Part shown: positions 1 through 64,000 of the stretch, one piece after another
Position numbering within the stretch: the stretch's first letter is position 1
How the letters are laid out: each line of letters opens with the position of its first letter
Virus record (IMG/VR): IMGVR_UViG_3300021185_003947
Strand: one strand, 5' to 3'
DNA length: 64,000 bases
DNA from: a virus
Lineage: Duplodnaviria > Caudoviricetes
Notes under the pieces: model-generated
Database searches by the model: none
Seen by the model: only the letters and a program-made list of their open reading frames with translations
What the model was told of the DNA's origin: nothing
Made by a program: the position numbers and the translations under genes

Positions 1-823
1 AGATTTAAAAGAATTTAGTTTAACAGCTCTTGTTGATCCAGCATGGGAAGCAGTTAAAGACTTCTTTACTACAACAATTCCAGGCAAGATGGAAGAATGG
101 AAAAAAGCATATGTTAATTTTGATCCAATGGAATTTATTACTGAAAAATTTGAAGCAGTTAAATGTTTCTTCACTCAAACTATTCCAAACAAAATTGCTG
201 AATTTGATCCACTTAAAGATTTTGATCTAATAGGATCACTTACAAACTCAATATCTGAATTATTAGATTCAATTGTAAGTATTATTCCAAGTGGTGAAGC
301 AATTAAGAAAATGTTAATAAATGCTGCTAAGCTAATTCCACAAGGGGAAAGGATATTAAAACTAGCAGGATTAATACCAGATCCTGAAGCAGAAGCGGCA
401 GCAGCGCGAGCTACAGAAGTTGCAATGAATTTGCCAGCTGAACTTAGCGGCGCGAGTATGGATGGGACTAAAATGGGCACACGTTCTTTGACTTTAGCAA
501 ATTTAGAAAAAGCAAAACTTGAACGGGATTATGGTATGTCAGCGGCCTTAGCTAGAAAAGAAGGAGCTAATCCTGATCTTGCTCGAAGACTTGCAAAAGA
601 GTTAAATCCAGTGATAGCCAAACGTGAACAAGATATTAATGACGCGCTTCGTTTGGCCGCCGCTGTGGCAGCCTCCCAAGCAAGAGAACAAGCACGAATA
701 GATCAGCAAATGTCGAGAACAGTGCAAGAAGGATCAGTGTATACCACAAATAATTATGTTGCTGCATCTCAAGGTTCAACTGATACTGAATTAAGTTGGG
801 TAGAACGATTTTTTCTGAAATAA
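1..823 (+). CDS. C-terminal part of probable baseplate hub/tape-measure (gp29-like) protein; 5' end outside the window
   Basis: Frame is open from position 2 (track start 89 is an internal Met). Has tape-measure-like repeats (WEAVKDFFTTTIPGKM / FEAVKCFFTQTIPNKI) and lies convergent to gp32. Confidence 0.5.
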   Translation, partial: DLKEFSLTALVDPAWEAVKDFFTTTIPGKMEEWKKAYVNFDPMEFITEKFEAVKCFFTQTIPNKIAEFDPLKDFDLIGSLTNSISELLDSIVSIIPSGEAIKKMLINAAKLIPQGERILKLAGLIPDPEAEAAAARATEVAMNLPAELSGASMDGTKMGTRSLTLANLEKAKLERDYGMSAALARKEGANPDLARRLAKELNPVIAKREQDINDALRLAAAVAASQAREQARIDQQMSRTVQEGSVYTTNNYVAASQGSTDTELSWVERFFLK

Positions 824-845
824 CCTAAATGGAAGAATTAAAAAA

Positions 846-871
846 AAATGCCGGCAATTAAGCCGGCATTT
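846..871. terminator. Bidirectional intrinsic terminator
   Basis: AAATGCCGGC-aattaa-GCCGGCATTT, with an A-tract on the left, between convergent genes. Confidence 0.85.
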
Positions 872-890
872 CTCAGTTATATAGTTATAT

Positions 891-1787
891 TTAATCGTTA
901 ACTAAATTAGCAAAATGTGACATGATATCGTCTTCATCATCTGAACTAGCTACAGCACTCATTGCAGGTTCAGGAGCTGATTTAATAGGTGGCGCTACTT
1001 TTTCTTCTCCAAGGCTACGCTCTTGGGCCACAGTGGGAGCTCCAGCAACTGCTGATTCTCCAAGCACACTCATCAATTTAGTTTTTAGCTCTGTATAAGA
1101 CTTATACTTAGTAGGGTCAGTATACTCAGCCAAATCATGCATTGAATTGTAAATACCTTCAAGTTTTGCATCATCATCAGAAAGTACTTCTTGAGAAGCA
1201 AATTCTGATTTATCGTAGTTGCGATAACCTTCAACATCCCGAATTTTTAGTTTGAAGTTAGCACCAGTCCAAAAATCAAATGGATTGATTGGTTCTTCAT
1301 CTGCAAATTCTGGCTGCATTGCATCCATTAGTTTATCAAAGATTTTCTTACCATATTGATAGAGAAATACCTTACCTTCATTGGCAGGGTTACCCGGATC
1401 AGATACGATAAGAACGTTTGATACATAATGCAAACGACGTTTTTGGTTACGAGCGGTTGTCTTATCAGACTCAACACCACTATTCCAAAGACGGCTATTG
1501 ACTTCACCAACTGGATCATCTTGTCCAATAGATGTAAGTGATCGTTCAATGTACCATTTACCAGTTGGGCCTTTAAAGCCATGATCCCAATAACGAACCC
1601 ATGGCAACTCAGAACCTTCTGTAGCTGGGAGAAAACGAAGAACAGCATAACCATTATTCTGTTTATCGACTGTAGGTTTCCAAATACGATCATCTGTGTA
1701 TTTGTTTGTAGAACCGCCAGCAGATTCTGCTGCTGCTACAAGTTTATCAATTTGACCACGGTTCCGTTTTAGATTTGCAAAAGACAT
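891..1787 (-). CDS. gp32: Single-stranded DNA-binding protein gp32
   Basis: DDRIWKPTVDK...GYAVLRFLP, WVRYWDHGFKGPTGKWYIE, NPFDFWTGANFKLKIR and acidic tail, typical of T4-like gp32. Confidence 0.97.
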   Translation of the reverse strand: MSFANLKRNRGQIDKLVAAAESAGGSTNKYTDDRIWKPTVDKQNNGYAVLRFLPATEGSELPWVRYWDHGFKGPTGKWYIERSLTSIGQDDPVGEVNSRLWNSGVESDKTTARNQKRRLHYVSNVLIVSDPGNPANEGKVFLYQYGKKIFDKLMDAMQPEFADEEPINPFDFWTGANFKLKIRDVEGYRNYDKSEFASQEVLSDDDAKLEGIYNSMHDLAEYTDPTKYKSYTELKTKLMSVLGESAVAGAPTVAQERSLGEEKVAPPIKSAPEPAMSAVASSDDEDDIMSHFANLVND

Positions 1788-1867
1788 ATTATATTCCTTA
1801 TATTTGCTGAATTGTGTTTTGTATTAACTGAATTATTATACCACATTTTTGACATGAAGTATACCTT

Positions 1868-1875
1868 TATTTATA
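1868..1875 (-). promoter_or_regulatory. T4-type late promoter TATAAATA upstream of gp32
   Basis: Exact TATAAATA on the minus strand, intergenic; the 8-mer also occurs by chance in AT-rich DNA. Confidence 0.5.
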
Positions 1876-2115
1876 TTATTTTCTGACAAAAATAACTGTC
1901 TCTTTACCAGTGTCAGGATTAACTGATGGAATTGCAACATGACCTTCTGGAACAGGTTGTGTTCCAACATATTCCCATTTTAGACCGGCTGCTTTATTGG
2001 CATCACTTACTGCAAAAAAATCCTCATTTTCATTTGCAAATAGGCCAAAAATCATAATTAGTTCAAACATTCTTGTTTTCCTTTGTGTGTTTATATAGTT
2101 GATAATAGTAGTCAA
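1876..2115 (-). CDS. Hypothetical protein
   Basis: ORF co-oriented with neighbours; true start may be MFELIM. Confidence 0.6.
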   Translation of the reverse strand: MTTIINYINTQRKTRMFELIMIFGLFANENEDFFAVSDANKAAGLKWEYVGTQPVPEGHVAIPSVNPDTGKETVIFVRK

Positions 2116-2344
2116 AAGTTACTGGATAGTTGTCTGGATCGGGTAGCACTCCTTTAAACATTTTAATAAATTCATTTATTTCTTCATTGCTCATGATTAC
2201 ACCTTAAAGCACAATACCATTCCCAAAAATAATAAGCATTTAAGAACATTGCCCCTACGATTATAAGGTTACTAGAAAGATTAATTGCAATATATGAAAG
2301 TATATCTGCAAATATGTATATTACTACATAATCCCACCATCTTA

Positions 2345-2584
2345 TCATTCGAATAGCAATTCATTTTGTTTTGGTAAAAAATTAAGACTCATTGCTTCAG
2401 CTTCAATTTTTTCTCGAATCACATTTGATATAAACTTTTTTACATCTTGTGGATCAATATTAGTGATCTCACATGTCTCAATAACAGCGTCCATATATGA
2501 TAATTTTTTATCAACGACTTGCTCTTCAATTAACTTACCAAACTTGGCTCTGTTCATGAACTTAACTTCTTCTTGCATAATCAT
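2345..2584 (-). CDS. gp33: Late transcription coactivator gp33
   Basis: LSYMDAVIETCE..NIDP..VKKFIS..IREKIEAEAMSLNFL. Confidence 0.92.
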   Translation of the reverse strand: MIMQEEVKFMNRAKFGKLIEEQVVDKKLSYMDAVIETCEITNIDPQDVKKFISNVIREKIEAEAMSLNFLPKQNELLFE

Positions 2585-2589
2585 CCTTT

Positions 2590-3732
2590 CTATTTAGCCA
2601 TAACTCTAACAAGGATAGTATCCTTATTGATGCGACCATTTACTTTATCTTTAGTTTTAGTCGTGAGCTCAGACCATTCTTTTCTAATTTGATTTGCAGA
2701 TTTTGTCAAAACCGCTTTTATAAAATCATCCGGTTTGCGAAGTTTAGTACTACGTGAAAGATCAGCATCAAGGCCTAGAATAGTAGTACCCTTTACTTCA
2801 AAACCAATAGATTTTTGGCATACATATTCTGTTAGCTCTTTGTATTTTACATTAAAGGTATATAAACGCATTGCACCAATTATAGAAGTTGGATGGATTG
2901 AAGTGAGCTTATATTCTTTTGACTCTTTTGCATAATTAAGTTTTTCGACTTGCTTATCTGCAGTTTTAACTTTTGGCTTACGAGTAGTACGCAATGCCTT
3001 TTTTGATGCCATGAATTTATCAGTATCGTTTACAAGTTGATTAAGAAATTCAAGATATTTTTTACGTTCTGGAACAGAAAGATGTGAAAATGCTTCAACC
3101 AAATCTTCGGTTTTATCTTCAACTAATTCTTTTGCTTCATTACGAATAGGTGTATAGTAATCCAAAACAGCTTTGGCTGTATTATTTGCAGCATCAACTT
3201 TTTTTAATTCATCATAGAGTGAATACTTCATGCATTCCTTATGATTTTTAGGATCATATTGATCAAGAACATGTTCAACTTGGCCAATAAATTCTGATGT
3301 TTTTTCTTTTAAAATTTCCTGTATAGTTTTTCTTTGAGGTGATGGATCATCAGCAAGGTCAGCTTTTCTAGCAATGTTTTTCTTTCCACGGCCAAGAATT
3401 TCTTTCATATGGCGATTTAAACATTCTTCGGCTTTCCACCACATTGGAAATTCTTTATCCATTTCTTTCCAAGCAATAGTAGCAGCTACAAAAGGTAAAC
3501 CAGTAAAAGCCCATTCAGGTGCTTCAAGAGCAATCTTAGCCTGATCCTTTGGCATAGTTGTTTTAATATAAGACTTAATCTTTGATGCAATATCTTTTTT
3601 ATCAAGATCAGTACGGCAATAGTCGTTAAAATCACGAAAGTTTCCCATTGGCCCAGCAGTAAATCCAGTTGACTTACGTCGGGAAAATGTTTGCTTGACT
3701 TTAGCTTTCTTTGTAAGCTTACGAGTTACCAT
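2590..3732 (-). CDS. Conserved hypothetical T4-like phage protein
   Basis: 380-aa ORF; C-terminal LTSIHPTSIIGA...GFEVKGTTI...LRKP resembles a conserved marine T4-like gene found next to gp33. Confidence 0.75.
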   Translation of the reverse strand: MVTRKLTKKAKVKQTFSRRKSTGFTAGPMGNFRDFNDYCRTDLDKKDIASKIKSYIKTTMPKDQAKIALEAPEWAFTGLPFVAATIAWKEMDKEFPMWWKAEECLNRHMKEILGRGKKNIARKADLADDPSPQRKTIQEILKEKTSEFIGQVEHVLDQYDPKNHKECMKYSLYDELKKVDAANNTAKAVLDYYTPIRNEAKELVEDKTEDLVEAFSHLSVPERKKYLEFLNQLVNDTDKFMASKKALRTTRKPKVKTADKQVEKLNYAKESKEYKLTSIHPTSIIGAMRLYTFNVKYKELTEYVCQKSIGFEVKGTTILGLDADLSRSTKLRKPDDFIKAVLTKSANQIRKEWSELTTKTKDKVNGRINKDTILVRVMAK

Positions 3733-3925
3733 TATTAAAGTCCTCTATTTTGATTAAATCATAATCTCCATCATCCATTTCTTCGTAATGAATATAGCCA
3801 TCATGACATAGTTTAGTTATTACAAGATCAATTATGCCTTCAACGTTTTCTTCTTTTGCGCTTCTACGACCAATAATATAGGATGTAATAATAATCCCAC
3901 TTACAAGTAAACCAAGTTCAAGCAT
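3719..3925 (-). CDS. Hypothetical membrane-anchored protein
   Basis: N-terminal hydrophobic helix, AGGAG RBS, early promoter upstream. Confidence 0.7.
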   Translation of the reverse strand: MLELGLLVSGIIITSYIIGRRSAKEENVEGIIDLVITKLCHDGYIHYEEMDDGDYDLIKIEDFNNGNS

Positions 3926-3948
3926 AGTTATCTCCTTAACATATGACT

Positions 3949-3977
3949 ATAATAACATATATAAGAGCGATTGTAAA
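3949..3977 (-). promoter_or_regulatory. Early (sigma70-type) promoter
   Basis: GGGTTTACA-N17-TATTAT. Confidence 0.8.
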
Positions 3978-4004
3978 CCCTTAAATGCATTTTTTTTATT
4001 TTTT

Positions 4005-4232
4005 TTATGATTTACCTGCAGTAACATATGAGCCTTCAGCCATATCATACGCCGCTACTAATTCTTTTAACATGTATGGTGATATTACCACAATATTAAA
4101 ATCATCGTCATCAGTGTATTGACGAATATAACAGAGTTCTTCGTCAACTATAATTTCAACATCATCGGTTTTTCCATTATTATCTAAAATGGTAATAATA
4201 CTATGATCATATTTATGTTCAACTGTAATCAT
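4005..4232 (-). CDS. Hypothetical protein
   Basis: ORF track; co-oriented acidic small protein. Confidence 0.65.
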   Translation of the reverse strand: MITVEHKYDHSIITILDNNGKTDDVEIIVDEELCYIRQYTDDDDFNIVVISPYMLKELVAAYDMAEGSYVTAGKS

Positions 4233-4344
4233 AATTTTCTAAGTAAACCTTTTAATTTTACAATTTCAGCATTAGTAAGAGCTGCGTGAGGGACTTTTAG
4301 AAGTCGATTCACTGCATTAATGATAAAGTCTCTATCGTCTTGAT

Positions 4345-4632
4345 TCATTTCTTAGCAGTCTTTCTTAAGCTCTTAAGGGCCTCTGAGATGATAGTTGGAT
4401 ATTTTCCAATGTAACTACCTGCTTCTAAAACATCCTTGCTTAGTAGATGTTTATGATAGTGTTCAATATTGTCCCATTGCTTCAGGATATTTTTTGCTAA
4501 TTTATCATAAAAATCATCAGACAATATTGGATCGTCTTTCTCATAATAAGCATACGATGCCATAAGATAATATGGCACCGTCATATTTACATTATTAGTA
4601 ATTATTCTAATAACATGTTTATCTAAAATCAT
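4345..4632 (-). CDS. Stand-alone NAD-dependent DNA ligase N-terminal (Ia)-like domain protein
   Basis: ASYAYYEKDDPILSDDFYDKL resembles LigA Ia YY..D.P.I.D..YD.L. Confidence 0.65.
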   Translation of the reverse strand: MILDKHVIRIITNNVNMTVPYYLMASYAYYEKDDPILSDDFYDKLAKNILKQWDNIEHYHKHLLSKDVLEAGSYIGKYPTIISEALKSLRKTAKK

Positions 4633-4961
4633 CTACGCATACTCGCCGCATCAACTGCTGCCTGTTTATTGTCTTTACGAATTGGCATAAGATTACTTTT
4701 GTGTGTTACAACAATACCAGCAATCTCATTACCTGTATATTTATTCGTTTCTTTTAGTGTACCATTATCAATACTATTTGATAATTGATCTCTTGAAACT
4801 TTAAATTTTGGGCGCTCATGGCGATAGTCTTGTTTAGTACCTTTTACACCCATACGATCAAGAAAAGCTTGATGTTCAGCTTCTCTTTCTTTCCATCCAG
4901 GCTTCTTTTTGATTTTTGATTTTCCGTGCACTTGCACGCCTCGAATCATGTGCATAGACAT
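4629..4961 (-). CDS. Hypothetical basic protein
   Basis: Start moved to MSMHM (AAGGAG RBS); the track's longer start overlaps tRNA-Leu. Confidence 0.7.
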   Translation of the reverse strand: MSMHMIRGVQVHGKSKIKKKPGWKEREAEHQAFLDRMGVKGTKQDYRHERPKFKVSRDQLSNSIDNGTLKETNKYTGNEIAGIVVTHKSNLMPIRKDNKQAAVDAASMRR

Positions 4962-4979
4962 TGTATACTCCTTTTTATT

Positions 4980-5064
4980 TGGTGTGGATGGAGAGACTCG
5001 AACTCTCACGCCGTAAAGCACTAGAACCTAAATCTAGCGTGTCTACCAATTTCACCACATCCAC
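4980..5064 (-). tRNA. tRNA-Leu(UAG)
   Basis: GTGGATG/CATCCAC acceptor, CTAGA-TTTAGGT-TCTAG anticodon arm, long variable arm, TTCGAGT T-loop, encoded CCA. Confidence 0.96.
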
Positions 5065-5073
5065 ACACGTTTT

Positions 5074-5148
5074 TGGCTGGAACGGTAGGACTCGAACCTA
5101 CAATCACCTGTACCAAAAACAGGGGCATTACCATTATGCTACGTTCCA
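5074..5148 (-). tRNA. tRNA-Gln(UUG)
   Basis: TGGAACG/CGTTCCA acceptor, CCTGT-TTTTGGT-ACAGG, GGTTCGAGTCC, CCA. Confidence 0.96.
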
Positions 5149-5179
5149 AAAACTTCTATGTCAAGCAATAAATCTCTTT

Positions 5180-5380
5180 TTATGTTTTTTCGTTTGATGC
5201 TCCATCTACTTCTTCATAACCAGTTCCAAAACAAAATTCACATTCCATTTTCGAAATCTCGGCAACACCAGAACCATCACAATTCTCACAAACTTCGCCT
5301 CGAAACCACTCGTCGATGTTATCCTCCACTCGCTCTAACCACTCGTCGATGTTATCATCACCCCATATAGATATAGTCAT
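5180..5380 (-). CDS. Small DnaJ-type zinc-finger protein
   Basis: CENCDGSG...CEFCFGTG (two CxxCxGxG motifs). Confidence 0.7.
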   Translation of the reverse strand: MTISIWGDDNIDEWLERVEDNIDEWFRGEVCENCDGSGVAEISKMECEFCFGTGYEEVDGASNEKT

Positions 5381-5422
5381 TTTTTTGTCCTTTCAGTGAC
5401 AAGTGATTCTTCCTACTCTATT

Positions 5423-5451
5423 AATCTATCACACTTTTAAGCAATTGTAAA
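5423..5451 (-). promoter_or_regulatory. Early promoter
   Basis: TTTACA-N17-TAGATT. Confidence 0.75.
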
Positions 5452-5464
5452 GGATTATTTTGAT

Positions 5465-5749
5465 TTACACAGAATAAACTTTTGGACGATAAACATATTT
5501 ACATTCTTGTACGCTATCAACACGAAAAGAACGCCAGCCTTTTGCGGTCGTGTCCCAGCATGGAATGACTTCAGGATTTACAGCACGAACTTTCTTTTGA
5601 GTAATAGGTTCATCTTTTTCAGCAGATGGAATCATACCTTCTAGCAAAGTACAAGTCATAACTCGCTTATCACCATTTACTTTTGTAAAGGTTACTTCAC
5701 ATACTCCTGATGTAAGCATATTCATATAGTTATCACGATCTTCAGTCAT
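5465..5749 (-). CDS. WYL_2/DUF2693-like Sm/SH3-fold phage protein
   Basis: VTFTKVNGDKRVMTCTL...WDTTAKGWRSFRVDSV; start set at MTEDR. Confidence 0.7.
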   Translation of the reverse strand: MTEDRDNYMNMLTSGVCEVTFTKVNGDKRVMTCTLLEGMIPSAEKDEPITQKKVRAVNPEVIPCWDTTAKGWRSFRVDSVQECKYVYRPKVYSV

Positions 5750-6110
5750 TGATATTACCCTTTCCGGTAAATGCATCATTTTCTAAATGATACTTGTTAA
5801 TAAGTTTTCTTAAGAATTTATTAGTATCGTCTGCTTCATCTCTTTGCCGTTCAATACGACTTATAGATTTCCACATATGATCTTGTATTTCTTTTTCTTT
5901 TTCTAAAGCGTTTTCAAGTTCAATAATATATTCAGCTGCTTTCCAAGCATAATGTTCAGTGCATCTAGCCTTCCATTCTTCACCTGCTTGGTTTTTAAGT
6001 GATTGAACAACTTCAGATTGCTGTGGACGAGGATTAATATCTAAATAAACCTTGTCCACAACATCATGCTCATTTTCCTCCTTTTCAAAACCGTGAGTTT
6101 GAACTTCCAT
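5742..6110 (-). CDS. Hypothetical coiled-coil protein
   Basis: ORF track; start set at MEVQT. Confidence 0.6.
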   Translation of the reverse strand: MEVQTHGFEKEENEHDVVDKVYLDINPRPQQSEVVQSLKNQAGEEWKARCTEHYAWKAAEYIIELENALEKEKEIQDHMWKSISRIERQRDEADDTNKFLRKLINKYHLENDAFTGKGNIND

Positions 6111-6304
6111 TAACCCCACCGATCTTTTCGTGTTTGACCACGATCTAAAAACCACCGATCATTATTTAAATTTTCACACATTTCAATAGCAGCTTCTTCA
6201 CTACGACAAATAGTAACTAAAGTTTTACCAGTTACAATTTGCCATAACTCTTGGCCAAGTCTTGCTGGATCTTTATGAACCTTCCATTTAAAATCATTAG
6301 TCAT
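6110..6304 (-). CDS. Hypothetical protein
   Basis: ORF with GGAG RBS, coupled to next gene. Confidence 0.65.
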   Translation of the reverse strand: MTNDFKWKVHKDPARLGQELWQIVTGKTLVTICRSEEAAIEMCENLNNDRWFLDRGQTRKDRWG

Positions 6305-6315
6305 AGTAGTCTCCT

Positions 6316-6867
6316 TTAAAATGCCAACTGAATATCAGCTGGACCATTATAGTATTCGTCATCGTGCATACCCATAGCTTCAAGCAATTCATCAGTTTCT
6401 TGCTTAAATATTTTATAGAACTTTGGATCGTGTTTTTTGATACTTTTGCGATTGTGCTCAATATCAAACTTCTTGATTAGTTTTACCCAACCCGGTGCTT
6501 TTGCTAAGCGGTCTCGATCAAGTTCTTTTCGAAGTGCGCGATTGCCAACAAACAATTCGGTATTAGTTAAAAACCATACACCTTTTGCAACTTCATCTGA
6601 AAACCGCTCTCTGATGTCCACATGATCAAATGGTGTATCTTCAACAACATCATGAAGAAGTGCCACAGCCATGGCCACAGTAACATTAACTGGGCTTGGA
6701 CCATGAGGATCAGTGTAGTGTGGATTTTCATCAAGATGCTCTTCAATCATATCCGAAACTGCAAGACAGTGTGAAAAATATGCTTCACCTGTGTACTTAC
6801 GGATTTGATTAGCATGTGCACGTTTTGCAAATGAAATCGCTTTATCTAACATCACATGATCTTCCAT
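6316..6867 (-). CDS. HD-domain phosphohydrolase, SpoT/Mesh1 small alarmone hydrolase-like
   Basis: FAKRAHANQIRKYTGEAYFSHCLAV...ALLHDVVEDT. Confidence 0.85.
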   Translation of the reverse strand: MEDHVMLDKAISFAKRAHANQIRKYTGEAYFSHCLAVSDMIEEHLDENPHYTDPHGPSPVNVTVAMAVALLHDVVEDTPFDHVDIRERFSDEVAKGVWFLTNTELFVGNRALRKELDRDRLAKAPGWVKLIKKFDIEHNRKSIKKHDPKFYKIFKQETDELLEAMGMHDDEYYNGPADIQLAF

Positions 6868-7018
6868 TACATATCCTTACGTATAAACATATCCCAGAAC
6901 ATCCATACTAGAGCGGATGCTTGCATTAGCATAATTCCTATAAGTACACCTACAAGGAAACCAAAAGCAAGGCTGAAACCAAAAGCAAGGGTTTCTTCTA
7001 ACAATTCATACATTACTA

Positions 7019-7210
7019 TTAATCCTCTTCTTCATCTTCTTTTTCGATAAACAGTTGATCTGTATTGTTTGCTATAAACAGCCAAACTAATACGCCATAG
7101 CACATTAAGTATCCTGCAATCGAGTCCAGTATTATAAGACAAATACCAAGCCCACCGAAAAATAGAGTGAATGCGATCCATAATGGATTAATCATTAGTA
7201 ATCTCCCCAA
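7019..7210 (-). CDS. Small two-TM membrane protein
   Basis: Two hydrophobic segments and an acidic tail. Confidence 0.6.
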   Translation of the reverse strand: MGRLLMINPLWIAFTLFFGGLGICLIILDSIAGYLMCYGVLVWLFIANNTDQLFIEKEDEEED

Positions 7211-7485
7211 TCTGTATCATGACGAGTTGTTTCGTGTAGTGTCTCGCCATAGTGTGTTTTAGCATATTTAGATGCATCAGTATAATGATTAACATTATCT
7301 TGACCACCAGTAAAATCAGTTAGTTTTTTATCTTCAGCTGTACGCTTTTTACGAGCAACGATACGAACTTTTGCAGTATTTTTACGAATTGTTGCCAACC
7401 GCTCTTTGCGAGCCTTTTCGTTTTTTTGCTTTTCAGCAATTGCTTTAATTATTGCCAGCCGATCATCTAGGTTTTTAGCAATCAT
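7195..7485 (-). CDS. Hypothetical basic protein
   Basis: AGGAG RBS, early promoter upstream. Confidence 0.7.
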   Translation of the reverse strand: MIAKNLDDRLAIIKAIAEKQKNEKARKERLATIRKNTAKVRIVARKKRTAEDKKLTDFTGGQDNVNHYTDASKYAKTHYGETLHETTRHDTDWGDY

Positions 7486-7505
7486 GATATTCTCCTTTGT
7501 TAGAT

Positions 7506-7949
7506 TTAATCTATCACACTTTTGAGCGATTGTAAAGGATTATTTTCAATATTTTGAAAAGAATTCCAAAGAATTTCTTCTTTTTCAAATGCATCTATTT
7601 CCCAAGGGAGATCTTCATAATCAATCCCTTCATATGTTTCACCAAACCAAGTCTTTTCGATATCACAGAATTTTTCTTCAAGGACTTGTTGAACATGGAC
7701 AAGTTCATGAAAAATTGTTTTTATTATTTCTTCGACTGATTTCTTACTATTAATTTCGATAGCAGCAACACCATCTTCTTCATCGCCAATACCGTCAAAA
7801 TAACCACAATTATCTCCATTTTTACTTTTAAATACAATTTGAAGCTCTTCAAGGTCTTCAAGAATAAGCATTTCATTTGCATATGAAACTACCGAGTCAA
7901 GAACTTCGTTTGAAATTTTTGTGGGTTTATTGTATGTATCGAGAATCAT
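7506..7949 (-). CDS. HExxH zinc-metallopeptidase-like protein
   Basis: IFHELVHVQQ...LPWEIDAF; start set at MILDT. Confidence 0.75.
   Translation of the reverse strand: MILDTYNKPTKISNEVLDSVVSYANEMLILEDLEELQIVFKSKNGDNCGYFDGIGDEEDGVAAIEINSKKSVEEIIKTIFHELVHVQQVLEEKFCDIEKTWFGETYEGIDYEDLPWEIDAFEKEEILWNSFQNIENNPLQSLKSVID
7508..7536 (-). promoter_or_regulatory. Early promoter
   Basis: TTTACA-N17-TAGATT, nearly identical to 5423-5451. Confidence 0.75.
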
Positions 7950-7953
7950 ATTA

Positions 7954-8145
7954 TTATACCGCCATGAGGTCAAAGGGATCGTCGTATAGTTGTTCCCAGC
8001 ATTCTTCAAGGGCATCCTCATCATTTGAAGAGAAAGTAACAGTATTGTCAGGATTGATTGTGTAGTCAATCCCTAATCCATCAGTGAAGATAGGAAGAAG
8101 TGAAAATTGAAAGGTTGGGTTAGGTTGAAAAGTGAAAGATTTCAT
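7954..8145 (-). CDS. Hypothetical protein
   Basis: AGGAG RBS, directly behind early promoter. Confidence 0.65.
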   Translation of the reverse strand: MKSFTFQPNPTFQFSLLPIFTDGLGIDYTINPDNTVTFSSNDEDALEECWEQLYDDPFDLMAV

Positions 8146-8168
8146 TTAGTTTCTCCTTTGTTAGATAT

Positions 8169-8197
8169 AGTCTATACTATTCAAGCACAAATGTAAA
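8169..8197 (-). promoter_or_regulatory. Early promoter
   Basis: GTTTACA-N17-TAGACT. Confidence 0.8.
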
Positions 8198-8251
8198 CAA
8201 AAAAATGCACCCGAAGATGCATTTAATTATAGGTGTAACATATTTGTCACA
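8192..8251. repeat. Dispersed ~60-bp intergenic repeat, copy 1 (-35 box, UUCG hairpin, 18-bp palindrome); copy 2 at 9570-9629
   Basis: tgtaaacaaaaaaatgcacccgaagatgcatttaattatag(g/a)tgtaacatatttgtcaca. Confidence 0.9.
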
Positions 8252-8254
8252 CTA

Positions 8255-8461
8255 TCAATACTCTTTATAACAACCATCTTCTTCATTATCATTAAATCCT
8301 TTAGTATAAGCTACAATTTCTTTTGACGTCATATCTTCCATTTTAATACATGGACTATTATATGTACCCTCAACAAAATAATGAGGATTGAAGCCTCTTC
8401 TATAATAACTATCGGCGCTGCCTCTATCGTATGGCCCACCATGACGTTTATCATATGTCAT
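8255..8461 (-). CDS. Hypothetical phage protein
   Basis: HGGPYDRGSADSYYRR motif, AGGAG RBS. Confidence 0.7.
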   Translation of the reverse strand: MTYDKRHGGPYDRGSADSYYRRGFNPHYFVEGTYNSPCIKMEDMTSKEIVAYTKGFNDNEEDGCYKEY

Positions 8462-8500
8462 TATATTTCTCCTATGTTAACATTGCTATAAGAAGACACG

Positions 8501-8710
8501 CTAGGAAGATGCCTTCAAGAATTGGTTGTTCGAACATTTTTGTACCTCAATTTGTTTCATTATGTATTCCATGTAGGTTGATCCTACTTTGTTCTTTACT
8601 TCTTCGATAATTGACCTATCGTCAATATTGTCAGCCAATCGTTTTGCCACCAACTTAGAAATAAATTCTAAATCGTGATAATCATATAAGGCTGGCTGAC
8701 ATATTTTCAT
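8501..8710 (-). CDS. Hypothetical protein
   Basis: ORF track, co-oriented. Confidence 0.6.
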   Translation of the reverse strand: MKICQPALYDYHDLEFISKLVAKRLADNIDDRSIIEEVKNKVGSTYMEYIMKQIEVQKCSNNQFLKASS

Positions 8711-8713
8711 ATT

Positions 8714-9352
8714 TTATTCTTCCATTTTTAATTTGCGAGCGGCGGTTAACCGATCATAGCTTTTCTTCCAGACTTCTGGAGATTTGATATTCGATGACTC
8801 AGTAACTTTTAACTTTTTTTCTTTAAAACAGGCTTTAAGATAATCTGCATTTTCACTACTCATAAACCGAGAAACCAGTTTAAGAAGAGTGATACGAAAG
8901 CGTACATCATGGTGCATATTGCCTGCGCTATGTGCCATTTCATGGAGAAGAACATATTGATTTAAACCGCTTCTACGATTAAGATCAATATTATGAGCCC
9001 ATGCACGACCAGCTGTTCTACTGCCAGACATTTCAGCCAAAGCAATATTTCTTACACCGGCAGTTGATATTTTTTTCCAAGTCTTTGAAGCTAAAACTTT
9101 GTCACAATATTTTTGAGCTTCTTTAAGATTTTTAAACTTTTTACCCTGACCATAAGTACGCTCATACTTAAACTCAGCACTGTAAACTTTTGATTTATCT
9201 GAGTCACGAGAATATTTGCCATTCTTACGACCAGTTTTAATCAAAGTTTCTTTTTTATTTACATAGTCAAGAAACTTCATAATAGTATCATCATCCCAAC
9301 CTTTACTTTTGAGATCAATTACAACTGGCCTTTGATAAGAACGATAAATCAT
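8714..9352 (-). CDS. HExxH (SprT-like) putative metallopeptidase
   Basis: VLLHEMAHSAGNMHHDVRF. Confidence 0.7.
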   Translation of the reverse strand: MIYRSYQRPVVIDLKSKGWDDDTIMKFLDYVNKKETLIKTGRKNGKYSRDSDKSKVYSAEFKYERTYGQGKKFKNLKEAQKYCDKVLASKTWKKISTAGVRNIALAEMSGSRTAGRAWAHNIDLNRRSGLNQYVLLHEMAHSAGNMHHDVRFRITLLKLVSRFMSSENADYLKACFKEKKLKVTESSNIKSPEVWKKSYDRLTAARKLKMEE

Positions 9353-9546
9353 ACTTCATTCCTTTGCATTTCTACAATCATATCCAATTCAATAGTATCA
9401 GCCTTATCATCGAAGACTTCTGACAAAGCCATGATGTGGCCAGCTGGAATTGGATCTTCTGATGATTGTGTATTAGCAATTAGCTGGCGAAGCATTTGTG
9501 CGATTTCTCTATATTCTTGCATAATGTATTCTCCTTTGTTAGATAT

Positions 9547-9575
9547 AATCTATACCATTTAGGAGTAAATGTAAA
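9547..9575 (-). promoter_or_regulatory. Early promoter
   Basis: GTTTACA-N17-TAGATT. Confidence 0.8.
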
Positions 9576-9629
9576 CAAAAAAATGCACCCGAAGATGCAT
9601 TTAATTATAGATGTAACATATTTGTCACA
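9570..9629. repeat. Dispersed intergenic repeat, copy 2
   Basis: One mismatch against 8192-8251. Confidence 0.9.
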
Positions 9630-9630
9630 A

Positions 9631-9879
9631 TTAACCTTTATATATTTTTGTAAGATGTGTTTCAAATGATTCGACTTTGGAAAGTCTATTTGGCCAAAGA
9701 ATATATTCTTTTTCAGGATTTTTCTTTAAATTATTTAATAGCGGAATAATTGCATTATACAAATCGTCTAGTCTTGTTTGACTCGATTCAGCATCTGATG
9801 CTGAACTTATAGCTTGTTTTGAAACTTCTAATTCGTCTTCGGTAACGGCCGTAAAGCCAAAATCAAAAATATCACTCAT
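9631..9879 (-). CDS. Conserved hypothetical T4-like protein
   Basis: FDFGFTAV...LNNLKKNPEKEYILWPNR. Confidence 0.75.
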   Translation of the reverse strand: MSDIFDFGFTAVTEDELEVSKQAISSASDAESSQTRLDDLYNAIIPLLNNLKKNPEKEYILWPNRLSKVESFETHLTKIYKG

Positions 9880-10082
9880 GTGTTTTCCTCTAGTTCTCTG
9901 TATCTTCTTGCAATGTACGCATGATAGCTTTCTTGTTTTTCAACTGGCATTACTTTCATATCCATCATTTTACCTCTAAATGCTGCGTCTTTGATATTCT
10001 GTCTAAATCTTAACATTCTTTCTTCATGATAATAATCAGACATTTGCCGGTTTAATTCAAGTTGAATTTCTTCTTCAGTCAT
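9876..10082 (-). CDS. Hypothetical protein
   Basis: Translationally coupled ORF. Confidence 0.65.
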   Translation of the reverse strand: MTEEEIQLELNRQMSDYYHEERMLRFRQNIKDAAFRGKMMDMKVMPVEKQESYHAYIARRYRELEENT

Positions 10083-10402
10083 ACCATTATGCCTTCTGGT
10101 TTTTTCTCTTTGTTTTTATTAATTATTGGAACTCTGTTCATATGATCACCACCTTTTTCTACACATCCTATTTCCAATGCTTTCCACGTATTTTCGCCAT
10201 AAGTATTATTTAACTTTGTTACTAGTGATTGAGATAATCTTACAATATTTTGGGTTGTCATTTGTACACATTGAGCTTTACTTTGATAATGTGTTCCTTC
10301 AAAAATAAATTTTTCGTTCGGCTCTACAAGCAAAAAAAGCGAATAAAGCATCCATACACCATTACCCACCGTCTCTGCCACCAGCAATAAAATCAGTGCC
10401 AT
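10079..10402 (-). CDS. Hypothetical protein (start uncertain)
   Basis: ORF track; the 5' part overlaps the upstream gene, so the true start is probably near 10351. Confidence 0.55.
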   Translation of the reverse strand: MALILLLVAETVGNGVWMLYSLFLLVEPNEKFIFEGTHYQSKAQCVQMTTQNIVRLSQSLVTKLNNTYGENTWKALEIGCVEKGGDHMNRVPIINKNKEKKPEGIMV

Positions 10403-10826
10403 TTGTTATAAGACATGTATAACCGCTTTGACTTACAACCATAGTCCATTTACCATTATCCATATTTACATAAAAAGACACAGGAGCTGCAAATGGTTGA
10501 GCAAACTGTGGAGGACGACCTGCAGGAATCATATGCAATAAACCTGTGGCATCAAATAGTTTTTTCTCACCGTATTCTTCTAACAAGTTCATCACATAAC
10601 CAGTATTATCACAAGGAATTCTCATTGCCTGCATAGTTGGATTTCTTGGAAGTTCTTCGGTTGGAGCAGCATAGTTTTTATCGGCTAATTGCTTATCTTT
10701 TTTATCATCTAATATATTAGGTGCTAAGGGTTCTAGATACAATTCTGGATCTGCTTTTACTGATATACTCGCTGTACACGATGCAATTACGAATACCGAT
10801 ATTAATACTAATACTTTTTTAATCAT
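10362..10826 (-). CDS. Putative exported/lipoprotein
   Basis: Signal peptide with IASC lipobox-like motif. Confidence 0.65.
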   Translation of the reverse strand: MIKKVLVLISVFVIASCTASISVKADPELYLEPLAPNILDDKKDKQLADKNYAAPTEELPRNPTMQAMRIPCDNTGYVMNLLEEYGEKKLFDATGLLHMIPAGRPPQFAQPFAAPVSFYVNMDNGKWTMVVSQSGYTCLITNGTDFIAGGRDGG

Positions 10827-10987
10827 TTGTTAATTCCTTAATTCTTTTTATATAACCATACTTTTCTTTCACTTCTTCTTTTATTTGTTTTCTTAACATT
10901 TCTATTTCATTGGCTTGTTGCAAGAGTATTTTTCGGTACCGTTCAGCTTCTGTATCGTCTGTTAATTGTACCATACTAACTACTCTT

Positions 10988-11263
10988 TTAATGTAAATAT
11001 TTACTATGAGCAGCCATCAGCATATCTTCGATACTAGCTTTTTCAGTTCGAATAAATGGATTTATACTATCTCGACTTTTACTAATTTCATCAATCATAG
11101 CATGATAGTCGTCATCTTTTAATATTGATTTATAAATACTTAACGAACAAGCAGCCAATATGCCAGCGACTAATTCGGGTTCGTTACCCTCATCCATTAA
11201 TTTACAGCTAATATAATTTATAATCTCTGCCATTCTTTCTATGTCCATATCATCTCTTCTCAT
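10988..11263 (-). CDS. Hypothetical protein
   Basis: ORF track, coupled to upstream gene. Confidence 0.65.
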   Translation of the reverse strand: MRRDDMDIERMAEIINYISCKLMDEGNEPELVAGILAACSLSIYKSILKDDDYHAMIDEISKSRDSINPFIRTEKASIEDMLMAAHSKYLH

Positions 11264-11619
11264 TATGGTAACCCATCCACATAAATTGTTGACCCGATAT
11301 ATTGGTTTCCTGTTACTACAGTATGACCTCTATATAGTCTGCCATAGCTTTCAGCTCGCCAAAACACTGTTCTAATTCTTTGACATCTTTGGTTATTCAT
11401 TGTTGATCCTAAAGCTGCACCGGCAATTGCACCTCTATCATTTCCAGTAATAATATGTCCAAGAGCTGCGCCCATAAGTATTGAACTTAAAAGATTAGTA
11501 GAATTTTGACATTGATAACCACTATCTTTTACATGTGTTATATGCGCTAAACGAGTGGCTGCACTACTAGACGTTGCTAAAATAGCCAGAGCCGAGCATA
11601 TCAATATTATTTTTTTCAT
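11263..11619 (-). CDS. Secreted glycine-zipper protein
   Basis: Signal peptide MKKIILIC...SSSAA; GAALG...GAIAGAALG; GGAG RBS. Confidence 0.7.
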   Translation of the reverse strand: MKKIILICSALAILATSSSAATRLAHITHVKDSGYQCQNSTNLLSSILMGAALGHIITGNDRGAIAGAALGSTMNNQRCQRIRTVFWRAESYGRLYRGHTVVTGNQYIGSTIYVDGLP

Positions 11620-11645
11620 ACTTATCTCCATTTTATCTAGATATA

Positions 11646-11674
11646 ATTCTAACACATTTTTAACAAAAAGTAAA
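11646..11674 (-). promoter_or_regulatory. Early promoter
   Basis: GTTTACT-N17-TAGAAT. Confidence 0.65.
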
Positions 11675-11774
11675 CAGTTTATTTACATAGCTCATATATC
11701 CAATGTGTACAATCATCGCATGGGTCGTCATAGGCCCAGTAAGAAGGAAAATGCATTAGTAGTGTCCTAGACCA

Positions 11775-12542
11775 CTACTCTTTCATATTTTTTATATTCT
11801 CTATGTAGCAATCCATACTATGATCACTAAAATTATCTATCTTTAATTTCATGACACCAGCAGCCATGCCTTTTAGTCTATCCCACAATCTTTTAAAACC
11901 AGATATTTTTACTATTTGACCTTCTGAATTCATATAATGTTCTGTTCCATGATGTCTATAACCCATCATTACTAAAGGTACACGAGTAACAACGTCGTTA
12001 TTATTTACGAATCTATGATGGATTACGCCAAGTGAATTACAATATTTTTTAAAGCCTACACGAGGAGAACCAAACGTATACAATTCAACCGGATCGTTTA
12101 AAAATAAATTATGTAGACATCTTGAGGCCATAATAGTTGCCATGCCTGCTCCGAGTGAATGACCAGTAAACCAAAGAGTCTTGCCATTATTCTGTTTTCT
12201 AGTTAAATCTTCGCATATTGCAGGCCACAATTCATCAACTTCTGATTTAAATCCTTTATGAACTCTAGATACTGTTTCTGCCATTACCGGAATCGATTTT
12301 AAGTCTGCTTTAATGTCATTGAATTCATTTGGTTGAGTTCCTCGACAAGCTATAATACAATCATACTTATTCATAAATCTATATGCCTGTGCGCCATTGA
12401 CATCATAAAATTCAATTGTATTGAATTCAAGTCTACGCGCAGCGCCCGTAGCTTCTTTAAGGTCAGAGTACGCAATTGCTGATAGTCGAGCAAACAAGAG
12501 GCTTCTGGCTTTAAAACTTAATTGATTTATTGGTCGTGCCAT
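11775..12542 (-). CDS. Class 3 lipase (alpha/beta hydrolase)
   Basis: ACRGT, VHKGF, TGHSLGAG, TFGSPRVG, NNDVVTRVP, DHSM (Ser-Asp-His triad motifs). Confidence 0.92.
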   Translation of the reverse strand: MARPINQLSFKARSLLFARLSAIAYSDLKEATGAARRLEFNTIEFYDVNGAQAYRFMNKYDCIIACRGTQPNEFNDIKADLKSIPVMAETVSRVHKGFKSEVDELWPAICEDLTRKQNNGKTLWFTGHSLGAGMATIMASRCLHNLFLNDPVELYTFGSPRVGFKKYCNSLGVIHHRFVNNNDVVTRVPLVMMGYRHHGTEHYMNSEGQIVKISGFKRLWDRLKGMAAGVMKLKIDNFSDHSMDCYIENIKNMKE

Positions 12543-12575
12543 AATAGTAATACCTTGTATTCTTTTAGATAATAC

Positions 12576-12583
12576 TATTTATA
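12576..12583 (-). promoter_or_regulatory. Late promoter upstream of lipase
   Basis: TATAAATA, intergenic, 33 nt before ATG. Confidence 0.65.
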
Positions 12584-12586
12584 TGT

Positions 12587-12778
12587 TTACTCACTTAGAA
12601 AGACTGCTTCGCCTTTAATGACTCCACCTTCTTCACGAAGTTCAGCTTTTGCTTTTTTTTCATCTTCTAACTTTTTAATTTTAGCTGCCTGATCTCTAAT
12701 AATTTTCTGTTGTGCTTCAATAGTCATAAATTGTTTATCCAATTCTGATGTTTGAGGAAATTCAATAATTTTACTCAT
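12587..12778 (-). CDS. Hypothetical coiled-coil protein
   Basis: AGGAG RBS; MSKIIEFP. Confidence 0.7.
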   Translation of the reverse strand: MSKIIEFPQTSELDKQFMTIEAQQKIIRDQAAKIKKLEDEKKAKAELREEGGVIKGEAVFLSE

Positions 12779-12812
12779 TCGTTATCTCCTTATAATATAT
12801 ATTATATATATT

Positions 12813-12922
12813 TGGCTCCAAGGGCAGGATTCGAACCTGCACGAATATAAATATTCTTTTGCTAAGACTATATATTCACAACATAAACAGTGCTGCGTGT
12901 CTACCTATTCCACCACCTTGGA
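12813..12922 (-). tRNA. Atypical tRNA-Asn(GUU)-like RNA with a 38-nt variable arm
   Basis: TCCAAGG/CCTTGGA acceptor + G73 + CCA; D-arm GTGGAATAGGTAGACAC; CAGCA-CTGTTTA-TGTTG anticodon arm; variable region 12841-12878; GCAGG-TTCGAAT-CCTGC T-arm. Confidence 0.85.
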
Positions 12923-12928
12923 TTATTC

Positions 12929-13753
12929 TTACTTTTTAAGAGTATCGATCGCGCTTATCATGCGTGTCATACCAATTCCACCACCAACTCTTGGAAAGAA
13001 ATCAAATTCAAGAAACTTTTCAAGTTCTGTTTCAACACGATCTTTACCAAATAATTGGTTAATAAGACCAGCATATTCTCCATTTGAAATAGTATGAAAT
13101 GTATCTCGCATTTGGTCTTTATCAGTACTGCGTTCTGCACTACCAATTGTTTCCATACCACCAAGGATAACATCAATCTTCTTACTTGTACCATCTTCAT
13201 TTCTTGACATATTCCAAAATGGACTTGTAAATTCAGGAAATTCTGTAATCATAGAACTACCAAAACTAGCTTCCATTGCTAACTCGTGCTGAGCATCTAA
13301 TTCTGTAGTAGAACTTAGACCGTAATGTTGTTGCCATTCACGATATGTTTTTTCTGTTGGAATATCAAATCCTAAGTGATTACATAATTGATATTCCATA
13401 GTCTTAAGATCATCGATGTCTCCTGGCATTTCAAATTCAAACATCGGAAAAATCGTATCATGTCTTCCAGGAATTGCATTTGGTTCTTGTCTATACGAAG
13501 TCGAGACACAAAAAAACCCCTTCGAAGAGGGGCGAGTTAATAATTCATATTCCAACCACATCTGGCCAGTTTGAGGAAGAGGCCATATTTGCCCTTCATA
13601 ATTATATGTTGCTACATTTTCTGGATCTTCACATGCAGCTAAAATGCTTAATCGGTTTTGTGTATGTACTTCTTCAAAGCCTCTATTCAAAAAAAATGAC
13701 CTTAAAAGGTCAACTGCTTTTGTAAATTTTTTTGGTTCAATCAATTGCGTCAC
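12929..13753 (-). CDS. Class IIb aminoacyl-tRNA synthetase catalytic-domain-only protein (AsnRS/AspRS-like; AsnA- or EpmA-like architecture)
   Basis: Motif 1 FFLNRGFEEVHT; motif 2 SYRQE..GRHDTIFPMFEFE; GMETIGSAER; motif 3 GGGIGMTRM; 274 aa with no N-terminal OB-fold. Confidence 0.88.
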   Translation of the reverse strand: MTQLIEPKKFTKAVDLLRSFFLNRGFEEVHTQNRLSILAACEDPENVATYNYEGQIWPLPQTGQMWLEYELLTRPSSKGFFCVSTSYRQEPNAIPGRHDTIFPMFEFEMPGDIDDLKTMEYQLCNHLGFDIPTEKTYREWQQHYGLSSTTELDAQHELAMEASFGSSMITEFPEFTSPFWNMSRNEDGTSKKIDVILGGMETIGSAERSTDKDQMRDTFHTISNGEYAGLINQLFGKDRVETELEKFLEFDFFPRVGGGIGMTRMISAIDTLKK

Positions 13754-13962
13754 TATCTTATCCTTTTCTTATATTTGCCACATTGGGAATATTTATACAA
13801 ATAATTTCCATTAATATCATTATTAGCTGAATTATATAAAGCCCAACGAAAACAATTCCAAATATTATATGAAGTGTGATAGTACCAAGGGAAAGGAAAT
13901 TCGTGTCTCCTTTCCCTTAATTGTTTATACCAAGCAATAAATAATTTTATTCTTCTATTCAA
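13753..13962 (-). CDS. Hypothetical protein
   Basis: Coupled ORF. Confidence 0.5.
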   Translation of the reverse strand: MNRRIKLFIAWYKQLRERRHEFPFPWYYHTSYNIWNCFRWALYNSANNDINGNYLYKYSQCGKYKKRIR

Positions 13963-14155
13963 AATGCTTACTTAACATTTCAAGACGTTCACTTGCATGA
14001 CCCATAGTGCTAAGCTCTTTTTGCATAGCCTCTACAATATCGCTATGTTCGCCAATACCAGCAGGATTATTTAAATAAACCATAAAATTAGTTTTAGCTC
14101 TTTCTAGTTCACCTTCGGCATGCATACGACATGCTAGCAACAATTGTTCTTTCAC
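13955..14155 (-). CDS. Conserved hypothetical marine phage protein
   Basis: YLNNPAGIGEHSDIVEAM motif. Confidence 0.75.
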   Translation of the reverse strand: MKEQLLLACRMHAEGELERAKTNFMVYLNNPAGIGEHSDIVEAMQKELSTMGHASERLEMLSKHFE

Positions 14156-14484
14156 TTACTTATCTCCCCTAATGGAATTACATCTTTTGAATCGATATAA
14201 TCGTCCAGTGTGTATTTTCTTACATTAACTTCTTTTATCATTATTCCATCACGCATTCTATACGTAATAAATTCTTGTCTAATTACTCCTTCTGTTGATG
14301 CTTCAAATGCAGATTTAAATGGGCCAGATATATCCATTTCATCTGAAATTTCAAAAGTATAATCAACCATATCACTAGAACTATCTACTATATAGCTTTG
14401 TTCATGTTTATTATGTTCACCATGTCCCCAACCAGAATAGTATTTTGGTGGAACAATATCATTTGGTCCAATTGACTTAGTCAT
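14152..14484 (-). CDS. Hypothetical protein
   Basis: Coupled ORF. Confidence 0.65.
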   Translation of the reverse strand: MTKSIGPNDIVPPKYYSGWGHGEHNKHEQSYIVDSSSDMVDYTFEISDEMDISGPFKSAFEASTEGVIRQEFITYRMRDGIMIKEVNVRKYTLDDYIDSKDVIPLGEISK

Positions 14485-14735
14485 GCTTTTATATCTACCC
14501 TTTTTGCTTCAACTTGTGGAATATGTGTTTTTCTACCATCAGCGCCATAAGTCCCATTATGTCCTTCATAAGATTGTGCTAAAGCTTTTTGTGGAGCCTT
14601 TATTGATTGTTCTGTTCTTCGTCGAATATTTTCAACAATATTCATTTGTTGTTCTTTTGCGGCTTGTGTCTTTACTATTAACTCAAGAGGTTGAGTAGCA
14701 TAATGGTGTGAAAAACCTGGTCCTTTTACTTCCAT
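14481..14735 (-). CDS. Hypothetical protein
   Basis: AGGAGG RBS behind tRNA-Leu. Confidence 0.65.
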   Translation of the reverse strand: MEVKGPGFSHHYATQPLELIVKTQAAKEQQMNIVENIRRRTEQSIKAPQKALAQSYEGHNGTYGADGRKTHIPQVEAKRVDIKA

Positions 14736-14753
14736 TTATAATCCTCCTTATTA

Positions 14754-14839
14754 TGGTGCTCTCACCCGGACTTGAACCGGGACGGCCTATGGCCAACAGA
14801 TTTTAAGTCTGGCGTGTCTACCTATTCCACCATGAGAGC
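14754..14839 (-). tRNA. tRNA-Leu(UAA)
   Basis: GCTCTCA/TGAGAGC, loop CTTAAAA, variable arm GGCC-ATA-GGCC, CCCGG-TTCAAGT-CCGGG, ACCA. Confidence 0.95.
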
Positions 14840-14859
14840 GTTATTGGTATTATTAATAT

Positions 14860-14935
14860 TGGTGCGAAAGGTAGGATTTGAACCTACGATCAACCCGTTA
14901 TGAGCGGGGGGCTTTAACCACTAAGCTACTTTCGC
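14860..14935 (-). tRNA. tRNA with CAU anticodon (elongator Met or Ile2, not resolved)
   Basis: GCGAAAG/CTTTCGC paired 1:72 (so not initiator), loop CTCATAA, GGTTCAAATCC, ACCA. Confidence 0.9.
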
Positions 14936-15103
14936 GAATTCTTCTACTACTTTAGCATTTAATAGATTAGCAACTTCAAGTGCTTTATTTTTGTTATCAA
15001 ATGTTAAATCGACTACAGTAGGTGTTTTATATATCATATATCCTAATTTACCAGTCATTACAACTTGTTGAACTATTTTATTATTTCTCATTAATTTATA
15101 CAA
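14921..15103 (-). CDS. Hypothetical protein
   Basis: ORF track; last 15 nt overlap the tRNA 5' end. Confidence 0.5.
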   Translation of the reverse strand: MYKLMRNNKIVQQVVMTGKLGYMIYKTPTVVDLTFDNKNKALEVANLLNAKVVEEFAKVA

Positions 15104-15129
15104 CTCGTTAATCCCTATATTAATAAATC

Positions 15130-15290
15130 AAAGGGGAGACCTTCTGCAGTGCCTCCCCTTCTATCTGCATTTTACGTATGCAGCAACCGGCTGAGTTTCG
15201 CGGTATCAGCGCTTGTACCGACCTATAGATCGGGGCCTCCAAAATCTATAGGGTTTCACTAACTAATCCCCTCATTGTTCATAGTTAGTG
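15130..15290 (-). ncRNA. Candidate structured non-coding RNA directly behind tRNA-Arg
   Basis: Five consecutive stems of 9, 9, 5, 6 and 7 bp, GC-richer than its surroundings, no ORF in the track. Confidence 0.6.
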
Positions 15291-15292
15291 TC

Positions 15293-15369
15293 TGGCGGAC
15301 CCTAGAGGATTCGAACCTCTGACCTAGTGCTTAGAAGGCACTTGCTCTATCCAGCTGAGCTAAGGGACC
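15293..15369 (-). tRNA. tRNA-Arg(UCU)
   Basis: GCTCAGCTGGATAGAGC D-arm, AGTGC-CTTCTAA-GCACT, AGAGG-TTCGAAT-CCTCT, GCCA; U3-U70 mismatch. Confidence 0.95.
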
Positions 15370-15379
15370 AATACTTATA

Positions 15380-15688
15380 TTATATTGCGAAACTTTCTCC
15401 ACATCCACATTGAGCTGTTGCTTGTGGATTTTTTACAACTAAATAGTTTCCACCTAGTTCGGTTATATAGTCAACCGTACAACCAAATAAAAACATTTCA
15501 GCCATAGCATCAATAACTAAAGTGCTATCTATAACTGTCCCTTTTGAGTCATCATCTACATATGTCCAATCATATTTAAACCCGCTACACCCGCCACCTT
15601 TTACTTCAAGAAGTACATAATTTTTATCAGCCAAAACTAACTGATTCGTCATATATTCTTTTGCTTTTTCAGTAAGTGATACAATCAT
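15380..15688 (-). CDS. iscA: HesB/IscA A-type Fe-S carrier protein
   Basis: KGGGCSGFKY and CGCGESF. Confidence 0.93.
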   Translation of the reverse strand: MIVSLTEKAKEYMTNQLVLADKNYVLLEVKGGGCSGFKYDWTYVDDDSKGTVIDSTLVIDAMAEMFLFGCTVDYITELGGNYLVVKNPQATAQCGCGESFAI

Positions 15689-15984
15689 TTCTGCATATAC
15701 TTCAATAGTTCTGGATTGTTAGTTTCTAGAACAACGAAATGGCCAAAATATTTTTCAAATACTTTTACCAATTTATAGTAATCTGTACCTGCACACATTT
15801 CAGACATAATAGGCGATGCTTTCATGCCCATTGAATGAGCATATTCTTTTGCTACTTTTAATAGATAAAATGCGTTACCATTAGGACCATCAAGGTCAAT
15901 AACTATCTCAGAAGCTCTTGTTGTTTTACGAATCATATTAAGGCACCGAATACATAAGGATTTCAAGATATTTGCACAAAGCAC
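15685..15984 (-). CDS. Conserved hypothetical phage protein
   Basis: IDLDGPNGNAFYLL motif; true start probably MIRKT. Confidence 0.7.
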   Translation of the reverse strand: MLCANILKSLCIRCLNMIRKTTRASEIVIDLDGPNGNAFYLLKVAKEYAHSMGMKASPIMSEMCAGTDYYKLVKVFEKYFGHFVVLETNNPELLKYMQK

Positions 15985-16166
15985 AAAAGGCTAAGAACCA
16001 TACAATACATTTAAATGTATCTGCAATGGTATCAATAAAAATTTTGATAGCTTCTATCATTTTTTGGAGTCTTTCCATGCATGTTTCATACCTAAAACAT
16101 AGCCCATCACAAAAGCTGAGATTGACATTGCACAAGCAATAAGTGTAATACTAACTTGATAATCCA

Positions 16167-16451
16167 TTATACATTACCCTCTTTAGTGTGAATTAAAGTT
16201 TGTGGACCAAGAGCAATTTCAAAACCATTATATTCAGTTTCATATACACCATTTTGTGGTTCATAACGAGGATCAACTACTTTAGCTTTAACCATTGATA
16301 TAGAATGTTCACCTTGAACATTTTCAAAACCATTTATGCGTTGAAGCTCATTAAAGATAGCTTCCCTAGGGAAGTTAGAATCTATCGCCTTAAGCTGGGG
16401 CTGAGGGGTATTTGTATCAATCATAATCATATCCTTTGTTGTTAGATACAT
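16167..16451 (-). CDS. Hypothetical protein
   Basis: First ORF behind early promoter. Confidence 0.6.
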   Translation of the reverse strand: MYLTTKDMIMIDTNTPQPQLKAIDSNFPREAIFNELQRINGFENVQGEHSISMVKAKVVDPRYEPQNGVYETEYNGFEIALGPQTLIHTKEGNV

Positions 16452-16478
16452 ATTAACACATTTTAAAGCGATTGTAAA
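16450..16478 (-). promoter_or_regulatory. Early promoter
   Basis: TTTACA-N17-TAATAT, same context as 5423 and 7508. Confidence 0.7.
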
Positions 16479-16505
16479 GGATTATTTTCAATATTATGCA
16501 TTTTT

Positions 16506-17525
16506 TTAATTTTGTTTATGAATTGTACAGTGATGCACATCAATTCTATGATGATCTTTATCACCATTTGAGTCTATCACAGTGTGATAATGATGTGTAG
16601 TATGCGAGTATTTTAAATGTGTTCCAGGTGGAAGTACCGTTTCTGCTTCAGCAGCATGTTTGTTACCTTCTACACCACTCATATGAATACCTTTATCACT
16701 AGCTTTTGCGTCAACGTGAATCATATGTTTGGTTGTTTTACCTACATTTTCATTATCTGTATTTTTATTTAAAGGGAAAAACTGTGTACTATCATGTCCA
16801 GAATGAACTGCAAATCCAGCGCCAGTGTGCACATCATGAGTAGTGGAAATATGAGCTGGAGAATGAACAACGCCATCAGTATGTTTTTCAGCATGTTTGA
16901 TAGCTTTTACAAATGAAGGATGAACACCAGAATAAAGATGTACCCTATGGCCAATAGGTTTAGCTGCGGTTTTAAGATGATCTGCGGCGTCTTTATCTTG
17001 ACCAACAAGTGCATGTGGATGGTATTCACCCAACTTTTTATTTTCTGTCTTAAGTTTATGCTTAGTTATAAAATGTTGAGCTATATGACTAGATGCCCAT
17101 TTTTTACCATCGCCAACTGTGTCAGATTTTCCAGCTGTAAAATGACGAAAAGCTTTGTGTTGCGATGGTGTCATTTTTTGTTCAAGTTTACTTGATAAAG
17201 AGCCTACTTCTTCTATGTCAGATCCGCGATGTGATGTGCTGAGTTCATGACCAGTTTCACCAAAGATATTCTTATTCATCTGAACATCATCAATATGTGT
17301 TCTTTTTTTATTATCATGTAAGTCATCACGAGCCTCGTGATGTTTATGATCGACCCGTTTTTCTTTTTTTGCCTGCTTAAAACCGGTAGTATCAAATCCT
17401 TCAAATATACCTCTTTCAATTCTTTTTGTTCTAGGAGTTTTGTCACCTATAGCTTTGCTGAGAGTAACCACACCATTGCTCATATAAAAACCTTCATCTT
17501 TTATGAATGATCCAAATCTTTCCAT
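16506..17525 (-). CDS. His-rich ADP-ribosyltransferase-like (VIP2/Alt fold) protein
   Basis: HLYSGV / HISTTHD / EAETVLPPG; conserved Arg replaced by Ser. Confidence 0.65.
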   Translation of the reverse strand: MERFGSFIKDEGFYMSNGVVTLSKAIGDKTPRTKRIERGIFEGFDTTGFKQAKKEKRVDHKHHEARDDLHDNKKRTHIDDVQMNKNIFGETGHELSTSHRGSDIEEVGSLSSKLEQKMTPSQHKAFRHFTAGKSDTVGDGKKWASSHIAQHFITKHKLKTENKKLGEYHPHALVGQDKDAADHLKTAAKPIGHRVHLYSGVHPSFVKAIKHAEKHTDGVVHSPAHISTTHDVHTGAGFAVHSGHDSTQFFPLNKNTDNENVGKTTKHMIHVDAKASDKGIHMSGVEGNKHAAEAETVLPPGTHLKYSHTTHHYHTVIDSNGDKDHHRIDVHHCTIHKQN

Positions 17526-18391
17526 TATTTACTTTCGTTATGTGATTTAAAATGATTGAATATATGAGTGTTGCCATCCTCATCAGTATGGCGTGTAGTT
17601 TTAAAATGTTTGTGGTGAGAACCTGGCTTTATACCAAATTCTTCTTCTTCTTTCATATTACTATGAGGTTGCATATGTAATACTTCGTCGTCAGGATGTG
17701 TATGATAGACATTATAATAATGTGTATTTGATTTATCTGATTTTTTATTTTCAGCAAAAGCTTTAGCAATAGATAATTTTGGTGTAACCGAAGCGTAGCT
17801 TACGTGCTCTATAACGCCGTCTTTAGAATCTTTAAGCGCATTATGTGTTCTCGCGCTGACACCCGCAAATAATTTCACGTGAGTACCTGCTTTTCTAAAA
17901 CCTTTCATTAAATGTGAGTGTTCTTTTTCCCAATGGTCAATATTGTCTTTGTATGGAGTTTTATTACCATTTTTATCTTTTTTAGCTTGACCAAGATGCT
18001 TCCAATGATCTTTTGGAACGGGTTTACCATGTTTTACCATGTGCTTATGAATTAAATGATTATTTAAATTATATGATCCGTTACTATAATTATTTATTGC
18101 TTCTTTTGTTTCTTTAGTAACATCACCAGTGTTTTTTGCTATTTCTTTATGTAATTTTTCGAAATGTTCGCTACCAGCATACATATCACGCCCGCCATGT
18201 CTACGTAACTCGATTTCCATCGGAGCGCCACTTTCAACGTTAGGCTTATAAGACTCTTTGATATTTTTCTTTTTAGATCTATTAATCCTATGATTACCAA
18301 TAGGTTCAAGAATAACTGCTACGCCATCCTTGTTAATATAATAACCCTTGTCTTCTTTTGAATCTTTTGAATACTGTTTAAACGTCTTCAT
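17525..18391 (-). CDS. ADP-ribosyltransferase-like (VIP2/Alt fold) protein
   Basis: AINNYSNGSYNLNNHL, KLFAGV, YASVT, EEEEFGIKPG; start set at MKTFKQY. Confidence 0.65.
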   Translation of the reverse strand: MKTFKQYSKDSKEDKGYYINKDGVAVILEPIGNHRINRSKKKNIKESYKPNVESGAPMEIELRRHGGRDMYAGSEHFEKLHKEIAKNTGDVTKETKEAINNYSNGSYNLNNHLIHKHMVKHGKPVPKDHWKHLGQAKKDKNGNKTPYKDNIDHWEKEHSHLMKGFRKAGTHVKLFAGVSARTHNALKDSKDGVIEHVSYASVTPKLSIAKAFAENKKSDKSNTHYYNVYHTHPDDEVLHMQPHSNMKEEEEFGIKPGSHHKHFKTTRHTDEDGNTHIFNHFKSHNESK

Positions 18392-18455
18392 CGTCATCGT
18401 CATCCCTGCCATATGGATATTTAAAATGAATAGGTTCAAGAATAACTGCTACGCC
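18299..18455. repeat. 27-bp exact direct repeat (18299-18325 and 18429-18455)
   Basis: aataggttcaagaataactgctacgcc, encoding GVAVILEPI on the minus strand in both copies. Confidence 0.95.
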
Positions 18456-18494
18456 GTCGTCATCAATATAAAAGCCTTCATCTTCTTCTTCCAT
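18378..18494 (-). CDS. 38-aa acidic mini-protein (absent from ORF track)
   Basis: MEEEDEGFYIDDDGVAVILEPIHFKYPYGRDDDDEDV*, AGGA RBS, overlaps start of next gene. Confidence 0.65.
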   Translation of the reverse strand: MEEEDEGFYIDDDGVAVILEPIHFKYPYGRDDDDDEDV

Positions 18495-18496
18495 GA

Positions 18497-18730
18497 TTAT
18501 TTTCCTATTTTATCTAAAGTCGCATGAATATCTTTTCTGAGCTGGTCATAACCACTAGGACCATCTAATTCAACATGAGTATTAATATGATTTTTCAACT
18601 CAGCGGCATGCTTTGGAAATCTTTTTATAATAGGTTGCAAAAACTTAGTAGGACTCTGTTTTTTATCATTTGATTCTTTTGCCCTTTTTATAGCAAGCTT
18701 ATCAGCAAATTTACTAAAATATTTAGTCAT
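18497..18730 (-). CDS. Small late protein
   Basis: First gene behind TATAAATA. Confidence 0.7.
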   Translation of the reverse strand: MTKYFSKFADKLAIKRAKESNDKKQSPTKFLQPIIKRFPKHAAELKNHINTHVELDGPSGYDQLRKDIHATLDKIGK

Positions 18731-18764
18731 ATTAAGTCTACCTTTGTATTGCGATATTTTATTC

Positions 18765-18772
18765 TATTTATA
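18765..18772 (-). promoter_or_regulatory. Late promoter
   Basis: TATAAATA at the end of the upstream gene, ~35 nt before ATG 18730. Confidence 0.65.
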
Positions 18773-19028
18773 AGTTTATACCTTTTGTTTTTGCAGAGTC
18801 TATCAACTCTTTTATAAGTCGAAGAGACATTTCAACTTCTTCTTCTTCAAGAAGTCCAAGGCGACCACTATATGCATCAGCAATAAACATATCAGTAATC
18901 TTTTCTGGATCATATTTTGGTTGATGATAACCAGCTAAAAGAGCATGTACACATAGTTCATCTGCGCCAGAAGACGGGACAGGGTTAGTACGTTTAAAGC
19001 TATTAAAAAAATCTTCAAAATCATCCAT
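18768..19028 (-). CDS. Hypothetical protein
   Basis: GAGGA RBS. Confidence 0.65.
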   Translation of the reverse strand: MDDFEDFFNSFKRTNPVPSSGADELCVHALLAGYHQPKYDPEKITDMFIADAYSGRLGLLEEEEVEMSLRLIKELIDSAKTKGINL

Positions 19029-19286
19029 TAATAAATTCCTCCTGGAATAAAGAAGTAATCAATAGCAATCATTACAGCCGCAAGATAGAAGCCATATAAT
19101 ATAACATCAAGTGTATCTAAGTTTTTCATGATTTAACCTTTTCTAAGTTTTTCATTTCGATAAGAGCATGACCTTCACGATGATACTCATTACAAAATTT
19201 AACGGCAGTAGTTTTATTTATATTAGAAGACCATGCGACGAGGGTTTTAACGCCCTCGATCCAGTCATAGCAACGAACTTCATACA

Positions 19287-19795
19287 TTAATAATCTTCCT
19301 CTTCTTCATCCGGAAACCACATATTGTCTTCACAAGAGTTGCACATATGACCATCAAAATGACCTAATTCGTCTCCACATTCTTCGCAAAACCGTTGTTC
19401 TTCTTCTTCGACATCAAACATGCTACAGTTATTTACTTCTGTTTCCAAACCAGGATTATTGATGATATGAAAAAGAGTTTGATCGATAGCGCTTTCAACT
19501 GCTTTTTGAAATGGATCACCATTGTAATTGCCTTCATAAAGACGACCACGTGTAAATGGATAAATTATTTTATGAGTAGTAGCATCGATACAATCGTGGT
19601 TAAGAAGAAAGTTAACAGCACCTGAGCTATTATTTCCCATGCCGTTGTTGTACAACTCATGACCTAAGCGACTAACGCTTCTAATCATTTCGCCTGCTAC
19701 AGTATCAGCTTCACCCATGGCTGGCATTAGATTAGCTAAACGATCATAGTCTGCTTGGTACTTGCCTTTGTTGGCCCAATAAGTATTTTCCATAG
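19287..19795 (-). CDS. Hypothetical early protein with C-terminal CxxC..CxxC
   Basis: Start set at MENTYW (GGAG RBS); CEEC...CNSC. Confidence 0.7.
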
Positions 19796-19817
19796 TATAT
19801 CTCCTTTTGTTAATACC

Positions 19818-19846
19818 TTTATAAACTAGTTTTGACCAATTGTAAA
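19818..19846 (-). promoter_or_regulatory. Early promoter
   Basis: GTTTACA-N17-TATAAA; leader almost identical to 39293-39338. Confidence 0.75.
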
Positions 19847-19911
19847 CAAAAAAATGCACCTAAAGATGCATTTTTTCAATATTAGATAAAAGTGTGATAT
19901 AAATGTTACAG

Positions 19912-20514
19912 TTACTTTACTCCCTTTCTAACTTCAACATTAGCAGAAAGTTTGATTAGTTTAGTATCGGTTGTTCTATTATGAATAACAAATTGAGTGT
20001 CTTTAAATTCTTTGAACATATTAGTCCATATTGGTCTCCAATTTCGAGTTAATCTTTCGGTATTCATATTATCTCTATCAGATGGCAAATATAAATCTGT
20101 GCTTGATGTAATGTCAAAAGCAAAAATAGAATCGAATCCATACATATGAATCTCATCACATTTTAGTTTGTTAGCAGTATAGTGTGTCGCCATATGACCA
20201 CAATTAAAATCTGTATAATTTGCAACATACTTTGGTAGCACTGTATAAAATTCTTTGATCTGAGGAGCATATTTCATATAGAAATCATTTCTCATTTCCA
20301 TCCATTTATTTGGTCTTGCGCCTAATACCCAGTCACCTGGAACAACAACTCCACCATTATGGATAGCCTGCATCATTTTAAAATCAACCATGACTGTTGT
20401 ATATGCATTATTAACTGCCATAGGAGGAAGGTTGCACAAAATTTTCAAACCTTTTGCTGGTTTGTAAAACCCGGCACTTGGACCATTACCAATTATATGT
20501 GCTGTTTTAGTCAT
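19912..20514 (-). CDS. Putative glycosyltransferase (IIGNGPS; GT29/MAF_flag10-like Rossmann fold)
   Basis: HIIGNGPS...EIHMYGFD. Confidence 0.65.
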   Translation of the reverse strand: MTKTAHIIGNGPSAGFYKPAKGLKILCNLPPMAVNNAYTTVMVDFKMMQAIHNGGVVVPGDWVLGARPNKWMEMRNDFYMKYAPQIKEFYTVLPKYVANYTDFNCGHMATHYTANKLKCDEIHMYGFDSIFAFDITSSTDLYLPSDRDNMNTERLTRNWRPIWTNMFKEFKDTQFVIHNRTTDTKLIKLSANVEVRKGVK

Positions 20515-21200
20515 ATGTTCATCAAACTCCTAATCTTATTTTTTCCTTTTTCACCAGTCCAATGTATAGCTTTTTTCTTTATATTATCTTGGCCATCTAA
20601 TATTTGAATTCGTAACCAATTAAATTCATTTGGAAGGTCAGTGATATATATCATTCTCTGTAAAGGATGTTCTCTAAGTATTAAATGAAGAGTTTCTTGA
20701 TCACCGACTGTAGGATTTTGTTCAACTAACTGAGCCCATTGATGCAATATCATTGGAGATCCTTTAAAAGCAACTATGCCAGAATTATGCCAAGTTTCAC
20801 CGCGACGAGCTGACCATGGTTTATCTTCTACCATTGCTAATCTATTCTCTTCTACATAATTAAATACGCTTGACATATTTGTAAGTATTTCAAAATCAGT
20901 ATCAATCCAACAAGTATATTCACATATTTTAGAAGCTTCTAACATTGACTTAGGTTTTTTGAACCAGCCCTTATCAGTAATTTTTGTCATATCAATAATA
21001 TGTTTAATTGGATTAGATGAAGATTTATCTTTTATAGCTTTTAAACAATCCTTTGACACACCAAAATTAGCAAATATTAATGGTGTGTTATTGTGTTTAC
21101 TGTAGTTTTCAAGAAACCATGGTAACATCCATTCAGTTATTTCATCACATCCAGTGAGAAATGCAGTTTTAAATAATGTCATATGCTTCACCATATCCAT
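20511..21200 (-). CDS. GT-A fold glycosyltransferase (GT8-like)
   Basis: WIDTD (DxD), NSGIVAF, GDQETL, EFNWL. Confidence 0.8.
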   Translation of the reverse strand: MDMVKHMTLFKTAFLTGCDEITEWMLPWFLENYSKHNNTPLIFANFGVSKDCLKAIKDKSSSNPIKHIIDMTKITDKGWFKKPKSMLEASKICEYTCWIDTDFEILTNMSSVFNYVEENRLAMVEDKPWSARRGETWHNSGIVAFKGSPMILHQWAQLVEQNPTVGDQETLHLILREHPLQRMIYITDLPNEFNWLRIQILDGQDNIKKKAIHWTGEKGKNKIRSLMNI

Positions 21201-21831
21201 GTTTAGCTAAACAACCTTGCTCTTTTTGAATAGTAGTAAAATTATCCTTTGCTTCGGCTATATATGGATATAGCTCATGTAAAAAATTAAAACGGTCGTT
21301 ATGTATGAATACGTCTGTAGGACTAGCATCTATTTTTGCACGATCAATAAGCGCTTTAGCTGCTTGTGGATTAATTATATAAGCATGTGCTCCAGGTAAA
21401 TATTGCTTAGACATTAATTTGTTTAAACCCAATTTAGATGGTACATTGAACTTACCATATGATGGAGCACCAATTGAAACCAGAACTGGAGCATCCCAAT
21501 GTATTCTCGGCATTATTCCTAATTGACCAGTCATAATAGCATCATGTTCAAAAATAATATACGGTTCATTATTCTCTTCAGCACATTTTTCCCATAGTCT
21601 ATGATGAGAAAGAAATGCTGACATGCATCTATCCGGTCTTGAATATACCTCAGTAAATCCTGCCGGCTTTATTTTCCGGTTTTTTAACATTTTAATCGGT
21701 TTATCTTTTGGAGTAGTAGCTTCAAATAATTCTACATCAATACCATAATAAGCTGCATGTTTAACACAACGTTTTGCGACCTGTAAAGATCTTTTATTAT
21801 CCATTATTGTAATTACATAAGCTTTTATCAT
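21169..21831 (-). CDS. GT25-like glycosyltransferase
   Basis: AYVITI, FLSHHRLWEKC, IIFEHDA, GAHAYIINPQAAKALI. Confidence 0.85.
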   Translation of the reverse strand: MIKAYVITIMDNKRSLQVAKRCVKHAAYYGIDVELFEATTPKDKPIKMLKNRKIKPAGFTEVYSRPDRCMSAFLSHHRLWEKCAEENNEPYIIFEHDAIMTGQLGIMPRIHWDAPVLVSIGAPSYGKFNVPSKLGLNKLMSKQYLPGAHAYIINPQAAKALIDRAKIDASPTDVFIHNDRFNFLHELYPYIAEAKDNFTTIQKEQGCLAKHGYGEAYDII

Positions 21832-21832
21832 A

Positions 21833-22414
21833 TCATTTAATATCTTCTATTTTGTCACATAATTTTAATTCTTTAGCTTCTTCTGCACTTAACCATACAT
21901 CCTGTGGTGGTAGTAAAAAGTCTCTAATTTTCTTTTCATTTAATCCAGTACATTTTCTATAATGATTAATCATTCTTTCAGTTGTAAGTTCCATTTCTTT
22001 AACTCTGGCAAATAGCTCATGTTCTTTACCTATACTACCCCAAGAATATTGATGTGATAAAATTGCGGTGTTGGGCGTAAGAGTTCTACTTCCTTTTTTA
22101 CCTGATATAAAAAGAAGCAGGCCACATGAAGCAATCATTCCAAGGCCAATCGTTTTTACTGGAATAGTCGAAGCTCTCATAACATCAACTAAAGCAAAGC
22201 AAGCATTTAAATCTCCTCCTCTTGAACAAATGCCAAAAGTTAATTCTTTTGCTCTATCTGTTCTTTTCATATTTTCTGATAATATCCAATCAATAATTGG
22301 ACTCATAGTATCCATGGTAACATCACCCATGAAAACCATCATATTATGAGACAAAAGTTGTACTTTAGGCGGTAACGCAGCAACTACAGCTGCTTGAGAA
22401 TTTTCTGCATTCAT
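21833..22414 (-). CDS. clpP: ClpP-like serine protease subunit
   Basis: ICSRGGDLNA, TIGLGMIASCG, ILSHQ, DVWLSAEEAKELKLCDKI. Confidence 0.9.
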   Translation of the reverse strand: MNAENSQAAVVAALPPKVQLLSHNMMVFMGDVTMDTMSPIIDWILSENMKRTDRAKELTFGICSRGGDLNACFALVDVMRASTIPVKTIGLGMIASCGLLLFISGKKGSRTLTPNTAILSHQYSWGSIGKEHELFARVKEMELTTERMINHYRKCTGLNEKKIRDFLLPPQDVWLSAEEAKELKLCDKIEDIK

Positions 22415-22417
22415 ATA

Positions 22418-23278
22418 TTAATAACTCTGTGAGAGCCTCCATTTTAAATATTCTAAACTTTCAATAGGCTCATACTTATCATCTCTACCCATAAGATTCT
22501 TAACCATAGTGCCTGGAGTAGGATCAACAAAGTGCGGCATACTGTATCTAGTCTTATGTATATGGCTATTAACTACACGATGTTTAGTACTTTTAAAATA
22601 ATCATTAGTCCATCGTTGTAATAGGTCGCCAATGTTTACAACAATACCATCATCAGCATATGGTACTGCATGCCATGTGCCTTCAAGGTCTTGTACTTGT
22701 AATCCTGGAACATCATTGATTTGCCAAAGTAGTGTAATAGTTCCATAATCACTATGTTCTCCTATTCGCATTTGACGATCTTCGAGTTTTCCCGTATAAG
22801 CTGGGTAGTGGATAACTCTAGTTGTATTAAAAGGTTTTATATGAGCATCAACTAAAGTAGAACCACATTTTAAAATTTCGTCAAACATAGATAAAATTTT
22901 CAAAGTAAGCCTGTCAGCAATATCCACACTTTGAAGTGCATTTGCTTTAAAGCCATTTAATTCAGTGGGCCAAAGGTGATCTGGCATTCTTTGATTATTA
23001 TAATTGAAACTTTCTTTCATATCCTTCGGAGCAGTGGGATCTACGTTTTCGTCTCCTACAATACTATATCCTAAATTAGTATCGCCCTCATATGGATATT
23101 TGTTCTTTATTTTTTGATCTAATTCGAAGAATGATTTCATTTCGTCAAACCAGCAATTCATATCAGTTTGGTCTTTTGTGTCAAGAGCATTTGTAAATAC
23201 CGCAAAACCTACACTTGTATAAGCATCTTCTATATGTTGTAATGCATATGGGTTTTTCAAATCAATTACAGGTATCAT
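22418..23278 (-). CDS. 2OG-Fe(II) oxygenase, isopenicillin-N-synthase/DIOX family
   Basis: IPVIDL, HSDYGTITLL, VNIGDLLQRWTND..KSTKHRV, RYSMPHF. Confidence 0.93.
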   Translation of the reverse strand: MIPVIDLKNPYALQHIEDAYTSVGFAVFTNALDTKDQTDMNCWFDEMKSFFELDQKIKNKYPYEGDTNLGYSIVGDENVDPTAPKDMKESFNYNNQRMPDHLWPTELNGFKANALQSVDIADRLTLKILSMFDEILKCGSTLVDAHIKPFNTTRVIHYPAYTGKLEDRQMRIGEHSDYGTITLLWQINDVPGLQVQDLEGTWHAVPYADDGIVVNIGDLLQRWTNDYFKSTKHRVVNSHIHKTRYSMPHFVDPTPGTMVKNLMGRDDKYEPIESLEYLKWRLSQSY

Positions 23279-23296
23279 ATATTTTCTCCAAAGTAA

Positions 23297-23316
23297 GGGA
23301 GACCCGAAGGCCTCCC
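23297..23316 (-). terminator. Intrinsic terminator with C(UUCG)G tetraloop
   Basis: GGGAGGCC-TTCG-GGTCTCCC-TTACTTT. Confidence 0.8.
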
Positions 23317-23325
23317 AAAATAATA

Positions 23326-24384
23326 TTAGTTAGGGAATCGAGCAGTAATTCCTTCAACATAATAATTCATACTATTTAGTTCAGCATCAGTAGCTACTTC
23401 ACCAGCTTGAATACGAATTTCGCCTGCTTGATCTTTAATAGGACCAGTAAATGCAAAATACTCACCATCGCTAATTTGTTGCATAACATCTGCAGCCATC
23501 GCTCGAACATTATCTGGCATATTAGTAAATGGTGCCATCATAACAACACCTTCATTCATATGACCAAAATAATCTTCGCTTTCCCACGTACCATCAATAA
23601 CAGCTTGAACCTTACGAATATAGTAAGGTGACCAGTTATCAATAGTAGCAGTCAATTGCGCTTTAGGTGCAAACTTAATTTGGTCAGATGCTTGTCCAAA
23701 ACCAAACTTACCTTGTTGCTCTGCGGCTTGCATAGGAGCCGGTGAATCAGTATGTTGTGCAACCATATCACAACCTTGAGCCATTAGAACTTTGGCAGCA
23801 TCTGATTCTTTTCCTGGATTATACCAAGTATTTACCCAAACAATATCCATCTCAACGTCAGGATTCATTCTACGAGCTCCCATGAAATATGTGTTAATTT
23901 CACGAATTACTTCTGGAATTGGATATGCACCAATATAACAAATCTTATTAGTCTTAGTCATCATTCCAGCAATAATGCCTTGAACATGTCTTGCTTGATA
24001 TAGACGCAATCCATAGCTCGACATATTTTTAGATTGTTTGTATCCAGTTGCATGCTCAAATTTTACATGTGGATAACGATTAGCCATTTTTAGTGTAGCT
24101 TCCATATATCCAAACGAAGTTGTAAAGATAATGTCTGCGCCTTGTAGGACCATAGTATTAATTACTCTTTCGGCATCTGGTCCTTCACTCACACTTTCCA
24201 CAAAAAATGTTTCGACTTGATCACCAAAATGATCTTGTACATCTTGTCTACCAATGTCATGACGATATGTCCATCCATGATCGCCGGTTGGTCCGACATA
24301 TACGAACCCTACTTTAACCTTATCCCCAGCCCATGCGCTTGTTGCTAGCATGGCTGCTGCTACGATTGTTAAAAGTTTTTTCAT
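23326..24384 (-). CDS. BMP-family (PnrA-like) ABC transporter substrate-binding protein
   Basis: Signal peptide; VGFVYVGPTGDHGWTYRHDIGR; IFTTSFGYM; AQHTDSP. Confidence 0.93.
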   Translation of the reverse strand: MKKLLTIVAAAMLATSAWAGDKVKVGFVYVGPTGDHGWTYRHDIGRQDVQDHFGDQVETFFVESVSEGPDAERVINTMVLQGADIIFTTSFGYMEATLKMANRYPHVKFEHATGYKQSKNMSSYGLRLYQARHVQGIIAGMMTKTNKICYIGAYPIPEVIREINTYFMGARRMNPDVEMDIVWVNTWYNPGKESDAAKVLMAQGCDMVAQHTDSPAPMQAAEQQGKFGFGQASDQIKFAPKAQLTATIDNWSPYYIRKVQAVIDGTWESEDYFGHMNEGVVMMAPFTNMPDNVRAMAADVMQQISDGEYFAFTGPIKDQAGEIRIQAGEVATDAELNSMNYYVEGITARFPN

Positions 24385-24410
24385 TTTTGTTTTTCTCTTT
24401 CTTTTTTAAA

Positions 24411-25109
24411 TTAATGTTGAGTGGTTGTACTAGTTAACCCTTGAACTCGTGTATAGAATGTTTTGCTAACGCCTAAATTATCTACTAATTGTTTACACAT
24501 CAAAGCGTCATTTGGCCAAAGGCCGTATTTAAAGACGAGTTCTATCATTTTCTCAGCTCCAGATGGTTTAATTATATATGCTGAGTTTCCAGCCAGTCCT
24601 TGTGGAATATTGAACTCGTCGATAGTTGGAACTGGCTGTATGTCTTTTTTATTCTTTTTTATAATATCATGAAATAATTGAGCGCGGCGAGTTGCACCAA
24701 GAGGATTATTAATACCTATTATATCATATTTTGAATCTAAAAGATACTGGTAATCTAACTTTTTCATAAAAAATGCGTCATGCTCTAAAACTATAATTGG
24801 TTCTTTCTTTTCAAAACATTCTGTCCATAAACGAAAATGTGATACAGCTGCCGCCATTCTTCTTTCTTTAATAGCTGTTGGATACGCTGATTTAACAAGA
24901 CCGGTGGCTATACAACTAACTCTACCTTCCCATGGATAATTCCATACAAGATCCCAATCAATTATTTCTTTTTTAACTGTACTTTCTGTTGATGCATTAA
25001 ATCTTTTTACATTAAAGTCGTTTTTAGCATCTCTACAGCTTTGCCAACATGCATTAAATCCTTTTTCTGAAATTGGATTGTCTTTAACAGTAATGCAAAA
25101 AGCTTTCAT
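24411..25109 (-). CDS. GT25-like glycosyltransferase
   Basis: VSHFRLWTEC, VLEHDA, GNSAYIIKPSGAEKMI. Confidence 0.85.
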   Translation of the reverse strand: MKAFCITVKDNPISEKGFNACWQSCRDAKNDFNVKRFNASTESTVKKEIIDWDLVWNYPWEGRVSCIATGLVKSAYPTAIKERRMAAAVSHFRLWTECFEKKEPIIVLEHDAFFMKKLDYQYLLDSKYDIIGINNPLGATRRAQLFHDIIKKNKKDIQPVPTIDEFNIPQGLAGNSAYIIKPSGAEKMIELVFKYGLWPNDALMCKQLVDNLGVSKTFYTRVQGLTSTTTQH

Positions 25110-25126
25110 TTAATTACCTTTATGGG

Positions 25127-25155
25127 TTTACAATATTGCTTATATGTGGTATAAT
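25127..25155 (+). promoter_or_regulatory. Consensus early-type promoter on the plus (antisense) strand
   Basis: GGGTTTACA-ATATTGCTTATATGTGG-TATAAT. Confidence 0.7.
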
Positions 25156-25185
25156 AAAGAGTATTCTTTAGTAGGGAGGATAGTA

Positions 25186-26142
25186 TCAGTTGACTTTGTA
25201 ATAACCTTTGTACCAAGATACAAATTTCTCTACACCTTCAGCAATCGAAACTTTAGGATGGTATCCTAGTTTTTGTAACTTAGTAGTATCAGACCATGTA
25301 GTTTGTGCATCAGCAGGATGCATTGGTACTAATTCGCGTATTGCTTTTCGACTCAAATTCTTTTCTATCTCATCTACAAAGTCCATTAACATTACTTTCT
25401 CACCGCGGCCTATACAGTATATATCTTCTAATTTATCTGGAGTATTTTGTGCTGTCTGTAATAAAATATTAATACCATTTATAATGTCATCAATGTATGT
25501 AAAATCACGAACCATGTCACCATTATTAAATAATTGGATAGGATTACCAGCAATGATATTTTTTGTAAAGTCAAACAACGCCATATCGGGTCTTCCCCAT
25601 GGTCCATAAACAGTAAAGAATCTTAAACCAACATTAATAGGAATCTTACTGCATTTGAATTGTGATTCGTTAGCGGCTTTTGATATAGCATATGGGTTTG
25701 ACTGATGACCTAGTTTATAATCTTCATTCCATGGTAAAGGATTATTAGCCATAATGCATGATGTTGATGCGTAAAATACTGTATTTATTTTATGTTCTTT
25801 ACATGCACTAATTAAATTTTGAGTAGCAATAATATTATTATCCATATAAAGCTTCGGATGATCTAATGAATATCTAACTCCTGCGTACGCTGCTAAATGT
25901 ATAACAACATCAACATCTTCTAATTTATTAAACCAATCTGACTTAAAAGCTAATACTGTCAAATCACCATAACTATTTTCAATTCCTAACTCATCAAGTT
26001 TTCCACTTCGAGCTCTTTTTAAAGCAACATCATAATAAGAATTATACGAGTCGATTCCTAATACATGATGGCCTTGAGAAAAAAGCTTTCTTGCAAGATG
26101 ATAACCTATAAAACCTGATATGCCTGTAATAAATATTTTCAT
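25186..26142 (-). CDS. NAD-dependent sugar epimerase (UDP-glucuronate 4-epimerase-like)
   Basis: TGISGFIG, HLAAYAGVRYS, YAISK, LRFFTVYGPWGRPDMA. Confidence 0.93.
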   Translation of the reverse strand: MKIFITGISGFIGYHLARKLFSQGHHVLGIDSYNSYYDVALKRARSGKLDELGIENSYGDLTVLAFKSDWFNKLEDVDVVIHLAAYAGVRYSLDHPKLYMDNNIIATQNLISACKEHKINTVFYASTSCIMANNPLPWNEDYKLGHQSNPYAISKAANESQFKCSKIPINVGLRFFTVYGPWGRPDMALFDFTKNIIAGNPIQLFNNGDMVRDFTYIDDIINGINILLQTAQNTPDKLEDIYCIGRGEKVMLMDFVDEIEKNLSRKAIRELVPMHPADAQTTWSDTTKLQKLGYHPKVSIAEGVEKFVSWYKGYYKVN

Positions 26143-26145
26143 ATT

Positions 26146-26748
26146 TTATTTACGTTCATTATGTGAGGGTAATCTTTTAACTCTTTTAATTACAGTATAT
26201 CCAACTCGCTGAATATTATGATCAATTATTTGCCAATATTGGTATTTTGTAATAAATTTTGCAATCTCTACTAAAAGCCCGTCTGAACCTGCGTAATTAC
26301 ATGTATCGTGAAATACTATATATTTTTTTACAGATGAGCCATGCATTTCTAATTCTTTTGCCAGAACATTACCTTTATGTGTAGTATCAATATGTAATAA
26401 ATCACAATCAGAAACAGATTCTGCTTCCATAGTATTTGCAATTTTAAATTCAAAATCAATATTATGCTTTTCAGCATAATCATAAAACAATTTAGAATAT
26501 GGATTAAAATATTTTGGCATAATATCAATGCCAATAATTTTTTTAGGTTTTTCCATCATCATAGCTGCTAACGTTACACCTTGGCAAACACCTAACTCTT
26601 TTACTGTATCACATTTTTTAGTAAGTTCTTTTAAAGGTTTATGATGTGCACAATATTCTGTAAAATGTGCAGTTTGCTGCATTGCTGTTAATTTATCATA
26701 AAATTCTGAAAGTGAATTAACTTCCTTTACTATGTCAGGCTTAATCAT
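26146..26748 (-). CDS. Class I SAM methyltransferase (Methyltransf_24-like)
   Basis: ELGVCQG, GIDI, DLLHIDTTH, IVFHD. Confidence 0.8.
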   Translation of the reverse strand: MIKPDIVKEVNSLSEFYDKLTAMQQTAHFTEYCAHHKPLKELTKKCDTVKELGVCQGVTLAAMMMEKPKKIIGIDIMPKYFNPYSKLFYDYAEKHNIDFEFKIANTMEAESVSDCDLLHIDTTHKGNVLAKELEMHGSSVKKYIVFHDTCNYAGSDGLLVEIAKFITKYQYWQIIDHNIQRVGYTVIKRVKRLPSHNERK

Positions 26749-26760
26749 AATATTCTCCTA

Positions 26761-27453
26761 TTATAGTCCATGGCTCATTCTTAAATTAGGCAATTTAAAT
26801 GTAAAATTTTCAGGTAGTATATATTGTATGTTAACGGATTTAGTGTTTATATAATAGTCAGATTGTTCCCATCCAAGATGTAAATGGGATAAAAGTCTTT
26901 TTGCTCCCTTTGGTGTCACTGCGTACGCAGCAGTTCCTGGCATCATTAATCCACCTTTAAAATTTATATTCTTAGTATATATTAACGGAGATTGAGTATA
27001 ATTATTTAAACCAAATCCCCAGTCAATTGATTGAACTTGTGTTTGCAATCCTCTAAAAACTTTTTGATTAAATGCTGAAGTAATATTTAAAATAAGTAAT
27101 TCATCAAATTCTAAATCATTCCAGTTTTGAATACAATAAGAATCATGCTCTAAAATTGATATAGGTTTTTCAAGTTCTACACATTTTTGCCATAATCTTA
27201 CATGATTTAGAAAACATGATTTTTTAGTTTCATATCTTTGTGCAGTATCTAGACTATGACCATATGCTCTGCTATTTTCCATTGTTTGAAGATTATTTAA
27301 TTTATCATCCCAATATTTAAGAGTAGATCTCTGTACACCTTCAAATAATTCTGCATCAAATCCACTATTTTTACACGATTTTAAACAGACGTTAGCATAT
27401 TCTTCTGATTTAGCATTATCTTTTACATATATTATATACGATCTAATACTCAT
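26761..27453 (-). CDS. GT25-like glycosyltransferase
   Basis: FLNHVRLWQKC, ILEHDS, GTAAYAVTPKGAKRLL; start set at MSIRS. Confidence 0.85.
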   Translation of the reverse strand: MSIRSYIIYVKDNAKSEEYANVCLKSCKNSGFDAELFEGVQRSTLKYWDDKLNNLQTMENSRAYGHSLDTAQRYETKKSCFLNHVRLWQKCVELEKPISILEHDSYCIQNWNDLEFDELLILNITSAFNQKVFRGLQTQVQSIDWGFGLNNYTQSPLIYTKNINFKGGLMMPGTAAYAVTPKGAKRLLSHLHLGWEQSDYYINTKSVNIQYILPENFTFKLPNLRMSHGL

Positions 27454-27454
27454 T

Positions 27455-28024
27455 TTAAATTCTTTCTGCTCTAAATACGTGGCCAGTTCCATCAAATCCC
27501 ATCCCGCTGACGGATTTTTTCCAAGTACATTTTAAACCAACTTTTTTCATCAGTGCTTCTAAATCACCTTCACTCAACGATAAAGGATCCCAGGCTCTTG
27601 AAGCTTGACCAGTCATATTTTCTATAAATATAGCTCCATTTTTATTCAACTGATTTTTCCAAGTTCCTAATGATTTAATTGGATCATAGCTATGATCAAA
27701 AGAATTACTATAAATTATGTCAAATTTATTTAAAAATTCTTTTTTTTCTTCATGAAAATCGTGCTGAATTGTCATTGGAAAATCTTTAGCGGTATACGAT
27801 ATTTCAGTTCCAATAACATATGCATTTTCAAAAATCTCTTTAAAAAATTTTTGTTCTGCAGCGTTTCTAGTTCCATGACATAAAATGTTTTTAGCTATAC
27901 CATATTGCATAGCGATTAATTCAATAGTATTTTTTTTTACCCAAACTTTGTTAATTTTTTTTACATTAGCATCAGTTTGAATTGATATATATTCTTCATA
28001 ATTTTTGTATTTAAAAATTTTCAT
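27455..28024 (-). CDS. Putative methyltransferase
   Basis: LCHGTRNAAE, FDIIYSNSFDHSYDP..L..W...L...G. Confidence 0.7.
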   Translation of the reverse strand: MKIFKYKNYEEYISIQTDANVKKINKVWVKKNTIELIAMQYGIAKNILCHGTRNAAEQKFFKEIFENAYVIGTEISYTAKDFPMTIQHDFHEEKKEFLNKFDIIYSNSFDHSYDPIKSLGTWKNQLNKNGAIFIENMTGQASRAWDPLSLSEGDLEALMKKVGLKCTWKKSVSGMGFDGTGHVFRAERI

Positions 28025-28767
28025 TATACGTTCTTCTCCCATAAATAGTTCATCTTAGTTCCACAATCAATAGCTCTATTGACATGAGTTGAAAACCATT
28101 TTCCGGTATAAACATGAATTTTATTATATGGCATATAAGCTGCGGCCATATGCATCATTCCTGATTCTACTCCTACATGTAAAGCTGCTTTAGACAAATA
28201 ACATCCTATTTGCTCTAAAGATTGTCTAGATCCAATTTCTATTATGTTGTATCCTTTATCAGTGTAATATTTTTTTATAGTATTTACTTTTACTGAATCT
28301 ATATTTCTTCCAGGATCATTAGAATCCCACTGCATAGTAATAAATTTTTCAGGAGTATTGTTTATATAATTGGATTTTAATAGAACCTTATTTTTAAAAT
28401 AGCGTACTATATCTATATGCTCTCCTTCATAGTACCATAAATCTGCATCTATATTATTATTATTAAGATATTTTAAAATATTTTCATCAGATGATACTGG
28501 AAAATCCCAGAACTGAAGATTAATTTTATCTGCAGGAAATAAATTATGTACTTCACTCCATGAAGCCATTTGTTGCTTTGCTTTATGTTTTAAAGATTCG
28601 GCAGTATCACCTTGACATCGTCTGTTTATATGTAAAGTGACACTTGTATTATTTTGTTCAGCATATTGGTATGCACAAAATAGCCCATGAACTTTATCTC
28701 CCAATGCTGAAAAATTAAAAGGTCTTTTTGCTTTCCTACTTATATTCCATAATGCTAGATGTTTCAT
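28024..28767 (-). CDS. GT9-like (GT-B) putative glycosyltransferase
   Basis: FITMQWD; LHVGVESGMMHMAAA. Confidence 0.65.
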   Translation of the reverse strand: MKHLALWNISRKAKRPFNFSALGDKVHGLFCAYQYAEQNNTSVTLHINRRCQGDTAESLKHKAKQQMASWSEVHNLFPADKINLQFWDFPVSSDENILKYLNNNNIDADLWYYEGEHIDIVRYFKNKVLLKSNYINNTPEKFITMQWDSNDPGRNIDSVKVNTIKKYYTDKGYNIIEIGSRQSLEQIGCYLSKAALHVGVESGMMHMAAAYMPYNKIHVYTGKWFSTHVNRAIDCGTKMNYLWEKNV

Positions 28768-29543
28768 TCTACTAACTTTCTTAGTTCATCTACATTTTCA
28801 CCGCGGTTAGGCAACTTGTCTTTTAAGAAAAAGTGCACAAAATGACATTCTTTAATTTTGGTATTAGCTGTAAACAAACCGTTCCATTTCCAATCCATAT
28901 TTTTAACTGGCATTTTCTCTTCTTTTACCCAAGTATTTAGAAGTGTCTGATCTGTTGACCACTTCCATGCACCCATGCCATCAACGAATGGTTTAAATTC
29001 TGGCCTACGAATAAATTGTAAAGGTGTTTCACCTCTCAAATATTTAGATATTTTTTTATTCATTACCATCATTCCCATGTTAAAGAATTCAGCACCTAAA
29101 TCATTCCATTTCCAATCTATACTTTTTAAATTTCCGTATTGCATCCTTGAATAGTTTTGAATTTTACTTTTATAAGCTGAATTAAGTGGCATAGTTCTTT
29201 CCACAACACCACCAAAAGCGTATTCTTCACTTAAGTCTTCAAAAATATTTGGTGCATCAGGCCTGATCCATATGTCAGCATCGATAATGGCTACTTGATC
29301 ATAATTTTTTAGATATGCAAATGCATTTTCTTTTTCATATATTGGTAAATATCCACCATATTTTTCATACGATTCTTTACTTCTATTTGTCTGAAAAACA
29401 TCAGGTTTAATCATTAGAATAGGAGTTTTCTGTACCTCGTGATCAATCCCATATTTTTTACAATATGCTTTTACTGAAGCTACACAATGATCATATAGTT
29501 TAGATTTTTTACCAACATAAACTTGATATATTAATCTTTTCAC
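28764..29543 (-). CDS. GT-A glycosyltransferase (GT8-like)
   Basis: IIDADI, FFNMGMMV, DQTLLN, WKWN, HFVHF. Confidence 0.85.
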   Translation of the reverse strand: MKRLIYQVYVGKKSKLYDHCVASVKAYCKKYGIDHEVQKTPILMIKPDVFQTNRSKESYEKYGGYLPIYEKENAFAYLKNYDQVAIIDADIWIRPDAPNIFEDLSEEYAFGGVVERTMPLNSAYKSKIQNYSRMQYGNLKSIDWKWNDLGAEFFNMGMMVMNKKISKYLRGETPLQFIRRPEFKPFVDGMGAWKWSTDQTLLNTWVKEEKMPVKNMDWKWNGLFTANTKIKECHFVHFFLKDKLPNRGENVDELRKLVE

Positions 29544-30517
29544 TTGTCGTACCTTTCCATATCTGCTTCCATCATCATATTTACCAAATCTTCAAAACTT
29601 GTTTTAGCTTTCCATCCCAGCTTTTCATTTGCTTTAGTTGGATCACCGAGTAAATTAGGTACTTCAGCCGGTCTCATAAATTTCGGATTCTGTTTTATAT
29701 ATCCATATTCTATAGGGTTAGTTACGCCAATATATTTAAACGCTATTTCAATAAACTCACGAATGGTCCATGTATTACCAGTAGCAATAACATAATCATC
29801 TGGTTCTGATTGAAGCATCATCCACATTGCTTCTACATAATCACCCGCATATCCCCAGTCTCTTTTTGCATCTAAATTACCTAGCTCAATACTATCTTGT
29901 AGACCATAATGAATACGTGCTATACCATCAGTAATCTTACGAGTGACAAATTCTTTACCACGAATAGGACTTTCATGATTAAATAAAATTCCACAAGAAG
30001 TATGTAATCCAAAACTTTCTCTATAGTTTACCATCGTATTATGAGCAAATACTTTAGCAGATCCATATGGCGATCTAGGTCTAAATGCTGTTAACTCGTT
30101 TTGAGTCATATCATCTTCCCAATTATTGCCAAACATTTCTGATGTAGATGCTTGATATATTTTAGCTTCAGGACAATATGTACGAACAGCTTCAAGTAAA
30201 TACAGTGGTCCCATCGCATCGACATTCGCAGTATGAATAGGTTCTTGCCAAGACAATCCAACAAAACTCATTGCAGCAAGATTATAAATTTCATCTGGTT
30301 TACTTTTTTTAATAGCATACAATAGGCTTGAATGATCTGTCATATCACCAAAAATAATTTTTACTTGATCAGTAATACCAAGATAGTCTAAATTTTCATA
30401 AGTCTGATTTACTCTTCGAGATGCAAATCCATATACTTCATAATCTTTTGACAGTAACAATTTTGCAAGGTACGCACCATCTTGACCAGTAATTCCTGTT
30501 ATAAGAGCTTTTACCAT
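29540..30517 (-). CDS. gmd: GDP-mannose 4,6-dehydratase
   Basis: ALITGITGQDGAYLA, YQASTSEMFG, PRSPYGSAK, GILFNHESP.RG.EFVTRKIT. Confidence 0.97.
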   Translation of the reverse strand: MVKALITGITGQDGAYLAKLLLSKDYEVYGFASRRVNQTYENLDYLGITDQVKIIFGDMTDHSSLLYAIKKSKPDEIYNLAAMSFVGLSWQEPIHTANVDAMGPLYLLEAVRTYCPEAKIYQASTSEMFGNNWEDDMTQNELTAFRPRSPYGSAKVFAHNTMVNYRESFGLHTSCGILFNHESPIRGKEFVTRKITDGIARIHYGLQDSIELGNLDAKRDWGYAGDYVEAMWMMLQSEPDDYVIATGNTWTIREFIEIAFKYIGVTNPIEYGYIKQNPKFMRPAEVPNLLGDPTKANEKLGWKAKTSFEDLVNMMMEADMERYDK

Positions 30518-31323
30518 TTGAAATTTCCTAACATTATTTCTTTTCCATTTGCATTATTAGGGTTATCTAATTTAGTTGGAAATATAACATCGTCATCTGT
30601 AAATTTTACTAGATCGTTTCGTACATAAGAAACTTCAATAACTTCAGCACAGGTTTTTTCATTTATTAAAAATGACCTAGCATGGTTATTTCCATGAATA
30701 TGATATGGAGTAAAATTTTCTCTCAGAGTCTTAAATGTATTAACAATTTTATCATAGCCATCCGGATGTTTTACATCATTTGTTAACATATCACCCAACC
30801 AATGAAATTCAATAGTCATCTGTGAAAACTGGCATAACGTTTCCTGAGAAGAACTTGTAAAAATGTCCCACTCAGCTCCTTCAATATCACACTGTAATAC
30901 CATATTTTTTACATCACTATGGCCATTATCTTTTATAATTTGTTCTATTGTTTTTAACTTATCTGTATTACTAGATCCTATACCGACTTTATGAAAAACC
31001 AAATTAGGATCATCACTATTATGGCGATCAATAGTGTGATCGTACATATGAATCTTACAATTGTATTCTTTTGACATATGTGATTCCCATGACACATTTC
31101 TTCCAACGCCAAAAGAATATGCGGGGTTTGATGTATGAATATAATCATCAATCATAATATATCCACCGTCGTATGGAGATCCAATTCTTTTTAATGTTAC
31201 ATTTTTAGGTTTTCTGGGATTTACATGACTAAGTGCTACAGCAAGTTTATCATCATCTGCTAGCAACATTTTCAATTCTGATAACATAATATTACTCCAT
31301 TGAGTGTGATTTGTATTCAACAA
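30511..31323 (-). CDS. FkbM-like methyltransferase
   Basis: RIGSPYDGGY, YSFGV, LQCDIEGAEW, IEFH, HIHGNN. Confidence 0.88.
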   Translation of the reverse strand: MLNTNHTQWSNIMLSELKMLLADDDKLAVALSHVNPRKPKNVTLKRIGSPYDGGYIMIDDYIHTSNPAYSFGVGRNVSWESHMSKEYNCKIHMYDHTIDRHNSDDPNLVFHKVGIGSSNTDKLKTIEQIIKDNGHSDVKNMVLQCDIEGAEWDIFTSSSQETLCQFSQMTIEFHWLGDMLTNDVKHPDGYDKIVNTFKTLRENFTPYHIHGNNHARSFLINEKTCAEVIEVSYVRNDLVKFTDDDVIFPTKLDNPNNANGKEIMLGNFKW

Positions 31324-31657
31324 AATCTGAGTTAGTCAATTCATTAATTTTTCTTTTAACATCTGCTCTCATATCATTTAATATATATACTGATCGAGAG
31401 AGTTCAATAAATTTAGTTCCAAAATCTTTAACTTTTTCACATTGTCTTTTACCGTCCTCAATGTCCCATAACTCACTATTAATAGTTAACAATATTCCAA
31501 CAAGAGAATCTATTGTACTTGAGTTAGTCTCGTCTTGTTTAATACTTAATAACATATCAAGTTCTTTACCATCACCTATTCCGTGAGCTTGTTTGATTTT
31601 TAGAATAGTAATCTTATCAAAATACTCGCCCATACTAATTTCTACATTTACTTTCAT
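31292..31657 (-). CDS. DUF6165-like conserved protein
   Basis: EISMGEYFDKITILKIK...N.ELWDIED...ELSRSVY..ND.RA..KRKIN. Confidence 0.8.
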   Translation of the reverse strand: MKVNVEISMGEYFDKITILKIKQAHGIGDGKELDMLLSIKQDETNSSTIDSLVGILLTINSELWDIEDGKRQCEKVKDFGTKFIELSRSVYILNDMRADVKRKINELTNSDFVEYKSHSME

Positions 31658-32385
31658 TTGTCCCTCGAATAATTTAAAACTGCCCCGGCCTTTAATACAT
31701 TTTTTAAATGAATACTAGTGTTGATATGCATATAATTACTAGTGTATATATGTATTTTATTAGATGGCATAACTATCTTTGCAAGATGCATAAATCCAGA
31801 ATCAACTCCTATGTGTAATGCCGCTTTTGACATTATATATGCTATTTTATGTAAATCATTTCTTAATGTATCATTTTCGGCTTGCCCACCAACACCTACA
31901 ACAGTATATCCTAAATTATTATAAAAATTAATAATTCGAATAATTTCATCGGTACTGCATCTTCTATTTCCAAATTCTGCATTAGAACGAATTGAGTTTA
32001 AATTAGGCCTTCCAGCATCCCATTGCATTGTTACAAATTTTTCTGGTAAATCTGGAAAGTGCTTAGAATAATCTTTTACTTTAATTTTTGGAAAATCTTT
32101 ATGGAACGATAATAAATCTTGGTATTCTTTATTTTCTTGGTTAATATTATATCTATAATAGTTTATATAATTTAAATTATTCAAACTAGATGATAATTTA
32201 AGTGTCATTTTGATAGGCTCAAATAATGAACTAATTTCTTTCCAACCAATAAATTCTTTTTCTTTATGTATTGATACACAGTTATCATTTTCTCTTAATG
32301 CCATCATATTAGCTGTACACAGCCAATCTATTCTATCACCTAAAGCAATTCCTCTAAATGGCACATCTATTATAATATTTTGCAA
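31654..32385 (-). CDS. GT9-like putative glycosyltransferase (tandem copy)
   Basis: LGDRID; FVTMQWDAG; LHIGVDSGFMHLA. Confidence 0.65.
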   Translation of the reverse strand: MQNIIIDVPFRGIALGDRIDWLCTANMMALRENDNCVSIHKEKEFIGWKEISSLFEPIKMTLKLSSSLNNLNYINYYRYNINQENKEYQDLLSFHKDFPKIKVKDYSKHFPDLPEKFVTMQWDAGRPNLNSIRSNAEFGNRRCSTDEIIRIINFYNNLGYTVVGVGGQAENDTLRNDLHKIAYIMSKAALHIGVDSGFMHLAKIVMPSNKIHIYTSNYMHINTSIHLKNVLKAGAVLNYSRDK

Positions 32386-32388
32386 AGT

Positions 32389-33108
32389 CTATTTTCTCGA
32401 ATAGTTTAGAATTGCGCCGGCATTTAATACATTTTGTAATTGTGTACTTACAAATTGATGAGTAAAATTGCTGGTGTATATGTGTATTTTATTAGATGGC
32501 ATGACTATTTTTGCAAGATGCATAAATCCAGAATCAACTCCGACATGCAGATCAGCTTTTGACATTATATATGCTATTTTATGTAAATCATTTCTTAATA
32601 TAGGATTACTAGCCTGACCACCAACGCCTATAATTTCATATCCTAAGTCTTTATAGAAATCAACTATACGTTGTATTTCATCTTCACTACATCTTCTTCT
32701 TTGTTGGCCGGCGTCCCATTGCATTGTAATAAATTTTTTTGGTAGTGGTGGCATTTCTTTTGAATAATCTTTTACTTTTATTTTTGGAAAATCACCTAGT
32801 GAGGATAGCAAATTTTGATAATCATCATTTTTAGAGCCAATATTATATCGAGGATAGTTTAAAAATTTTAAATTACTATGAAAATTATCTGACATTTCTA
32901 ATATCATATGTCTTGGTTTAAATAAAGAAGATAATTCATCCCAACATATAAATTCTTGCTTTTGTGTAGGATTAGGTGTATATCTTTTATGTATTGTAAT
33001 GAAATCATCATTAGCTTGTTGAGCTAACATATTAGCAGTACAAAGATAATCTATTCTATCGCCAAGACCAACACCTTTAATATTTGTTTCTAATACTAAA
33101 TGTTGCAT
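32389..33108 (-). CDS. GT9-like putative glycosyltransferase (tandem copy)
   Basis: Close paralogue of 31654-32385, with long shared stretches such as LRNDLHKIAYIMSKA. Confidence 0.65.
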   Translation of the reverse strand: MQHLVLETNIKGVGLGDRIDYLCTANMLAQQANDDFITIHKRYTPNPTQKQEFICWDELSSLFKPRHMILEMSDNFHSNLKFLNYPRYNIGSKNDDYQNLLSSLGDFPKIKVKDYSKEMPPLPKKFITMQWDAGQQRRRCSEDEIQRIVDFYKDLGYEIIGVGGQASNPILRNDLHKIAYIMSKADLHVGVDSGFMHLAKIVMPSNKIHIYTSNFTHQFVSTQLQNVLNAGAILNYSRK

Positions 33109-33111
33109 AAT

Positions 33112-33882
33112 CTATCTTCTTTCAATATCACTTTCTTCACACTTTTCTCCGAATTGAATCTCAATAACATGGCACGGTTCACTACCTACACTAATTGCTT
33201 TATGCCAGGTTCCAGCATCTATTACCATCGTGTCATGAGGTTTCATTATAGTTGATTTTATATCTCCGCTATAATCTTCGGTAATCATACATAATTTACC
33301 TTTTAAAACATACCAATGTTCAGTACGGTACTTATGTCTTTGGTCTGATAACGATTTGTCAGGATCAATAACTAACTCTTTAGTTTTAAATGTGTCCTTA
33401 TCATCAAGTACACGATAAAATCCCCATCTTGTTTCAGTCTTTTGTGTTTTCCAATTATCAAGAATAGCACTTGAAGAATTTTTCTTATGAGCACCTCCAA
33501 TTCCAAATTCAAAAGATAAAGTATTTTTATCTGATATTGTCATATTTTCTTCTGGAATATTTGTAGTGGTTCTATCGCCACCATTCATAAAACATATTTC
33601 ATGACCAGTAGTAGAACTATCTGCCATACTTATAAGATCTTTTGCAGAGCCATCATCATCATTAAATTCTATTACTTGAAAATCACACTCAAGTTTTAGT
33701 CTTCTTATTATATATGCTCGTTCTTCCCATGGCATAAAGAAAGAACCTTTTTTGCGTATTAACCATTGATCACTATTTGGACCAATATATAAAAAATCAC
33801 AGCGGGTCGATGCATTTACAATATAGTCGATATGACCAGAATGTAAAGGATCAAACCCGCCGCTAATTATTCCAATTTTCAT
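33112..33882 (-). CDS. Cytidylyltransferase fused to a cupin (mannose-6-phosphate-isomerase C-terminal-like) domain
   Basis: SGGFDPLHSGH, NGGDR, TRWGFYRVL, LSDQRHKYRTEHW. Confidence 0.88.
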   Translation of the reverse strand: MKIGIISGGFDPLHSGHIDYIVNASTRCDFLYIGPNSDQWLIRKKGSFFMPWEERAYIIRRLKLECDFQVIEFNDDDGSAKDLISMADSSTTGHEICFMNGGDRTTTNIPEENMTISDKNTLSFEFGIGGAHKKNSSSAILDNWKTQKTETRWGFYRVLDDKDTFKTKELVIDPDKSLSDQRHKYRTEHWYVLKGKLCMITEDYSGDIKSTIMKPHDTMVIDAGTWHKAISVGSEPCHVIEIQFGEKCEESDIERR

Positions 33883-33906
33883 GATATACTATTCACCTTT
33901 ATAATA

Positions 33907-34260
33907 TTATTTACCTTTAGTATAACCTTCCTTTGCATAGAAGGCTGCTACGATTGCTGCAACTGATACGAAGTATGTTGGAGCCATATCACCTAGAATA
34001 TTTGGAGCGGCTTCTAAACCAATCCAATTAGCAAGGACTACAGCAAACGGATAAAGAAGCATTCCAGCAAGAGCAAACCACGCCATTCCACGCTGTGCAT
34101 CTTCTTTCTTATCTTCGTTTTCTATTCTTTCACGTTTTGCTTCAAGATCCATTATTTTATCTGCTTGTGCCATTTCTTCATCAGAAACAACGCCATCTCC
34201 ATCAGTGTCTAAATGCGCATATTTTGAGTCGTCTTGTAATGTTTTACTTTTTTTAGCCAT
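33907..34260 (-). CDS. Two-TM membrane protein with an EF-hand-like DxDGDG loop
   Basis: DTDGDGVVSDEE plus two hydrophobic helices. Confidence 0.7.
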   Translation of the reverse strand: MAKKSKTLQDDSKYAHLDTDGDGVVSDEEMAQADKIMDLEAKRERIENEDKKEDAQRGMAWFALAGMLLYPFAVVLANWIGLEAAPNILGDMAPTYFVSVAAIVAAFYAKEGYTKGK

Positions 34261-34297
34261 GCTGTTTCCTTATAAAATTTACATGACAAAAAATAAT

Positions 34298-34513
34298 TTA
34301 TTCAGCTTCTGCTGGTTCACTTTCAGGTTTTTGATTTTTAGCAATGAAGTCTTCACAAATCATATTTAATTTGTCAAAAGTCGTGCCAAGCGTTGATAAA
34401 TCAGCAGCTTTAAATACTCCAGCTTGTGTAGCGGTATCAAAAACAGCTCTCATAACCATTAAATCATTAATAGTTAATTCAACATTTGTATTGGTTTGAA
34501 CTTCGTCAGTCAT
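34298..34513 (-). CDS. Conserved small phage protein
   Basis: GGAG RBS; LTINDL...D.A.Q.G.FKA.DL. Confidence 0.7.
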   Translation of the reverse strand: MTDEVQTNTNVELTINDLMVMRAVFDTATQAGVFKAADLSTLGTTFDKLNMICEDFIAKNQKPESEPAEAE

Positions 34514-34568
34514 CTTTTATTATCTCCATTAAATTGATTGTAGTATTATATATATTGTTTATTGTCTC

Positions 34569-35618
34569 CTAAACACTGAAGTCATAGTATCTGTCATTTA
34601 CAGCGGAAGATGTTGAACCTTGAAGCAAGGTGTAACTGGTGCTGCTCAAATCGGATGCTGTATTGCCGCCGATATATGGCGTGACATATCCGCCGGAAAA
34701 GCGTGGAAGGCCGGAACCGGTCCCTGTAACTAGTATGCCTTTAATCGTTCTGGCTGTAGTCCAAGTTATCGTTTTCGCGCTGACGGCTGAATTCGCAACA
34801 AGCCCCCAATTAAAATACGACCCCGAACCCGAAGCCGGTAAAGTATGGTTAAACCTTGAGAGCATTTCTGTTCGCATGTACGCATGTGCGGGGGTATCAG
34901 AAGTGGATGTGCTTCTTTCGCCGCCTTCATGCCAACTACTTGTTTCAATATTCGCACCATACACAACCTCACTTGCGTAAGTTGAATCGTCGTGCAGATT
35001 GCTTCCATCCTCCGCAACAAACATAAAACTAAAAATACAATAGCCATTGCTCGAGGATGTCTGAGTTATATCAAATCCGTAGACATCCGCTAAACCAAAC
35101 GACAATTGAAAAAAAGTTGATTTTGCTGTTGTCTGTAGTCCATCTGAGGCTTTGAACCTTCCGGTAAATGTCCCACTATTGCTTTGGGATGTTGATGGAG
35201 TGAACGTAAAAACGCCATTACTTTTTGTAAGAGATGTTATTTGTGGTGGTAAGGAAGACTCGGTGTAGGAGCTGTCTCCAGAAACCCCATCGAACTCATA
35301 ACTGATTGGGAATCCTTGAGGGTCTGTTGCAGCAACCGTAACAACATTGTTTGATCCATCGGTGTTTAATAGCAAATTTGACGGTGGATCAGTTGTGAAA
35401 CTAGGTGTAGTTTGTGACCCAGTGTAAACCCGATCCCATTCAGTACCGTCCCAAACGTAAACCGCCTTAGTGTCAGTTGCAAAAGCCATATCACCAGCAG
35501 TGTTACCCGAATCTGGAAATGCTGCAAGATTTGCATATATTACAGTGCTAGATCCTATATCGCTTGAACTGCTTCCTGTTTTACTAAAAAGTCTTGATAC
35601 ATCTCTTGCTTTTGACAT
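34569..35618 (-). CDS. Tail-fibre/structural protein
   Basis: S/T/G-rich; YANLAAFP...GDMAF..DTKAVYVWDG..W module shared with 40204 and 41527; late promoter upstream. Confidence 0.75.
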   Translation of the reverse strand: MSKARDVSRLFSKTGSSSSDIGSSTVIYANLAAFPDSGNTAGDMAFATDTKAVYVWDGTEWDRVYTGSQTTPSFTTDPPSNLLLNTDGSNNVVTVAATDPQGFPISYEFDGVSGDSSYTESSLPPQITSLTKSNGVFTFTPSTSQSNSGTFTGRFKASDGLQTTAKSTFFQLSFGLADVYGFDITQTSSSNGYCIFSFMFVAEDGSNLHDDSTYASEVVYGANIETSSWHEGGERSTSTSDTPAHAYMRTEMLSRFNHTLPASGSGSYFNWGLVANSAVSAKTITWTTARTIKGILVTGTGSGLPRFSGGYVTPYIGGNTASDLSSTSYTLLQGSTSSAVNDRYYDFSV

Positions 35619-35650
35619 AAGTTACTACCATTTTAATTGTGTGTTTAGTA

Positions 35651-35658
35651 TATTTATA
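35651..35658 (-). promoter_or_regulatory. Late promoter
   Basis: TATAAATA, intergenic, ~32 nt before ATG. Confidence 0.7.
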
Positions 35659-35662
35659 TAAG

Positions 35663-35860
35663 TTAAATGTTCTTTAAAATTTTATTAGCGATTTCTATGG
35701 CTCTATCATACCCAGGTCTAAATCTATTTTTTCTATTACCATATTTTTTAAACCATATGATATTTTCTAAAATGCTTGTTTTTCTATTATCTGGAATAAC
35801 AAAGTTTTGAATAATTTCTTCAAATTGAAAACGAAGACTTAAAATTTCTGCGATACTCAT
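35663..35860 (-). CDS. Hypothetical protein
   Basis: Start set at MSIAE. Confidence 0.6.
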   Translation of the reverse strand: MSIAEILSLRFQFEEIIQNFVIPDNRKTSILENIIWFKKYGNRKNRFRPGYDRAIEIANKILKNI

Positions 35861-36438
35861 ACATATATTTCCTCTTCGTATAACTCTTTCCAACTAAAAT
35901 ATTTGGGAATACAATTAGAAGAATTATCGTTCCATGGATGTGATATTAAAACTGAGTCTAAACCCATTCGTAATCCAAGTTCTGCATTTTCAATTTTATC
36001 TTCTACCCAAAGATATCCGCTATCCCTGTATGGTTCAAGCGCTTCATCTTTATCAGCACCAGTATCACAGAAAATATATTTAGTAAATGCTGTCTTACCA
36101 AATAATCTTTCAATATTTTCTATTCTTAATTTCTGAGCGTACTCATCAGTTGTAAGTGACGTACACATATGAAAAGTATAACCATATTTACGATGTAATA
36201 AATCTACATAATAAACAGCATCACGCAGCGGATTTAGATATTTCATCCATGCTGATTCATTAAAAGCCCGTACTATTCGATCTTTTTCTTCAGAACTTAT
36301 ACCATAACGCTTTCCCATATTGTATTCTCTTCGATTGTTTTCATCGACTACATAGCCACGACTAGTCATCCAATCAGTAAAAGCGCCCTCCCAATTCAGG
36401 AGGACGCCGTCACAATCAGTTAATATAATTTTATTCAT
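35857..36438 (-). CDS. HAD-superfamily phosphatase/5'-nucleotidase (T4 30.2-like)
   Basis: ILTDCDGVLLNW, WVEDK, HPWN. Confidence 0.85.
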   Translation of the reverse strand: MNKIILTDCDGVLLNWEGAFTDWMTSRGYVVDENNRREYNMGKRYGISSEEKDRIVRAFNESAWMKYLNPLRDAVYYVDLLHRKYGYTFHMCTSLTTDEYAQKLRIENIERLFGKTAFTKYIFCDTGADKDEALEPYRDSGYLWVEDKIENAELGLRMGLDSVLISHPWNDNSSNCIPKYFSWKELYEEEIYV

Positions 36439-36441
36439 AAG

Positions 36442-36630
36442 CTAGCTTTCATTGTCATTTTCAAATTCATCCTGTCCATCGTACATCGCATAATCTATAT
36501 TATGGCCTCGTATTTTAAAACCAGTTTTTCTTTCTTCAACATCTCTAATCCTATTATCTTTGCTTTGAGACATATTTTTATTTCTGTCACGTTTCTTATT
36601 ACGTGGATCAAATCGACCAAATTTAGCCAT
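36442..36630 (-). CDS. Hypothetical protein
   Basis: MAKFGRFDPRNKK, co-oriented. Confidence 0.65.
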   Translation of the reverse strand: MAKFGRFDPRNKKRDRNKNMSQSKDNRIRDVEERKTGFKIRGHNIDYAMYDGQDEFENDNES

Positions 36631-36651
36631 CTTACTTATTTCACCTTTATG

Positions 36652-37491
36652 TTATGAGAAAATTTTGCCTAGTGTTTGTGGTCCTGCAATTCCGTCTGGA
36701 GTACATCCATTTTCAAGTTGCCATGCTTTAAGTGCTGCTTCAGTACCACGACCAAAATCACCATCAGCATCAAGACCAAGACATTCTTGAAGCTTTCTTA
36801 CTGTATCACCCTTTGATCCTCTACGAACCAATTTAAGTTCCACATCATCATTATCGTCATCAAATTCTACATGACCTCCAAGTACTTCAAGAGCATGCGC
36901 ATAATGCTTTTTACGATCTGCAAGACCAATGGTTCCACCATTAATACGTTTTGTCATACGAACAATATCGTCTGCATCACAATACTTATTAATGTTATTA
37001 GTCTTCCAAAACCAGCAAGCTGATTCAATAGCACCTTGAGGTGTTCGTACATAATCAGTAGCTTCTTCAGCAGTCATTCCTACAGTCTTACCAAACTCGG
37101 TATAGTTATATCTACCAGTAAGCTGAAGAATTCCACCACCTCTAAATGTCCAACCATCACCTGATGCAGTATCACCATTATCCATACGATTAGCATAAAT
37201 GCGATTAGCAATCTTTTCTGGTTGTCTATGATATTCTTGAGCATCAACACCCGCACGTTTAAAGTATTTACCAAAAATAGCATCAAGTGCTTTTGCACTA
37301 TAGTTTAAATTTTCAGTAATTGTTTTATAACTTGCACTTTCATGTGCTGTTTGAGCAATAAACCCAGCCACCCGATTAGGTGTAGTAATATCATATTTTG
37401 GAAACATTTCTACCATTGCATTATACCAATCTGATACATCGCTTTTATGTAGAATTGTTTTAACATGATCTTCTGTAAAATCAAAATCCAT
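36652..37491 (-). CDS. GH19 endolysin with C-terminal peptidoglycan-binding domain
   Basis: FIAQTAHESA..ENLNYS, GDGWTFRGGGILQLTGRYNY, TKRINGG; DGDFGRGT..A...WQ...DGIAGPQT. Confidence 0.93.
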   Translation of the reverse strand: MDFDFTEDHVKTILHKSDVSDWYNAMVEMFPKYDITTPNRVAGFIAQTAHESASYKTITENLNYSAKALDAIFGKYFKRAGVDAQEYHRQPEKIANRIYANRMDNGDTASGDGWTFRGGGILQLTGRYNYTEFGKTVGMTAEEATDYVRTPQGAIESACWFWKTNNINKYCDADDIVRMTKRINGGTIGLADRKKHYAHALEVLGGHVEFDDDNDDVELKLVRRGSKGDTVRKLQECLGLDADGDFGRGTEAALKAWQLENGCTPDGIAGPQTLGKIFS

Positions 37492-37729
37492 CTTGTCCGT
37501 ACTCCCGTGTGTTTTCTATTTCTAAGGAAAAGCTTTCATAGCCTCCAATATGTTTGTCGTTCCAAAATATTTGTGGAACGGTAGGAACAGAACCTATTTT
37601 ACTAAGTAACTGTTCATATATATCTAAATCTTCTGCATCTTTATATTCATATTTTAATTTATATGATTCAGCTAATGCTACAGCTTTCTTACAATAACCA
37701 CATCTACTTGTACCATAAATTTCAATCAT
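37481..37729 (-). CDS. Glutaredoxin
   Basis: CGYC, TVPQIF, IGGY; start set at MIEIY. Confidence 0.92.
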   Translation of the reverse strand: MIEIYGTSRCGYCKKAVALAESYKLKYEYKDAEDLDIYEQLLSKIGSVPTVPQIFWNDKHIGGYESFSLEIENTREYGQDGF

Positions 37730-37889
37730 CGCCATTATCCCATATACACCATGCGCCATAAGCAATTGCAGCATATGCTGCTAATTTAGCAAATGGTCCA
37801 GCAATTAAAACAATAACACCTACAGCAATTAAAGCTGCTCCATTTAACGATGTCTTTTCACCGATTTTTTGAATAACCCAATCTTTCAT
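37722..37889 (-). CDS. 55-aa two-TM membrane protein (absent from ORF track)
   Basis: MKDWVIQKIGEKTSLNGAALIAVGVIVLIAGPFAKLAAYAAIAYGAWCIWDNGDD*, AGGAG RBS. Confidence 0.7.
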   Translation of the reverse strand: MKDWVIQKIGEKTSLNGAALIAVGVIVLIAGPFAKLAAYAAIAYGAWCIWDNGDD

Positions 37890-37899
37890 TTAAATTCTC

Positions 37900-38589
37900 C
37901 TATGATATTCCTAACATTTCTTTTGTCATTATATAATCACGAACCAAATCAGATCTTACAATATCTTCCCATCCAAATTTAACTACTTCAAAAAATCTCA
38001 TTTGTTCTACAATTTTTAAGAACTTTAAAATACCATCTTTCTCATCATCAAATTTAAAGTCTGATTGCATATAATCGCCACAAAAAATAACACGACAATC
38101 TTTACCAATACGTGTAATAACAGAGTCTAATTCATGGAAGTTTAAATTTTGCATTTCATCAATAAGAATAATTGAGTGATCAAATGTACAACCACGAATA
38201 TATGAAGTAGATTCAAATTTTATCTGCTTTGCGTTTATCATTTTATTATAAGAACCAAACTCACCGAATAACTCATTACATATAAATTTATAAGGTAGAT
38301 TAAATGGTTCTCTTTTTTCTTCTATTGTACCAGGAAGAAATCCACCATCCCGCGTAGGAACAATAGATCTCATAATAGTTATATCACGATAAATTTCAGG
38401 TTCATCAAGCATTGCTTTTAAAGCTAAATATAAGCCGATAAACGTTTTACCAGTACCAGCACTTCCTGATAGTACTATATTTTTATTTTCTTCCCAAGCA
38501 GAAAACGCTGTTCGCTGATTTTCTGTAATAGGTTCAATACGAATAAGTTCTTCCGCATGAACTTGTAACGAATTATTTTTTTTAGTCAT
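37900..38589 (-). CDS. phoH: PhoH-family ATPase
   Basis: GSAGTGKT, GFLPG, YIRG.TF, DEMQN, GD..QSD, DIVRS. Confidence 0.96.
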   Translation of the reverse strand: MTKKNNSLQVHAEELIRIEPITENQRTAFSAWEENKNIVLSGSAGTGKTFIGLYLALKAMLDEPEIYRDITIMRSIVPTRDGGFLPGTIEEKREPFNLPYKFICNELFGEFGSYNKMINAKQIKFESTSYIRGCTFDHSIILIDEMQNLNFHELDSVITRIGKDCRVIFCGDYMQSDFKFDDEKDGILKFLKIVEQMRFFEVVKFGWEDIVRSDLVRDYIMTKEMLGIS

Positions 38590-38819
38590 ATGTTAATCGT
38601 ATTACCTTTACCAGAACCACTCTTTATTTTTCTTTTCAAATCTTTAAAACCGTCGGGTGTTTGGCCGTACATATCTTTAGCTGCACTTAAAAACCGTGGT
38701 GCACTTGGGACTTGAATAATTTCAGGATCATGATTTAACATTTCTTGCAGTTGATTCCAGCTACAAATAGTGTCCCATCTATCATTTGTTTTAATATTTT
38801 TTAATGTATACGTTGGCAC
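38586..38819 (-). CDS. FmdB-like small protein
   Basis: MPTYTLKN..., usual neighbour of phoH in T4-like phages. Confidence 0.6.
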   Translation of the reverse strand: MPTYTLKNIKTNDRWDTICSWNQLQEMLNHDPEIIQVPSAPRFLSAAKDMYGQTPDGFKDLKRKIKSGSGKGNTINI

Positions 38820-39031
38820 GTTTTTTCAGTCCTTTTCCATTTGTTCCATGATTCTTCTACATTATATCTATACATAATGTTCCATTGTTTAGACAAACCT
38901 GACCAAGATCTAATATATTCTTTTGGTTTTGGGCCATTTGAGTTATTATTTACAACAAGTTGAAGATATGTTCCGTCTTTAAGACTACCAATTTGTATAC
39001 TATCAATAACCCTATATTCGATATCAAACAT
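38801..39031 (-). CDS. Hypothetical protein
   Basis: Coupled ORF. Confidence 0.6.
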   Translation of the reverse strand: MFDIEYRVIDSIQIGSLKDGTYLQLVVNNNSNGPKPKEYIRSWSGLSKQWNIMYRYNVEESWNKWKRTEKTCQRIH

Positions 39032-39288
39032 TAATAAGTAACTCCATTAATAAAGTTTTCACCTTTAATTGTGATGTAAGCATATCCATCATTAGGATTG
39101 ATATCACGAGAAATAAAACCGGCATTTATTAACATTTCCATTCGATTACAATACTCTTGATATCTTTGTGAAAAGCCATCAAGATTATTAAAATTTCTTA
39201 CATGGATTGGCTTACGTACGCCATTTTTTGCTTCTGATGCAACTGCATCTTCTAGGATATCAAGTTGAATTTTTACCAGTTTCATAAT
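39031..39288 (-). CDS. Hypothetical winged-helix-like protein
   Basis: Start set at MKLVK (GGGAG RBS); ITIKGENFI tail is wHTH-like. Confidence 0.55.
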   Translation of the reverse strand: MMKLVKIQLDILEDAVASEAKNGVRKPIHVRNFNNLDGFSQRYQEYCNRMEMLINAGFISRDINPNDGYAYITIKGENFINGVTY

Positions 39289-39309
39289 GTATCTCCCTTT
39301 GTTAATACC

Positions 39310-39338
39310 TTTATAATACATTTTTGACTAGTTGTAAA
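39310..39338 (-). promoter_or_regulatory. Early promoter
   Basis: GTTTACA-N17-TATAAA. Confidence 0.75.
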
Positions 39339-39370
39339 CAATAAAATACATTTAATTTGCATTTAATATA

Positions 39371-39574
39371 TTATGTGATATTTATGTTACAGTATCGCAA
39401 TTCATCAAAGTCCATTTGTAACGCGTTCTTTTGTTTAATAATTTCTAATTCCCAATGGTGAATTATATCACGTTTAGCAGGATTATTGTCTGGTAACTGT
39501 AATGCCCTACGATAATGAGCAGCTTCTTCTTTTAAGAATTTATTAAACTTGCGTGGAATAGAAACTTTACGCAC
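39371..39574 (-). CDS. Hypothetical protein
   Basis: Coupled ORF. Confidence 0.55.
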   Translation of the reverse strand: MRKVSIPRKFNKFLKEEAAHYRRALQLPDNNPAKRDIIHHWELEIIKQKNALQMDFDELRYCNINIT

Positions 39575-40139
39575 TTTCTTTTACCTCAAACCATTCTGGA
39601 ATTGGACGACGAGTCCATGCCATTTTAAATCTATCTTGTTTTGTCTGATAATATAATTTATAAGATTTAACTGGATCACCTTCAATAATACACTGTGGTT
39701 CGTGTTTCATTGCAAGAGCAAATGGAGTCATTAGGTATTTAAAACCCTCTTTAATATTAGTTGGAAGTTTAGATAATTTTTTACTAAGAAGATTTTCAGT
39801 AGAATGAGTTTTATCATAGCGGTAAGTATATTCTTTACATAGCGCTGAAAAATGTTCATAATGCCATTGATAATTATTATCATTTTGCATTGTCCATACT
39901 GTACAAGGATGGCCCATATGAACCGCTTTGTATAGAACATTTTCACGATCATCGGGAAGTTCCCAATACTTACTCATAGTTTTACCGGATTTAGATCTTC
40001 GTCTTGTTTCAATACCATCAAGCATACGATGAGCTGTTGATAACATTTGAGCAGATTCGACAATCATTTTAACTACGTGTTTATCACATTGTAATTGAGC
40101 AGCTTTGATTGGATCCTTATCTAAGATGAATAAATTCAT
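39567..40139 (-). CDS. Pyrimidine-dimer glycosylase/endonuclease V-related family protein
   Basis: MNLFILD.DP..AA..QCDKHVVKM..ESAQMLSTAH...HPCT.W. Confidence 0.75.
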   Translation of the reverse strand: MNLFILDKDPIKAAQLQCDKHVVKMIVESAQMLSTAHRMLDGIETRRRSKSGKTMSKYWELPDDRENVLYKAVHMGHPCTVWTMQNDNNYQWHYEHFSALCKEYTYRYDKTHSTENLLSKKLSKLPTNIKEGFKYLMTPFALAMKHEPQCIIEGDPVKSYKLYYQTKQDRFKMAWTRRPIPEWFEVKESA

Positions 40140-40169
40140 AGTAATACCTTTTTAACAGATTATACTAAT

Positions 40170-40198
40170 ATTATATCACATTATTTAGCAATTGTAAA
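40170..40198 (-). promoter_or_regulatory. Early promoter
   Basis: GTTTACA-N17-TATAAT. Confidence 0.8.
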
Positions 40199-40203
40199 CA
40201 ATT

Positions 40204-41523
40204 TTATACCAATGTTTCAGCATCAACATTACTAGCATTACTAACATTTGTAGAAGGAAATGATCTACCTGAACCCCAAAGAAGTCTTACAGCCCCACCG
40301 CCTGAGTTACCTCCCCCTGCGCCAGATCCACCGCCACCGCCGCCGCCGCCATAGTTTCCTCCGGCTGAATGACCATAAGTACTAACGGCATCTTCGCCAC
40401 CTGACCCGCCGGTACCCGCAGAAGTAGTTGTTGGATGTTGATTTGGATGTATAGCAGCTAAACCACCAACTCCGTTCGTTCCTTGTCCGTAGACACCAAC
40501 GCCACCGCCGCCACATGTATAACTACCAGAATTTGCCATTGACCCACCAGCGCCACCGCCCTGACCATTTCCAGCTTGTCCCGTATTACCAGATTTACCA
40601 TCTCCACCATCTCCGGAATAACCACCTGCACCACCACCGCCGCAATCTTGATAAGTTCCGCTACCTTGGCCATCACCGCCGTTACCACCGCCATCTCCAA
40701 CATAACCACCACCGGTCGCGCCATTACCACCTTCACCCATTACGGTTGATGTGTTTATAAAGTAACTATGTTCATTTGCTTTATTTTGACCACCAGCACC
40801 AACAACTACCGTATAAGATTGACCTGGAGTAACCGATATATTATTTTTCCAACCAAGACCTCCACCTCCTCCTGCTACTGAGCCTGCTTCCGCGCCGGCA
40901 CCAACCGCTACAACTGATACACTAGTAAGTCCAGCTGGACAGGTCCAAGAATGTGTTCCTGCTGTTGAAAATAAATAACTAGAAGGCGGAGGACCAAATG
41001 ATAATGCAAATGAGGATGCGTAATTAAGTGCTGAATTTACATTATCTGTCACACTAAATGTTAAAGTAAATGTTCCAGCGTCAGATTCTGTACTAGATGG
41101 AGTAATAGTAAATACATTATCTGCTTGAGATACTGTTGCCGTTGACCCTAGTGAACCAGTTGTAACTGCATAACTCCAAGTCAACACCATTCCTTCTGGG
41201 TCTGTGGCGACGGCAGTAATAGTAGTTGCTGTTCCATCAGTTGCTAAACTATATGCTGAATTTACACCAGTAATAGAAGAAGGTGAAGCATTCGTTACTT
41301 CAGCGACTAGGTACCAACCAACACCATTCCAAACATACAATTTATTTGTAGCTTTAACAAATGCTGTATTTCCCTTGCTAGTAGAATTTGCTGGTAAATC
41401 TGCAAGAGTTTCATAAACTCTTATGTTAGATTTTTCTGGTCCTGAAGCTTCTGAAGCGGGTAAAGGTGCCAGTTCAAATGTCGGAATCATATTTGCATAT
41501 CGGGTTTCAGAATACTTACCCAT
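40204..41523 (-). CDS. Tail-fibre-like protein with glycine-rich C-terminal domain
   Basis: Shared N-terminal module, Ig-like TAVATDPEG domain, long Gly-rich tail. Confidence 0.8.
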   Translation of the reverse strand: MGKYSETRYANMIPTFELAPLPASEASGPEKSNIRVYETLADLPANSTSKGNTAFVKATNKLYVWNGVGWYLVAEVTNASPSSITGVNSAYSLATDGTATTITAVATDPEGMVLTWSYAVTTGSLGSTATVSQADNVFTITPSSTESDAGTFTLTFSVTDNVNSALNYASSFALSFGPPPSSYLFSTAGTHSWTCPAGLTSVSVVAVGAGAEAGSVAGGGGGLGWKNNISVTPGQSYTVVVGAGGQNKANEHSYFINTSTVMGEGGNGATGGGYVGDGGGNGGDGQGSGTYQDCGGGGAGGYSGDGGDGKSGNTGQAGNGQGGGAGGSMANSGSYTCGGGGVGVYGQGTNGVGGLAAIHPNQHPTTTSAGTGGSGGEDAVSTYGHSAGGNYGGGGGGGGSGAGGGNSGGGAVRLLWGSGRSFPSTNVSNASNVDAETLV

Positions 41524-41526
41524 AAT

Positions 41527-44301
41527 TTATCCTTGCAATTCCGCTGTAGGTGGTGTGAAGTTTGCAGTATATCTTGCAAGACCGCGAGTGAATCTAAAAT
41601 CTTGTATATTGCCAAACGTTAGATAACCAGTGGCATATTTACCACCAATGACACCTTTTGGAGTCGTATACACAGTTGTATCCGCAGCACTAAGGGCTGT
41701 AATCTCGGTTCCGTCCTCGTATATTTTTATAGTACCATTGTAACGAACATACGCAAGATGATACCACTGCCCAACAGTTGTTTGGCCTGCACCGGCAGAA
41801 ATATACCCACCAGAGCCACTATACATTTGATATCTTCCACCAGATGTGCGTCTTGAGATAGCAAAAGTGGGAATACTGTTACCGTGTGCATTTCCTAAAA
41901 TTTGCGGAGCGACTTGAAAAAGACCGCCCCATTGATCAGAAGAAAACCTATGCCATAATTCTACAGTAAAATCTTCGTTTGCTCCAATATCACCGCCAGG
42001 AATATCAAATGTTAAATAATCACCTGTACCATCAAATGCAATTGATTTAGTTCCAGCAAATTTTACATAAGTTGTATCTGTCGCCGGATTACCAACAAAA
42101 CTTACTCGACTTGATTGGGACAAATCTTCAGCGGAAGGTTCTGGATTCAATAGTAATTTAGCACTTTCAGTTACATTGATTGTTCCTATCATAGCCGAAT
42201 GATTGCTACATTGATAGTAATATGTACCAGCAGTATTAGGAGTCCAAGTTACAGTACCACTTTGAGCGCCTTGATTAGTTGCGGCAGGTGTACTTACATC
42301 TGCACCACCGTCTGACACTCTAATATGAAAAGGATGACCTGAAGCATTTACCACAAAATTTACTGTTTGACCAACAGCCATATTCACGGTTGGATTGCTG
42401 CTACTCATATCAGTACTTAATGTGTCTGAAGTTAATGTATATGCACTTGCTCCTGAGTTTGTTACATTTATATTAAAAACAGGAGGTGTAGTTGTTAACG
42501 GTGTAGTTGGTGGTGTGAAATTACTAAAATACGCACAAGTTCCATTTAATACTCTAATATCAGACATATAGCCAGTAAGAGCATACGCGGTATTATGGTA
42601 TGAACCAAACCTTGGTCCATTCGTGCCGACTAATTGAGTTAAAGAGTTTGTAAAAGTAGAACCTTCTTGTATACCGTTTACAAATAATTTTACATAAGAA
42701 CCCTGCCTTACTAATGCAACATGACTCCATGCATTATCTAGAATAACAGAACTTGTTATTCTAGCACCACCTTGATGATAATATATTATATTATTGGTGT
42801 TATACTGGTTATCAAGATAAAGCAGTGTATAGGTTCCGTTTCCGCTAGATCCACGAAAATCTACTAACTGAGCTTCTGTAGCTGTCCGAGTTAATGGATA
42901 TATCCAAAATTCTACTGTAAAATCGTTAGTGCCAAATGCAAATTCTGCATCACCATTTAAATTAATTCCATCACCTACTCCGCCAAAATAAGCAGACGCA
43001 CCATGAGAGGCTTCTGAATATGGAGAATTATCAAATACAGATTTTGGTTTTAAAGATACATCACCGGCAGTTATAAGAGCGTGATTCGATGTAGATTGAT
43101 CTTTAAGATAGGGTAGTTGACCTAGTAAGAATTTTGTATTTGTAATTGCAGTAAGCGGTTCAGTCGGCGGAGTAAAATTACTGGTGTAAACCGCAGTACC
43201 TTTTACAACTCTCACATCCGAGTAATATCCATTAACGCTATATAAATTAGAATTATAATCAGAAGGAACCCAAAAGTAATTAGTACCACTATAATTTACA
43301 GTGTCGGAAACCGCAGAACCCGAAGCCACACCATTTATATAAAATTGACTAACTGCACTGCTTCGAACCAGAGCAACGTGTGTCCAAATATTTGGTAGCA
43401 GTGCTGTTGCTGTACTAGTTTTTACTGAGCTACCTACATAATACTCTAGAATGTCCGATTGATTTGACCAAATTGAATAATTACCCGAATATCCGGCATC
43501 TATTAATACTCTCCATGATCCAGAATCATTTTTATATATCCAAAACTCTATCGTAAAATCACCAGTACCAAAAGCAAAATCTGCGTGGGCAGAATTTGTT
43601 CTTATATAATTACTTGCCATTGCTGGACCAAAATATGCAGAATATCCGCCATGACGATGTGGACTAAATGTTGATGCTGTTGAGTTACCATCAACAGTAA
43701 TCGTATGATTCGAAGTGGATGCATCGTCAAATGTTTGATTAGAACCAGCTGCAGTCGCTTTAACTGATAACGCAGTGTATCTTGAATTAGTAACAGAAAA
43801 TAATAATGTAAACGCACTTACTGCACTTACGACTCCGTTTAGACCATCAGTCACACTAAATGTTAAACTAAAAGTTCCTTCATTTGCGGTATCTGTTGAA
43901 GGTGTAATTGTAAATACATTGTCCGCTTGAGATACTGTTGCTGTAGAACCCAATGATCCAGATGATACCGCATAGGACCAAGTTAAAGCAAATCCTTCAG
44001 GATCAGTAGAAACCGCAGTAATAGTTGTGGCTGTACCATCTATTGCAAGTGCATATGTATCACTAACTCCAGTGATAGCAGTTGGAGATGCATTTGTAAC
44101 TGTAGCGATTAAGTACCATCCAACACCGCTCCAAATATATAATTTATTTGTTGCTACAACAAAAGCTGTATTTCCTGGTGTAGAACCAGAAGCTGGTAAA
44201 TCAGCAAAAGTTGCATATGAATACGAGCCTGGTGCTGAATTTACGCTTTTTGGAAAGCTAGCCGATTCAGTTGCGTATCTTTTTCTGGAATAGCTTCCCA
44301 T
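41527..44301 (-). CDS. Tail-fibre-like protein with three LamG/ConA-like domains and a cupredoxin-like domain
   Basis: DFT(I/V)E.W...W.H(V/L)A.VR...GY.SD.R motifs three times; HPF...YYYQCSNHSAM. Confidence 0.85.
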   Translation of the reverse strand: MGSYSRKRYATESASFPKSVNSAPGSYSYATFADLPASGSTPGNTAFVVATNKLYIWSGVGWYLIATVTNASPTAITGVSDTYALAIDGTATTITAVSTDPEGFALTWSYAVSSGSLGSTATVSQADNVFTITPSTDTANEGTFSLTFSVTDGLNGVVSAVSAFTLLFSVTNSRYTALSVKATAAGSNQTFDDASTSNHTITVDGNSTASTFSPHRHGGYSAYFGPAMASNYIRTNSAHADFAFGTGDFTIEFWIYKNDSGSWRVLIDAGYSGNYSIWSNQSDILEYYVGSSVKTSTATALLPNIWTHVALVRSSAVSQFYINGVASGSAVSDTVNYSGTNYFWVPSDYNSNLYSVNGYYSDVRVVKGTAVYTSNFTPPTEPLTAITNTKFLLGQLPYLKDQSTSNHALITAGDVSLKPKSVFDNSPYSEASHGASAYFGGVGDGINLNGDAEFAFGTNDFTVEFWIYPLTRTATEAQLVDFRGSSGNGTYTLLYLDNQYNTNNIIYYHQGGARITSSVILDNAWSHVALVRQGSYVKLFVNGIQEGSTFTNSLTQLVGTNGPRFGSYHNTAYALTGYMSDIRVLNGTCAYFSNFTPPTTPLTTTPPVFNINVTNSGASAYTLTSDTLSTDMSSSNPTVNMAVGQTVNFVVNASGHPFHIRVSDGGADVSTPAATNQGAQSGTVTWTPNTAGTYYYQCSNHSAMIGTINVTESAKLLLNPEPSAEDLSQSSRVSFVGNPATDTTYVKFAGTKSIAFDGTGDYLTFDIPGGDIGANEDFTVELWHRFSSDQWGGLFQVAPQILGNAHGNSIPTFAISRRTSGGRYQMYSGSGGYISAGAGQTTVGQWYHLAYVRYNGTIKIYEDGTEITALSAADTTVYTTPKGVIGGKYATGYLTFGNIQDFRFTRGLARYTANFTPPTAELQG

Positions 44302-44315
44302 TTAAATCACCCTAT

Positions 44316-45539
44316 TTAAATATTCAAAGTACCTTGTCTATTATCTTTACCAACATGTTTTAAATTTTTAATTATTTCGTTATGTTCTGGATTTACGCTT
44401 GCAAGAGCTTTTTCATAATGCTTTTTACGGCCCTCGACATCAACTTTATTGTAAGCAGCTTTCTTATTAAGTTTAGTTTTACTTTTTGTACCTTTCGGAA
44501 GATCAGATTCAGCTTTTTTCTGGCTATCAACCATTTTATTATAAGCTTCATGAGCCGCGGTAGAAGTTTTAGCTACTTTACGGAAAGTAGCAGCATGTTT
44601 AGGAATTGATGTGACAACGTCAGCTTTTTGTTCTTCTTCATGATGTGGATGATCATGATGTGTATGATCATATCCTAGTCTTGCATTATCTATATGTGTT
44701 TCATTAGGATTATTTTGTTCAGCTTTTTTATGCTTTTCCATTTCATCATAATGATGATCTTCCTCTCCGTTACCGTAATGATGCTCATAATAATGGCTAT
44801 GATTTGAAGTTGTAAACTCATGTTCTCCATGAGTTTCTAGATGAGCGCCTGCCGCTTTATGAGCATCATGATGGAGTTTTAAAGTATGTTCAGCATGAGC
44901 TAATCTCTTTTTGTCTTCTGGGTCATGTCTTTTAAGCGCAGCAATATGCTTTTTAATAGTAATTACGCGTTCTTCAGCAGGATTATTACCGTGGTATTTC
45001 TTGCGCTCTTTTTCTGCCGGGTCGTTTATTCTATTTTCTGTAGCAGCGACCCAACTCGGACCTAAATGGTTCGACCGATGCGCTATGGTAGTGTCGTGTC
45101 CGGGATTTCCAGCAGCATCTACCCAATCTCCTTTAGGATGGGGCGCCATTGAGCCTTTATTATTAGGATTATGTTTTACAGTGGAACTCCATAATGATCC
45201 ATGTTTAGGATTTCCGTCTTTATCCTTAGGTCGCATTGAGTTTGGATTATCAGCATTACCTTTTTTGGTAATATTATAACCTTTGCTTAACCCTTTTAAG
45301 CCTGCTAATTCTTTGGCATTGCTTTTACTTTTATCACGCATAGCTGCTTTTGCTTTTTCATGTTCGGCATCTTGCTTAGCAGCTCTATTAGCTATGTTTT
45401 TCATTCTTGCGGCATGTTTCTTAGGATCAGCCGGATTAGTTTTAAATCCAGCTATAGCTTGTTTGATTCTTGTTGCAATACTCTCATTTACATTCTTTTG
45501 ATGTTGAATATCTTCGTTCATCTGTTTAAAAGTTTTCAT
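44316..45539 (-). CDS. His/Lys-rich probable internal head protein
   Basis: MKTFKQMNE N-terminus resembling the T4 capsid-targeting sequence; late promoter upstream. Confidence 0.6.
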   Translation of the reverse strand: MKTFKQMNEDIQHQKNVNESIATRIKQAIAGFKTNPADPKKHAARMKNIANRAAKQDAEHEKAKAAMRDKSKSNAKELAGLKGLSKGYNITKKGNADNPNSMRPKDKDGNPKHGSLWSSTVKHNPNNKGSMAPHPKGDWVDAAGNPGHDTTIAHRSNHLGPSWVAATENRINDPAEKERKKYHGNNPAEERVITIKKHIAALKRHDPEDKKRLAHAEHTLKLHHDAHKAAGAHLETHGEHEFTTSNHSHYYEHHYGNGEEDHHYDEMEKHKKAEQNNPNETHIDNARLGYDHTHHDHPHHEEEQKADVVTSIPKHAATFRKVAKTSTAAHEAYNKMVDSQKKAESDLPKGTKSKTKLNKKAAYNKVDVEGRKKHYEKALASVNPEHNEIIKNLKHVGKDNRQGTLNI

Positions 45540-45577
45540 GTCTACCCCATCCGATAATTTGCTAAACCATTTTACTA

Positions 45578-45585
45578 TATTTATA
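45578..45585 (-). promoter_or_regulatory. Late promoter
   Basis: TATAAATA, intergenic. Confidence 0.7.
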
Positions 45586-45595
45586 CAAATAAAAA

Positions 45596-45620
45596 AAGGA
45601 ACAAAACTAATTGTTCCCTT
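45596..45620. terminator. Intrinsic terminator
   Basis: AAGGAACAA-aactaa-TTGTTCCCTT flanked by A/T tracts. Confidence 0.6.
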
Positions 45621-45826
45621 TTTATACTATTTCTTGTAAGGAATTATGCTACCATATCCTCTAATTCATATATCTTCTGATCTAAATATACTTTTTTTGA
45701 TTCTAGTTTCTTAGCTAAAGAATGGTTACCCTTTTGTTTTATTTCCTCTACATAAGCTTTGAGCTCAGTAGAATCTTTTTGTAATTTCGCTATTTGATTG
45801 TTATGTAAAACCATTTTAGTTCTCCT

Positions 45827-45861
45827 AAAAAAAGACAGACTCTTCCGAAGAAGGTCTGTCT
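45827..45861 (-). terminator. Intrinsic terminator
   Basis: AGACAGAC...GTCTGTCT followed by TTTTT on the minus strand. Confidence 0.75.
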
Positions 45862-45901
45862 ATAAATCTAATTATAAGTATATTTTCCAATCATTATATA
45901 T

Positions 45902-46312
45902 TTATTTCTGTATCAAATTTGGAAAGGCTTCTTTTGCTACTGCTTTGGTGACTCCTTTTATTGGGTTTTTATTAATCATATTAATAATTAATTCTGCTTC
46001 AGGTGGCTCAACTGACTCTAACAAAATAATAAAAGCTTTTTCTCTTTTTACTTTTTGCATAGAGTCACCAGGTCCACCTTTAACAAATGAAATAAAATCT
46101 TTATGTCTTTTATAAAGATTAGATGGTGCATTGTAACCTTCATTTGCTTGAAATGGTGGAGGAGGGCCAGTTGGGATATTAAATTGAACACTAGTGTCGT
46201 ATGTTCCTCTTAAAATATCTTTTAATGCCCAGCATTCATTCTTTTTCAATATCTCAATCTTTTCTTTTTTAGATCGAGCTTTTCTTGTATCATTAATTAT
46301 ATCACTTATCAT
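45902..46312 (-). CDS. Conserved T4-like protein (DUF6433-like)
   Basis: SKKEKIEIL...REKAFI.LLESVEPPEAELII. Confidence 0.8.
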   Translation of the reverse strand: MISDIINDTRKARSKKEKIEILKKNECWALKDILRGTYDTSVQFNIPTGPPPPFQANEGYNAPSNLYKRHKDFISFVKGGPGDSMQKVKREKAFIILLESVEPPEAELIINMINKNPIKGVTKAVAKEAFPNLIQK

Positions 46313-46314
46313 TA

Positions 46315-47166
46315 TTATATAAACTCCTGTACACTTTCAACTAACATTCTACAACGCTTAGCTACAAGATATGGGAACACTTTACTTTTATTTGCCCACT
46401 GATCCTGTGCTTCATATGTATTTATAATTTCTTCTTTAATATTTTGAGGACATTCTGATTTTTCCGTTAAATCTATTAGTTTTTTATTGCGTAAATAATT
46501 ACGATAAATTTCATCACCTAAAGCTTTTGGATCTTCGAGTAGTATTGCTTTTTTCTTAGCAGATAATGGTGTTTGTCTACGCCCTTCAACAAAGCATTTA
46601 TCGTCTGATAATACATTTGGTACACCATCGGTGCCACATCCAGTAAGAATGTGTTCTTCAAGATATAATCTAGGATTAGGTTCATCTACAAATTTCTTAG
46701 TTGCTGTTGACCATTGACGAACATTACCATATTTTTGTAGTTGACGAAAATCTTTATCAGCAGATACAATCATTACCTCTTCATGATTACCAAACTCTTG
46801 AGTCCATTTTACTATTTCAGCAATAGAATCATCAGCTTCACATCCCCATTGATGAATAACTTTATATGGAAAATGTTCTTTTAATTCTTCACGAACTAAA
46901 TTAATACAACGAAAAGCTTCTTCCCAATCAATTTTAGATTTTTCACGAGATTCTTTGCGCTTACCTTTATATTCAGGATATACATCTTTGCGCCAGTTTC
47001 CGCCGGCATCACATACAATAACTATTTCGCCATATTTGTCTTTAAACTTTTGACGATACATACGAATACTATTTAATATCATATGGCGTATTAGATTTTC
47101 ATCAGCATTTGTTAAACCCATTGCAACAGGTGCAATTGAAATACCTGAGAAGTCAATTAAAATCAT
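46315..47166 (-). CDS. rnh: T4-type RNase H (5'-3' exonuclease)
   Basis: MILIDFS, NWRKDVYPEYKGKRK, EADD, SADKDF.QL, DGVPNVLSDD. Confidence 0.95.
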   Translation of the reverse strand: MILIDFSGISIAPVAMGLTNADENLIRHMILNSIRMYRQKFKDKYGEIVIVCDAGGNWRKDVYPEYKGKRKESREKSKIDWEEAFRCINLVREELKEHFPYKVIHQWGCEADDSIAEIVKWTQEFGNHEEVMIVSADKDFRQLQKYGNVRQWSTATKKFVDEPNPRLYLEEHILTGCGTDGVPNVLSDDKCFVEGRRQTPLSAKKKAILLEDPKALGDEIYRNYLRNKKLIDLTEKSECPQNIKEEIINTYEAQDQWANKSKVFPYLVAKRCRMLVESVQEFI

Positions 47167-47191
47167 AGTTGATTCCTTTCATTATATAGTT

Positions 47192-47220
47192 ATTATATCA
47201 TAGTATTACTCAATTGTAAA
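47192..47220 (-). promoter_or_regulatory. Early promoter for rnh
   Basis: GTTTACA-N17-TATAAT. Confidence 0.8.
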
Positions 47221-47224
47221 CCTT

Positions 47225-47677
47225 TTATTCAGATAATTCTTGAATTAATTTTACGTCTACTTTACCTTCTTGCATTAATCTTTGACGATTAGCTAAATGA
47301 CCCTTTTCAACATCAGCTTTTGATTGTCCATGATATGGAACGGCATGACCTTCATCAATAAGAATATCGGTGCACATACGTCCGTCAGGAGCAACAAAAT
47401 CACCAAGGACTCTACCAAACTTACCTTTCATATCTTCACCATCTTTATTGATTTCAGTCTTTAACACGCCTTCAGATCCAAGAAGTTCTTGAAGTCTTGC
47501 TTTAGCTGCTTTACCAAAAACTTTTTCAACCTTATCGCTGGTACGAGATTCAGGTGTATCGATACCCATTACACGAACTCTTTCATCAGTTAACACAATA
47601 CCAAATCCAAGATCAATATCTACATCAACAGTATCTCCATCAACTACTCTATTAATAGTACATTTATATTCGTACAT
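47225..47677 (-). CDS. Staphylococcal-nuclease (thermonuclease) family protein
   Basis: RVVDGDTVDVDIDLGF...RVRVMGIDTPE...GKFGRVLG. Confidence 0.92.
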   Translation of the reverse strand: MYEYKCTINRVVDGDTVDVDIDLGFGIVLTDERVRVMGIDTPESRTSDKVEKVFGKAAKARLQELLGSEGVLKTEINKDGEDMKGKFGRVLGDFVAPDGRMCTDILIDEGHAVPYHGQSKADVEKGHLANRQRLMQEGKVDVKLIQELSE

Positions 47678-48093
47678 TATTCTTTTCCTTTTACATGCTT
47701 TGAATGAATTTTACATCCAATAAATTCATTATAATATTCATCATTAAAAAGGACTTCACGATCAAATTGTTCTTTTGCCTCATAATAGCTCATAAGACCT
47801 TTTGTCTTACATAACTTTAGTATTTCTCTTTTAAATCTATTTTCTCCATCATTTTCTACAAGCAACTTAACTTCTTCATTTGAGCCATAGTAACTCATCC
47901 AATCAGATTGAGCTTTTTTTACTCTTCGTCTAGTTTTACCTTTTAAGGGTTTAAGTCTTCTTGTGGACCATAATGTTTTTTTCCCAATATACTTTTTACC
48001 GTTGTTTAAATCAGTTATACAGTAAACAAATCCAGCTAAGTCATCAATACGAGAATCAGCTGGATCAAACTCTTTATTTTCAAATAACCACAA
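47677..48093 (-). CDS. GIY-YIG (Seg-like) endonuclease domain protein
   Basis: GFVYCITDLNNGKKYIGKK...YYGS...FKREIL...YYE. Confidence 0.85.
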   Translation of the reverse strand: MWLFENKEFDPADSRIDDLAGFVYCITDLNNGKKYIGKKTLWSTRRLKPLKGKTRRRVKKAQSDWMSYYGSNEEVKLLVENDGENRFKREILKLCKTKGLMSYYEAKEQFDREVLFNDEYYNEFIGCKIHSKHVKGKE

Positions 48094-48119
48094 TATAGTA
48101 TTCCTTAATTACAAAATAC

Positions 48120-48127
48120 TATTTATA
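48120..48127 (-). promoter_or_regulatory. Late promoter
   Basis: TATAAATA, intergenic. Confidence 0.65.
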
Positions 48128-48131
48128 TAAA

Positions 48132-48269
48132 TTAATCGTTATCCTCTGCATCTAATAATTGAGCATTTATTTCATGTCCACAACATGGGCAATATTCAGG
48201 CTCTTTGTCTTCTGTTGATACTTGTGATTCTGCGTCACAATAATCGCACTCAATATAATAGTGTAACAT
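48132..48269 (-). CDS. 45-aa zinc-ribbon protein (absent from ORF track)
   Basis: CDYC...YCPCCG. Confidence 0.7.
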   Translation of the reverse strand: MLHYYIECDYCDAESQVSTEDKEPEYCPCCGHEINAQLLDAEDND

Positions 48270-48279
48270 ATAGTCTTCC

Positions 48280-49923
48280 TTACGCTTCGCAACTAGCGCA
48301 GTTCATAATATCACGAACTAATTCTTGCGCAGGGTTTGCTGATCTTTGATAGTAAAATGTTTTAACTCCTAACTTCCAACCTTCAATAATTAAAGAATTG
48401 ACATCTTTTGCTGGAATATCTGGATGAATAATAATATTTAATGATTGAGATTGATCGATATATTTTTGTCTTCCGCCAGCTTGTTGCACAATAGAAAGTG
48501 GTGTAATTTCACTAAATGTTTTATATACATCTTTTTCGTGTTCAGATAAAAAATCAAGATGTTGAACTGACCCACCGTGTTTTAGAATATCTACCCAAGT
48601 TTCTTCATTATCTTTTCCATGATCATGTAGCACACCTTTTAAATGTGGATTGCGATAAGTAAATTTACCTTTTGCTAAATCTTTTGTAAAATAGTTAGAT
48701 GCTAGTGGCTCAATAGATGGTGATACCTGTCCAAGAATAAATGATGATGAAGTAGTTGGAGCAATAGCAGTTCGTGTTAAGTTGCGCTCACCGGTTCCTA
48801 ACATACCTTTTGGTTCACCGTATTCAATTGCTAATTCTTTTGATGCTTCGAGTGACTTATCATCAATAAATTTACTAATTTTCATAGAAAGCATTTGTGC
48901 CTCAAATGATTCAAATGCCACACTTTTAGATTGAAGATATGTATGCCATCCCAATTGTCCTAAACCTAATGCTCTCCAATGTAAAGCAAAATTATAAGCA
49001 GAATGCATAAACTGAATATCTTTAGTTTTTTCAATATATTCTTCCATTACAGCATCAAGAAACCAAATCATCGTTTCTACTGCATCAGTTTCAGACCATT
49101 CATCAAATGTAGCACAATTCATGGATGCTAGATTACACACAAATGACCACTCATCACTTGATGGCAAACAAATTTCAGAACAAAGATTAGAAGCCCAAAT
49201 AGGAATATCTTGATCTTTTAAAATTTGAGGCTTATTATTATTTACTGTATCACTAAAGAACAAATATGGATAACCACTTTCTCTGCGCTTGCGAAGTACT
49301 CTTGCCCATACAGTTCTTTTATCAGCATCACCATCAATCATAGATTGCATCCACTCATCAGAGATACAAACACCAAGTGACAAATGCATTATAGAAGAAC
49401 CTTCTTCACGACACTCTAAAAACTCCATAATATCTGGTGAATCAATAGGCAAATACGCAGCAAAAGATCCTCTTCTTACAGATCCCTGCGCAACAACATC
49501 TACTTGAGTTTCTGTAAGATTCATAAAATGGACAGGTCCATCAGCAACTCCACCAGATTTAATTGGTTCGCCTCTAGCACGAATAGATCCAAAATAACCT
49601 GAAGTTCCTGCACCCATTTTAGTTTGCATACCCACTTCAGCATTTTTCATTAAAATCGATGCCATATCGTCTTCAACAAAAACACCATTACACGAAATAG
49701 GTAATCCTTTTTTAGTACCAAAATTAGACCATACTGGAGACGAAAGAGAATAGAATCCTCTGCTCATATAATCATAAAACTTATCAGCAAATCCTTCTTT
49801 ATCAAGAATTTCTTCTGCAGCTTGAGCAATCATTCTTACTCGCTCTTCAGTTGTCATATTTCCATCAATATATCCACGACTTAAAAAAAGTCGTGAATCA
49901 TCATTAGCCCACTCAAATCCCAT
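48280..49923 (-). CDS. nrdA: Class Ia ribonucleotide reductase alpha subunit, no ATP-cone
   Basis: ISC, SNLCSEI, APTTSSS, DQSQSLN, KTFYY. Confidence 0.96.
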   Translation of the reverse strand: MGFEWANDDSRLFLSRGYIDGNMTTEERVRMIAQAAEEILDKEGFADKFYDYMSRGFYSLSSPVWSNFGTKKGLPISCNGVFVEDDMASILMKNAEVGMQTKMGAGTSGYFGSIRARGEPIKSGGVADGPVHFMNLTETQVDVVAQGSVRRGSFAAYLPIDSPDIMEFLECREEGSSIMHLSLGVCISDEWMQSMIDGDADKRTVWARVLRKRRESGYPYLFFSDTVNNNKPQILKDQDIPIWASNLCSEICLPSSDEWSFVCNLASMNCATFDEWSETDAVETMIWFLDAVMEEYIEKTKDIQFMHSAYNFALHWRALGLGQLGWHTYLQSKSVAFESFEAQMLSMKISKFIDDKSLEASKELAIEYGEPKGMLGTGERNLTRTAIAPTTSSSFILGQVSPSIEPLASNYFTKDLAKGKFTYRNPHLKGVLHDHGKDNEETWVDILKHGGSVQHLDFLSEHEKDVYKTFSEITPLSIVQQAGGRQKYIDQSQSLNIIIHPDIPAKDVNSLIIEGWKLGVKTFYYQRSANPAQELVRDIMNCASCEA

Positions 49924-49934
49924 TATATAATCCT

Positions 49935-50906
49935 TTAAAATAAATCATCTGCAGTAATACCCTGACCTTTTGCGTATTCAACAGGCCTCTTTTGAAAGAA
50001 ATCTGTCATATTTGCTCCTAGTAATTCTTCATCAAACCAAAATGTTTGATCAATATCATCTTGATTATATATAATCTCTGAATTATCAAAACCAATTTGA
50101 TCTAAGGAATCTGCCATTCTTTTAGCAATAAATGATTTAAGAATACAAGCCGATAGACCTTTTGTTTCATAATCACCCATAATCCAATCAATTACTTTAC
50201 TTTCTGCTTTCAAAGCTTCAATGCATTCTTCTCTTACTCTTGATTCCAATTCTGCATCAAATAATTCTGGGTATTCTTCGCGTAATGTATTGATTAGTTT
50301 AATACCAACTTGAGCATGTAGCATTTCTTCATTTCGAGTATATTGTACTTGTTGCGCACAATCTTTCATTACAGCTTTATTACGATTCATATGCATAATA
50401 ATATAAAATTGACTAAATAAACTTACATTTTCAACAAATAATGTAAACAACATGATAGAGTAGATATATTGCTTTTTATCGTCAGCATAAACTTTATTGT
50501 TATACTTACGCAAATAATCTACACGGCCTTTGATTACTTTTTCATTTAAATTTTCTTCAAATACATGAGTCAAATGCAAGACATCAAGAATTTTCTCATA
50601 TGCCATATTATGAATGACTTCTGAATTAGCCATAGCATAACCCAAGTCTTTAATCGATGGATGTGGTAAATGATTACCCACATCTGCCCAAAATGATTTA
50701 ACAGCAATTTCAATTTGACCAATAGCTGACATAGTCTTAACAACAATCTCACGTTCTTCTGGACTTAAATCTGATTTAAATTGTGAATAATCTGAACGAA
50801 AGTTAAATTCTTCTGGTGTCCAAAATCCTTTCCAAATAGCTTCAATAAAGTCTTTTGTCCATGGATATAAGTCTGGTTTTCTTGAGATTTGTTCTTGAAA
50901 TAACAT
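49935..50906 (-). CDS. nrdB: Ribonucleotide reductase beta subunit
   Basis: FWTPEE, E.IH..AY, FVENVSLFSQF, RNEEMLH, DFFQKRPVEY. Confidence 0.96.
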   Translation of the reverse strand: MLFQEQISRKPDLYPWTKDFIEAIWKGFWTPEEFNFRSDYSQFKSDLSPEEREIVVKTMSAIGQIEIAVKSFWADVGNHLPHPSIKDLGYAMANSEVIHNMAYEKILDVLHLTHVFEENLNEKVIKGRVDYLRKYNNKVYADDKKQYIYSIMLFTLFVENVSLFSQFYIIMHMNRNKAVMKDCAQQVQYTRNEEMLHAQVGIKLINTLREEYPELFDAELESRVREECIEALKAESKVIDWIMGDYETKGLSACILKSFIAKRMADSLDQIGFDNSEIIYNQDDIDQTFWFDEELLGANMTDFFQKRPVEYAKGQGITADDLF

Positions 50907-50992
50907 ATAATTTTCCCTTGAGCGTAAAATATATACTCAGCAAATCACATATTTACTAAGTATTAATTAAAGTTTGTTTTATGATTGGTACT

Positions 50993-51021
50993 ATTATATA
51001 TCAATATTAGGTTTTTGTAAA
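50993..51021 (-). promoter_or_regulatory. Early promoter for nrdBA
   Basis: TTTACA-N17-TATAAT. Confidence 0.8.
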
Positions 51022-51066
51022 TACAATATATGGCCTTTTTTTTGAAAAAAAGTAATATATATTGTA

Positions 51067-51390
51067 TTATTTTTTAAAATCTTTTGATATTGAATTGGCC
51101 GTTGTTTTTGAACGACCTTTTAAATTTCTATTATCGCCACTTATATTAGATAGTTTATTAATCCTATCTTCTAATTCCTGAATCTTAGCAGCAATTTTTG
51201 GATTTACTTTTTTCCATGCTTCTGGATCTTGATCGAACCATGTCCATCCATATCTATCACGCAAATAGTCACATACTTGATCAAATTTTGAATATCCCCA
51301 CAGACCTATTCTAGTATCTCTTATATAAGCTAAACATGCTGCTCCAAGAAGTGCTCCAGCAATGCTAGTATAAATCCATAAGTAATCCAT
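51067..51390 (-). CDS. Membrane-anchored hypothetical protein
   Basis: N-terminal TM, GAGGA RBS. Confidence 0.7.
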   Translation of the reverse strand: MDYLWIYTSIAGALLGAACLAYIRDTRIGLWGYSKFDQVCDYLRDRYGWTWFDQDPEAWKKVNPKIAAKIQELEDRINKLSNISGDNRNLKGRSKTTANSISKDFKK

Positions 51391-51393
51391 TTG

Positions 51394-51798
51394 TTATTCC
51401 TCTATAGTAACGGCCTTATCCATTGTTTTTTCGCTTTCAATATAATAATTTTTATATGCTTGTATGATTGCTTGTTGTTGACCTATATACATTCGAATAT
51501 CAGATATATTTAAACCCAATTTTCCATAATCATCTCCAGTTAATCCAAATAAAACTAGATCATCACCTGTCTTTTTTAGATCATCAAAAACTTCTTCATG
51601 ATTATTTGGTGTTATTGCAACCCATGTTATATCACGCTGATCAATTTGATCTGCTTCCGGTAAAACGAGTTCGGGTCTTTCAACTGGTTTAGTTTTAATC
51701 TCTACTGTTTCGGGAAGCCTCTTCAAGCTGCTGCAACCGTTCAGGGTCAACAAGAGTATCAAACAACCAAGGGCATTCACGATTAAACGCTTTTCCAT
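51394..51798 (-). CDS. Probable outer-membrane spanin (Rz1-like lipoprotein)
   Basis: Lipobox LTLNG-C, Pro-rich segment after Cys, overlaps the i-spanin in another frame. Confidence 0.7.
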   Translation of the reverse strand: MEKRLIVNALGCLILLLTLNGCSSLKRLPETVEIKTKPVERPELVLPEADQIDQRDITWVAITPNNHEEVFDDLKKTGDDLVLFGLTGDDYGKLGLNISDIRMYIGQQQAIIQAYKNYYIESEKTMDKAVTIEE

Positions 51799-52204
51799 TT
51801 TCTGCTTCTCTTTCTTTTTCACTTAATGGAGCGCCAGACATTAATTCAAAACATCTTAATGCATTGGCAGTTCCCCTATTAATTAATCTTTCAACTACAT
51901 CTGGCTTTTCAGCACCAAGCAAACCAAGATCTAAACTTTCTAATTTCTTTGCAAGTATTTTATTCCGCGTGCGTGTACGGGTCATTTGTTTATTAACGCT
52001 TTTTAATTCATTGTTAACTGCTTGAATATTAGACTCAAGCGCGCCAATAGTATCTTTTTGAGTCTGTACAGCACCTTCAAGCTTAGCATTGTTTGCTGTT
52101 AATATTTCTATTTTTGCTTGCATATGATTCCACGTAGCATAGGCTCCATAACCTATAGAGCCTATTAAACCGATTACAAATATCATCATATAAATTTTAA
52201 GCAT
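51695..52204 (-). CDS. Probable inner-membrane spanin (Rz-like)
   Basis: N-terminal TM followed by a long coiled coil. Confidence 0.72.
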   Translation of the reverse strand: MLKIYMMIFVIGLIGSIGYGAYATWNHMQAKIEILTANNAKLEGAVQTQKDTIGALESNIQAVNNELKSVNKQMTRTRTRNKILAKKLESLDLGLLGAEKPDVVERLINRGTANALRCFELMSGAPLSEKEREAENGKAFNRECPWLFDTLVDPERLQQLEEASRNSRD

Positions 52205-52492
52205 TTACTTGCCGTATGCGTGCTGTCTAAACTTAGTCAATAAAAGTTTTTTGCCTTTATACCTTTTATCAAATGCTGGTTCGAACCTTCTCATAGGAGA
52301 TTTTTTTAATCGAGCTGGCCCACCAGTTGGATTCATATCAACGCTTCCTGCGCCAATAGATGTACCACCGGCGGATCCAATATCTTCTTCTACTTCATCT
52401 TTTTTATCATCTTTTTTATCATCTTTTTCAAGAGGCTTATAATTCTTTAGAGCCTTTTTCAAAGACTTCATCTGTTCTAGTTTGTTTTTCAT
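52205..52492 (-). CDS. Hypothetical late protein
   Basis: Coupled ORF. Confidence 0.6.
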   Translation of the reverse strand: MKNKLEQMKSLKKALKNYKPLEKDDKKDDKKDEVEEDIGSAGGTSIGAGSVDMNPTGGPARLKKSPMRRFEPAFDKRYKGKKLLLTKFRQHAYGK

Positions 52493-53292
52493 ACCTTCAC
52501 CTTTGGTTTGATTATTCCTTGAGTTACCATATCTAATCCAATATCAGACTTTTTAGGTACTTTGATAGCTTGACACATTCCTGCCAAATTCTTGGGCGAC
52601 GTATTAACCATAAAGATAATTGGATTTGCAGAAAGATATTTATGAGCGGCATCGATATAAGGAGTTTCAACTTCTTTTTTCCATCTGGCCGCAAGCTTTG
52701 GTATTTTTTTAATGGCCGCCATTTGTTTCTGATTTACACCAGATTTTTCTCTGCCTAAAGCTCCTTTGGGATCTGCCATATTTTTAAGTTCGAGGGCTGG
52801 ACTGACTATTTTTGTCATATCCATAGTGGCACCTAATTTATAGTTAACCATATATCCGTCTCTAGTAAAATTGCCAGCTTTGATTTCATAATTTTTACCA
52901 TCAACTACTAAATCAACTCCTGCAGAAGAGCCACCACCTAAGTGAGCATCATCTAAAATAAAGAATAACATGGCTTCACCAGGACCAACACCTTTAATGT
53001 CATACTTATGTAATTTTCCAAATGCAGTTGAGTCAATCCTTTTTAATTCCTTTAAAACTGAATTAACTTTGCCTACAGTTGGTTGACCTTTTATAGTGCC
53101 ATCCATATCAAACTTCGGAAAATATTTCATATGAAATAAATGTTGAATTTCTTTTTTATATTTTAAAGAAGTAAAATCAGATCCTTTTAAATTAAATGAT
53201 GTTAATGTTTGAGCCTTTGCTAAAAATTCTGTATCTAAATCTGAAACTGCCACTGCCGCCATTTCTTTGATATATTTTTTTAGCGTCATCAT
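52489..53292 (-). CDS. Hypothetical protein with PD-(D/E)xK nuclease-like motif
   Basis: GVGPGE...GVDLVVDGKNYEIKAG; MTLKKYIKE N-terminus. Confidence 0.55.
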   Translation of the reverse strand: MMTLKKYIKEMAAVAVSDLDTEFLAKAQTLTSFNLKGSDFTSLKYKKEIQHLFHMKYFPKFDMDGTIKGQPTVGKVNSVLKELKRIDSTAFGKLHKYDIKGVGPGEAMLFFILDDAHLGGGSSAGVDLVVDGKNYEIKAGNFTRDGYMVNYKLGATMDMTKIVSPALELKNMADPKGALGREKSGVNQKQMAAIKKIPKLAARWKKEVETPYIDAAHKYLSANPIIFMVNTSPKNLAGMCQAIKVPKKSDIGLDMVTQGIIKPKVKV

Positions 53293-53879
53293 GACATTAT
53301 TTCCCCTATAGTGATATATACTTTTTGTCTTGTATTTACATGCGTAGCTTCATACACATTTAATCCAAACATTTCACCTACAGGATAACAGTCATTTCCA
53401 ACTCGAATCCAATCTTTTGGTCGTACAACCTCTTCAAATGTGCTATTTACTATTTTATTATTTTTAATTCTGTAAGATCCTGGAGCTAATGCCCCACTTT
53501 CTAATAAAAACCAACCACTTTGTTCAGATAAAAAATCAAGTGGATCAAGTCCACATTTTTCTGTGATTTGTTTTATTGACTTATCAGATAGTTCTAAATT
53601 TTCTTTAATAAGATATAAAGCTGCGCCATAACGAGCAATAACTGATTGTCCGCCTGGAGCTTTGGCCATTAAACGCTTAATATTAAATACTAAACGAATA
53701 AATGGTGTATATGCATCTCTTTGCTCTGGATAATCCAGATCGCCAGGTGTTTTAGTACGTTTACCATCTTTATCAATAAGACCTAATTCAAAGGCCTTTG
53801 TTTTTTCAAATGGTGTTACTAATAGAGCTAAAAATCTAAAAGTATATACTAAATCACCAGCCTTTTTAATAAATCCCAT
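53289..53879 (-). CDS. Conserved T4-like hypothetical protein
   Basis: TPFEKTKAFELGLIDKDGK...AYTPF.RLVFNIKRL. Confidence 0.8.
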   Translation of the reverse strand: MGFIKKAGDLVYTFRFLALLVTPFEKTKAFELGLIDKDGKRTKTPGDLDYPEQRDAYTPFIRLVFNIKRLMAKAPGGQSVIARYGAALYLIKENLELSDKSIKQITEKCGLDPLDFLSEQSGWFLLESGALAPGSYRIKNNKIVNSTFEEVVRPKDWIRVGNDCYPVGEMFGLNVYEATHVNTRQKVYITIGEIMS

Positions 53880-53882
53880 TCT

Positions 53883-54251
53883 TTATATCTTTCTTAATAT
53901 TTGTACAATCTTATCATCCATTTCAATATCCACAAAATCAGTTGGCTTAATATGATTTAAAAATATCAAAAATGGTTTTATTACTTTCCAATGATCATTA
54001 TTTAATTTATACTTTAAAATCTTTATGCTTGCGTCAACTCCAAAAACATTAAAAATAATAATAAGATGGTTTAGTATCAATCTATCTGCTAATCTTTCAG
54101 ATTCAATATATCTATTTACTAATCTTTTTACATACTTAAATCTATTCAGATCTTCATAAAACTCCTCGACATCAATACATTTTGGATTGTAGTAATGTCG
54201 AGAAGCAAATATTAGTAAATTGTCATCATTTATTTCATCAAATAATTGCAT
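53883..54251 (-). CDS. Conserved T4-like hypothetical protein
   Basis: YYNPKC...EFYEDLNRFKYVKRL...RLILNHLI. Confidence 0.8.
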   Translation of the reverse strand: MQLFDEINDDNLLIFASRHYYNPKCIDVEEFYEDLNRFKYVKRLVNRYIESERLADRLILNHLIIIFNVFGVDASIKILKYKLNNDHWKVIKPFLIFLNHIKPTDFVDIEMDDKIVQILRKI

Positions 54252-54278
54252 TATGTTTCTATACTTTATTAATTTATA

Positions 54279-54815
54279 TTATTCTTTTTCTTTTTCCGGC
54301 TTTTGGAACATCAACGCATGGGCATGTTCTTTTGCGTTGATATCCATATCATAAGAATAAGATGATTTTGTTACTTTATATTTGTGACCCTTTTGGCTTT
54401 TAAGCGGTAGTTGGATAATTTTTACAAACGGCGATGGGTGAGGATGCGTGCGATCCAAATGAATTTTTCCACCTTTATAATGAATTTTAATCGAACCTCT
54501 GTTATAATGTGGTTTTTTTGTGGTTCCAACATTTCTATCATCGGCGTGATGAATATAAGATACATAGCCTGAATGAGTGGCCTTTAAATTTTCAGGCTTG
54601 GGCCATTTACTGCTTGAACGAACTATTGCATTAGCAAGATGCCTATGATCATCCTTTTCATTCTTCGCATCGGGGATATGTGGCGATGAATACCGGTACC
54701 GATTTCCCTCGGCCCACTTATCAGCTTCTTGCTCATCTTTTTTGCCTTCTCTTATATCTTGCAAAAGCGACGCATAAGTTTCTATAATTTTTTCATTATC
54801 GTCGTTTGCAAACAT
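54279..54815 (-). CDS. MFAND-leader protein 1 (probable internal head protein)
   Basis: Leader MFANDDNEKIIETYASLLQDIREGK. Confidence 0.7.
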   Translation of the reverse strand: MFANDDNEKIIETYASLLQDIREGKKDEQEADKWAEGNRYRYSSPHIPDAKNEKDDHRHLANAIVRSSSKWPKPENLKATHSGYVSYIHHADDRNVGTTKKPHYNRGSIKIHYKGGKIHLDRTHPHPSPFVKIIQLPLKSQKGHKYKVTKSSYSYDMDINAKEHAHALMFQKPEKEKE

Positions 54816-57139
54816 TAGATTTCTCCTCTAATGTATTTAGCATACTTATCCATATAGCTTTCTGTTTTTACGGCTGGACCACCATATGGTGTGGGATCCG
54901 GCATAATTTTTTGATCACCTTTTGATGTAGGAGTATTAGGTGTTTTGGCCGCCGCCTTTGGAGCATTTTTAATAGCTTCAGCTGTCTTTTTAGCCGCAAC
55001 GTTACCATCAAACTCTGGTAGAACATCCGGATGAATAGTATGCATATCAACAAATTCTTTTTCAGTCATTGTATTAGGACCAGCCTTATCAGTCCAACGA
55101 TTTGCTGCCTGTTCATCGTTAGCTTGAGCTGCAGTTACCGGTGTTGAGTGATGAATTGCAGTTGGCTTAGCGGCTTCTTGAACAGACTTTGCTTTCTTTC
55201 TGTTCTCGCTGTTGCGGATCTTCTGGATCTCAGCACGGGCTGCTTTTTTGGAATTCTTATCGTCTCCATCATATGGATATTTCATACCGCGCTTTTCATA
55301 TTCGGAGGCGAAGCGAGACCTCTGTAGACTTTTCCTATCTGTTGGAATAAATACTTTTTTTCCAGCGACTTCTTGCACAGATTCACCGGCATAATGAGAT
55401 GCATTATTTGCACTATTAGATAGTTTTCCTGCATCCCTTAGTTTTTTTTCTTTCTTTGGGTCCATAGTTTTTACACGCATTGGCTCAGCTGGTCCACTTC
55501 CTTGCCAGTTTCCACTGGTCATACGATCCATTGGGTTATTAATTTTGTCCGCAGATTCATCAACTTCAACTGCTTCATTACCGGGAAATTTTACAACATT
55601 AGTACCGGGAATAGGTTTTTTTAGATCTTTTATCATTGCGGCGATATTTTTATCAGGTTTTTTTCCAGAATTATGATCATCAATTCTTTTCTGAGCATTT
55701 TTATATTTGCCTTTAGGACCAAGTTTTAATTGTCTGTTAATGGCTGCGTGACCTCTATCCATATAACTTACATAGTATGACCCGGACCCGTCATTCCACG
55801 GTACGCGATCTTCTTGTATATCAACCCGAATATCTTCAACCATATTACTAACACGATCCATAACAGATTCTTTTTGTGGACTATTAGCATGGCCTTGTGT
55901 CCGTAAATGTTCAAGATCATCTGTTGTAATTTTATGCCTTGGCGGAGTTTGTTTTGCTATTTTCTTTTGGCCAGGTGAAAGTTTAATATTAGCATCAACC
56001 CTCGCTTTTATGCGAGCTCGGTCTTTTGGTGATACCATACTACCATAGCCTTCATCAACCTCAACAGATTCCCAAGGAGCTTTAGCTACAGACACTTTAT
56101 CTTTTGATTTAGCCATTCTTGCAGCTTTATCGAAATCACGTTGATTTTGTTTTGTACCAGGTCTAACAGGTGCAGTATCTGCTCCTTTTGCTGGAATTGA
56201 CCTTTGATTATTTGCCATATTTCTATCATTATCTCCAGCTTTTGGTTGTTTACGTGAAGCATTTACTGTACCACACGATGCTTCTGCAACCATTGCTTCA
56301 GCTTGATCTAATGTATAGCCCTGATCGATAAGTGCTAATACATCGTCTACATTTACTGATTCGTTATAAGATGCATGCAATTTACCATCTCCTTCTTTTT
56401 TTGATAGGCTTACTCGATCACCGCCATATAATTCGCTTGCAGCGCCTTGGCCTAAATGATCAATTGCTAAACTATGAATTTTTTCTCTAGGTTCAGTGTC
56501 CAGTTCATCAGCGTGATCTCTGGCTTGATCCCAGTTACCGGCTTTAACATGTTTTGCATGATCTGCGAAATCTTTATGATCCATATGATCTTTGCCGATT
56601 TCTTTACAATAATCCATAAGACCTTTATGGAAGGCGGCTTGACGTGCAGCACCTTCTTGTAAATCTGTTGATTCATCAATTTCTTCTGGTTTATCGTGAG
56701 TGTATCCCATCTTTTTCATACGCAAATGATCTTCTTCTTTTTCGGCCTTATAACCTTTACCAGTTTTCGGATCATACATCATATGTGGCTCAAACTTATC
56801 TTCTTTATCTTCACTAACCTTTGTACCTTCTTGATCATTTTTATCATCACCAGTATAAGCTTTAAACTTCTCCTGATCATCACCGTCATCTTTTTTATTA
56901 ATAGCTTTTTTCACAGCTTTTCTTTTGTTATGAAGATATTCATCAGAGCTATCTTCATCACCATCATTATCGATGTCTTTATCATCGCGATCTTCGTGAT
57001 CACCTTCTAATTCTTCAGGGTCTACTTTATCTAAAGTCTTAGCATGATTCTTCTTTGCTTCAGTATTTTTTTTCTCGACCATCTCAAGATATGCCAAGCC
57101 TATGCTATTTAAATCTTTCGTTTCCATTTTTGTCTCCAT
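54815..57139 (-). CDS. Large modular probable internal head (poly)protein
   Basis: 774 aa, charged, punctuated by xES/xEA sites; late promoter upstream. Confidence 0.7.
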   Translation of the reverse strand: METKMETKDLNSIGLAYLEMVEKKNTEAKKNHAKTLDKVDPEELEGDHEDRDDKDIDNDGDEDSSDEYLHNKRKAVKKAINKKDDGDDQEKFKAYTGDDKNDQEGTKVSEDKEDKFEPHMMYDPKTGKGYKAEKEEDHLRMKKMGYTHDKPEEIDESTDLQEGAARQAAFHKGLMDYCKEIGKDHMDHKDFADHAKHVKAGNWDQARDHADELDTEPREKIHSLAIDHLGQGAASELYGGDRVSLSKKEGDGKLHASYNESVNVDDVLALIDQGYTLDQAEAMVAEASCGTVNASRKQPKAGDNDRNMANNQRSIPAKGADTAPVRPGTKQNQRDFDKAARMAKSKDKVSVAKAPWESVEVDEGYGSMVSPKDRARIKARVDANIKLSPGQKKIAKQTPPRHKITTDDLEHLRTQGHANSPQKESVMDRVSNMVEDIRVDIQEDRVPWNDGSGSYYVSYMDRGHAAINRQLKLGPKGKYKNAQKRIDDHNSGKKPDKNIAAMIKDLKKPIPGTNVVKFPGNEAVEVDESADKINNPMDRMTSGNWQGSGPAEPMRVKTMDPKKEKKLRDAGKLSNSANNASHYAGESVQEVAGKKVFIPTDRKSLQRSRFASEYEKRGMKYPYDGDDKNSKKAARAEIQKIRNSENRKKAKSVQEAAKPTAIHHSTPVTAAQANDEQAANRWTDKAGPNTMTEKEFVDMHTIHPDVLPEFDGNVAAKKTAEAIKNAPKAAAKTPNTPTSKGDQKIMPDPTPYGGPAVKTESYMDKYAKYIRGEI

Positions 57140-57165
57140 TTATACAAGCTTGGATATTATAGTTC

Positions 57166-57173
57166 TATTTATA
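57166..57173 (-). promoter_or_regulatory. Late promoter
   Basis: TATAAATA, intergenic, 26 nt before ATG. Confidence 0.7.
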
Positions 57174-57190
57174 TAATTTTTTTATTGAAT

Positions 57191-57478
57191 TTACATCATT
57201 CCAAAATGAGCAATTGCAGATCCAATAGCCGCAACAATCATAGCCCAAAATAACTTATTAATCACGTGAACGGTATTCGCGTTTTCATTTACTTTTCTTT
57301 CAATACAATCAAGCTTCTCCGAAAATTTATTCATTCTATTCCAAGAGTCATCTCTATACTTATTATAAGCATCCATTTTTTCTTCGAATCTAGCTATATT
57401 TACTAGAGCGTCTGTTAGTTTATCGATTTTTTCTTCGATTCTATCCAACCGTTTTTCCGATCTATCGTCTGTGACCAT
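57191..57478 (-). CDS. XhlA/holin-like coiled-coil protein with C-terminal TM
   Basis: RLDRIEEKIDKL...LFWAMIVAAIGSAIAHF. Confidence 0.65.
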   Translation of the reverse strand: MVTDDRSEKRLDRIEEKIDKLTDALVNIARFEEKMDAYNKYRDDSWNRMNKFSEKLDCIERKVNENANTVHVINKLFWAMIVAAIGSAIAHFGMM

Positions 57479-57505
57479 ATGGGTATTCCAGTTCTATACT
57501 ACTAA

Positions 57506-57793
57506 TTAACATTTCCAACGTCTTAACGACATTGCTTTTCTCGTTGGCCTACCCTTTTCGTCTTTCATGGGGCCTTTCATACCGCTCATACGAGCACAAA
57601 ATGATTTTCGTCTTTTTGCATCTTTACTACCAGCTTTTACTTTACCAGTCACAGCGGTTTGTAAATTACCTCCACTTTTTCTATTAGCAGCATCAACTCC
57701 TTTTTGAGTCATACCAGCGCCTTTATCAGTTGCTCTAAAATGTCCTTTGGAATCTGCCCCACGTTCAGAAATATATTGTTTAAAAGTATCCAT
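57506..57793 (-). CDS. DUF6321-like basic protein
   Basis: RRKSFCARMSGMK...RWKC; MDTFKQYISE N-terminus. Confidence 0.75.
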   Translation of the reverse strand: MDTFKQYISERGADSKGHFRATDKGAGMTQKGVDAANRKSGGNLQTAVTGKVKAGSKDAKRRKSFCARMSGMKGPMKDEKGRPTRKAMSLRRWKC

Positions 57794-57795
57794 TG

Positions 57796-58236
57796 TTATC
57801 CTCCAAACTCATGGCCAGCAACTCTTCTCATTTGCTTATTAAATTGTGCCTGTGAAGGCTTTTCGTTATATAGTTTAATAGAAATTTCAGGTCTTTCCTT
57901 ACCTTTAATTCTCCAGTTATGGCCTTTTTCTTTATGTTCAGGATTAGTTGTTTTTACAACACGTCTTTTATAACCGGCTTCCCAAGTTTCAGATTTTTTT
58001 TCATTAACTGATTCTGTTTTTATTTCATTCTTCATATAGTCACGAGCTGTATCAATATAATCGGTGGCTTTTGTAATTTTTGATTGAACCCATTCAGGCA
58101 TATTATCGTTATCACTTAACATATCATGCAACTCTTGAGCAGCATCAATCATGGTCTTAAGTTGACCTTTAGACATGCCACCTTCATTGTTATATTCATT
58201 TTCTTTATTTTCTAATAGCTCTCTAAATGTTTTCAT
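57796..58236 (-). CDS. Probable internal head protein
   Basis: MKTFRELLE; EGGMSKGQL...PEWVQSKITKA.DYI. Confidence 0.7.
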   Translation of the reverse strand: MKTFRELLENKENEYNNEGGMSKGQLKTMIDAAQELHDMLSDNDNMPEWVQSKITKATDYIDTARDYMKNEIKTESVNEKKSETWEAGYKRRVVKTTNPEHKEKGHNWRIKGKERPEISIKLYNEKPSQAQFNKQMRRVAGHEFGG

Positions 58237-58952
58237 TTTATTTGCCTATTTGCTTTAATGTTTTCCATTACTTCTATATTATCTTTTGAAATAACATCGT
58301 ATATTATCCAGTTAATTGGATCAGGATCAAATCTATGTTCATCAACGTAAAGTTTAGAATTACCAGGATCTACTTTTAATAATGTCCATGTCGGCTCTTT
58401 AAAATGCGTAAATCCTCGAACTCTGGCTAAACGCTTTGGTTTTTCAGTAAGGAACGTTGCAACATATGCAACCTTTGAACCACTAATTACCCAATCTCCT
58501 GAAGAAGGTTTTAATCCATTTTTTAATATACTATCAACATTTGCGGTCTTTGTCCAGTGATAAAGTGCATCTGGTTTTCCAACTGCTACTCTATTAGCAA
58601 AATATATAACAAGAGCAGTTTTACCTTCTCGATAAGTATCTCCAACATTATAGCTAATTAAGCGAGGATGTTTAAAAGCACCCTTCTCAATATCAGCTAA
58701 TAATTTATCAACTGAAGGATGATTTTTTTCTGGAATTGCTTCCCGTTGAGTTTTTCTAGCTATAGGAATTTTAACATAACTATCAGTCGACTGCACCTTG
58801 CCACCATTTGGACCAAAATCTATTCCATAATTAGCCACACCAGTATCATCAGGAATATTATATTTTTTAAGGTAATTCATAACTTTTTGCTCAGGCTTAA
58901 CATTAAGTTTGCCGTGTTTTTCTTCAGTTATGAATTTTCTAAATGGTTTCAT
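58233..58952 (-). CDS. Probable internal head protein with C-terminal Tpt1/DarT-like ART domain
   Basis: Start set at MKPFRKFITEE; LYHWT..NVDSILKNGLKP...TFLT. Confidence 0.6.
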   Translation of the reverse strand: MKPFRKFITEEKHGKLNVKPEQKVMNYLKKYNIPDDTGVANYGIDFGPNGGKVQSTDSYVKIPIARKTQREAIPEKNHPSVDKLLADIEKGAFKHPRLISYNVGDTYREGKTALVIYFANRVAVGKPDALYHWTKTANVDSILKNGLKPSSGDWVISGSKVAYVATFLTEKPKRLARVRGFTHFKEPTWTLLKVDPGNSKLYVDEHRFDPDPINWIIYDVISKDNIEVMENIKANRQIK

Positions 58953-58956
58953 TTGT

Positions 58957-59376
58957 TTATCTTTTCTTAAACAAAGGCTTTGTTTTGACGGAACCCTTTT
59001 GTGCAGGTCTTGATAACCGACCGATGGCTTTTTTTGCTCTAGCGGCCTTATCCATATTGTCATGATAATAATCTGACTGCATTTGCCTAATCTCATCAGG
59101 TGTTTTTCCGCTGGTGTCTATTCCTGAATTATCGAAATTTGCAAGGTCTGATTTTCTAAATGCTGTGTCCAGCTTTTTTCTCATCAAGAATCCACCAAGG
59201 CCTTTAAATGGGCCTTCTGATAACTGATTTAAATCACTCTCAGTTAAATCAAATAAAATATCATCTAATTCTTCTGAAAGTGATTTCTCATTTGTAGATT
59301 CTTTACCTTCTCTTATGTCTTGCAAAAGAGCAGCATATGTTTTAATGTTTTTTTCATTGTTGTCGTTTGCAAACAT
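58957..59376 (-). CDS. MFAND-leader protein 2
   Basis: Leader MFANDNNEKNIKTYAALLQDIREGK. Confidence 0.7.
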   Translation of the reverse strand: MFANDNNEKNIKTYAALLQDIREGKESTNEKSLSEELDDILFDLTESDLNQLSEGPFKGLGGFLMRKKLDTAFRKSDLANFDNSGIDTSGKTPDEIRQMQSDYYHDNMDKAARAKKAIGRLSRPAQKGSVKTKPLFKKR

Positions 59377-59387
59377 TTTAATTTTCC

Positions 59388-59972
59388 TTATTTTTTAACT
59401 GCTGGAATTTTAGTTACCATTTTAGTCGTAATTGGATGATCATTTAAGACTTCATCACCATCTTGAACGGTCATGCTAGAGTAATGGTCAAAATCTTCAT
59501 GAGATTCACGATTTTTGGTTGGCGTGTAGCGCATGTGATGATGATTCGATACATGTGCAGCGCCACGGTGATCGTTCGCAATGCGGTCATGTTCATCTGC
59601 CGCATCGTGATTTCCAGCAATGGAGTGAAGAGTTGCATGCGCTTGATGTATGTCAGCCAGTTTATTATGATGGTGCTCTAATTGTGCTAATTCAGTACTA
59701 CTTTTACGAAGATGGCTTCCGTCCGGGCGGCTCGACCGATGATCCGGATCGTAACGGTCGAGTATAGTATGAATCACTTTGGAGTGTTGATGAGCCTGTG
59801 CGTGCACAGAATTCTTCGGCTTCCCGAAAACGCTTTCGGCCGCTCTGTCACTCTTCGACAGTACAACAGGTATTGAAGTAGCTTCATCGATACCTTCTTT
59901 ACCTTCTCTTATGTTTTGTAAAAGATTGGCATATGTTTTAATGTTTTTTTCATTGTTGTCGTTTGCAAACAT
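59388..59972 (-). CDS. MFAND-leader protein 3, His-rich
   Basis: Leader MFANDNNEKNIKTYANLLQNIREGK. Confidence 0.7.
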   Translation of the reverse strand: MFANDNNEKNIKTYANLLQNIREGKEGIDEATSIPVVLSKSDRAAESVFGKPKNSVHAQAHQHSKVIHTILDRYDPDHRSSRPDGSHLRKSSTELAQLEHHHNKLADIHQAHATLHSIAGNHDAADEHDRIANDHRGAAHVSNHHHMRYTPTKNRESHEDFDHYSSMTVQDGDEVLNDHPITTKMVTKIPAVKK

Positions 59973-59998
59973 TTTAATTTTCCTTATGTTTTATTGTT

Positions 59999-61801
59999 TT
60001 ATTTTTTGACTTTTGCGGCTAAATCTTTATCGGCTTTACCCCAAGTACCTGAAGACTTAGTAATAAACGAATTTACACGAGCCATGCCCCACTGTTCTGG
60101 AGTTGTACCTGGTCTATGACCAGTTTTCCAAGCAGCCATACCACGGTTATATACTTGCTTTAAAACACCAAGTGGCATTCCAGACTTTTCAGCTTTATTT
60201 TCTAAACCCTTTTTATTTTCATTTATATTGTATGATTCTTTTTGAGCACTACGAATAGCTTCAGGTGTAGGTGCACCTTTCTCACCTTTCTTTCTCATTC
60301 TCTCGCCGCGCTTCCTCTTAGCATGAATATTTGCCCACAATCCAGCTTCATTTGGGCCCATGCCCATTGCTGCAGCTTTCTTAGTATGAATAGATGGTTC
60401 GGTTTCTGCTGTATCATCTCCAGGAGCTGGCTTATAAGCAGAGTTATCATCATCTGCTTTTTTGCCATGCTTTTTAAAATGTGCTTTACGATCATCAGCA
60501 GTACTTTTTGAAAGACCAGCATAATATGCTTTAGATTCATTCGTATAATATTCTTTTAATTTGTTAATAACATCTGCGGTTGCTTCACCTACATCAATAG
60601 GATCATGTTTATGTCTATTTCTTACACTATTATAATAATCCATTGCTTCTTTTCGTTCAGGCGAGCCTTGAGGGTGCATCATAGCTTTTTGATATGCAGC
60701 TGTTACATCACCTGCAGTTACTTCATCTATTGATGATTGTAATACTTTAGCGTTCTTTTTACGAAATGTTGCTAAATCTTTTTCAGAGTCATGTCTAGCC
60801 TTTGAAGCTTTAGCTGCATCTTCTTCTCTATCACGTTGTGTTCGACCGCTTGCTTTATCCATTTCACCAGAAATTCTAGATCTTGTTACAGATGATTCTT
60901 TTTTAAATCTAGATGGAGGTGCCGGTACGTCAACAACATAAAATTTACCATCTTTATGTTTGTGAACATATGATTTATGCGAAGCTTTACCAGATCCAAC
61001 TAATTGATCATTATGAAGCGTGGCCCCGCGGCGATCATTAAACCCTTTACTAACAACTTTCATTTTGTCTATTTGAGCTTCATTCATTTCTTCTTCCTCT
61101 TTGCCTTGGGACCGCAGCCGTAATCTTTTTTTAACTTCTTGAGGTGTAACTCTTTTAATATCGCCAACTGCTTTTGATGGATTGCGAAGAAGGCCAACTA
61201 AATCTTTTCTTAATTCTTCTCTATTTGCAGAATTAACATACATCGTAGGTAACCCTTCAATCTTTACTTTAAAATACATATCCTCATTTAGACCAACCAT
61301 ACATGATTCACTAATTATTTCTACTGTTGACATATCATACTCCGTTGACGCTTTTTGTAAGTTAGCTTTTACTCTATCATGGTGATACTTTGCTGAATTA
61401 GCAGCAGTTTGATAAGCGGTGGCAGTTCTAGCTGCAGATCGTCTTATTAAAGCATCATTTCTTCGTACAGCAGATCGAGTAGCTACTCCAGCAATTTTTG
61501 TTTGTCTATTTTTCATAGCGTTTGCTCTACGTATAGCGCCACGGGCATTTTGTGCAGCTATTTTTACTCTATTTTCTCCATGTTTTTCATCTCGCTCAGT
61601 TTGCCGAGTAGCTTTAGCTTCTTTCTCTGCTGCCCGTCTTTTATTTAGCTCATTTTGTCTTTTTTCTCGAGTAGCAGCTTGTTGTTCTTTTTTTGCCTCT
61701 CGCTCTTTCTTTTTTCGTTCTCTTTCTGCAGCCTTTTCAGCCGGAGTCATAGGTGTAGCAGGTTGACCAAAACCAAGTATTTCTGATAAAGTTTTAGTCA
61801 T
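59999..61801 (-). CDS. Modular probable internal head protein with C-terminal DUF5824-like domain
   Basis: KAEKSGMPLGVLKQVYNRGMAAWKTGHRPG.TPEQWGMARVNSF; GLWANIHAKRKRG. Confidence 0.75.
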   Translation of the reverse strand: MTKTLSEILGFGQPATPMTPAEKAAERERKKKEREAKKEQQAATREKRQNELNKRRAAEKEAKATRQTERDEKHGENRVKIAAQNARGAIRRANAMKNRQTKIAGVATRSAVRRNDALIRRSAARTATAYQTAANSAKYHHDRVKANLQKASTEYDMSTVEIISESCMVGLNEDMYFKVKIEGLPTMYVNSANREELRKDLVGLLRNPSKAVGDIKRVTPQEVKKRLRLRSQGKEEEEMNEAQIDKMKVVSKGFNDRRGATLHNDQLVGSGKASHKSYVHKHKDGKFYVVDVPAPPSRFKKESSVTRSRISGEMDKASGRTQRDREEDAAKASKARHDSEKDLATFRKKNAKVLQSSIDEVTAGDVTAAYQKAMMHPQGSPERKEAMDYYNSVRNRHKHDPIDVGEATADVINKLKEYYTNESKAYYAGLSKSTADDRKAHFKKHGKKADDDNSAYKPAPGDDTAETEPSIHTKKAAAMGMGPNEAGLWANIHAKRKRGERMRKKGEKGAPTPEAIRSAQKESYNINENKKGLENKAEKSGMPLGVLKQVYNRGMAAWKTGHRPGTTPEQWGMARVNSFITKSSGTWGKADKDLAAKVKK

Positions 61802-63495
61802 TTTTTTGGACCCTTTAACAATACTTTAGCTGACTTTCTAGCACCTTTTATTTTAGTGATTAAATCATCTGGTTTTGGCTTATATGTTGTATCAGATACT
61901 TTAGCATTACTATGATCTGCCTTACTCATTCCTGGTCCAAAATTATCTTGACTTGGTAACAAACCACGTTTTACTGCACCCTCACCCATACCACCGGCGT
62001 CTGATACACCACTACCTGGATGTTTTCTTGTTTTAGTTTTAGACTTTGGAGTTGATTTAACGTCTGGCATAACTTGACCCGGAGTACTATCTACCCATTT
62101 TTTAGTAGTTTCTTTAGTTCCCCATCCGGTCTTATTATAAGCATCTAGTTCAGCATCTTCGCCTATTGTCTTCATGTCACGAGGAATTGGTTCAGCAAAT
62201 ACTGGTCTATTTCTCTTACGTTTTGCTTTAATTTTATCCACGGTCTTACCAATTTTTTTCTGTATTGCTCGAGAAGCTGCATTCGAAGCAACAGTTAATC
62301 CAGCCATTCCAGTTGCAATTCCAGCGCCTTGCATCATTTGCGCTGAAGTAACAACATCATGTGCTAACTGAGTAGGATCTTCGTTAACTGACTCAATAGA
62401 TTCAGTAACTTTTTTGCCTTTGGAATCATATTTACCCAGTTCCATGACCATCGCTTTCGCATGCCATTGTGGGCTATATGTCTCATGCCAATCCCAATCA
62501 CGTGAACGTTTATTCCATTCCATAACTTTCCATTCGCCTTTATGGCGCTCATTTTGATCGAGTTGTTTCTCAATTTGGAATCGACGGCCAGTAGAGAATG
62601 TAATTTCTTTTTCTCCATTAGGACCAGATTTTTTCCACTTTGGCCCAGCAACTTTTTTAACTGATTCGTCAAGTGATTCAACTGCTTCAATCCATTTTCT
62701 TACAATAGATCCGTCTTCCTTTTCAAGAATCAAATAATTAGGTCCACGAAATGTGACTTCTGCTAATTCATCGGTATCTTTAATGCGTAAACGTTCACCA
62801 AGATTATAAATCTCGCCTTGAATATATTTTTCTCGTAGATCGCCTACAGATTCTAATTGCACATGCTTATAGAATTCGGTTTCTTCTTTTAGACCCATAC
62901 CAGATCTTACGCCATTAAATAAGTCCTTTGAATCTTTATTACTAAAATTCTTTGGAAGGCCTTTTGTAAACTGATTAAAATCATTATCACTGGCAGCTGC
63001 TCTCATTTTAGATGCGGACATACCATCTACACCTTCTGAGTCAGGGTCTCTTTCACCAGCCGATATTACATCAATTGTTCTAAAGTTATAGAAACCATAC
63101 CGTTGTCCTGTTTTACCATTATACTTTGTTAATAAAGATTTGAACTCAGTGATTCTATCTGATCCAACTACCATTACTACATTTACAAATCCTTCATTAT
63201 AAATGGCATTAGCTGCATCAAATACTGTTTTAACATCTTTGTTTAACATAATATAACGAGCATGCTTAGGCATCATTTTCCTAGCATATTTAACTTTATC
63301 ATTATATAGTAATGGATTTTTCTTTTTATCATTTGTTTGAGAAAGATAAATTCGATATGGATTATTACCTGACTTAGAAGAAAGCACCTCTAGCAGTTTT
63401 TCATGACCAATAGTTGGAGGATTCATTCTACCAAATGTAAAATAAAGTGTCTTTGCCTCTTCAACAATATACTGCTTAAAAGAATTAATCATCAT
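61798..63495 (-). CDS. T4-like cytidylyltransferase-family protein with appended modules
   Basis: TFGRMNPPTIGHEKL, VVGSDR, SAGERDPD, MSASKMR. Confidence 0.88.
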   Translation of the reverse strand: MMINSFKQYIVEEAKTLYFTFGRMNPPTIGHEKLLEVLSSKSGNNPYRIYLSQTNDKKKNPLLYNDKVKYARKMMPKHARYIMLNKDVKTVFDAANAIYNEGFVNVVMVVGSDRITEFKSLLTKYNGKTGQRYGFYNFRTIDVISAGERDPDSEGVDGMSASKMRAAASDNDFNQFTKGLPKNFSNKDSKDLFNGVRSGMGLKEETEFYKHVQLESVGDLREKYIQGEIYNLGERLRIKDTDELAEVTFRGPNYLILEKEDGSIVRKWIEAVESLDESVKKVAGPKWKKSGPNGEKEITFSTGRRFQIEKQLDQNERHKGEWKVMEWNKRSRDWDWHETYSPQWHAKAMVMELGKYDSKGKKVTESIESVNEDPTQLAHDVVTSAQMMQGAGIATGMAGLTVASNAASRAIQKKIGKTVDKIKAKRKRNRPVFAEPIPRDMKTIGEDAELDAYNKTGWGTKETTKKWVDSTPGQVMPDVKSTPKSKTKTRKHPGSGVSDAGGMGEGAVKRGLLPSQDNFGPGMSKADHSNAKVSDTTYKPKPDDLITKIKGARKSAKVLLKGPKK

Positions 63496-63502
63496 TAATA
63501 AC

Positions 63503-64000
63503 TCACTTATTCTTATTTCTTCGGCGTTCGACTTCCATTTTCCGAACGCTTGGAAGTTTTTTCTGTGCTAACTGTTTAATACGCGGGCCTAGCTTAGCAA
63601 TCCGTCTTTCCATTTCTAATCTGCGTCCCGGAGACAAATCAGTTTTAGACTGTCCTTTTGTTAATTTTCTAATTAATGCAGTTTTGACTTGTTTGACAGC
63701 ACGATTCATTAATTTTTCTTTTGTGGCTGTTTTATTTTTAGATCTTTTAATACCCATTTTAATACGAGGAGCAAGAATTTTCATACGTTTTGCAGCAGCT
63801 CTACGCATAATAGGAGTCCATTCTTCTGGTAAATCCTCTTCAGTCAATTCGTAATCTTCATTTTGTGTTTCTTCAGCCATACGATCTCTCATTGCTTTGA
63901 GTTCGGCATCTAACTTATCTCTTTTTTGTTGTTGATTTTTATTAAGTTGAGATTTATTAGGAACCATTTGAGCTAATTCGTCAACTTCAGTTGATTCTTT
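63503..64000 (-). CDS. C-terminal part of a basic hypothetical protein; 5' end outside the window
   Basis: Frame stays open to 64000 (KESTEVDELAQMVP...). Confidence 0.7.
   Translation of the reverse strand, partial: KESTEVDELAQMVPNKSQLNKNQQQKRDKLDAELKAMRDRMAEETQNEDYELTEEDLPEEWTPIMRRAAAKRMKILAPRIKMGIKRSKNKTATKEKLMNRAVKQVKTALIRKLTKGQSKTDLSPGRRLEMERRIAKLGPRIKQLAQKKLPSVRKMEVERRRNKNK

Follow-up and report, generated by a model that had tools for sequence, protein, structure and literature searches.

Canonical bacterial tRNA-Asn(GUU), for example the product of asnT in Escherichia coli, is a class I tRNA with U33, A37, a variable loop of 5 nt, the discriminator G73 and the first pair U1-A72. Long extra arms on tRNAs with unexpected anticodons have been noticed in the allo-tRNAs, which, reportedly since the work of Mukai and co-workers in 2017, are said to be Ser-type long-arm tRNAs with non-Ser anticodons and acceptor/T stems of 8/4 or 9/3 bp. 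Charged tRNAs are also used in metabolism: Glu-tRNA serves in haem synthesis, and Asn, Gln, Cys and Sec are made on tRNA. To our knowledge, no tRNA-dependent pathway has a dedicated non-standard tRNA encoded beside its enzyme, and none operates in pyrimidine synthesis. GluQ-RS is one of several synthetase paralogues reduced to the catalytic core, and we know of no member of this group that has a dedicated tRNA gene. The Asn identity set consists of the anticodon and G73, and the determinant for GatCAB is U1-A72 (PMC9976931). Asn tRNAs with GUU anticodons are also targets of phage defence, since the tRNAs that the PARIS nuclease AriB cuts near a shared U36-A-A-U39 motif include tRNA-Asn(GUU); a variant tRNA-Asn of phage T5 aids escape, and the published PARIS bypass requires three tRNAs (PMC12409363). 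Our search of the literature on cyanophage tRNA-Asn, phage synthetases, AsnRS paralogues and missing aspartate carbamoyltransferase (ATCase) yielded no published account of the tRNA, of the enzyme family or of the pairing reported below; a 'tRNA ligase' (T4-GC 194) is merely listed in a table by Sullivan 2010.

The stretch of viral DNA analysed here is 64 kb long (hereafter the window) and carries, on its minus strand at 12813-12922, a tRNA-Asn(GUU)-like gene of 110 nt including the encoded CCA, with its 5′ end at 12922 and its CCA end at 12813. The original prediction of such a gene proved correct. In the scoring check proposed with it, the Infernal-type Rfam tRNA model RF00005 gave 44.7 bits against a gathering score of 29 (E 2.8e-6 over the whole window, both strands), the unconstrained minimum-energy fold of the 110 nt was a cloverleaf with a long extra hairpin (−30.2 kcal/mol, z −2.1), and the stems were found to be kept in 56 relatives. 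ARAGORN called five ordinary tRNAs in the window and missed the gene at 12813-12922, probably because of the long arm. An Rfam 'freshwater-2' match over the T arm was dismissed (19.8 vs 49.9 bits). Megablast of the tRNA region against phage records and blastn of a 98-nt family member both returned no match, and the record nearest to the window contains no tRNA.

The acceptor stem is formed by UCCAAGG (12916-12922) and CCUUGGA (12817-12823); its first pair is U1-A72 in 56/56 relatives, and pairs 2-6 covary. The T arm (12824-12840) has the stem GCAGG/CCUGC and the loop UUCGAAU, as indicated by the Rfam alignment and by covariation, and both the 7-bp acceptor stem and the 5-bp T stem are fully paired in all 56 relatives. 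The anticodon arm (12879-12895) combines the stem CAGCA/UGUUG, in which all five pairs covary, with the loop CUGUUUA, in which the anticodon GUU occupies 12886-12888. The 3′ end carries the discriminator G73 (12816), which does not vary among the relatives, and the encoded CCA (12813-12815). All these parts are present as originally described. The D arm (12897-12913) is likewise intact; however, it is not of class I but of the class II (tRNA-Leu) type, with G18 G19 in the loop and a stem of 3 bp, of which two covary. According to the Rfam alignments, its letters from position 8 to 27 are identical to those of the tRNA-Leu(UAA) of the same phage at 14757-14839.

The two unusual features first noticed, a variable region of 38 nt and U37, were both confirmed, the former at 12841-12878 and the latter at 12885. 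The variable region consists of U44, an irregular 35-nt hairpin (12843-12877) and GU, which is the extra-arm junction of tRNA-Leu, and the hairpin is indicated by the fold, by covarying arm pairs and by a helix test on mid-length relatives. The long hairpin with a 7-bp outer stem was drawn correctly in the original prediction, but its inner TCTT/AAGA stem probably was not; comparison with the relatives L014 and L010 suggests that the arm is better read as 7 bp, a 3′ UU bulge, an inner stem of 6-7 bp with one G-A mismatch, and the loop AGCAA.

Comparison with the described tRNA classes showed that the RNA falls between them. With canonical tRNA-Asn, the phage family shares GUU, U33, G73 and U1-A72, and some members also have the loop CUGUUAA. 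Unlike canonical tRNA-Asn, which as a class I tRNA combines GUU and G73 with a variable loop of 4-5 nt, a 4-bp D stem and A37, the phage tRNAs have a class II D arm and an extra arm of 13-39 nt, and most members, the window's included, have U or C at position 37. The long paired variable arm and the D arm are those of class II tRNAs, whereas an anticodon for Leu, Ser or Tyr and A73 are replaced by GUU and G73. In particular, the letters of the D arm and the U44-hairpin-GU junction agree with the phage's own tRNA-Leu(UAA), and the differences from tRNA-Leu lie in GUU, in G73 instead of A73, in U1-A72 and in an arm up to three times longer. The resemblance to allo-tRNAs is limited to the long extra arm and an anticodon foreign to Leu, Ser and Tyr; comparison with these and with the class II long-arm tRNAs, as had been proposed, revealed the standard 7/5 geometry instead of 8/4 or 9/3, a Leu-type core and mostly C2-G71. 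The tRNA-Asn(GUU) of T5 is likewise phage-encoded and likewise departs from the host motif U36-A-A-U39 in its anticodon arm (PMC12409363), but this class I tRNA of 78 nt has G1-C72 and A37 and neither an extra arm nor a linked enzyme. These comparisons support the conclusion that signals of the Asn type (GUU, G73, U1-A72) are combined in this RNA with a body foreign to any cellular tRNA-Asn. It may be a chimera, in which the acceptor end (U1-A72, G73, CCA) and GUU would be of the bacterial tRNA-Asn type and the D arm and arm junction of the tRNA-Leu type, the extra arm having presumably grown to 35 nt in the lineage of the window.

The same tRNA family is found in marine T4-like phages, namely P-SSM2, P-SSM5, P-SSM7 and hundreds of IMG/VR contigs. 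In the three named phages, a tRNA of 85-86 nt with the same CUGUUUA loop and G73 lies directly after a gene for a 'tRNA ligase'. In the P-SSM2 record (NC_006883.2, L001), a tRNA-Asn feature is misplaced at 164094-164179 inside a CDS; according to Rfam, the true gene lies at about 162083-162168, after the 'tRNA ligase'. Pair counts were based on an alignment of 56 different tRNA copies (A1). The results showed that 99.6% of its cells are paired, compared with 35-60% in slid controls, that 18 of the 23 pairs have changes on both sides, and that covariation scores 0.544 (shuffles, 0.155; 0/500 as good). In the arm helix of 27 mid-length copies, 89% of cells are paired, whereas slid controls reach 36-51%; both partners of a pair change at the base of the helix, while higher up A-U gives way to G-U, facing a conserved 3′ UAUUUA. 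The CCA end is encoded in all 56 relatives except P-SSM2 and P-SSM7. Copies of the tRNA with its neighbouring gene, 64-98% identical, were also present in marine MAGs labelled Bacteroidetes, Legionellales, Flavobacteriaceae, Neomarinimicrobiota and Poseidoniia (L089-L095), which are most likely phage contigs in wrong bins.

The covariation among the 56 copies implies that the tRNA is under purifying selection and is neither a chance match nor a decaying gene, so that the selection on the stems that was originally suspected is borne out. Decay in relatives, which had been named as a check, was looked for in all stems, and each of them proved to be kept by compensatory changes. It is thus highly improbable that this is a non-working long-arm tRNA, be it a decaying gene or one whose 35-nt hairpin is removed to give an ordinary tRNA-Asn. 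The missing ARAGORN call and an arm far longer than in any cellular tRNA would fit such an explanation. However, the helix of the arm is conserved and covaries like the other stems, the arm lengths run continuously from 13 to 39 nt, the junction is exactly that of tRNA-Leu, and removal of the hairpin would leave a class II D arm rather than an ordinary tRNA-Asn. No splicing signal was seen, and we know of no system in bacterial hosts that removes an insert at this site of a tRNA. The suggestion of an excised insert thus finds no support.

The main clue to the role of the tRNA, which the original prediction did not mention, is its obligate link to an AsnRS-like gene located upstream on the same strand (12929-13753, minus strand), whose stop codon precedes the tRNA by 6 nt. 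Neither a promoter- nor a terminator-like site was found between the two genes in the window, so they are likely to be co-transcribed. The linkage was examined from both sides. In an enzyme-first sample of 80 loci out of more than 588 IMG/VR relatives of the protein, a tRNA of this kind was located directly 3′ of the enzyme gene in 75/80 loci, starting 10-20 nt past the stop codon. In a tRNA-first sample of 80 IMG/VR loci, retrieved with a pattern made from the D arm and anticodon only, the enzyme was located directly upstream in 79/79 evaluable loci, and the 80th had too little upstream sequence; no member of the tRNA family was thus observed apart from the enzyme. The reverse does not hold, because the enzyme occurs without the tRNA in 5/80 close loci and in all the more distant relatives examined (44-59% identity). 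The distant relatives lacking an adjacent tRNA were found in TARA and Logan phage-like contigs, two huge phages, and Bacteroidota and CPR MAGs; in one distant bacterial relative (L121), a canonical tRNA-Asn follows about 250 nt downstream, beyond a terminator. In P-SSM2 and P-SSM5, two genomes of 252 kb, this tRNA is the only one encoded. The enzyme-tRNA pair sits among different neighbour genes in P-SSM7, P-SSM2 and the window. A gene for a class 3 lipase/esterase (11775-12542, minus strand) follows the pair in the window, in P-SSM2 and in P-SSM5, in genomes that are otherwise dissimilar.

As the tRNA is found only directly behind the enzyme in ocean phages, the two probably work as one unit, and as the tRNA is never alone while the enzyme can be, we read the tRNA as the accessory of the enzyme. 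The distant phage and cellular relatives without the tRNA indicate that a private tRNA is not needed by the enzyme in general, and part of the adjacency, as it is seen within one clade, could reflect inherited gene order. Overall, we tentatively favour, at close to an even chance, the reading that the gene encodes a functional phage tRNA, a chimera that is co-transcribed with an AsnRS-derived catalytic core and is useful only alongside it.

Analysis of the positions that are fixed and those that vary among the 56 copies suggested where such a tRNA might be read. Invariant in all of them are U1-A72, G73, U8, G18 G19, U33, the anticodon G34 U35 U36 and the T loop; GUU, G73 and U1-A72 among them are exactly the positions read by AsnRS or non-discriminating AspRS (ND-AspRS) and by GatCAB (PMC9976931). 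Other parts are far from constant. The variable region measures 13, 15, 17, 28-33, 35 or 37-39 nt in the family and forms a hairpin in every case, the longest arms being found in the window, L003-L007, L012, L014 and L089. Among unique sequences, the anticodon loop is CUGUUUA in 34, CUGUUAA in 9, UUGUUUC in 7 and CUGUUCA in 5, and a relative of the two-gene cassette with 69% identity (L093:1165-1260) has the loop CCGUUUA, that is, C33 instead of the near-universal U33, together with U37. A FastTree tree of the enzyme with 77 rows requires at least 11 changes at position 37, at least 17 of loop type and at least 15 of arm-length class. For example, the near-identical enzymes of L042, L048 and L053 adjoin both an 82-nt UUGUUUC tRNA and a 98-nt CUGUUUA tRNA, from which it appears that the tRNA slot is refilled by members of the family rather than lost. 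The positions relevant to decoding (33, 37 and the 32-38 pair) are relaxed in the family. U37 had been regarded as a hint of a non-standard role; it is indeed the majority state of the family, but U, A and C alternate at this position among close relatives, so that U37 is not itself the functional key.

The same variation could be read as the mark of an arms race. The tRNA would then be an ordinary host-charged decoder of Asn codons, whose odd loop and arm resist tRNA-cutting defences and whose adjacency to the enzyme is inherited gene order, and we regard this as unlikely, though with some real chance. tRNA-Asn(GUU) is among the targets of AriB, the U36-A-A-U39 motif is broken alike by U37, C37 and U37-C38, and frequent switching of loops and arms fits such a conflict. 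Other phage tRNAs bear extra arms too, among them the long-arm tRNA-Ile(UAU) of related contigs, and the arm may therefore be a trait common to these kinds of phages and unrelated to the enzyme. The family is, however, never found without the enzyme (79/79), and some members, for example in L018, retain a sensitive U-A-A-U-C motif. In P-SSM2 and P-SSM5 it is the sole tRNA, yet the published bypass takes three, and the escape variant of T5 is an ordinary class I tRNA of 78 nt, which implies that an extra arm is not needed for escape. We also know of no tRNA-cutting nuclease of this type in the hosts. If the tRNA is instead the non-decoding accessory of the enzyme that we favour, its arm length and positions 32, 33, 37 and 38 would be free to drift or diversify.

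The AsnRS-like gene encodes a protein of 274 aa that starts at the catalytic domain, the N-terminal OB-fold anticodon-binding domain being absent. Pfam detects only the class II D/K/N core (PF00152, 6e-14), and the NCBIfam synthetase models score far below their cut-offs, TIGR00457 (asnS) giving 18.7 vs 342.6 bits, which sets the protein apart from AsnRS itself. The protein resembles the 'tRNA ligase' of the Prochlorococcus phages P-SSM2, P-SSM5 and P-SSM7; among 50,697 phage records, it occurs only in these three and in two or three huge phages. No related loci were retrieved from IMG/VR with the distant relatives P0041 and P0144 as queries. An AF2 model built with 58 relatives (pLDDT 96.6) was about equally close in Foldseek to the catalytic domains of AsnRS and of archaeal/eukaryotic AspRS. 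VIA-align placed AsnRS first (Z 27-28, 21-22% identity; PDB 8h53, 2xti, 1x54, 9sh8), in accordance with a class IIb fold, followed by AspRS (26), archaeal asparagine synthetase A and GenX/EpmA (24) and LysRS (about 23.5). The lack of an anticodon-binding domain is shared with the core-only paralogues archaeal asparagine synthetase A (AS-AR; 3p8t, Z 24.1, lower than AsnRS; profile E 5e-7) and EpmA/GenX (3a5z, Z 24). Motifs 2 and 3 are kept as YRQE and GGGIGMTRM. Profile alignments showed that the family agrees with AsnRS in the motifs QxxLE and ExE, in which AspRS carries Lys and Asp at two residues that we take to be the Asp/Asn discriminators, and that the Glu conserved in AsnRS ahead of the motif-2 aromatic residue is replaced by Ile. 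The first feature together with the Glu-to-Ile change suggests a pocket that is Asn-like but non-standard.

The two genes could also form a private translation pair, in which an anticodon-blind synthetase charges only this tRNA through G73, U1-A72 and the class II body, and the tRNA reads AAU/AAC as the phage's own supply of Asn-tRNA. The tight two-way linkage, the closeness of the enzyme to AsnRS with its ATP motifs kept, and a share of 5.8% for AAU plus AAC among the codons in the window are consistent with such a pair. Charging by LeuRS or TyrRS is not expected because of G73, and C2-G71, an antideterminant against SerRS (PMC9976931), is present in 44/56 relatives. Against this stand the presence of a pyrimidine at position 37 in most members and of C33 in one, both poor for decoding, the Ile in place of the conserved Glu, and the acceptance of neighbours with very different arms by near-identical enzymes. 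Moreover, the enzyme family works without an adjacent tRNA in bacteria and huge phages, and its occurrence in cells goes with a gap in pyrimidine synthesis rather than with the lack of an AsnRS. A private translation pair is also unlikely in our estimate, and we give it about as much weight as a decoder shaped by tRNA-cutting defences.

The pyrimidine gap was revealed by the cellular relatives of the enzyme (L096-L120; 52-59% identity), which are carried by Bacteroidota, CPR and other MAGs (genomes G002-G006 and G067-G081). Five carriers were tested in which a full AsnRS was present in 5/5 and AsnB in 4/5, implying that the enzyme family does not fill an Asn gap; a gap-filling role in Asn synthesis was accordingly considered unconvincing. 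In the same five carriers, ATCase (PyrB) was found in 0/5, dihydroorotase (PyrC) above the cut-off in 0/5 and PyrD in 5/5. Another fifteen carriers, drawn from other lineages and some with genomes of 6-8 Mb, had PyrB in 2/15 and PyrD in 13/15, which brings the counts to 2/20 and 18/20 for all the carriers. PyrB was present in 46/60 non-carrier genomes of the order of G002 and in 14/14 control genomes. In L103, the enzyme gene adjoins pyrD. These results are strong circumstantial evidence that the cellular relatives replace ATCase and dihydroorotase while PyrD is kept; they fall short of proof, as the genomes are MAGs, for which completeness is uncertain, and some of the carriers are related to one another. 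The pyrimidine link is thus drawn from presence and absence in MAGs of cellular relatives. Among the phages, pyrE is encoded by P-SSM2, P-SSM5 and P-SSM7; a search of the 64-kb window for pyrE and of the phage genomes for PyrD found neither. Carriers of the enzyme family without PyrB and PyrC also provide a testable gap-filling prediction in its own right.

Dihydroorotate is formally asparagine plus one carbonyl carbon bridging its two nitrogens, and this relation suggests how the accessory tRNA might serve the enzyme. The tRNA would be loaded with Asn by the host, either by AsnRS or by ND-AspRS, through GUU and G73, followed by GatCAB, through U1-A72; alternatively, the neighbouring AsnRS-like enzyme itself may charge it. 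The charged tRNA would then act as a dedicated Asn carrier for the enzyme in a reaction outside normal translation, similar in its working only to the known uses of charged tRNA as a substrate carrier outside decoding. This reaction is probably the one that replaces ATCase and dihydroorotase in cells and would yield dihydroorotate for pyrimidine synthesis. A tRNA-bound route to dihydroorotate is speculation, and we know of no precedent for the proposed tRNA-dependent chemistry. In its full form, the scheme would comprise two genes, one for a non-decoding tRNA(GUU) that the host's tRNA-dependent route loads with Asn and one for the enzyme that makes dihydroorotate from this tRNA-bound Asn, and would amount to a tRNA-dependent bypass of the first two committed pyrimidine steps; in this form we consider it unlikely.

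Should the two genes act as a unit, one possibility is a self-contained synthetase/tRNA pair of natural origin in which the anticodon is ignored, and such a pair would be of interest to genetic-code engineering; the other is the first dedicated tRNA to serve a metabolic enzyme in nucleotide synthesis. Either way, the family shows that the class I or class II body plan of a tRNA is not tied to its amino-acid identity, and that a conserved natural tRNA can do without a purine at position 37. With its more than 588 enzyme matches in IMG/VR, the cassette is abundant in marine viromes, and its presence in culturable systems (P-SSM2, P-SSM5 and P-SSM7 on Prochlorococcus NATL1A and NATL2A) makes it directly testable.

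Several other RNAs were observed in the contigs examined. A glutamine riboswitch (glnA RNA, 59 bits; L092:2632-2691) follows the odd tRNA at a distance of about 70 nt in a marine phage-like contig binned as Neomarinimicrobiota. In a phage-like contig binned as Legionellales, a permuted (alpha-type) tmRNA (L090:1059-1432, 125.7 bits) is encoded on the strand opposite to the AsnRS-like gene, about 70 nt upstream of where that gene starts. The tRNA-Ile(UAU) of related marine phage contigs, about 90 nt long with a long extra arm (L028:2864-2957, also in L048 and L071; ARAGORN), places another class I identity on a long-arm body. In addition, the huge phages LR756501/LR756508 (L125-L132) carry several tRNA-like genes of 91-121 nt with long extra hairpins and apparently non-Leu/Ser/Tyr anticodons, including one with U1-A72, G73 and the loop CUUUGGA; some of these are assigned differently by ARAGORN, so their identities are uncertain.

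Follow-up and report, generated by a model that had tools for sequence, protein, structure and literature searches.

The question raised by this locus is what kind of RNA, if any, is encoded directly behind a tRNA-Arg gene in the DNA of an uncultured phage. The DNA analysed here, called the window in the following, is a stretch of 64,000 nucleotides from the IMG/VR record IMGVR_UViG_3300021185_003947 (Duplodnaviria; Caudoviricetes). A preliminary description had read five back-to-back stems on the minus strand at 15130-15290 and had proposed a new non-coding RNA or an attenuator. A direct check of the sequence found all five stems at the places given for them, and the ARAGORN call of the tRNA-Arg(tct) gene (15293-15369, minus strand) confirms that the element begins 2 nt after the encoded CCA. 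The features are collected in Table 1. One helix in it was absent from the original list of stems, the pseudoknot GCUGA/UCAGC (15210-15206 with 15194-15190), the 5' strand of which sits inside the P3 loop.

Table 1. Features of the element and of its close neighbours in the window
Feature	Position	Strand	Basis or remark
IscA/HesB-type iron-sulphur assembly gene	15380-15688	-	PF01521; directly upstream of tRNA-Arg
tRNA-Arg(UCU), encoded CCA	15293..15369	-	ARAGORN; Rfam tRNA model 67 bits
P1, 9-bp hairpin	15290-15282 with 15265-15257	-	inverted repeat and compensatory changes
P1 loop, 16 nt, variable, contains AGGGGA	15281-15266	-	sequence
Conserved family core: J1/2 AAA, P2, P3 and pseudoknot, P4, P5	15125..15257	-	covariance model R1
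P2, 9-bp stem	15252-15244 with 15230-15222	-	three covarying pairs
P2 apical loop	15243-15231	-	self-complementary GGCC at 15237-15234
P3, CGGUA with UACCG	15220-15216 with 15205-15201	-	four invariant pairs family-wide
H-type pseudoknot, GCUGA with UCAGC	15210-15206 with 15194-15190	-	bridge is A-rich CGAAAC
P4, 6-bp hairpin, loop ACGUAAA	15183-15178 with 15170-15165	-	5 of 6 pairs covary
P5, 10-bp G-rich/C-rich stem	15160-15151 with 15140-15131	-	10 of 10 pairs covary
P5 loop, 10 nt, palindromic hexamer CUGCAG	15149-15144	-	self-complementary; covaries in family
U-rich tail UGAUUUAUUAA	15120..15130	-	sequence, directly 3' of P5; begins UGAUUU
60-aa ORF	14921-15103	-	between element and tRNA-Met; last 15 nt overlap tRNA-Met 5' end

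The predicted folding energy of the 173-nt RNA is -57.6 kcal/mol, compared with -42.2 +/- 4.0 kcal/mol for dinucleotide shuffles (z = -3.82), and one out of 200 shuffles folded as well. The view that such a row of stems is not accidental is upheld by this value and by the finding that related phages preserve each of the five stems through compensatory changes. A 40-aa open reading frame overlapping the element at 15120-15242 was rejected as coding, because the changes seen in the relatives keep the base pairs and not the frame.

Related IMG/VR contigs were fetched by means of the IscA gene; of its 465 related stretches in IMG/VR, the majority have no copy of the RNA element in their vicinity. 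The record nearest to the window, an 18-kb fragment, lacks the element. In the close relatives (L001-L007) the element is found behind tRNA-Arg, and the same is true, in a diverged form, for a second group (L009, L011-L017; group 2 below). A pattern made from the invariant P3 region brought in over 70 additional viral contigs that share the core, among them what we call the main group. Thirty-eight of the collected sequences were used as seed for a covariance model, R1, with a core of 133 positions. R1 finds the element in the window with 138.9 bits (E 3e-41) as the sole copy there, and gives 62-69 bits to group 2, which is outside its seed. Altogether 59 family members came from viral contigs, and there were 30 R1 matches among the first 80 metagenome pattern matches, TARA scaffolds included. 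The IMG/VR and marine metagenome contigs together hold 84 distinct family sequences, with one copy per whole record, also in a complete viral genome of 221 kb.

One of the 80 pattern loci on genome contigs is real: L227, a genuine member on a contig binned with a Rhodobacteraceae MAG; the remaining ones are mostly chance matches. On L227 (60-180, minus strand) the family member is followed by an unusual tRNA-like sequence whose extra arm is long. L196 (26 bits) is G+C-rich coding-like DNA and was not accepted as a member. A divergent relative with 21 bits is found in L119 (3614-3733, minus strand); it keeps P3 and the pseudoknot (CAACUG/CAGUUG) and has a clear terminator at the end, its P2 is different, and palindromic loops are not obvious in it.

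The preliminary description could not match the element to tmRNA, SRP, RNase P or 6S, and we found no Rfam family for it. Searches with the Rfam covariance models gave tRNAs alone, in the window at gathering score, in 14600-15800 at E<=10 and in nine family loci at E<=1. A blastn search of 50,697 cultured phage records found no counterpart to the core of the window or of L108, the tRNA-Arg part alone being matched. No description of such an RNA was found in the papers searched, two 2026 preprints on the discovery of non-coding elements included. A catalogue of 10,006 candidate viral RNAs has been drawn from IMG/VR (PMC10690425, published in 2023), and it may contain the family as a nameless motif. 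From these searches and the comparisons below we conclude that the element is a member of an uncatalogued family of putative non-coding RNAs, about 170-210 nt long with a core of about 135 nt, in uncultured marine T4-like or large phages.

The fold is preserved throughout the family. In the model-fitted alignment 97.2% of the cells are paired, versus 35-45% for slid partners, and 20 of the 33 pairs have changed on both sides; none of 500 shuffles equalled the pairing and covariation values, shuffle statistics overstating independence here as the alignments consist of related phages. A MAFFT alignment of the seed, made blind to structure, gave 96.2% paired cells and 17 pairs changed on both sides. 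Homologues with compensatory changes, for which the preliminary description had proposed a search, were thus found. P3 has 99% of its cells paired and four of its five pairs show no variation. The pseudoknot, with its 3' strand some 6-8 bases downstream of P3, was found by comparing the group of the window with group 2. Of its cells 98% are paired, and covariation is seen at two pairs of the scored helix. The strands are GCUGA/UCAGC for the window, ACUGG/CCAGU for the main group and CUCUG/CAGAG for group 2. Highly conserved unpaired nucleotides are UAGGUCGGU, the CAG of the pseudoknot 3' strand, the joining strand after this CAG and the AUA before P5, and the P4 loop starts with ACGU in 44 of 59 sequences.

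In the helices of the family G-U and U-G pairs outnumber A-C and C-A pairs 75 to 10, and the functional strand is therefore the tRNA-sense strand. An alternative P3 made with the second copy of GUCGGU was discarded, the repeat being missing in group 2, L115 and L116. Comparison of the P4 loop with the joining strand or with the P1 domain gave no consistent covariation. Taken together the comparative evidence shows a conserved RNA gene in tRNA islands, with a fixed strand and a pseudoknotted fold.

The part between the tRNA end and the core is of another kind. P1 is some hairpin at this place, and its sequence, length and loop vary widely. Comparison with L006, L009, L319 and group 2 reveals compensatory changes in P1. 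The loop length goes from 3 nt in L009 to 16 nt in the window and on to an inserted hairpin of 47 nt in group 2, and L006 and L007 have a loop unrelated to that of the window and without its G-run. In four contigs the tRNA ends 1 nt before the core, so that P1 is absent. In the main group (L108, L123, L125, L136, L145, L177 and others) P1 is replaced by a conserved two-tier domain about 45 nt upstream of the core, consisting of GGGGAAAGCC, a small hairpin and then AAACGUACCC; a predicted pairing of the ACGUA in this domain with the UACGU of the P4 loop might occur.

The sequence behind P5 differs too within the family. It is U-rich in the window and in many relatives, and reads CGAAAAC in a large subgroup. 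In that subgroup (L153, L154, L165, L179, L112, L115) a further conserved stretch free of open reading frames follows downstream, e.g., UAUUUUGAUCAGCGUCC..., possibly a further RNA module belonging to this RNA island. A simple terminator scan of the window did not call P5, because its loop exceeds 8 nt. With its U-rich tail P5 looks like a terminator-like end in the lineage of the window, where it probably ends or attenuates transcription as well. In six contigs (L013, L014, L096, L148, L151, L316) a tRNA gene starts 1-9 nt past P5, and therefore the idea that P5 is mainly a terminator does not fit.

The neighbours of the element were listed for 91 distinct contexts, four of which are weak antisense matches. 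A tRNA on the same strand is found within 400 nt in 51 of the 91, tRNA-Arg(UCU) being the commonest neighbour; Met, Pro, Ile, Leu and Trp also occur. No opposite-strand tRNA lies beside a genuine match, the two such cases among the 91 contexts being spurious antisense matches. [quoted passage not shown] The contigs concerned (L138 1629-2676 and 14 others) represent another lineage of marine T4-like phages. The window has its own gp32 homologue (903-1787, minus strand), with no copy of the element behind it. Since it carries this homologue and ribonucleotide reductase genes, the phage of the window is regarded as T4-like.

Downstream of the element in the window there follow the 60-aa open reading frame, tRNA-Met and tRNA-Leu. 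The 60-aa frame is conserved in L009 and L016 and absent in L013 and L014, where tRNA-Met starts 9 nt past the element; its start region contains TATAAATT (15100-15093), which is similar to a T4 late promoter. What lies downstream varies from one relative to another, so the element does not serve as the leader of a single gene. The tRNA island has other peculiarities. A tRNA-like gene of 107 nt at 12816-12922 (minus strand) scores 44.7 bits with the Rfam tRNA model and was not called by ARAGORN; its acceptor, D and T arms are normal, and the anticodon stem is followed by an insert or extra arm of some 35 nt. Close to it, at 12929-13753 (minus strand), a protein of 274 aa is encoded, whose sole match is the catalytic core of class II aminoacyl-tRNA synthetases (PF00152, D/K/N type). 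This protein may be an AsnA-like enzyme or a truncated synthetase paralogue beside the tRNA island.

Two loops of the element are self-complementary, and these carry the argument for what the RNA might do. When the mirror positions of the hexamer in the P5 loop are scored as pairs, complementarity holds in 177 of 177 cells and each of the three pairs covaries, the hexamers being CUGCAG, CCUAGG, CUCGAG or UGCA-centred. Among 16 distinct P5 loops of 9-11 nt, 15 have a palindrome of at least 6 nt, versus a mean of 1.1 and a maximum of 5 in shuffled loops; the P3 loop, used as an internal control, showed no palindrome enrichment. The central two bases of the hexamer are adjacent and therefore cannot pair within one chain. 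At the P2 tip the palindromes are GGCC, GCGC, GUAC, ACGU, UGCA, UCGA, GGUACC, GGAUCC, UGUACA or CUGCAG, and the tip is often a perfect 10-nt palindrome.

Within one RNA the palindromes of P2 and P5 usually differ, e.g., GGCC and CUGCAG in the window and UGCA and CCUAGG in L319, and for this reason the two loops are not each other's partners. An intramolecular kiss between P2 and P5, suggested by matching loops in group 2 and L177, was rejected as a general rule on the same ground, as most members combine non-complementary palindromes. Kretsch et al. have described palindrome switching in symmetric loops, and cryo-EM confirmed intermolecular kissing loops for OLE L9.3 and GOLLD L21a (PMC12286853). 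The pattern found here suggests pairing between separate copies of the RNA through the two loops.

The explanation which we prefer as a whole, and which we hold with moderate confidence, is that the element belongs to an uncatalogued RNA family of tRNA islands and of the gene 32 niche, and that copies of this RNA would associate with each other by means of the P2 tip and the P5 loop. The element would be transcribed together with tRNA-Arg, and its 5' end would be freed by the processing of the tRNA 3' end. The 3' end would be set by P5 and the U-rich tail or, where a tRNA directly follows, by RNase P cleavage. The P2 tip and the P5-loop hexamer would then join RNA copies into a dimer or a larger homo-oligomer, in the manner of the OLE, GOLLD and ROOL RNAs. 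As for excision, tRNAs abut the element on its 3' side in six contigs and on its 5' side in four, and tRNA-processing enzymes would therefore excise the RNA. One metatranscriptome contig spans the upstream gene, tRNA-Arg and the element without a break (15455-15156); as an assembled contig for which DNA carry-over is possible, it lends weak support to co-transcription. The four RNA-library runs consist of such assembled contigs, with adapter-like letters at their ends, from which the ends of the RNA are unreadable; parts of the stretch are not covered by these contigs, a gap that carries no weight.

A more detailed version of the preferred explanation can be formulated, namely that the RNA of about 170 nt is cut from a tRNA precursor by host enzymes and that two orthogonal loops build a defined homo-oligomer (a dimer, a ring or a small cage). 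The RNA would then be a minimal counterpart, evolved independently, of the nanocages of GOLLD and ROOL, and a common one among marine T4-like phages. This version is tentative, and we think it somewhat more likely to fail than to hold. A point against kissing is that a perfect 10-nt palindrome at the P2 tip would fold as a stem of 3 bp with a 4-nt loop, which is a poor kissing loop, so that an extended intermolecular duplex would be needed instead. The palindromes could also be sites for a dimeric protein. Furthermore, self-association leaves the four invariant pairs of P3 and the conserved joining strands unexplained; these speak for an additional role that depends on sequence, with a ligand, a protein or in catalysis.

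Other models for the element have been considered. It might be a 3'-end module that acts in cis, with the pseudoknotted fold and P5 ending transcription and shielding the upstream tRNA precursor or gene 32 mRNA from 3' exonucleases, and with no role as a free RNA. The G+C-rich P5 with its U-rich tail in the window and in many relatives is in line with this, both niches are heavily transcribed, and a terminator is to be expected in the gp32 lineages, where the next gene is convergent. A simple hairpin would suffice for such a task, however, and the invariant P3 pairs, the pseudoknot and the covarying palindromes would be left without explanation. One subgroup has no U-rich tail, a tRNA follows P5 within 1-9 nt in the six contigs named above, and in L096, L148, L151 and L316 the element stands upstream of the abutting tRNA, no tRNA being found upstream of the element. 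We therefore consider a pure 3'-end module unlikely.

In the attenuator of the preliminary description AGGGGA in loop 1 competes for the UCCCCU strand of the terminator and thereby sets the read-through into the downstream tRNAs. The second AGGGGA is indeed present in the window, and it recurs in L001-L005 and L093, where, with the help of G-U pairs, it remains able to bind the differing 3' strands of P5. The loop in which it lies is hypervariable, however, and the run is limited to the closest relatives: L006 and L007 have lost it, the L009 loop has 3 nt, and group 2 and the main group keep the core with an unrelated P1 domain or none. No competing pairing is thus conserved. A competitor lying 130 nt upstream of a local hairpin would presumably lose kinetically, and it would need to capture the 3' strand of the terminator and not its 5' strand. 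Control of read-through into the tRNAs also agrees badly with downstream genes that vary among relatives and with tRNAs that start immediately past P5. By this comparison the attenuator appears largely refuted, we give it hardly any chance, and the element is not, as judged from its relatives, a conserved terminator/antiterminator device. What stands of the original proposal of a new non-coding RNA or attenuator is a conserved structured non-coding RNA without an Rfam family. If the RNA acts as a monomer, it might be a decoy or an aptamer, in which a host or phage protein or a small molecule is bound by the core, and a dimeric protein by the palindromic loops. The four invariant P3 pairs and the highly conserved unpaired nucleotides would suit such a binding core, and the H-type pseudoknot with its A-rich crossing loop resembles ligand-binding pseudoknots. 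A riboswitch leader is an aptamer upstream of one class of genes, but here tRNAs, varied small open reading frames or a convergent gene follow, and no Rfam riboswitch model matched (14600-15800 at E<=10, nine family loci at E<=1). The palindromes vary freely and yet stay self-complementary, which fits RNA-RNA pairing better than a protein site. All in all this model is improbable. Self-cleavage is another way in which the RNA could be detached from the 3' end of the tRNA, as the HDV-like theta ribozymes of gut phages would do it; these are likewise structured RNAs directly beside phage tRNA genes (PMC10879173), and the start 2 nt past the CCA and the strongly conserved, pseudoknotted core speak for such a reading. 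The topology differs, however. In a nested double pseudoknot the first helix would supply the 5' strand, whereas here it forms a local hairpin whose loop varies, and some relatives lack it or have another domain in its place. No Rfam ribozyme family was matched (E<=10 in 14600-15800). The family is moreover not confined to the 3' side of tRNAs, being found upstream of tRNAs and behind gene 32 as well. A ribozyme is in our judgement extremely improbable.

The last alternative comes from T4 itself. The preliminary description had noted that T4-like phages encode stable non-tRNA RNAs inside their tRNA clusters, and this proved to be to the point, since rnaD and rnaC occupy the matching slot in T4. 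Like the element they are small non-tRNA RNAs of a T4-type cluster which share the strand of the tRNAs and come directly after tRNA-Arg(UCU), with rnaD starting 1 nt after the tRNA and rnaC following. They are stable RNAs, presumably released by tRNA-processing enzymes, and the role of the two, also named species 2 and species 1, is still unknown (PMC3014915). The identical position and strand, in a T4-like phage with a gp32 homologue, could mean that the element is a very diverged homologue of rnaD or rnaC. R1 matches nothing in T4, however, either in the tRNA region at E<=1 or in the whole record at E<=10, and positive controls were matched in the same kind of search. rnaC contains GGUUCGAAUCC, a tRNA-like T-arm, and rnaD ends in ACCA; the element has neither, and no match to the tRNA model was found within 15120-15292 at E<=10. 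Instead of these it has the pseudoknotted core and the palindromic loops. Homology to the T4 RNAs is therefore very improbable, though a shade less so than the attenuator or the ribozyme; the element is a positional analogue of rnaD/rnaC, and any homology would be one without similarity detectable by R1.

The closest parallels to the preferred explanation, a self-associating RNA, are GOLLD and ROOL, two RNAs that phages encode near tRNA islands. The kissing contacts that build the homo-oligomers of GOLLD are formed by symmetric loops with covarying palindromes, and in ROOL the loop is too conserved for that test (PMC12286853). The element resembles both in being phage-encoded and often situated beside tRNA islands (in 51 of the 91 contexts), and it shares the covariation of palindromes with GOLLD; its intermolecular contact and its assembly would follow by analogy from the sequence. 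GOLLD and ROOL are far larger, GOLLD often having more than 800 nt, and have many more helices and a nanocage, whereas the element with its roughly 170 nt is three to five times smaller. Their Rfam models gave no match in the window at gathering score, in 14600-15800 at E<=10 or in the nine family loci at E<=1.

Self-complementary hairpin loops are known also outside this group. Like the element, the HIV-1 dimerisation initiation site has a self-complementary tetramer or hexamer flanked by unpaired purines in a hairpin loop of 9-10 nt. In OLE L9.3, too, such a tetramer or hexamer is found in a hairpin loop, and its palindrome changes in evolution as it does in the element (PMC12286853). These molecules and their biology are unrelated to the element, the family of which has two such loops with different sequences.

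We place the family among the orphan structured RNAs of phage tRNA islands, of which T4 species 1 and 2, GOLLD and ROOL are known examples. It bears the evolutionary signature of covarying palindromic loops, which for OLE and GOLLD has been linked by cryo-EM to assemblies made of RNA only. Ocean samples contain the family in abundance, and it was absent from the 50,697 cultured phage records searched with blastn. Its small size makes synthesis, mutation and structural studies easy. If the RNA is self-assembling, RNA quaternary structure would not be limited to giant ornate RNAs, and the family would be a tractable model for what such phage RNAs do beside tRNAs.

Follow-up and report, generated by a model that had tools for sequence, protein, structure and literature searches.

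A shared N-terminal leader on three genes of one locus

The window analysed here is a 64,000-nucleotide stretch of DNA from a virus of the Caudoviricetes. It contains three minus-strand genes, here called A, B and C, with a common N-terminus, MFAND[DN]NEK[NI]I[KE]TYAxLLQ[DN]IREGK, which is identical in all three at 20 of its first 25 positions. These genes, and the gene and motif upstream of gene A, are as follows.

59388..59972, minus strand: gene C (194 aa, cargo C); leader at residues 1-23, disordered linker with a second I-D-E site, and His-rich four-helix bundle
59904..59972, minus strand: leader coding segment of gene C, codons 1-23, ending in I-R-E
58957..59376, minus strand: gene B (139 aa, cargo B); leader, acidic linker, and basic core starting GPFKGLGG
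59308..59376, minus strand: leader coding segment of gene B
54279..54815, minus strand: gene A (178 aa, cargo A); basic product with 9% His; translation coupled to that of the 774-aa gene
54747..54815, minus strand: leader coding segment of gene A
54815..57139, minus strand: gene for a 774-aa multi-module protein, upstream of gene A
57166..57173, minus strand: T4 late-promoter consensus TATAAATA, beginning 33 nt upstream of the start of the 774-aa gene

Past residue 25, the three proteins have no BLASTP similarity to one another (E > 0.8). As originally noted, the leader is shared by the genes starting at 54815, 59376 and 59972 at the level of both protein and DNA, with 83% mean column identity over the leader plus upstream region, and the latter two genes also have their ribosome-binding region in common, with TAAGGAAAATTAAA-ATG upstream in both. 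Gene A is translationally coupled to the 774-aa gene via a TAATG overlap. The same leader is found in two upstream contexts, i.e. behind its own ribosome-binding site or at a coupled TAATG. The TATAAATA motif would drive the 774-aa gene together with gene A; its placement alone is suggestive, because across the window as a whole the motif is no more frequent than expected by chance. For genes B and C, the window contains no late-promoter motif of their own.

The leader peptide is under selection and ends at an I-x-E motif

The leader has the 23-residue consensus MFANDxNEKxIxTYAxLLQxIRE and, in structure models of the cargo C and cargo A proteins, is a predicted helix (residues 5-22) followed by a disordered linker. 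The claim that the proteins diverge completely right after IREGK held for the divergence, after which no similarity is detectable, but not for the boundary, which lies at E23 or G24 and not after K25. I21-R22-E23 is invariant across 12 aligned leaders, while residues 24 onward vary, and G24/K25 is swapped for S, A, D or N in P0009, P0012, P0014 and the gene at L006 7296. In the wider set of 18 leader-profile hits described below, I-R-E is kept in 16 (exceptions, P0016 and P0017). Thus, an I-x-E sits exactly at the leader/cargo boundary and agrees with the L/I-X-E cleavage preference of T4 gp21 (PMC9026906), in agreement with the original prediction; the probability of one [LI]xE falling at a boundary by chance is a few per cent. 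At the DNA level, identity averages 84% within the leader and falls to 59% upstream and 31% downstream. In comparisons between cargo families, codons 2-23 of the leader have a pN of 0.089 and a pS of 0.537 (pN/pS 0.17), and the leader peptide itself is under purifying selection.

One leader precedes at least eight cargo families

A leader profile run against 1.84 billion (1.84e9) representative proteins gave only 18 true hits, all of which begin at residue 1. Because the leader heads 18 independent cluster representatives, and always from residue 1, it is not a chance match. Together with the loci, the hits make up 10 BLASTP clusters of cargo, at least eight of which are robust. Thus, the leader precedes unrelated cargos, as predicted, and is not always attached to the same homologous domain. 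Neither of the nearest cultured relatives, C48C1 and Melnitz, has it in its complete genome, and it is therefore specific to this lineage. Among cultured phages, neither a megablast search with the locus nor a tblastn search with cargo C returned anything real, and in the literature searched we found no paper joining a capsid targeting sequence to cyanophages or pelagiphages.

For cargo C, AlphaFold2 (pTM 0.74) predicted the leader helix at residues 5-22, disorder at 27-48 and four helices within 55-178; a Foldseek search of the PDB with this model returned only generic helical bundles (best E 0.47). The leader is at the start of 19 of the 20 homologues of cargo C, and the remaining one, P0027, begins at MQDIRE. 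The linker of cargo B has three LxE sites (33, 44 and 52), and its core is also present in L003 (5236-5682), there behind a different N-terminus ending I-E-E|G. The model of cargo A is of low confidence (pLDDT 47) and mixed alpha/beta, and cargo A matched nothing in the protein atlas. None of cargos A, B and C has a Pfam or PHROGs match. Most predicted mature parts are basic, with a pI of 8-9.8; the exceptions, which are unlike classical internal proteins, are the near-neutral cargo C (pI 6.6) and the acidic cargo G. Past residue 55, a cut-off that was picked post hoc, [LI]xE occurs 0 times in ten cargo bodies versus 4.0 expected (P ~0.012).

Two of the original suggestions fared less well. 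The cargos had been proposed to be effectors or anti-defence proteins; however, no cargo resembles any family or fold of known function, and an anti-defence role has no support. They had also been proposed to be captured foreign domains, in view of a G+C content that can be far higher than that of the leader. The counts given for this are exact, with 36/60 G+C over 59701-59760 versus 13/60 over 59941-60000, and GC3 is 0.28-0.35 in the cargos versus 0.17-0.23 in most window genes. However, the GC3 of the capsid and protease genes in the sister contig L019 is 0.31-0.33, and cargo family C has a head-operon paralogue. Because cargo GC3 equals that of these capsid and protease genes, we reject foreign origin as the sole explanation of the G+C content; the codon usage of highly expressed late genes explains the raised cargo GC3 as well as a foreign origin does. 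Like the anti-defence role, a foreign origin of the cargos is without support.

Cargos are swapped at a fixed slot

The slot between the 774-aa gene and a DUF7207 gene has the same leader with different cargos depending on the strain. The cargo is A in the window; L006 has D, L004 has F plus A, L030 and L031 have G, and L032 and L033 have a P0006-type cargo. This is direct evidence, from strains compared at a single position, for the predicted swapping of cargos behind an unchanging leader. P0006 itself is a stand-alone leader-plus-cargo protein that corresponds to an internal module (residues ~162-239) of the 774-aa protein. The constant neighbours of the leader locus are DUF proteins, the 774-aa protein and a small membrane protein.

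Within the locus, the leader genes are interleaved with genes that start MKTFRELLE, MKPFRKFITE, MDTFKQYISE or MINSFKQYIVE.

57506..57793, minus strand: 95-aa DUF6321 gene, N-terminus MDTFKQYISE|RG; mature part very basic, pI 11.3
57796..58236, minus strand: 146-aa gene, N-terminus MKTFRELLE|NK, resembling T4-type capsid targeting
58233..58952, minus strand: 239-aa gene, N-terminus MKPFRKFITE|EK; weak PARP/ADP-ribosyltransferase lead
61798..63495, minus strand: 565-aa nucleotidyltransferase (NMNAT/cytidylyltransferase-like) gene, N-terminus MMINSFKQYIVE|EAK

A literature search found no paper that mentions DUF6321. The 565-aa protein has a homologue in the cyanophage S-SCSM1, with 38% identity over 300 aa, that begins MKSFLQFLKE and is a virion protein by mass spectrometry (PMC9602691). 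The products of S-SCSM1 ORFs 92, 93 and 95 are virion proteins as well (PMC9602691), and these ORFs are within a syntenic interval reaching the DUF7207 homologue. Thus, in keeping with the capsid loading that had been proposed, the leader locus is syntenic with an S-SCSM1 interval encoding virion proteins detected by mass spectrometry (PMC9602691).

A divergent leader copy in the head operon of related contigs

A 155-aa His-rich protein with the N-terminus MFSNNNEKRLTTYASLLQNIRE|DKD carries a divergent copy of the leader and is a member of cargo family C. In four related contigs, its gene is between Portal_T4 and Peptidase_S77, T4_CASP and Gp23. In L019, Peptidase_S77 (E 7e-43) and T4_CASP (E 9e-66) are encoded beside the leader-bearing gene, and L027 and L028 have these genes as well. 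Thus, the phage is T4-like and its lineage has, in sister contigs, a Peptidase_S77 prohead protease, in keeping with the gp21-type cleavage originally invoked. In L019, the scaffold has 19 [LI]xE sites, while in the capsid protein four of the five sites fall within the first 58 residues and the fifth within the other ~390; from this pattern of sites, the protease logic appears to hold in this lineage.

The gene order in T4 is 20-67-68-21-22-23. The 155-aa gene in the sister contigs occupies what we take to be the position of the T4 core genes 67 and 68. We also considered that the same cargo might follow both leader types; this was rejected because a 141-aa His-rich head-operon protein that carries the short tag shows no detectable relationship to cargo family C (hhalign probability 0.6%; single-comparison BLASTP E 0.011). 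A complex prediction for the L019 protease and residues 1-45 of the head-operon leader protein gave a score of 0.01, which speaks neither for nor against binding.

Discussion

Based on these data, we consider it probable that the 23-residue leader represents an extended version, particular to this lineage, of the T4 capsid-targeting propeptide (CTS). With the leader most probably being a lengthened T4-type capsid-loading tag, a known mechanism would be extended rather than a new one added. In this model, the leader, as an amphipathic helix, would dock the newly made protein onto the scaffolding core during prohead assembly. The gp21-type protease (Peptidase_S77) would then cut after Ile-Arg-Glu, and at back-up L/I-x-E sites in the flexible linker. 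The freed small mature protein, mostly basic or His-rich, would stay in the head with the DNA and probably exit with it at infection. As the address is separate from the cargo, cargos can be exchanged behind the leader by recombination.

In T4, the propeptides of the internal proteins are 10 (IPII and IPIII) or 19 (IPI) residues long (PMC9026906), and the CTS of all three is removed by gp21 (Mullaney and Black 1996, as summarized in PMC9026906 and PMC3012670). Foreign proteins can ride behind the T4 tag, and its address is therefore modular. Similarly, the leader is a putative short N-terminal propeptide of close to this length on unrelated small proteins, ends in L/I-x-E, and occurs in a lineage that, in its sister contigs, has a gp21-type protease and a gp22-type scaffold. 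As for the T4 internal proteins, the predicted mature parts are mostly basic and the cargos polymorphic among related phages. By contrast, the leader begins with 11 additional residues, MFANDNNEKNI, and its spacing ahead of I-x-E is three residues longer, and it coexists in one locus with genes bearing the short T4-type tag. Beyond K-T-Y...L...I-x-E, the leader and the T4 tag have no significant similarity and are not alignable by search tools. The resemblance of KTYAxLLQDIRE to T4 KTYQEFIAE is short and below the length for any statistic, the neighbouring genes (MKTFRELLE, MKPFRKFITE) are much closer to T4, and the leader and the T4 tag have the same aromatic-to-hydrophobic i/i+3 spacing. Thus, the suggestion that the leader is distinct from the T4 MKTYQEF type is borne out by its length, which is more than twice that of the T4 tag, and by the lack of alignment, but is weakened by a core, K-T-Y-x-x-L-L...I-x-E, that recalls K-T-Y-Q-E-F-I-A-E.

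The organization of the locus also has a precedent. T2, T4 and T6 encode different basic proteins behind CTS-like sequences (Repoila et al. 1994, as summarized in PMC9026906), and the T-even internal-protein locus and the slot described here have in common a fixed position and a constant leader with a cargo that varies by strain. They differ in that the present slot belongs to a marine uncultured lineage, follows a 774-952-aa multi-module protein and has another leader sequence. The strain-to-strain replacement of cargos marks the small cargo proteins as candidates for an arms-race function.

An alternative, which we regard as unlikely, is that the leader does target the prohead core but that the proteins are assembly parts, like gp67 and gp68, that are later degraded or expelled and are not host effectors. 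The T4 core proteins gp67 and gp68 are likewise processed by gp21 (PMC9026906), no enzymatic or anti-defence domain can be recognised in any cargo, and the most conserved leader-bearing protein, that of the sister contigs, is encoded in a 67/68-like position between the portal and protease genes. However, this 155-aa protein differs from gp67 and gp68 in being a His-rich, helical member of cargo family C and not an acidic peptide precursor. Moreover, the cargo bodies are without internal [LI]xE while the degraded scaffold has 19, which suggests that the bodies survive maturation, and strain-wise replacement of cargos is what one expects of accessory proteins in an arms race rather than of essential components of assembly.

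It is very unlikely that the leader is a handle for a partner outside the head, such as a modifying enzyme (as for RiPP or radical-SAM tags), a chaperone or a tail/baseplate part, given that the window, L003-L009, L012-L015 and L030-L033 have no modifying enzyme as a constant neighbour, that the leader is without a Cys- or Ser-rich core, and that it ends in a protease motif and has a copy adjoining the protease gene region in the sister contigs. Still less credible is a leader block acting only in the nucleic acid, in translation initiation or regulation, or as a stretch of homology for cassette recombination or gene conversion: recombination behind the leader clearly occurs and the genes starting at 59376 and 59972 share their ribosome-binding region, but synonymous sites are strongly diverged between paralogues (pS 0.54) with amino acids kept (pN 0.09), the peptide is the same after either upstream context, and conservation ends at a codon boundary after E23.

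With the leader understood as a capsid-targeting propeptide, we speculate that the lineage has two capsid-loading addresses side by side, i.e. the short T4-type tag (MKTF..[LI]xE) and the long MFAND-type helix, perhaps on different core partners, with the long one derived from the His-rich head-operon protein. This proposal is tentative and, on balance, doubtful. Different docking would sort the cargo by amount, place in the head or order of exit, if the two addresses do act in this way. The long address would have arisen first on the possibly metal-binding four-helix head-operon protein and then have spread to the exchangeable hot-spot cargos.

If the capsid-targeting function is correct, the head-carried proteins of an abundant ocean phage lineage would be predictable from sequence, via genes starting with either leader. 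The leader would also represent a second, independent modular capsid address, helping to define what the prohead core recognises, and could be used to tag proteins for packaging in phages that infect marine bacteria.

Processing after Glu extends beyond the T4-like phages. In the phiKZ-like giant phages, propeptides are cut at S/A-x-E (PMC9026906). These phages belong to another group and differ from the system described here in their motif and in having no single shared leader sequence. Many of their head or ejected proteins are processed after Glu, and their propeptides have redundant sites (PMC9026906), as would be the case for the present leader.

A common leader on unrelated cargos

Three genes in the window share the start MFAND[DN]NEK[NI]I[KE]TYAxLLQ[DN]IREGK:

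54279-54815, minus strand, leader gene A, 178 aa, cargo A
58957-59376, minus strand, leader gene B, 139 aa, cargo B
59388-59972, minus strand, leader gene C, 194 aa, cargo C

Their leader is similar at the DNA level too. Genes B and C have the ribosome-binding region TAAGGAAAATTAAA-ATG in common, and the start of gene A overlaps the stop codon of the upstream 774-aa gene (TAATG). Past the leader, cargos A, B and C have no BLASTP similarity (E > 0.8), which together with the common start confirms the original prediction of one leader on three genes with unrelated remainders. Divergence had been placed after IREGK; the shared peptide stands, but similarity across all members stops at E23 or G24, not K25.

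We suggest that the leader is probably a long, lineage-specific capsid-targeting propeptide that is removed by a gp21-type protease; the cargo proteins would be internal head proteins of the kind known from T4. By analogy only, the cargos might be injected and might have an anti-defence role. Work on T4 established the principle of a modular capsid address in the 1990s. New are a second, longer leader sequence, its head-operon copy and the clear allelic swapping of cargos.

The window is AT-rich (G+C about 34%), and its products include ribonucleotide reductase, an exonuclease and a baseplate/fibre protein. The genes closest to its nucleotidyltransferase gene are those of phage C48C1, the Methylophilales phage Melnitz and cyanophages of T4-like type, all of them Kyanoviridae. 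The complete C48C1 and Melnitz genomes lack the leader, which is limited to a narrow lineage. A degenerate-pattern scan of IMG/VR gave 7 loci with the leader, and a 30-column profile of 12 leaders had 21 hits in a search of 1.84 billion representative proteins, 18 of them true and all 18 beginning at residue 1. Stripped of the leader, the cargos of hits and loci form 10 BLASTP clusters. Robust among these are at least 8, namely A, B, C, D, F, E (P0012), G (P0014) and the P0006 type, which is a module of the 774-aa protein. A test set beforehand, whether the leader is bound to a single homologous domain, is thereby settled: it is not.

Probable link to the head machinery

The leader terminates in invariant Ile-Arg-Glu. 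T4 gp21 cleaves after L/I-X-E, and the internal-protein propeptides of T4 have 10-19 residues (PMC9026906). The most divergent leader hit, P0021, was traced to nine viral contigs. A 155-aa His-rich protein of cargo family C starts MFSNNNEKRLTTYASLLQNIRE/DKD (slash, putative cut position) and is present in the sister loci L019 and L023 and the metagenome loci L027 and L028, where its gene sits between the T4-type portal gene and the genes for the Peptidase_S77 protease, T4_CASP scaffold and Gp23 capsid protein. The T4 map order is 20-67-68-21-22-23, with the prohead core genes at this position. For P0055 (the 155-aa protein), P0031 (cargo C) and P0049 (cargo A), the longest contig is in each case 199,695 bp, most simply a single sister genome with all three together.

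The L019 scaffold has 19 [LI]xE sites. In the L019 capsid protein, four fall within the first 58 residues, and the other ~390 contribute a single one. Ten representative cargos have their sites up to residue 55 and no site past that point, where shuffles predict 4.0 (P about 0.012, with the cut-off picked post hoc).

Two proteins with short tags adjoin the long-leader protein in this sister-contig head operon, both between the portal and protease genes:

L019 9785-9997, plus strand, 70-aa protein starting MIKFKELKANLHE/A
L019 10735-11160, plus strand, 141-aa His-rich protein starting MKTFTNFINEVNE/A

In the window, leader genes alternate with genes whose N-termini closely resemble the T4 tag MKTYQEFIAE:

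57506-57793, MDTFKQYISE gene, DUF6321
57796-58236, MKTFRELLE gene
58233-58952, minus strand, MKPFRKFITE gene, 239 aa
61798-63495, minus strand, MMINSFKQYIVE gene, NMNAT/cytidylyltransferase-like

The homologue of the 61798-63495 product in cyanophage S-SCSM1 shows 38% identity over 300 aa. The S-SCSM1 NMNAT-like protein, which starts MKSFLQFLKE, was found in purified virions by mass spectrometry, and NMNAT-like proteins were detected in two further cyanophage virions (PMC9602691). S-SCSM1 ORFs 92, 93 and 95 also carry virion-protein annotation; they are located in the stretch from the NMNAT-like gene to the counterpart of the window DUF7207 gene, the same interval that the window leader genes occupy. 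That the leader proteins are core assembly parts without delivery to the host is unlikely, if the best of the alternatives. The 774-aa gene is preceded by a TATAAATA motif, which starts 33 nt upstream; none was found ahead of genes B and C.

Further observations concern these neighbors. The 58233-58952 product (start MKPFRKFITEE) contains an LYHWTKT...ILKNGL stretch. In the protein atlas it has just a weak lead (score 0.88), to a viral cluster that includes PARP (PF00644) proteins; it may be a packaged ADP-ribosyltransferase-like enzyme, compare T4 Alt. The gene at 57191-57478 (minus strand) encodes a coiled-coil protein of 95 aa that has a membrane helix at its C-terminus and matches XhlA-type hemolysin and holin PHROGs weakly. 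All related loci keep it in the middle of their putative internal-protein cluster. In the 61798-63495 product, the nucleotidyltransferase domain begins directly after the 13-residue tag. The next gene (59999-61801, minus strand; 600 aa, DUF5824 at the end) has a product matching the C-terminal part of phrog_3041; because the 61798-63495 product matches the same PHROG, the two are equivalent to a single, longer protein of other phages.

Exchange of cargos and modules

One slot, flanked by the large multi-module gene on one side and the DUF7207 gene on the other, has a constant leader and a cargo that varies across loci.

Cargos in the slot
Window: A
L006: D
L004: F then A
L030, L031: G
L032, L033: P0006 type

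The core of cargo B, which begins directly after L-S-E/G, recurs in L003 after a different N-terminus ending I-E-E/G. In P0043, cargo A stands behind upstream sequence foreign to the leader, of which just DIRE/GK is retained. Module joints therefore fall at protease-type sites. The propeptide reading aside, a leader serving as a handle for another partner or enzyme is improbable. P0043 itself (230 aa, cargo A fused in frame) comes from one 15-kb JGI contig; it may be a polyprotein variant that exists in nature, or else an artefact of assembly or gene calling. The 774-aa protein (54815-57139, minus strand), whose length in relatives ranges from 770 to 952 aa, has the look of a chain of interchangeable modules, one of which (residues about 162-239) is a stand-alone leader-plus-cargo protein elsewhere (P0006).

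Conservation of the peptide

When genes from different cargo families are compared, 54% of synonymous and 9% of non-synonymous sites in leader codons 2-23 differ (ratio 0.17), and the same leader peptide is preceded by two differing upstream contexts. Thus, what is conserved is the amino-acid sequence rather than a nucleotide element, and fresh gene conversion does not explain it; a purely nucleotide-level element is the least probable reading, and very improbable. In AlphaFold2 models, leader residues 5-22 form a helix, followed in the cargo C protein by a disordered linker (27-48).

Properties and origin of the cargos

The original prediction had read the G+C contrast of the cargos as foreign capture. 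Its G+C counts were exact on recount, and GC3 is raised (0.28-0.35 in cargos versus 0.17-0.23 in most window genes); because cargo GC3 equals that of the L019 capsid and protease genes, foreign origin is not needed. Mature parts are basic in most cargos, and none matched a known family. The model of cargo A is poor; a structural-neighbour search with that of cargo C gave nothing informative. Cargo C is a predicted four-helix bundle in which conserved histidines recur with heptad spacing, a pattern that suggests metal binding. In the gene C product (residues 87-158), H102, H109 and H116, and H128 and H135, lie on faces of the predicted bundle.
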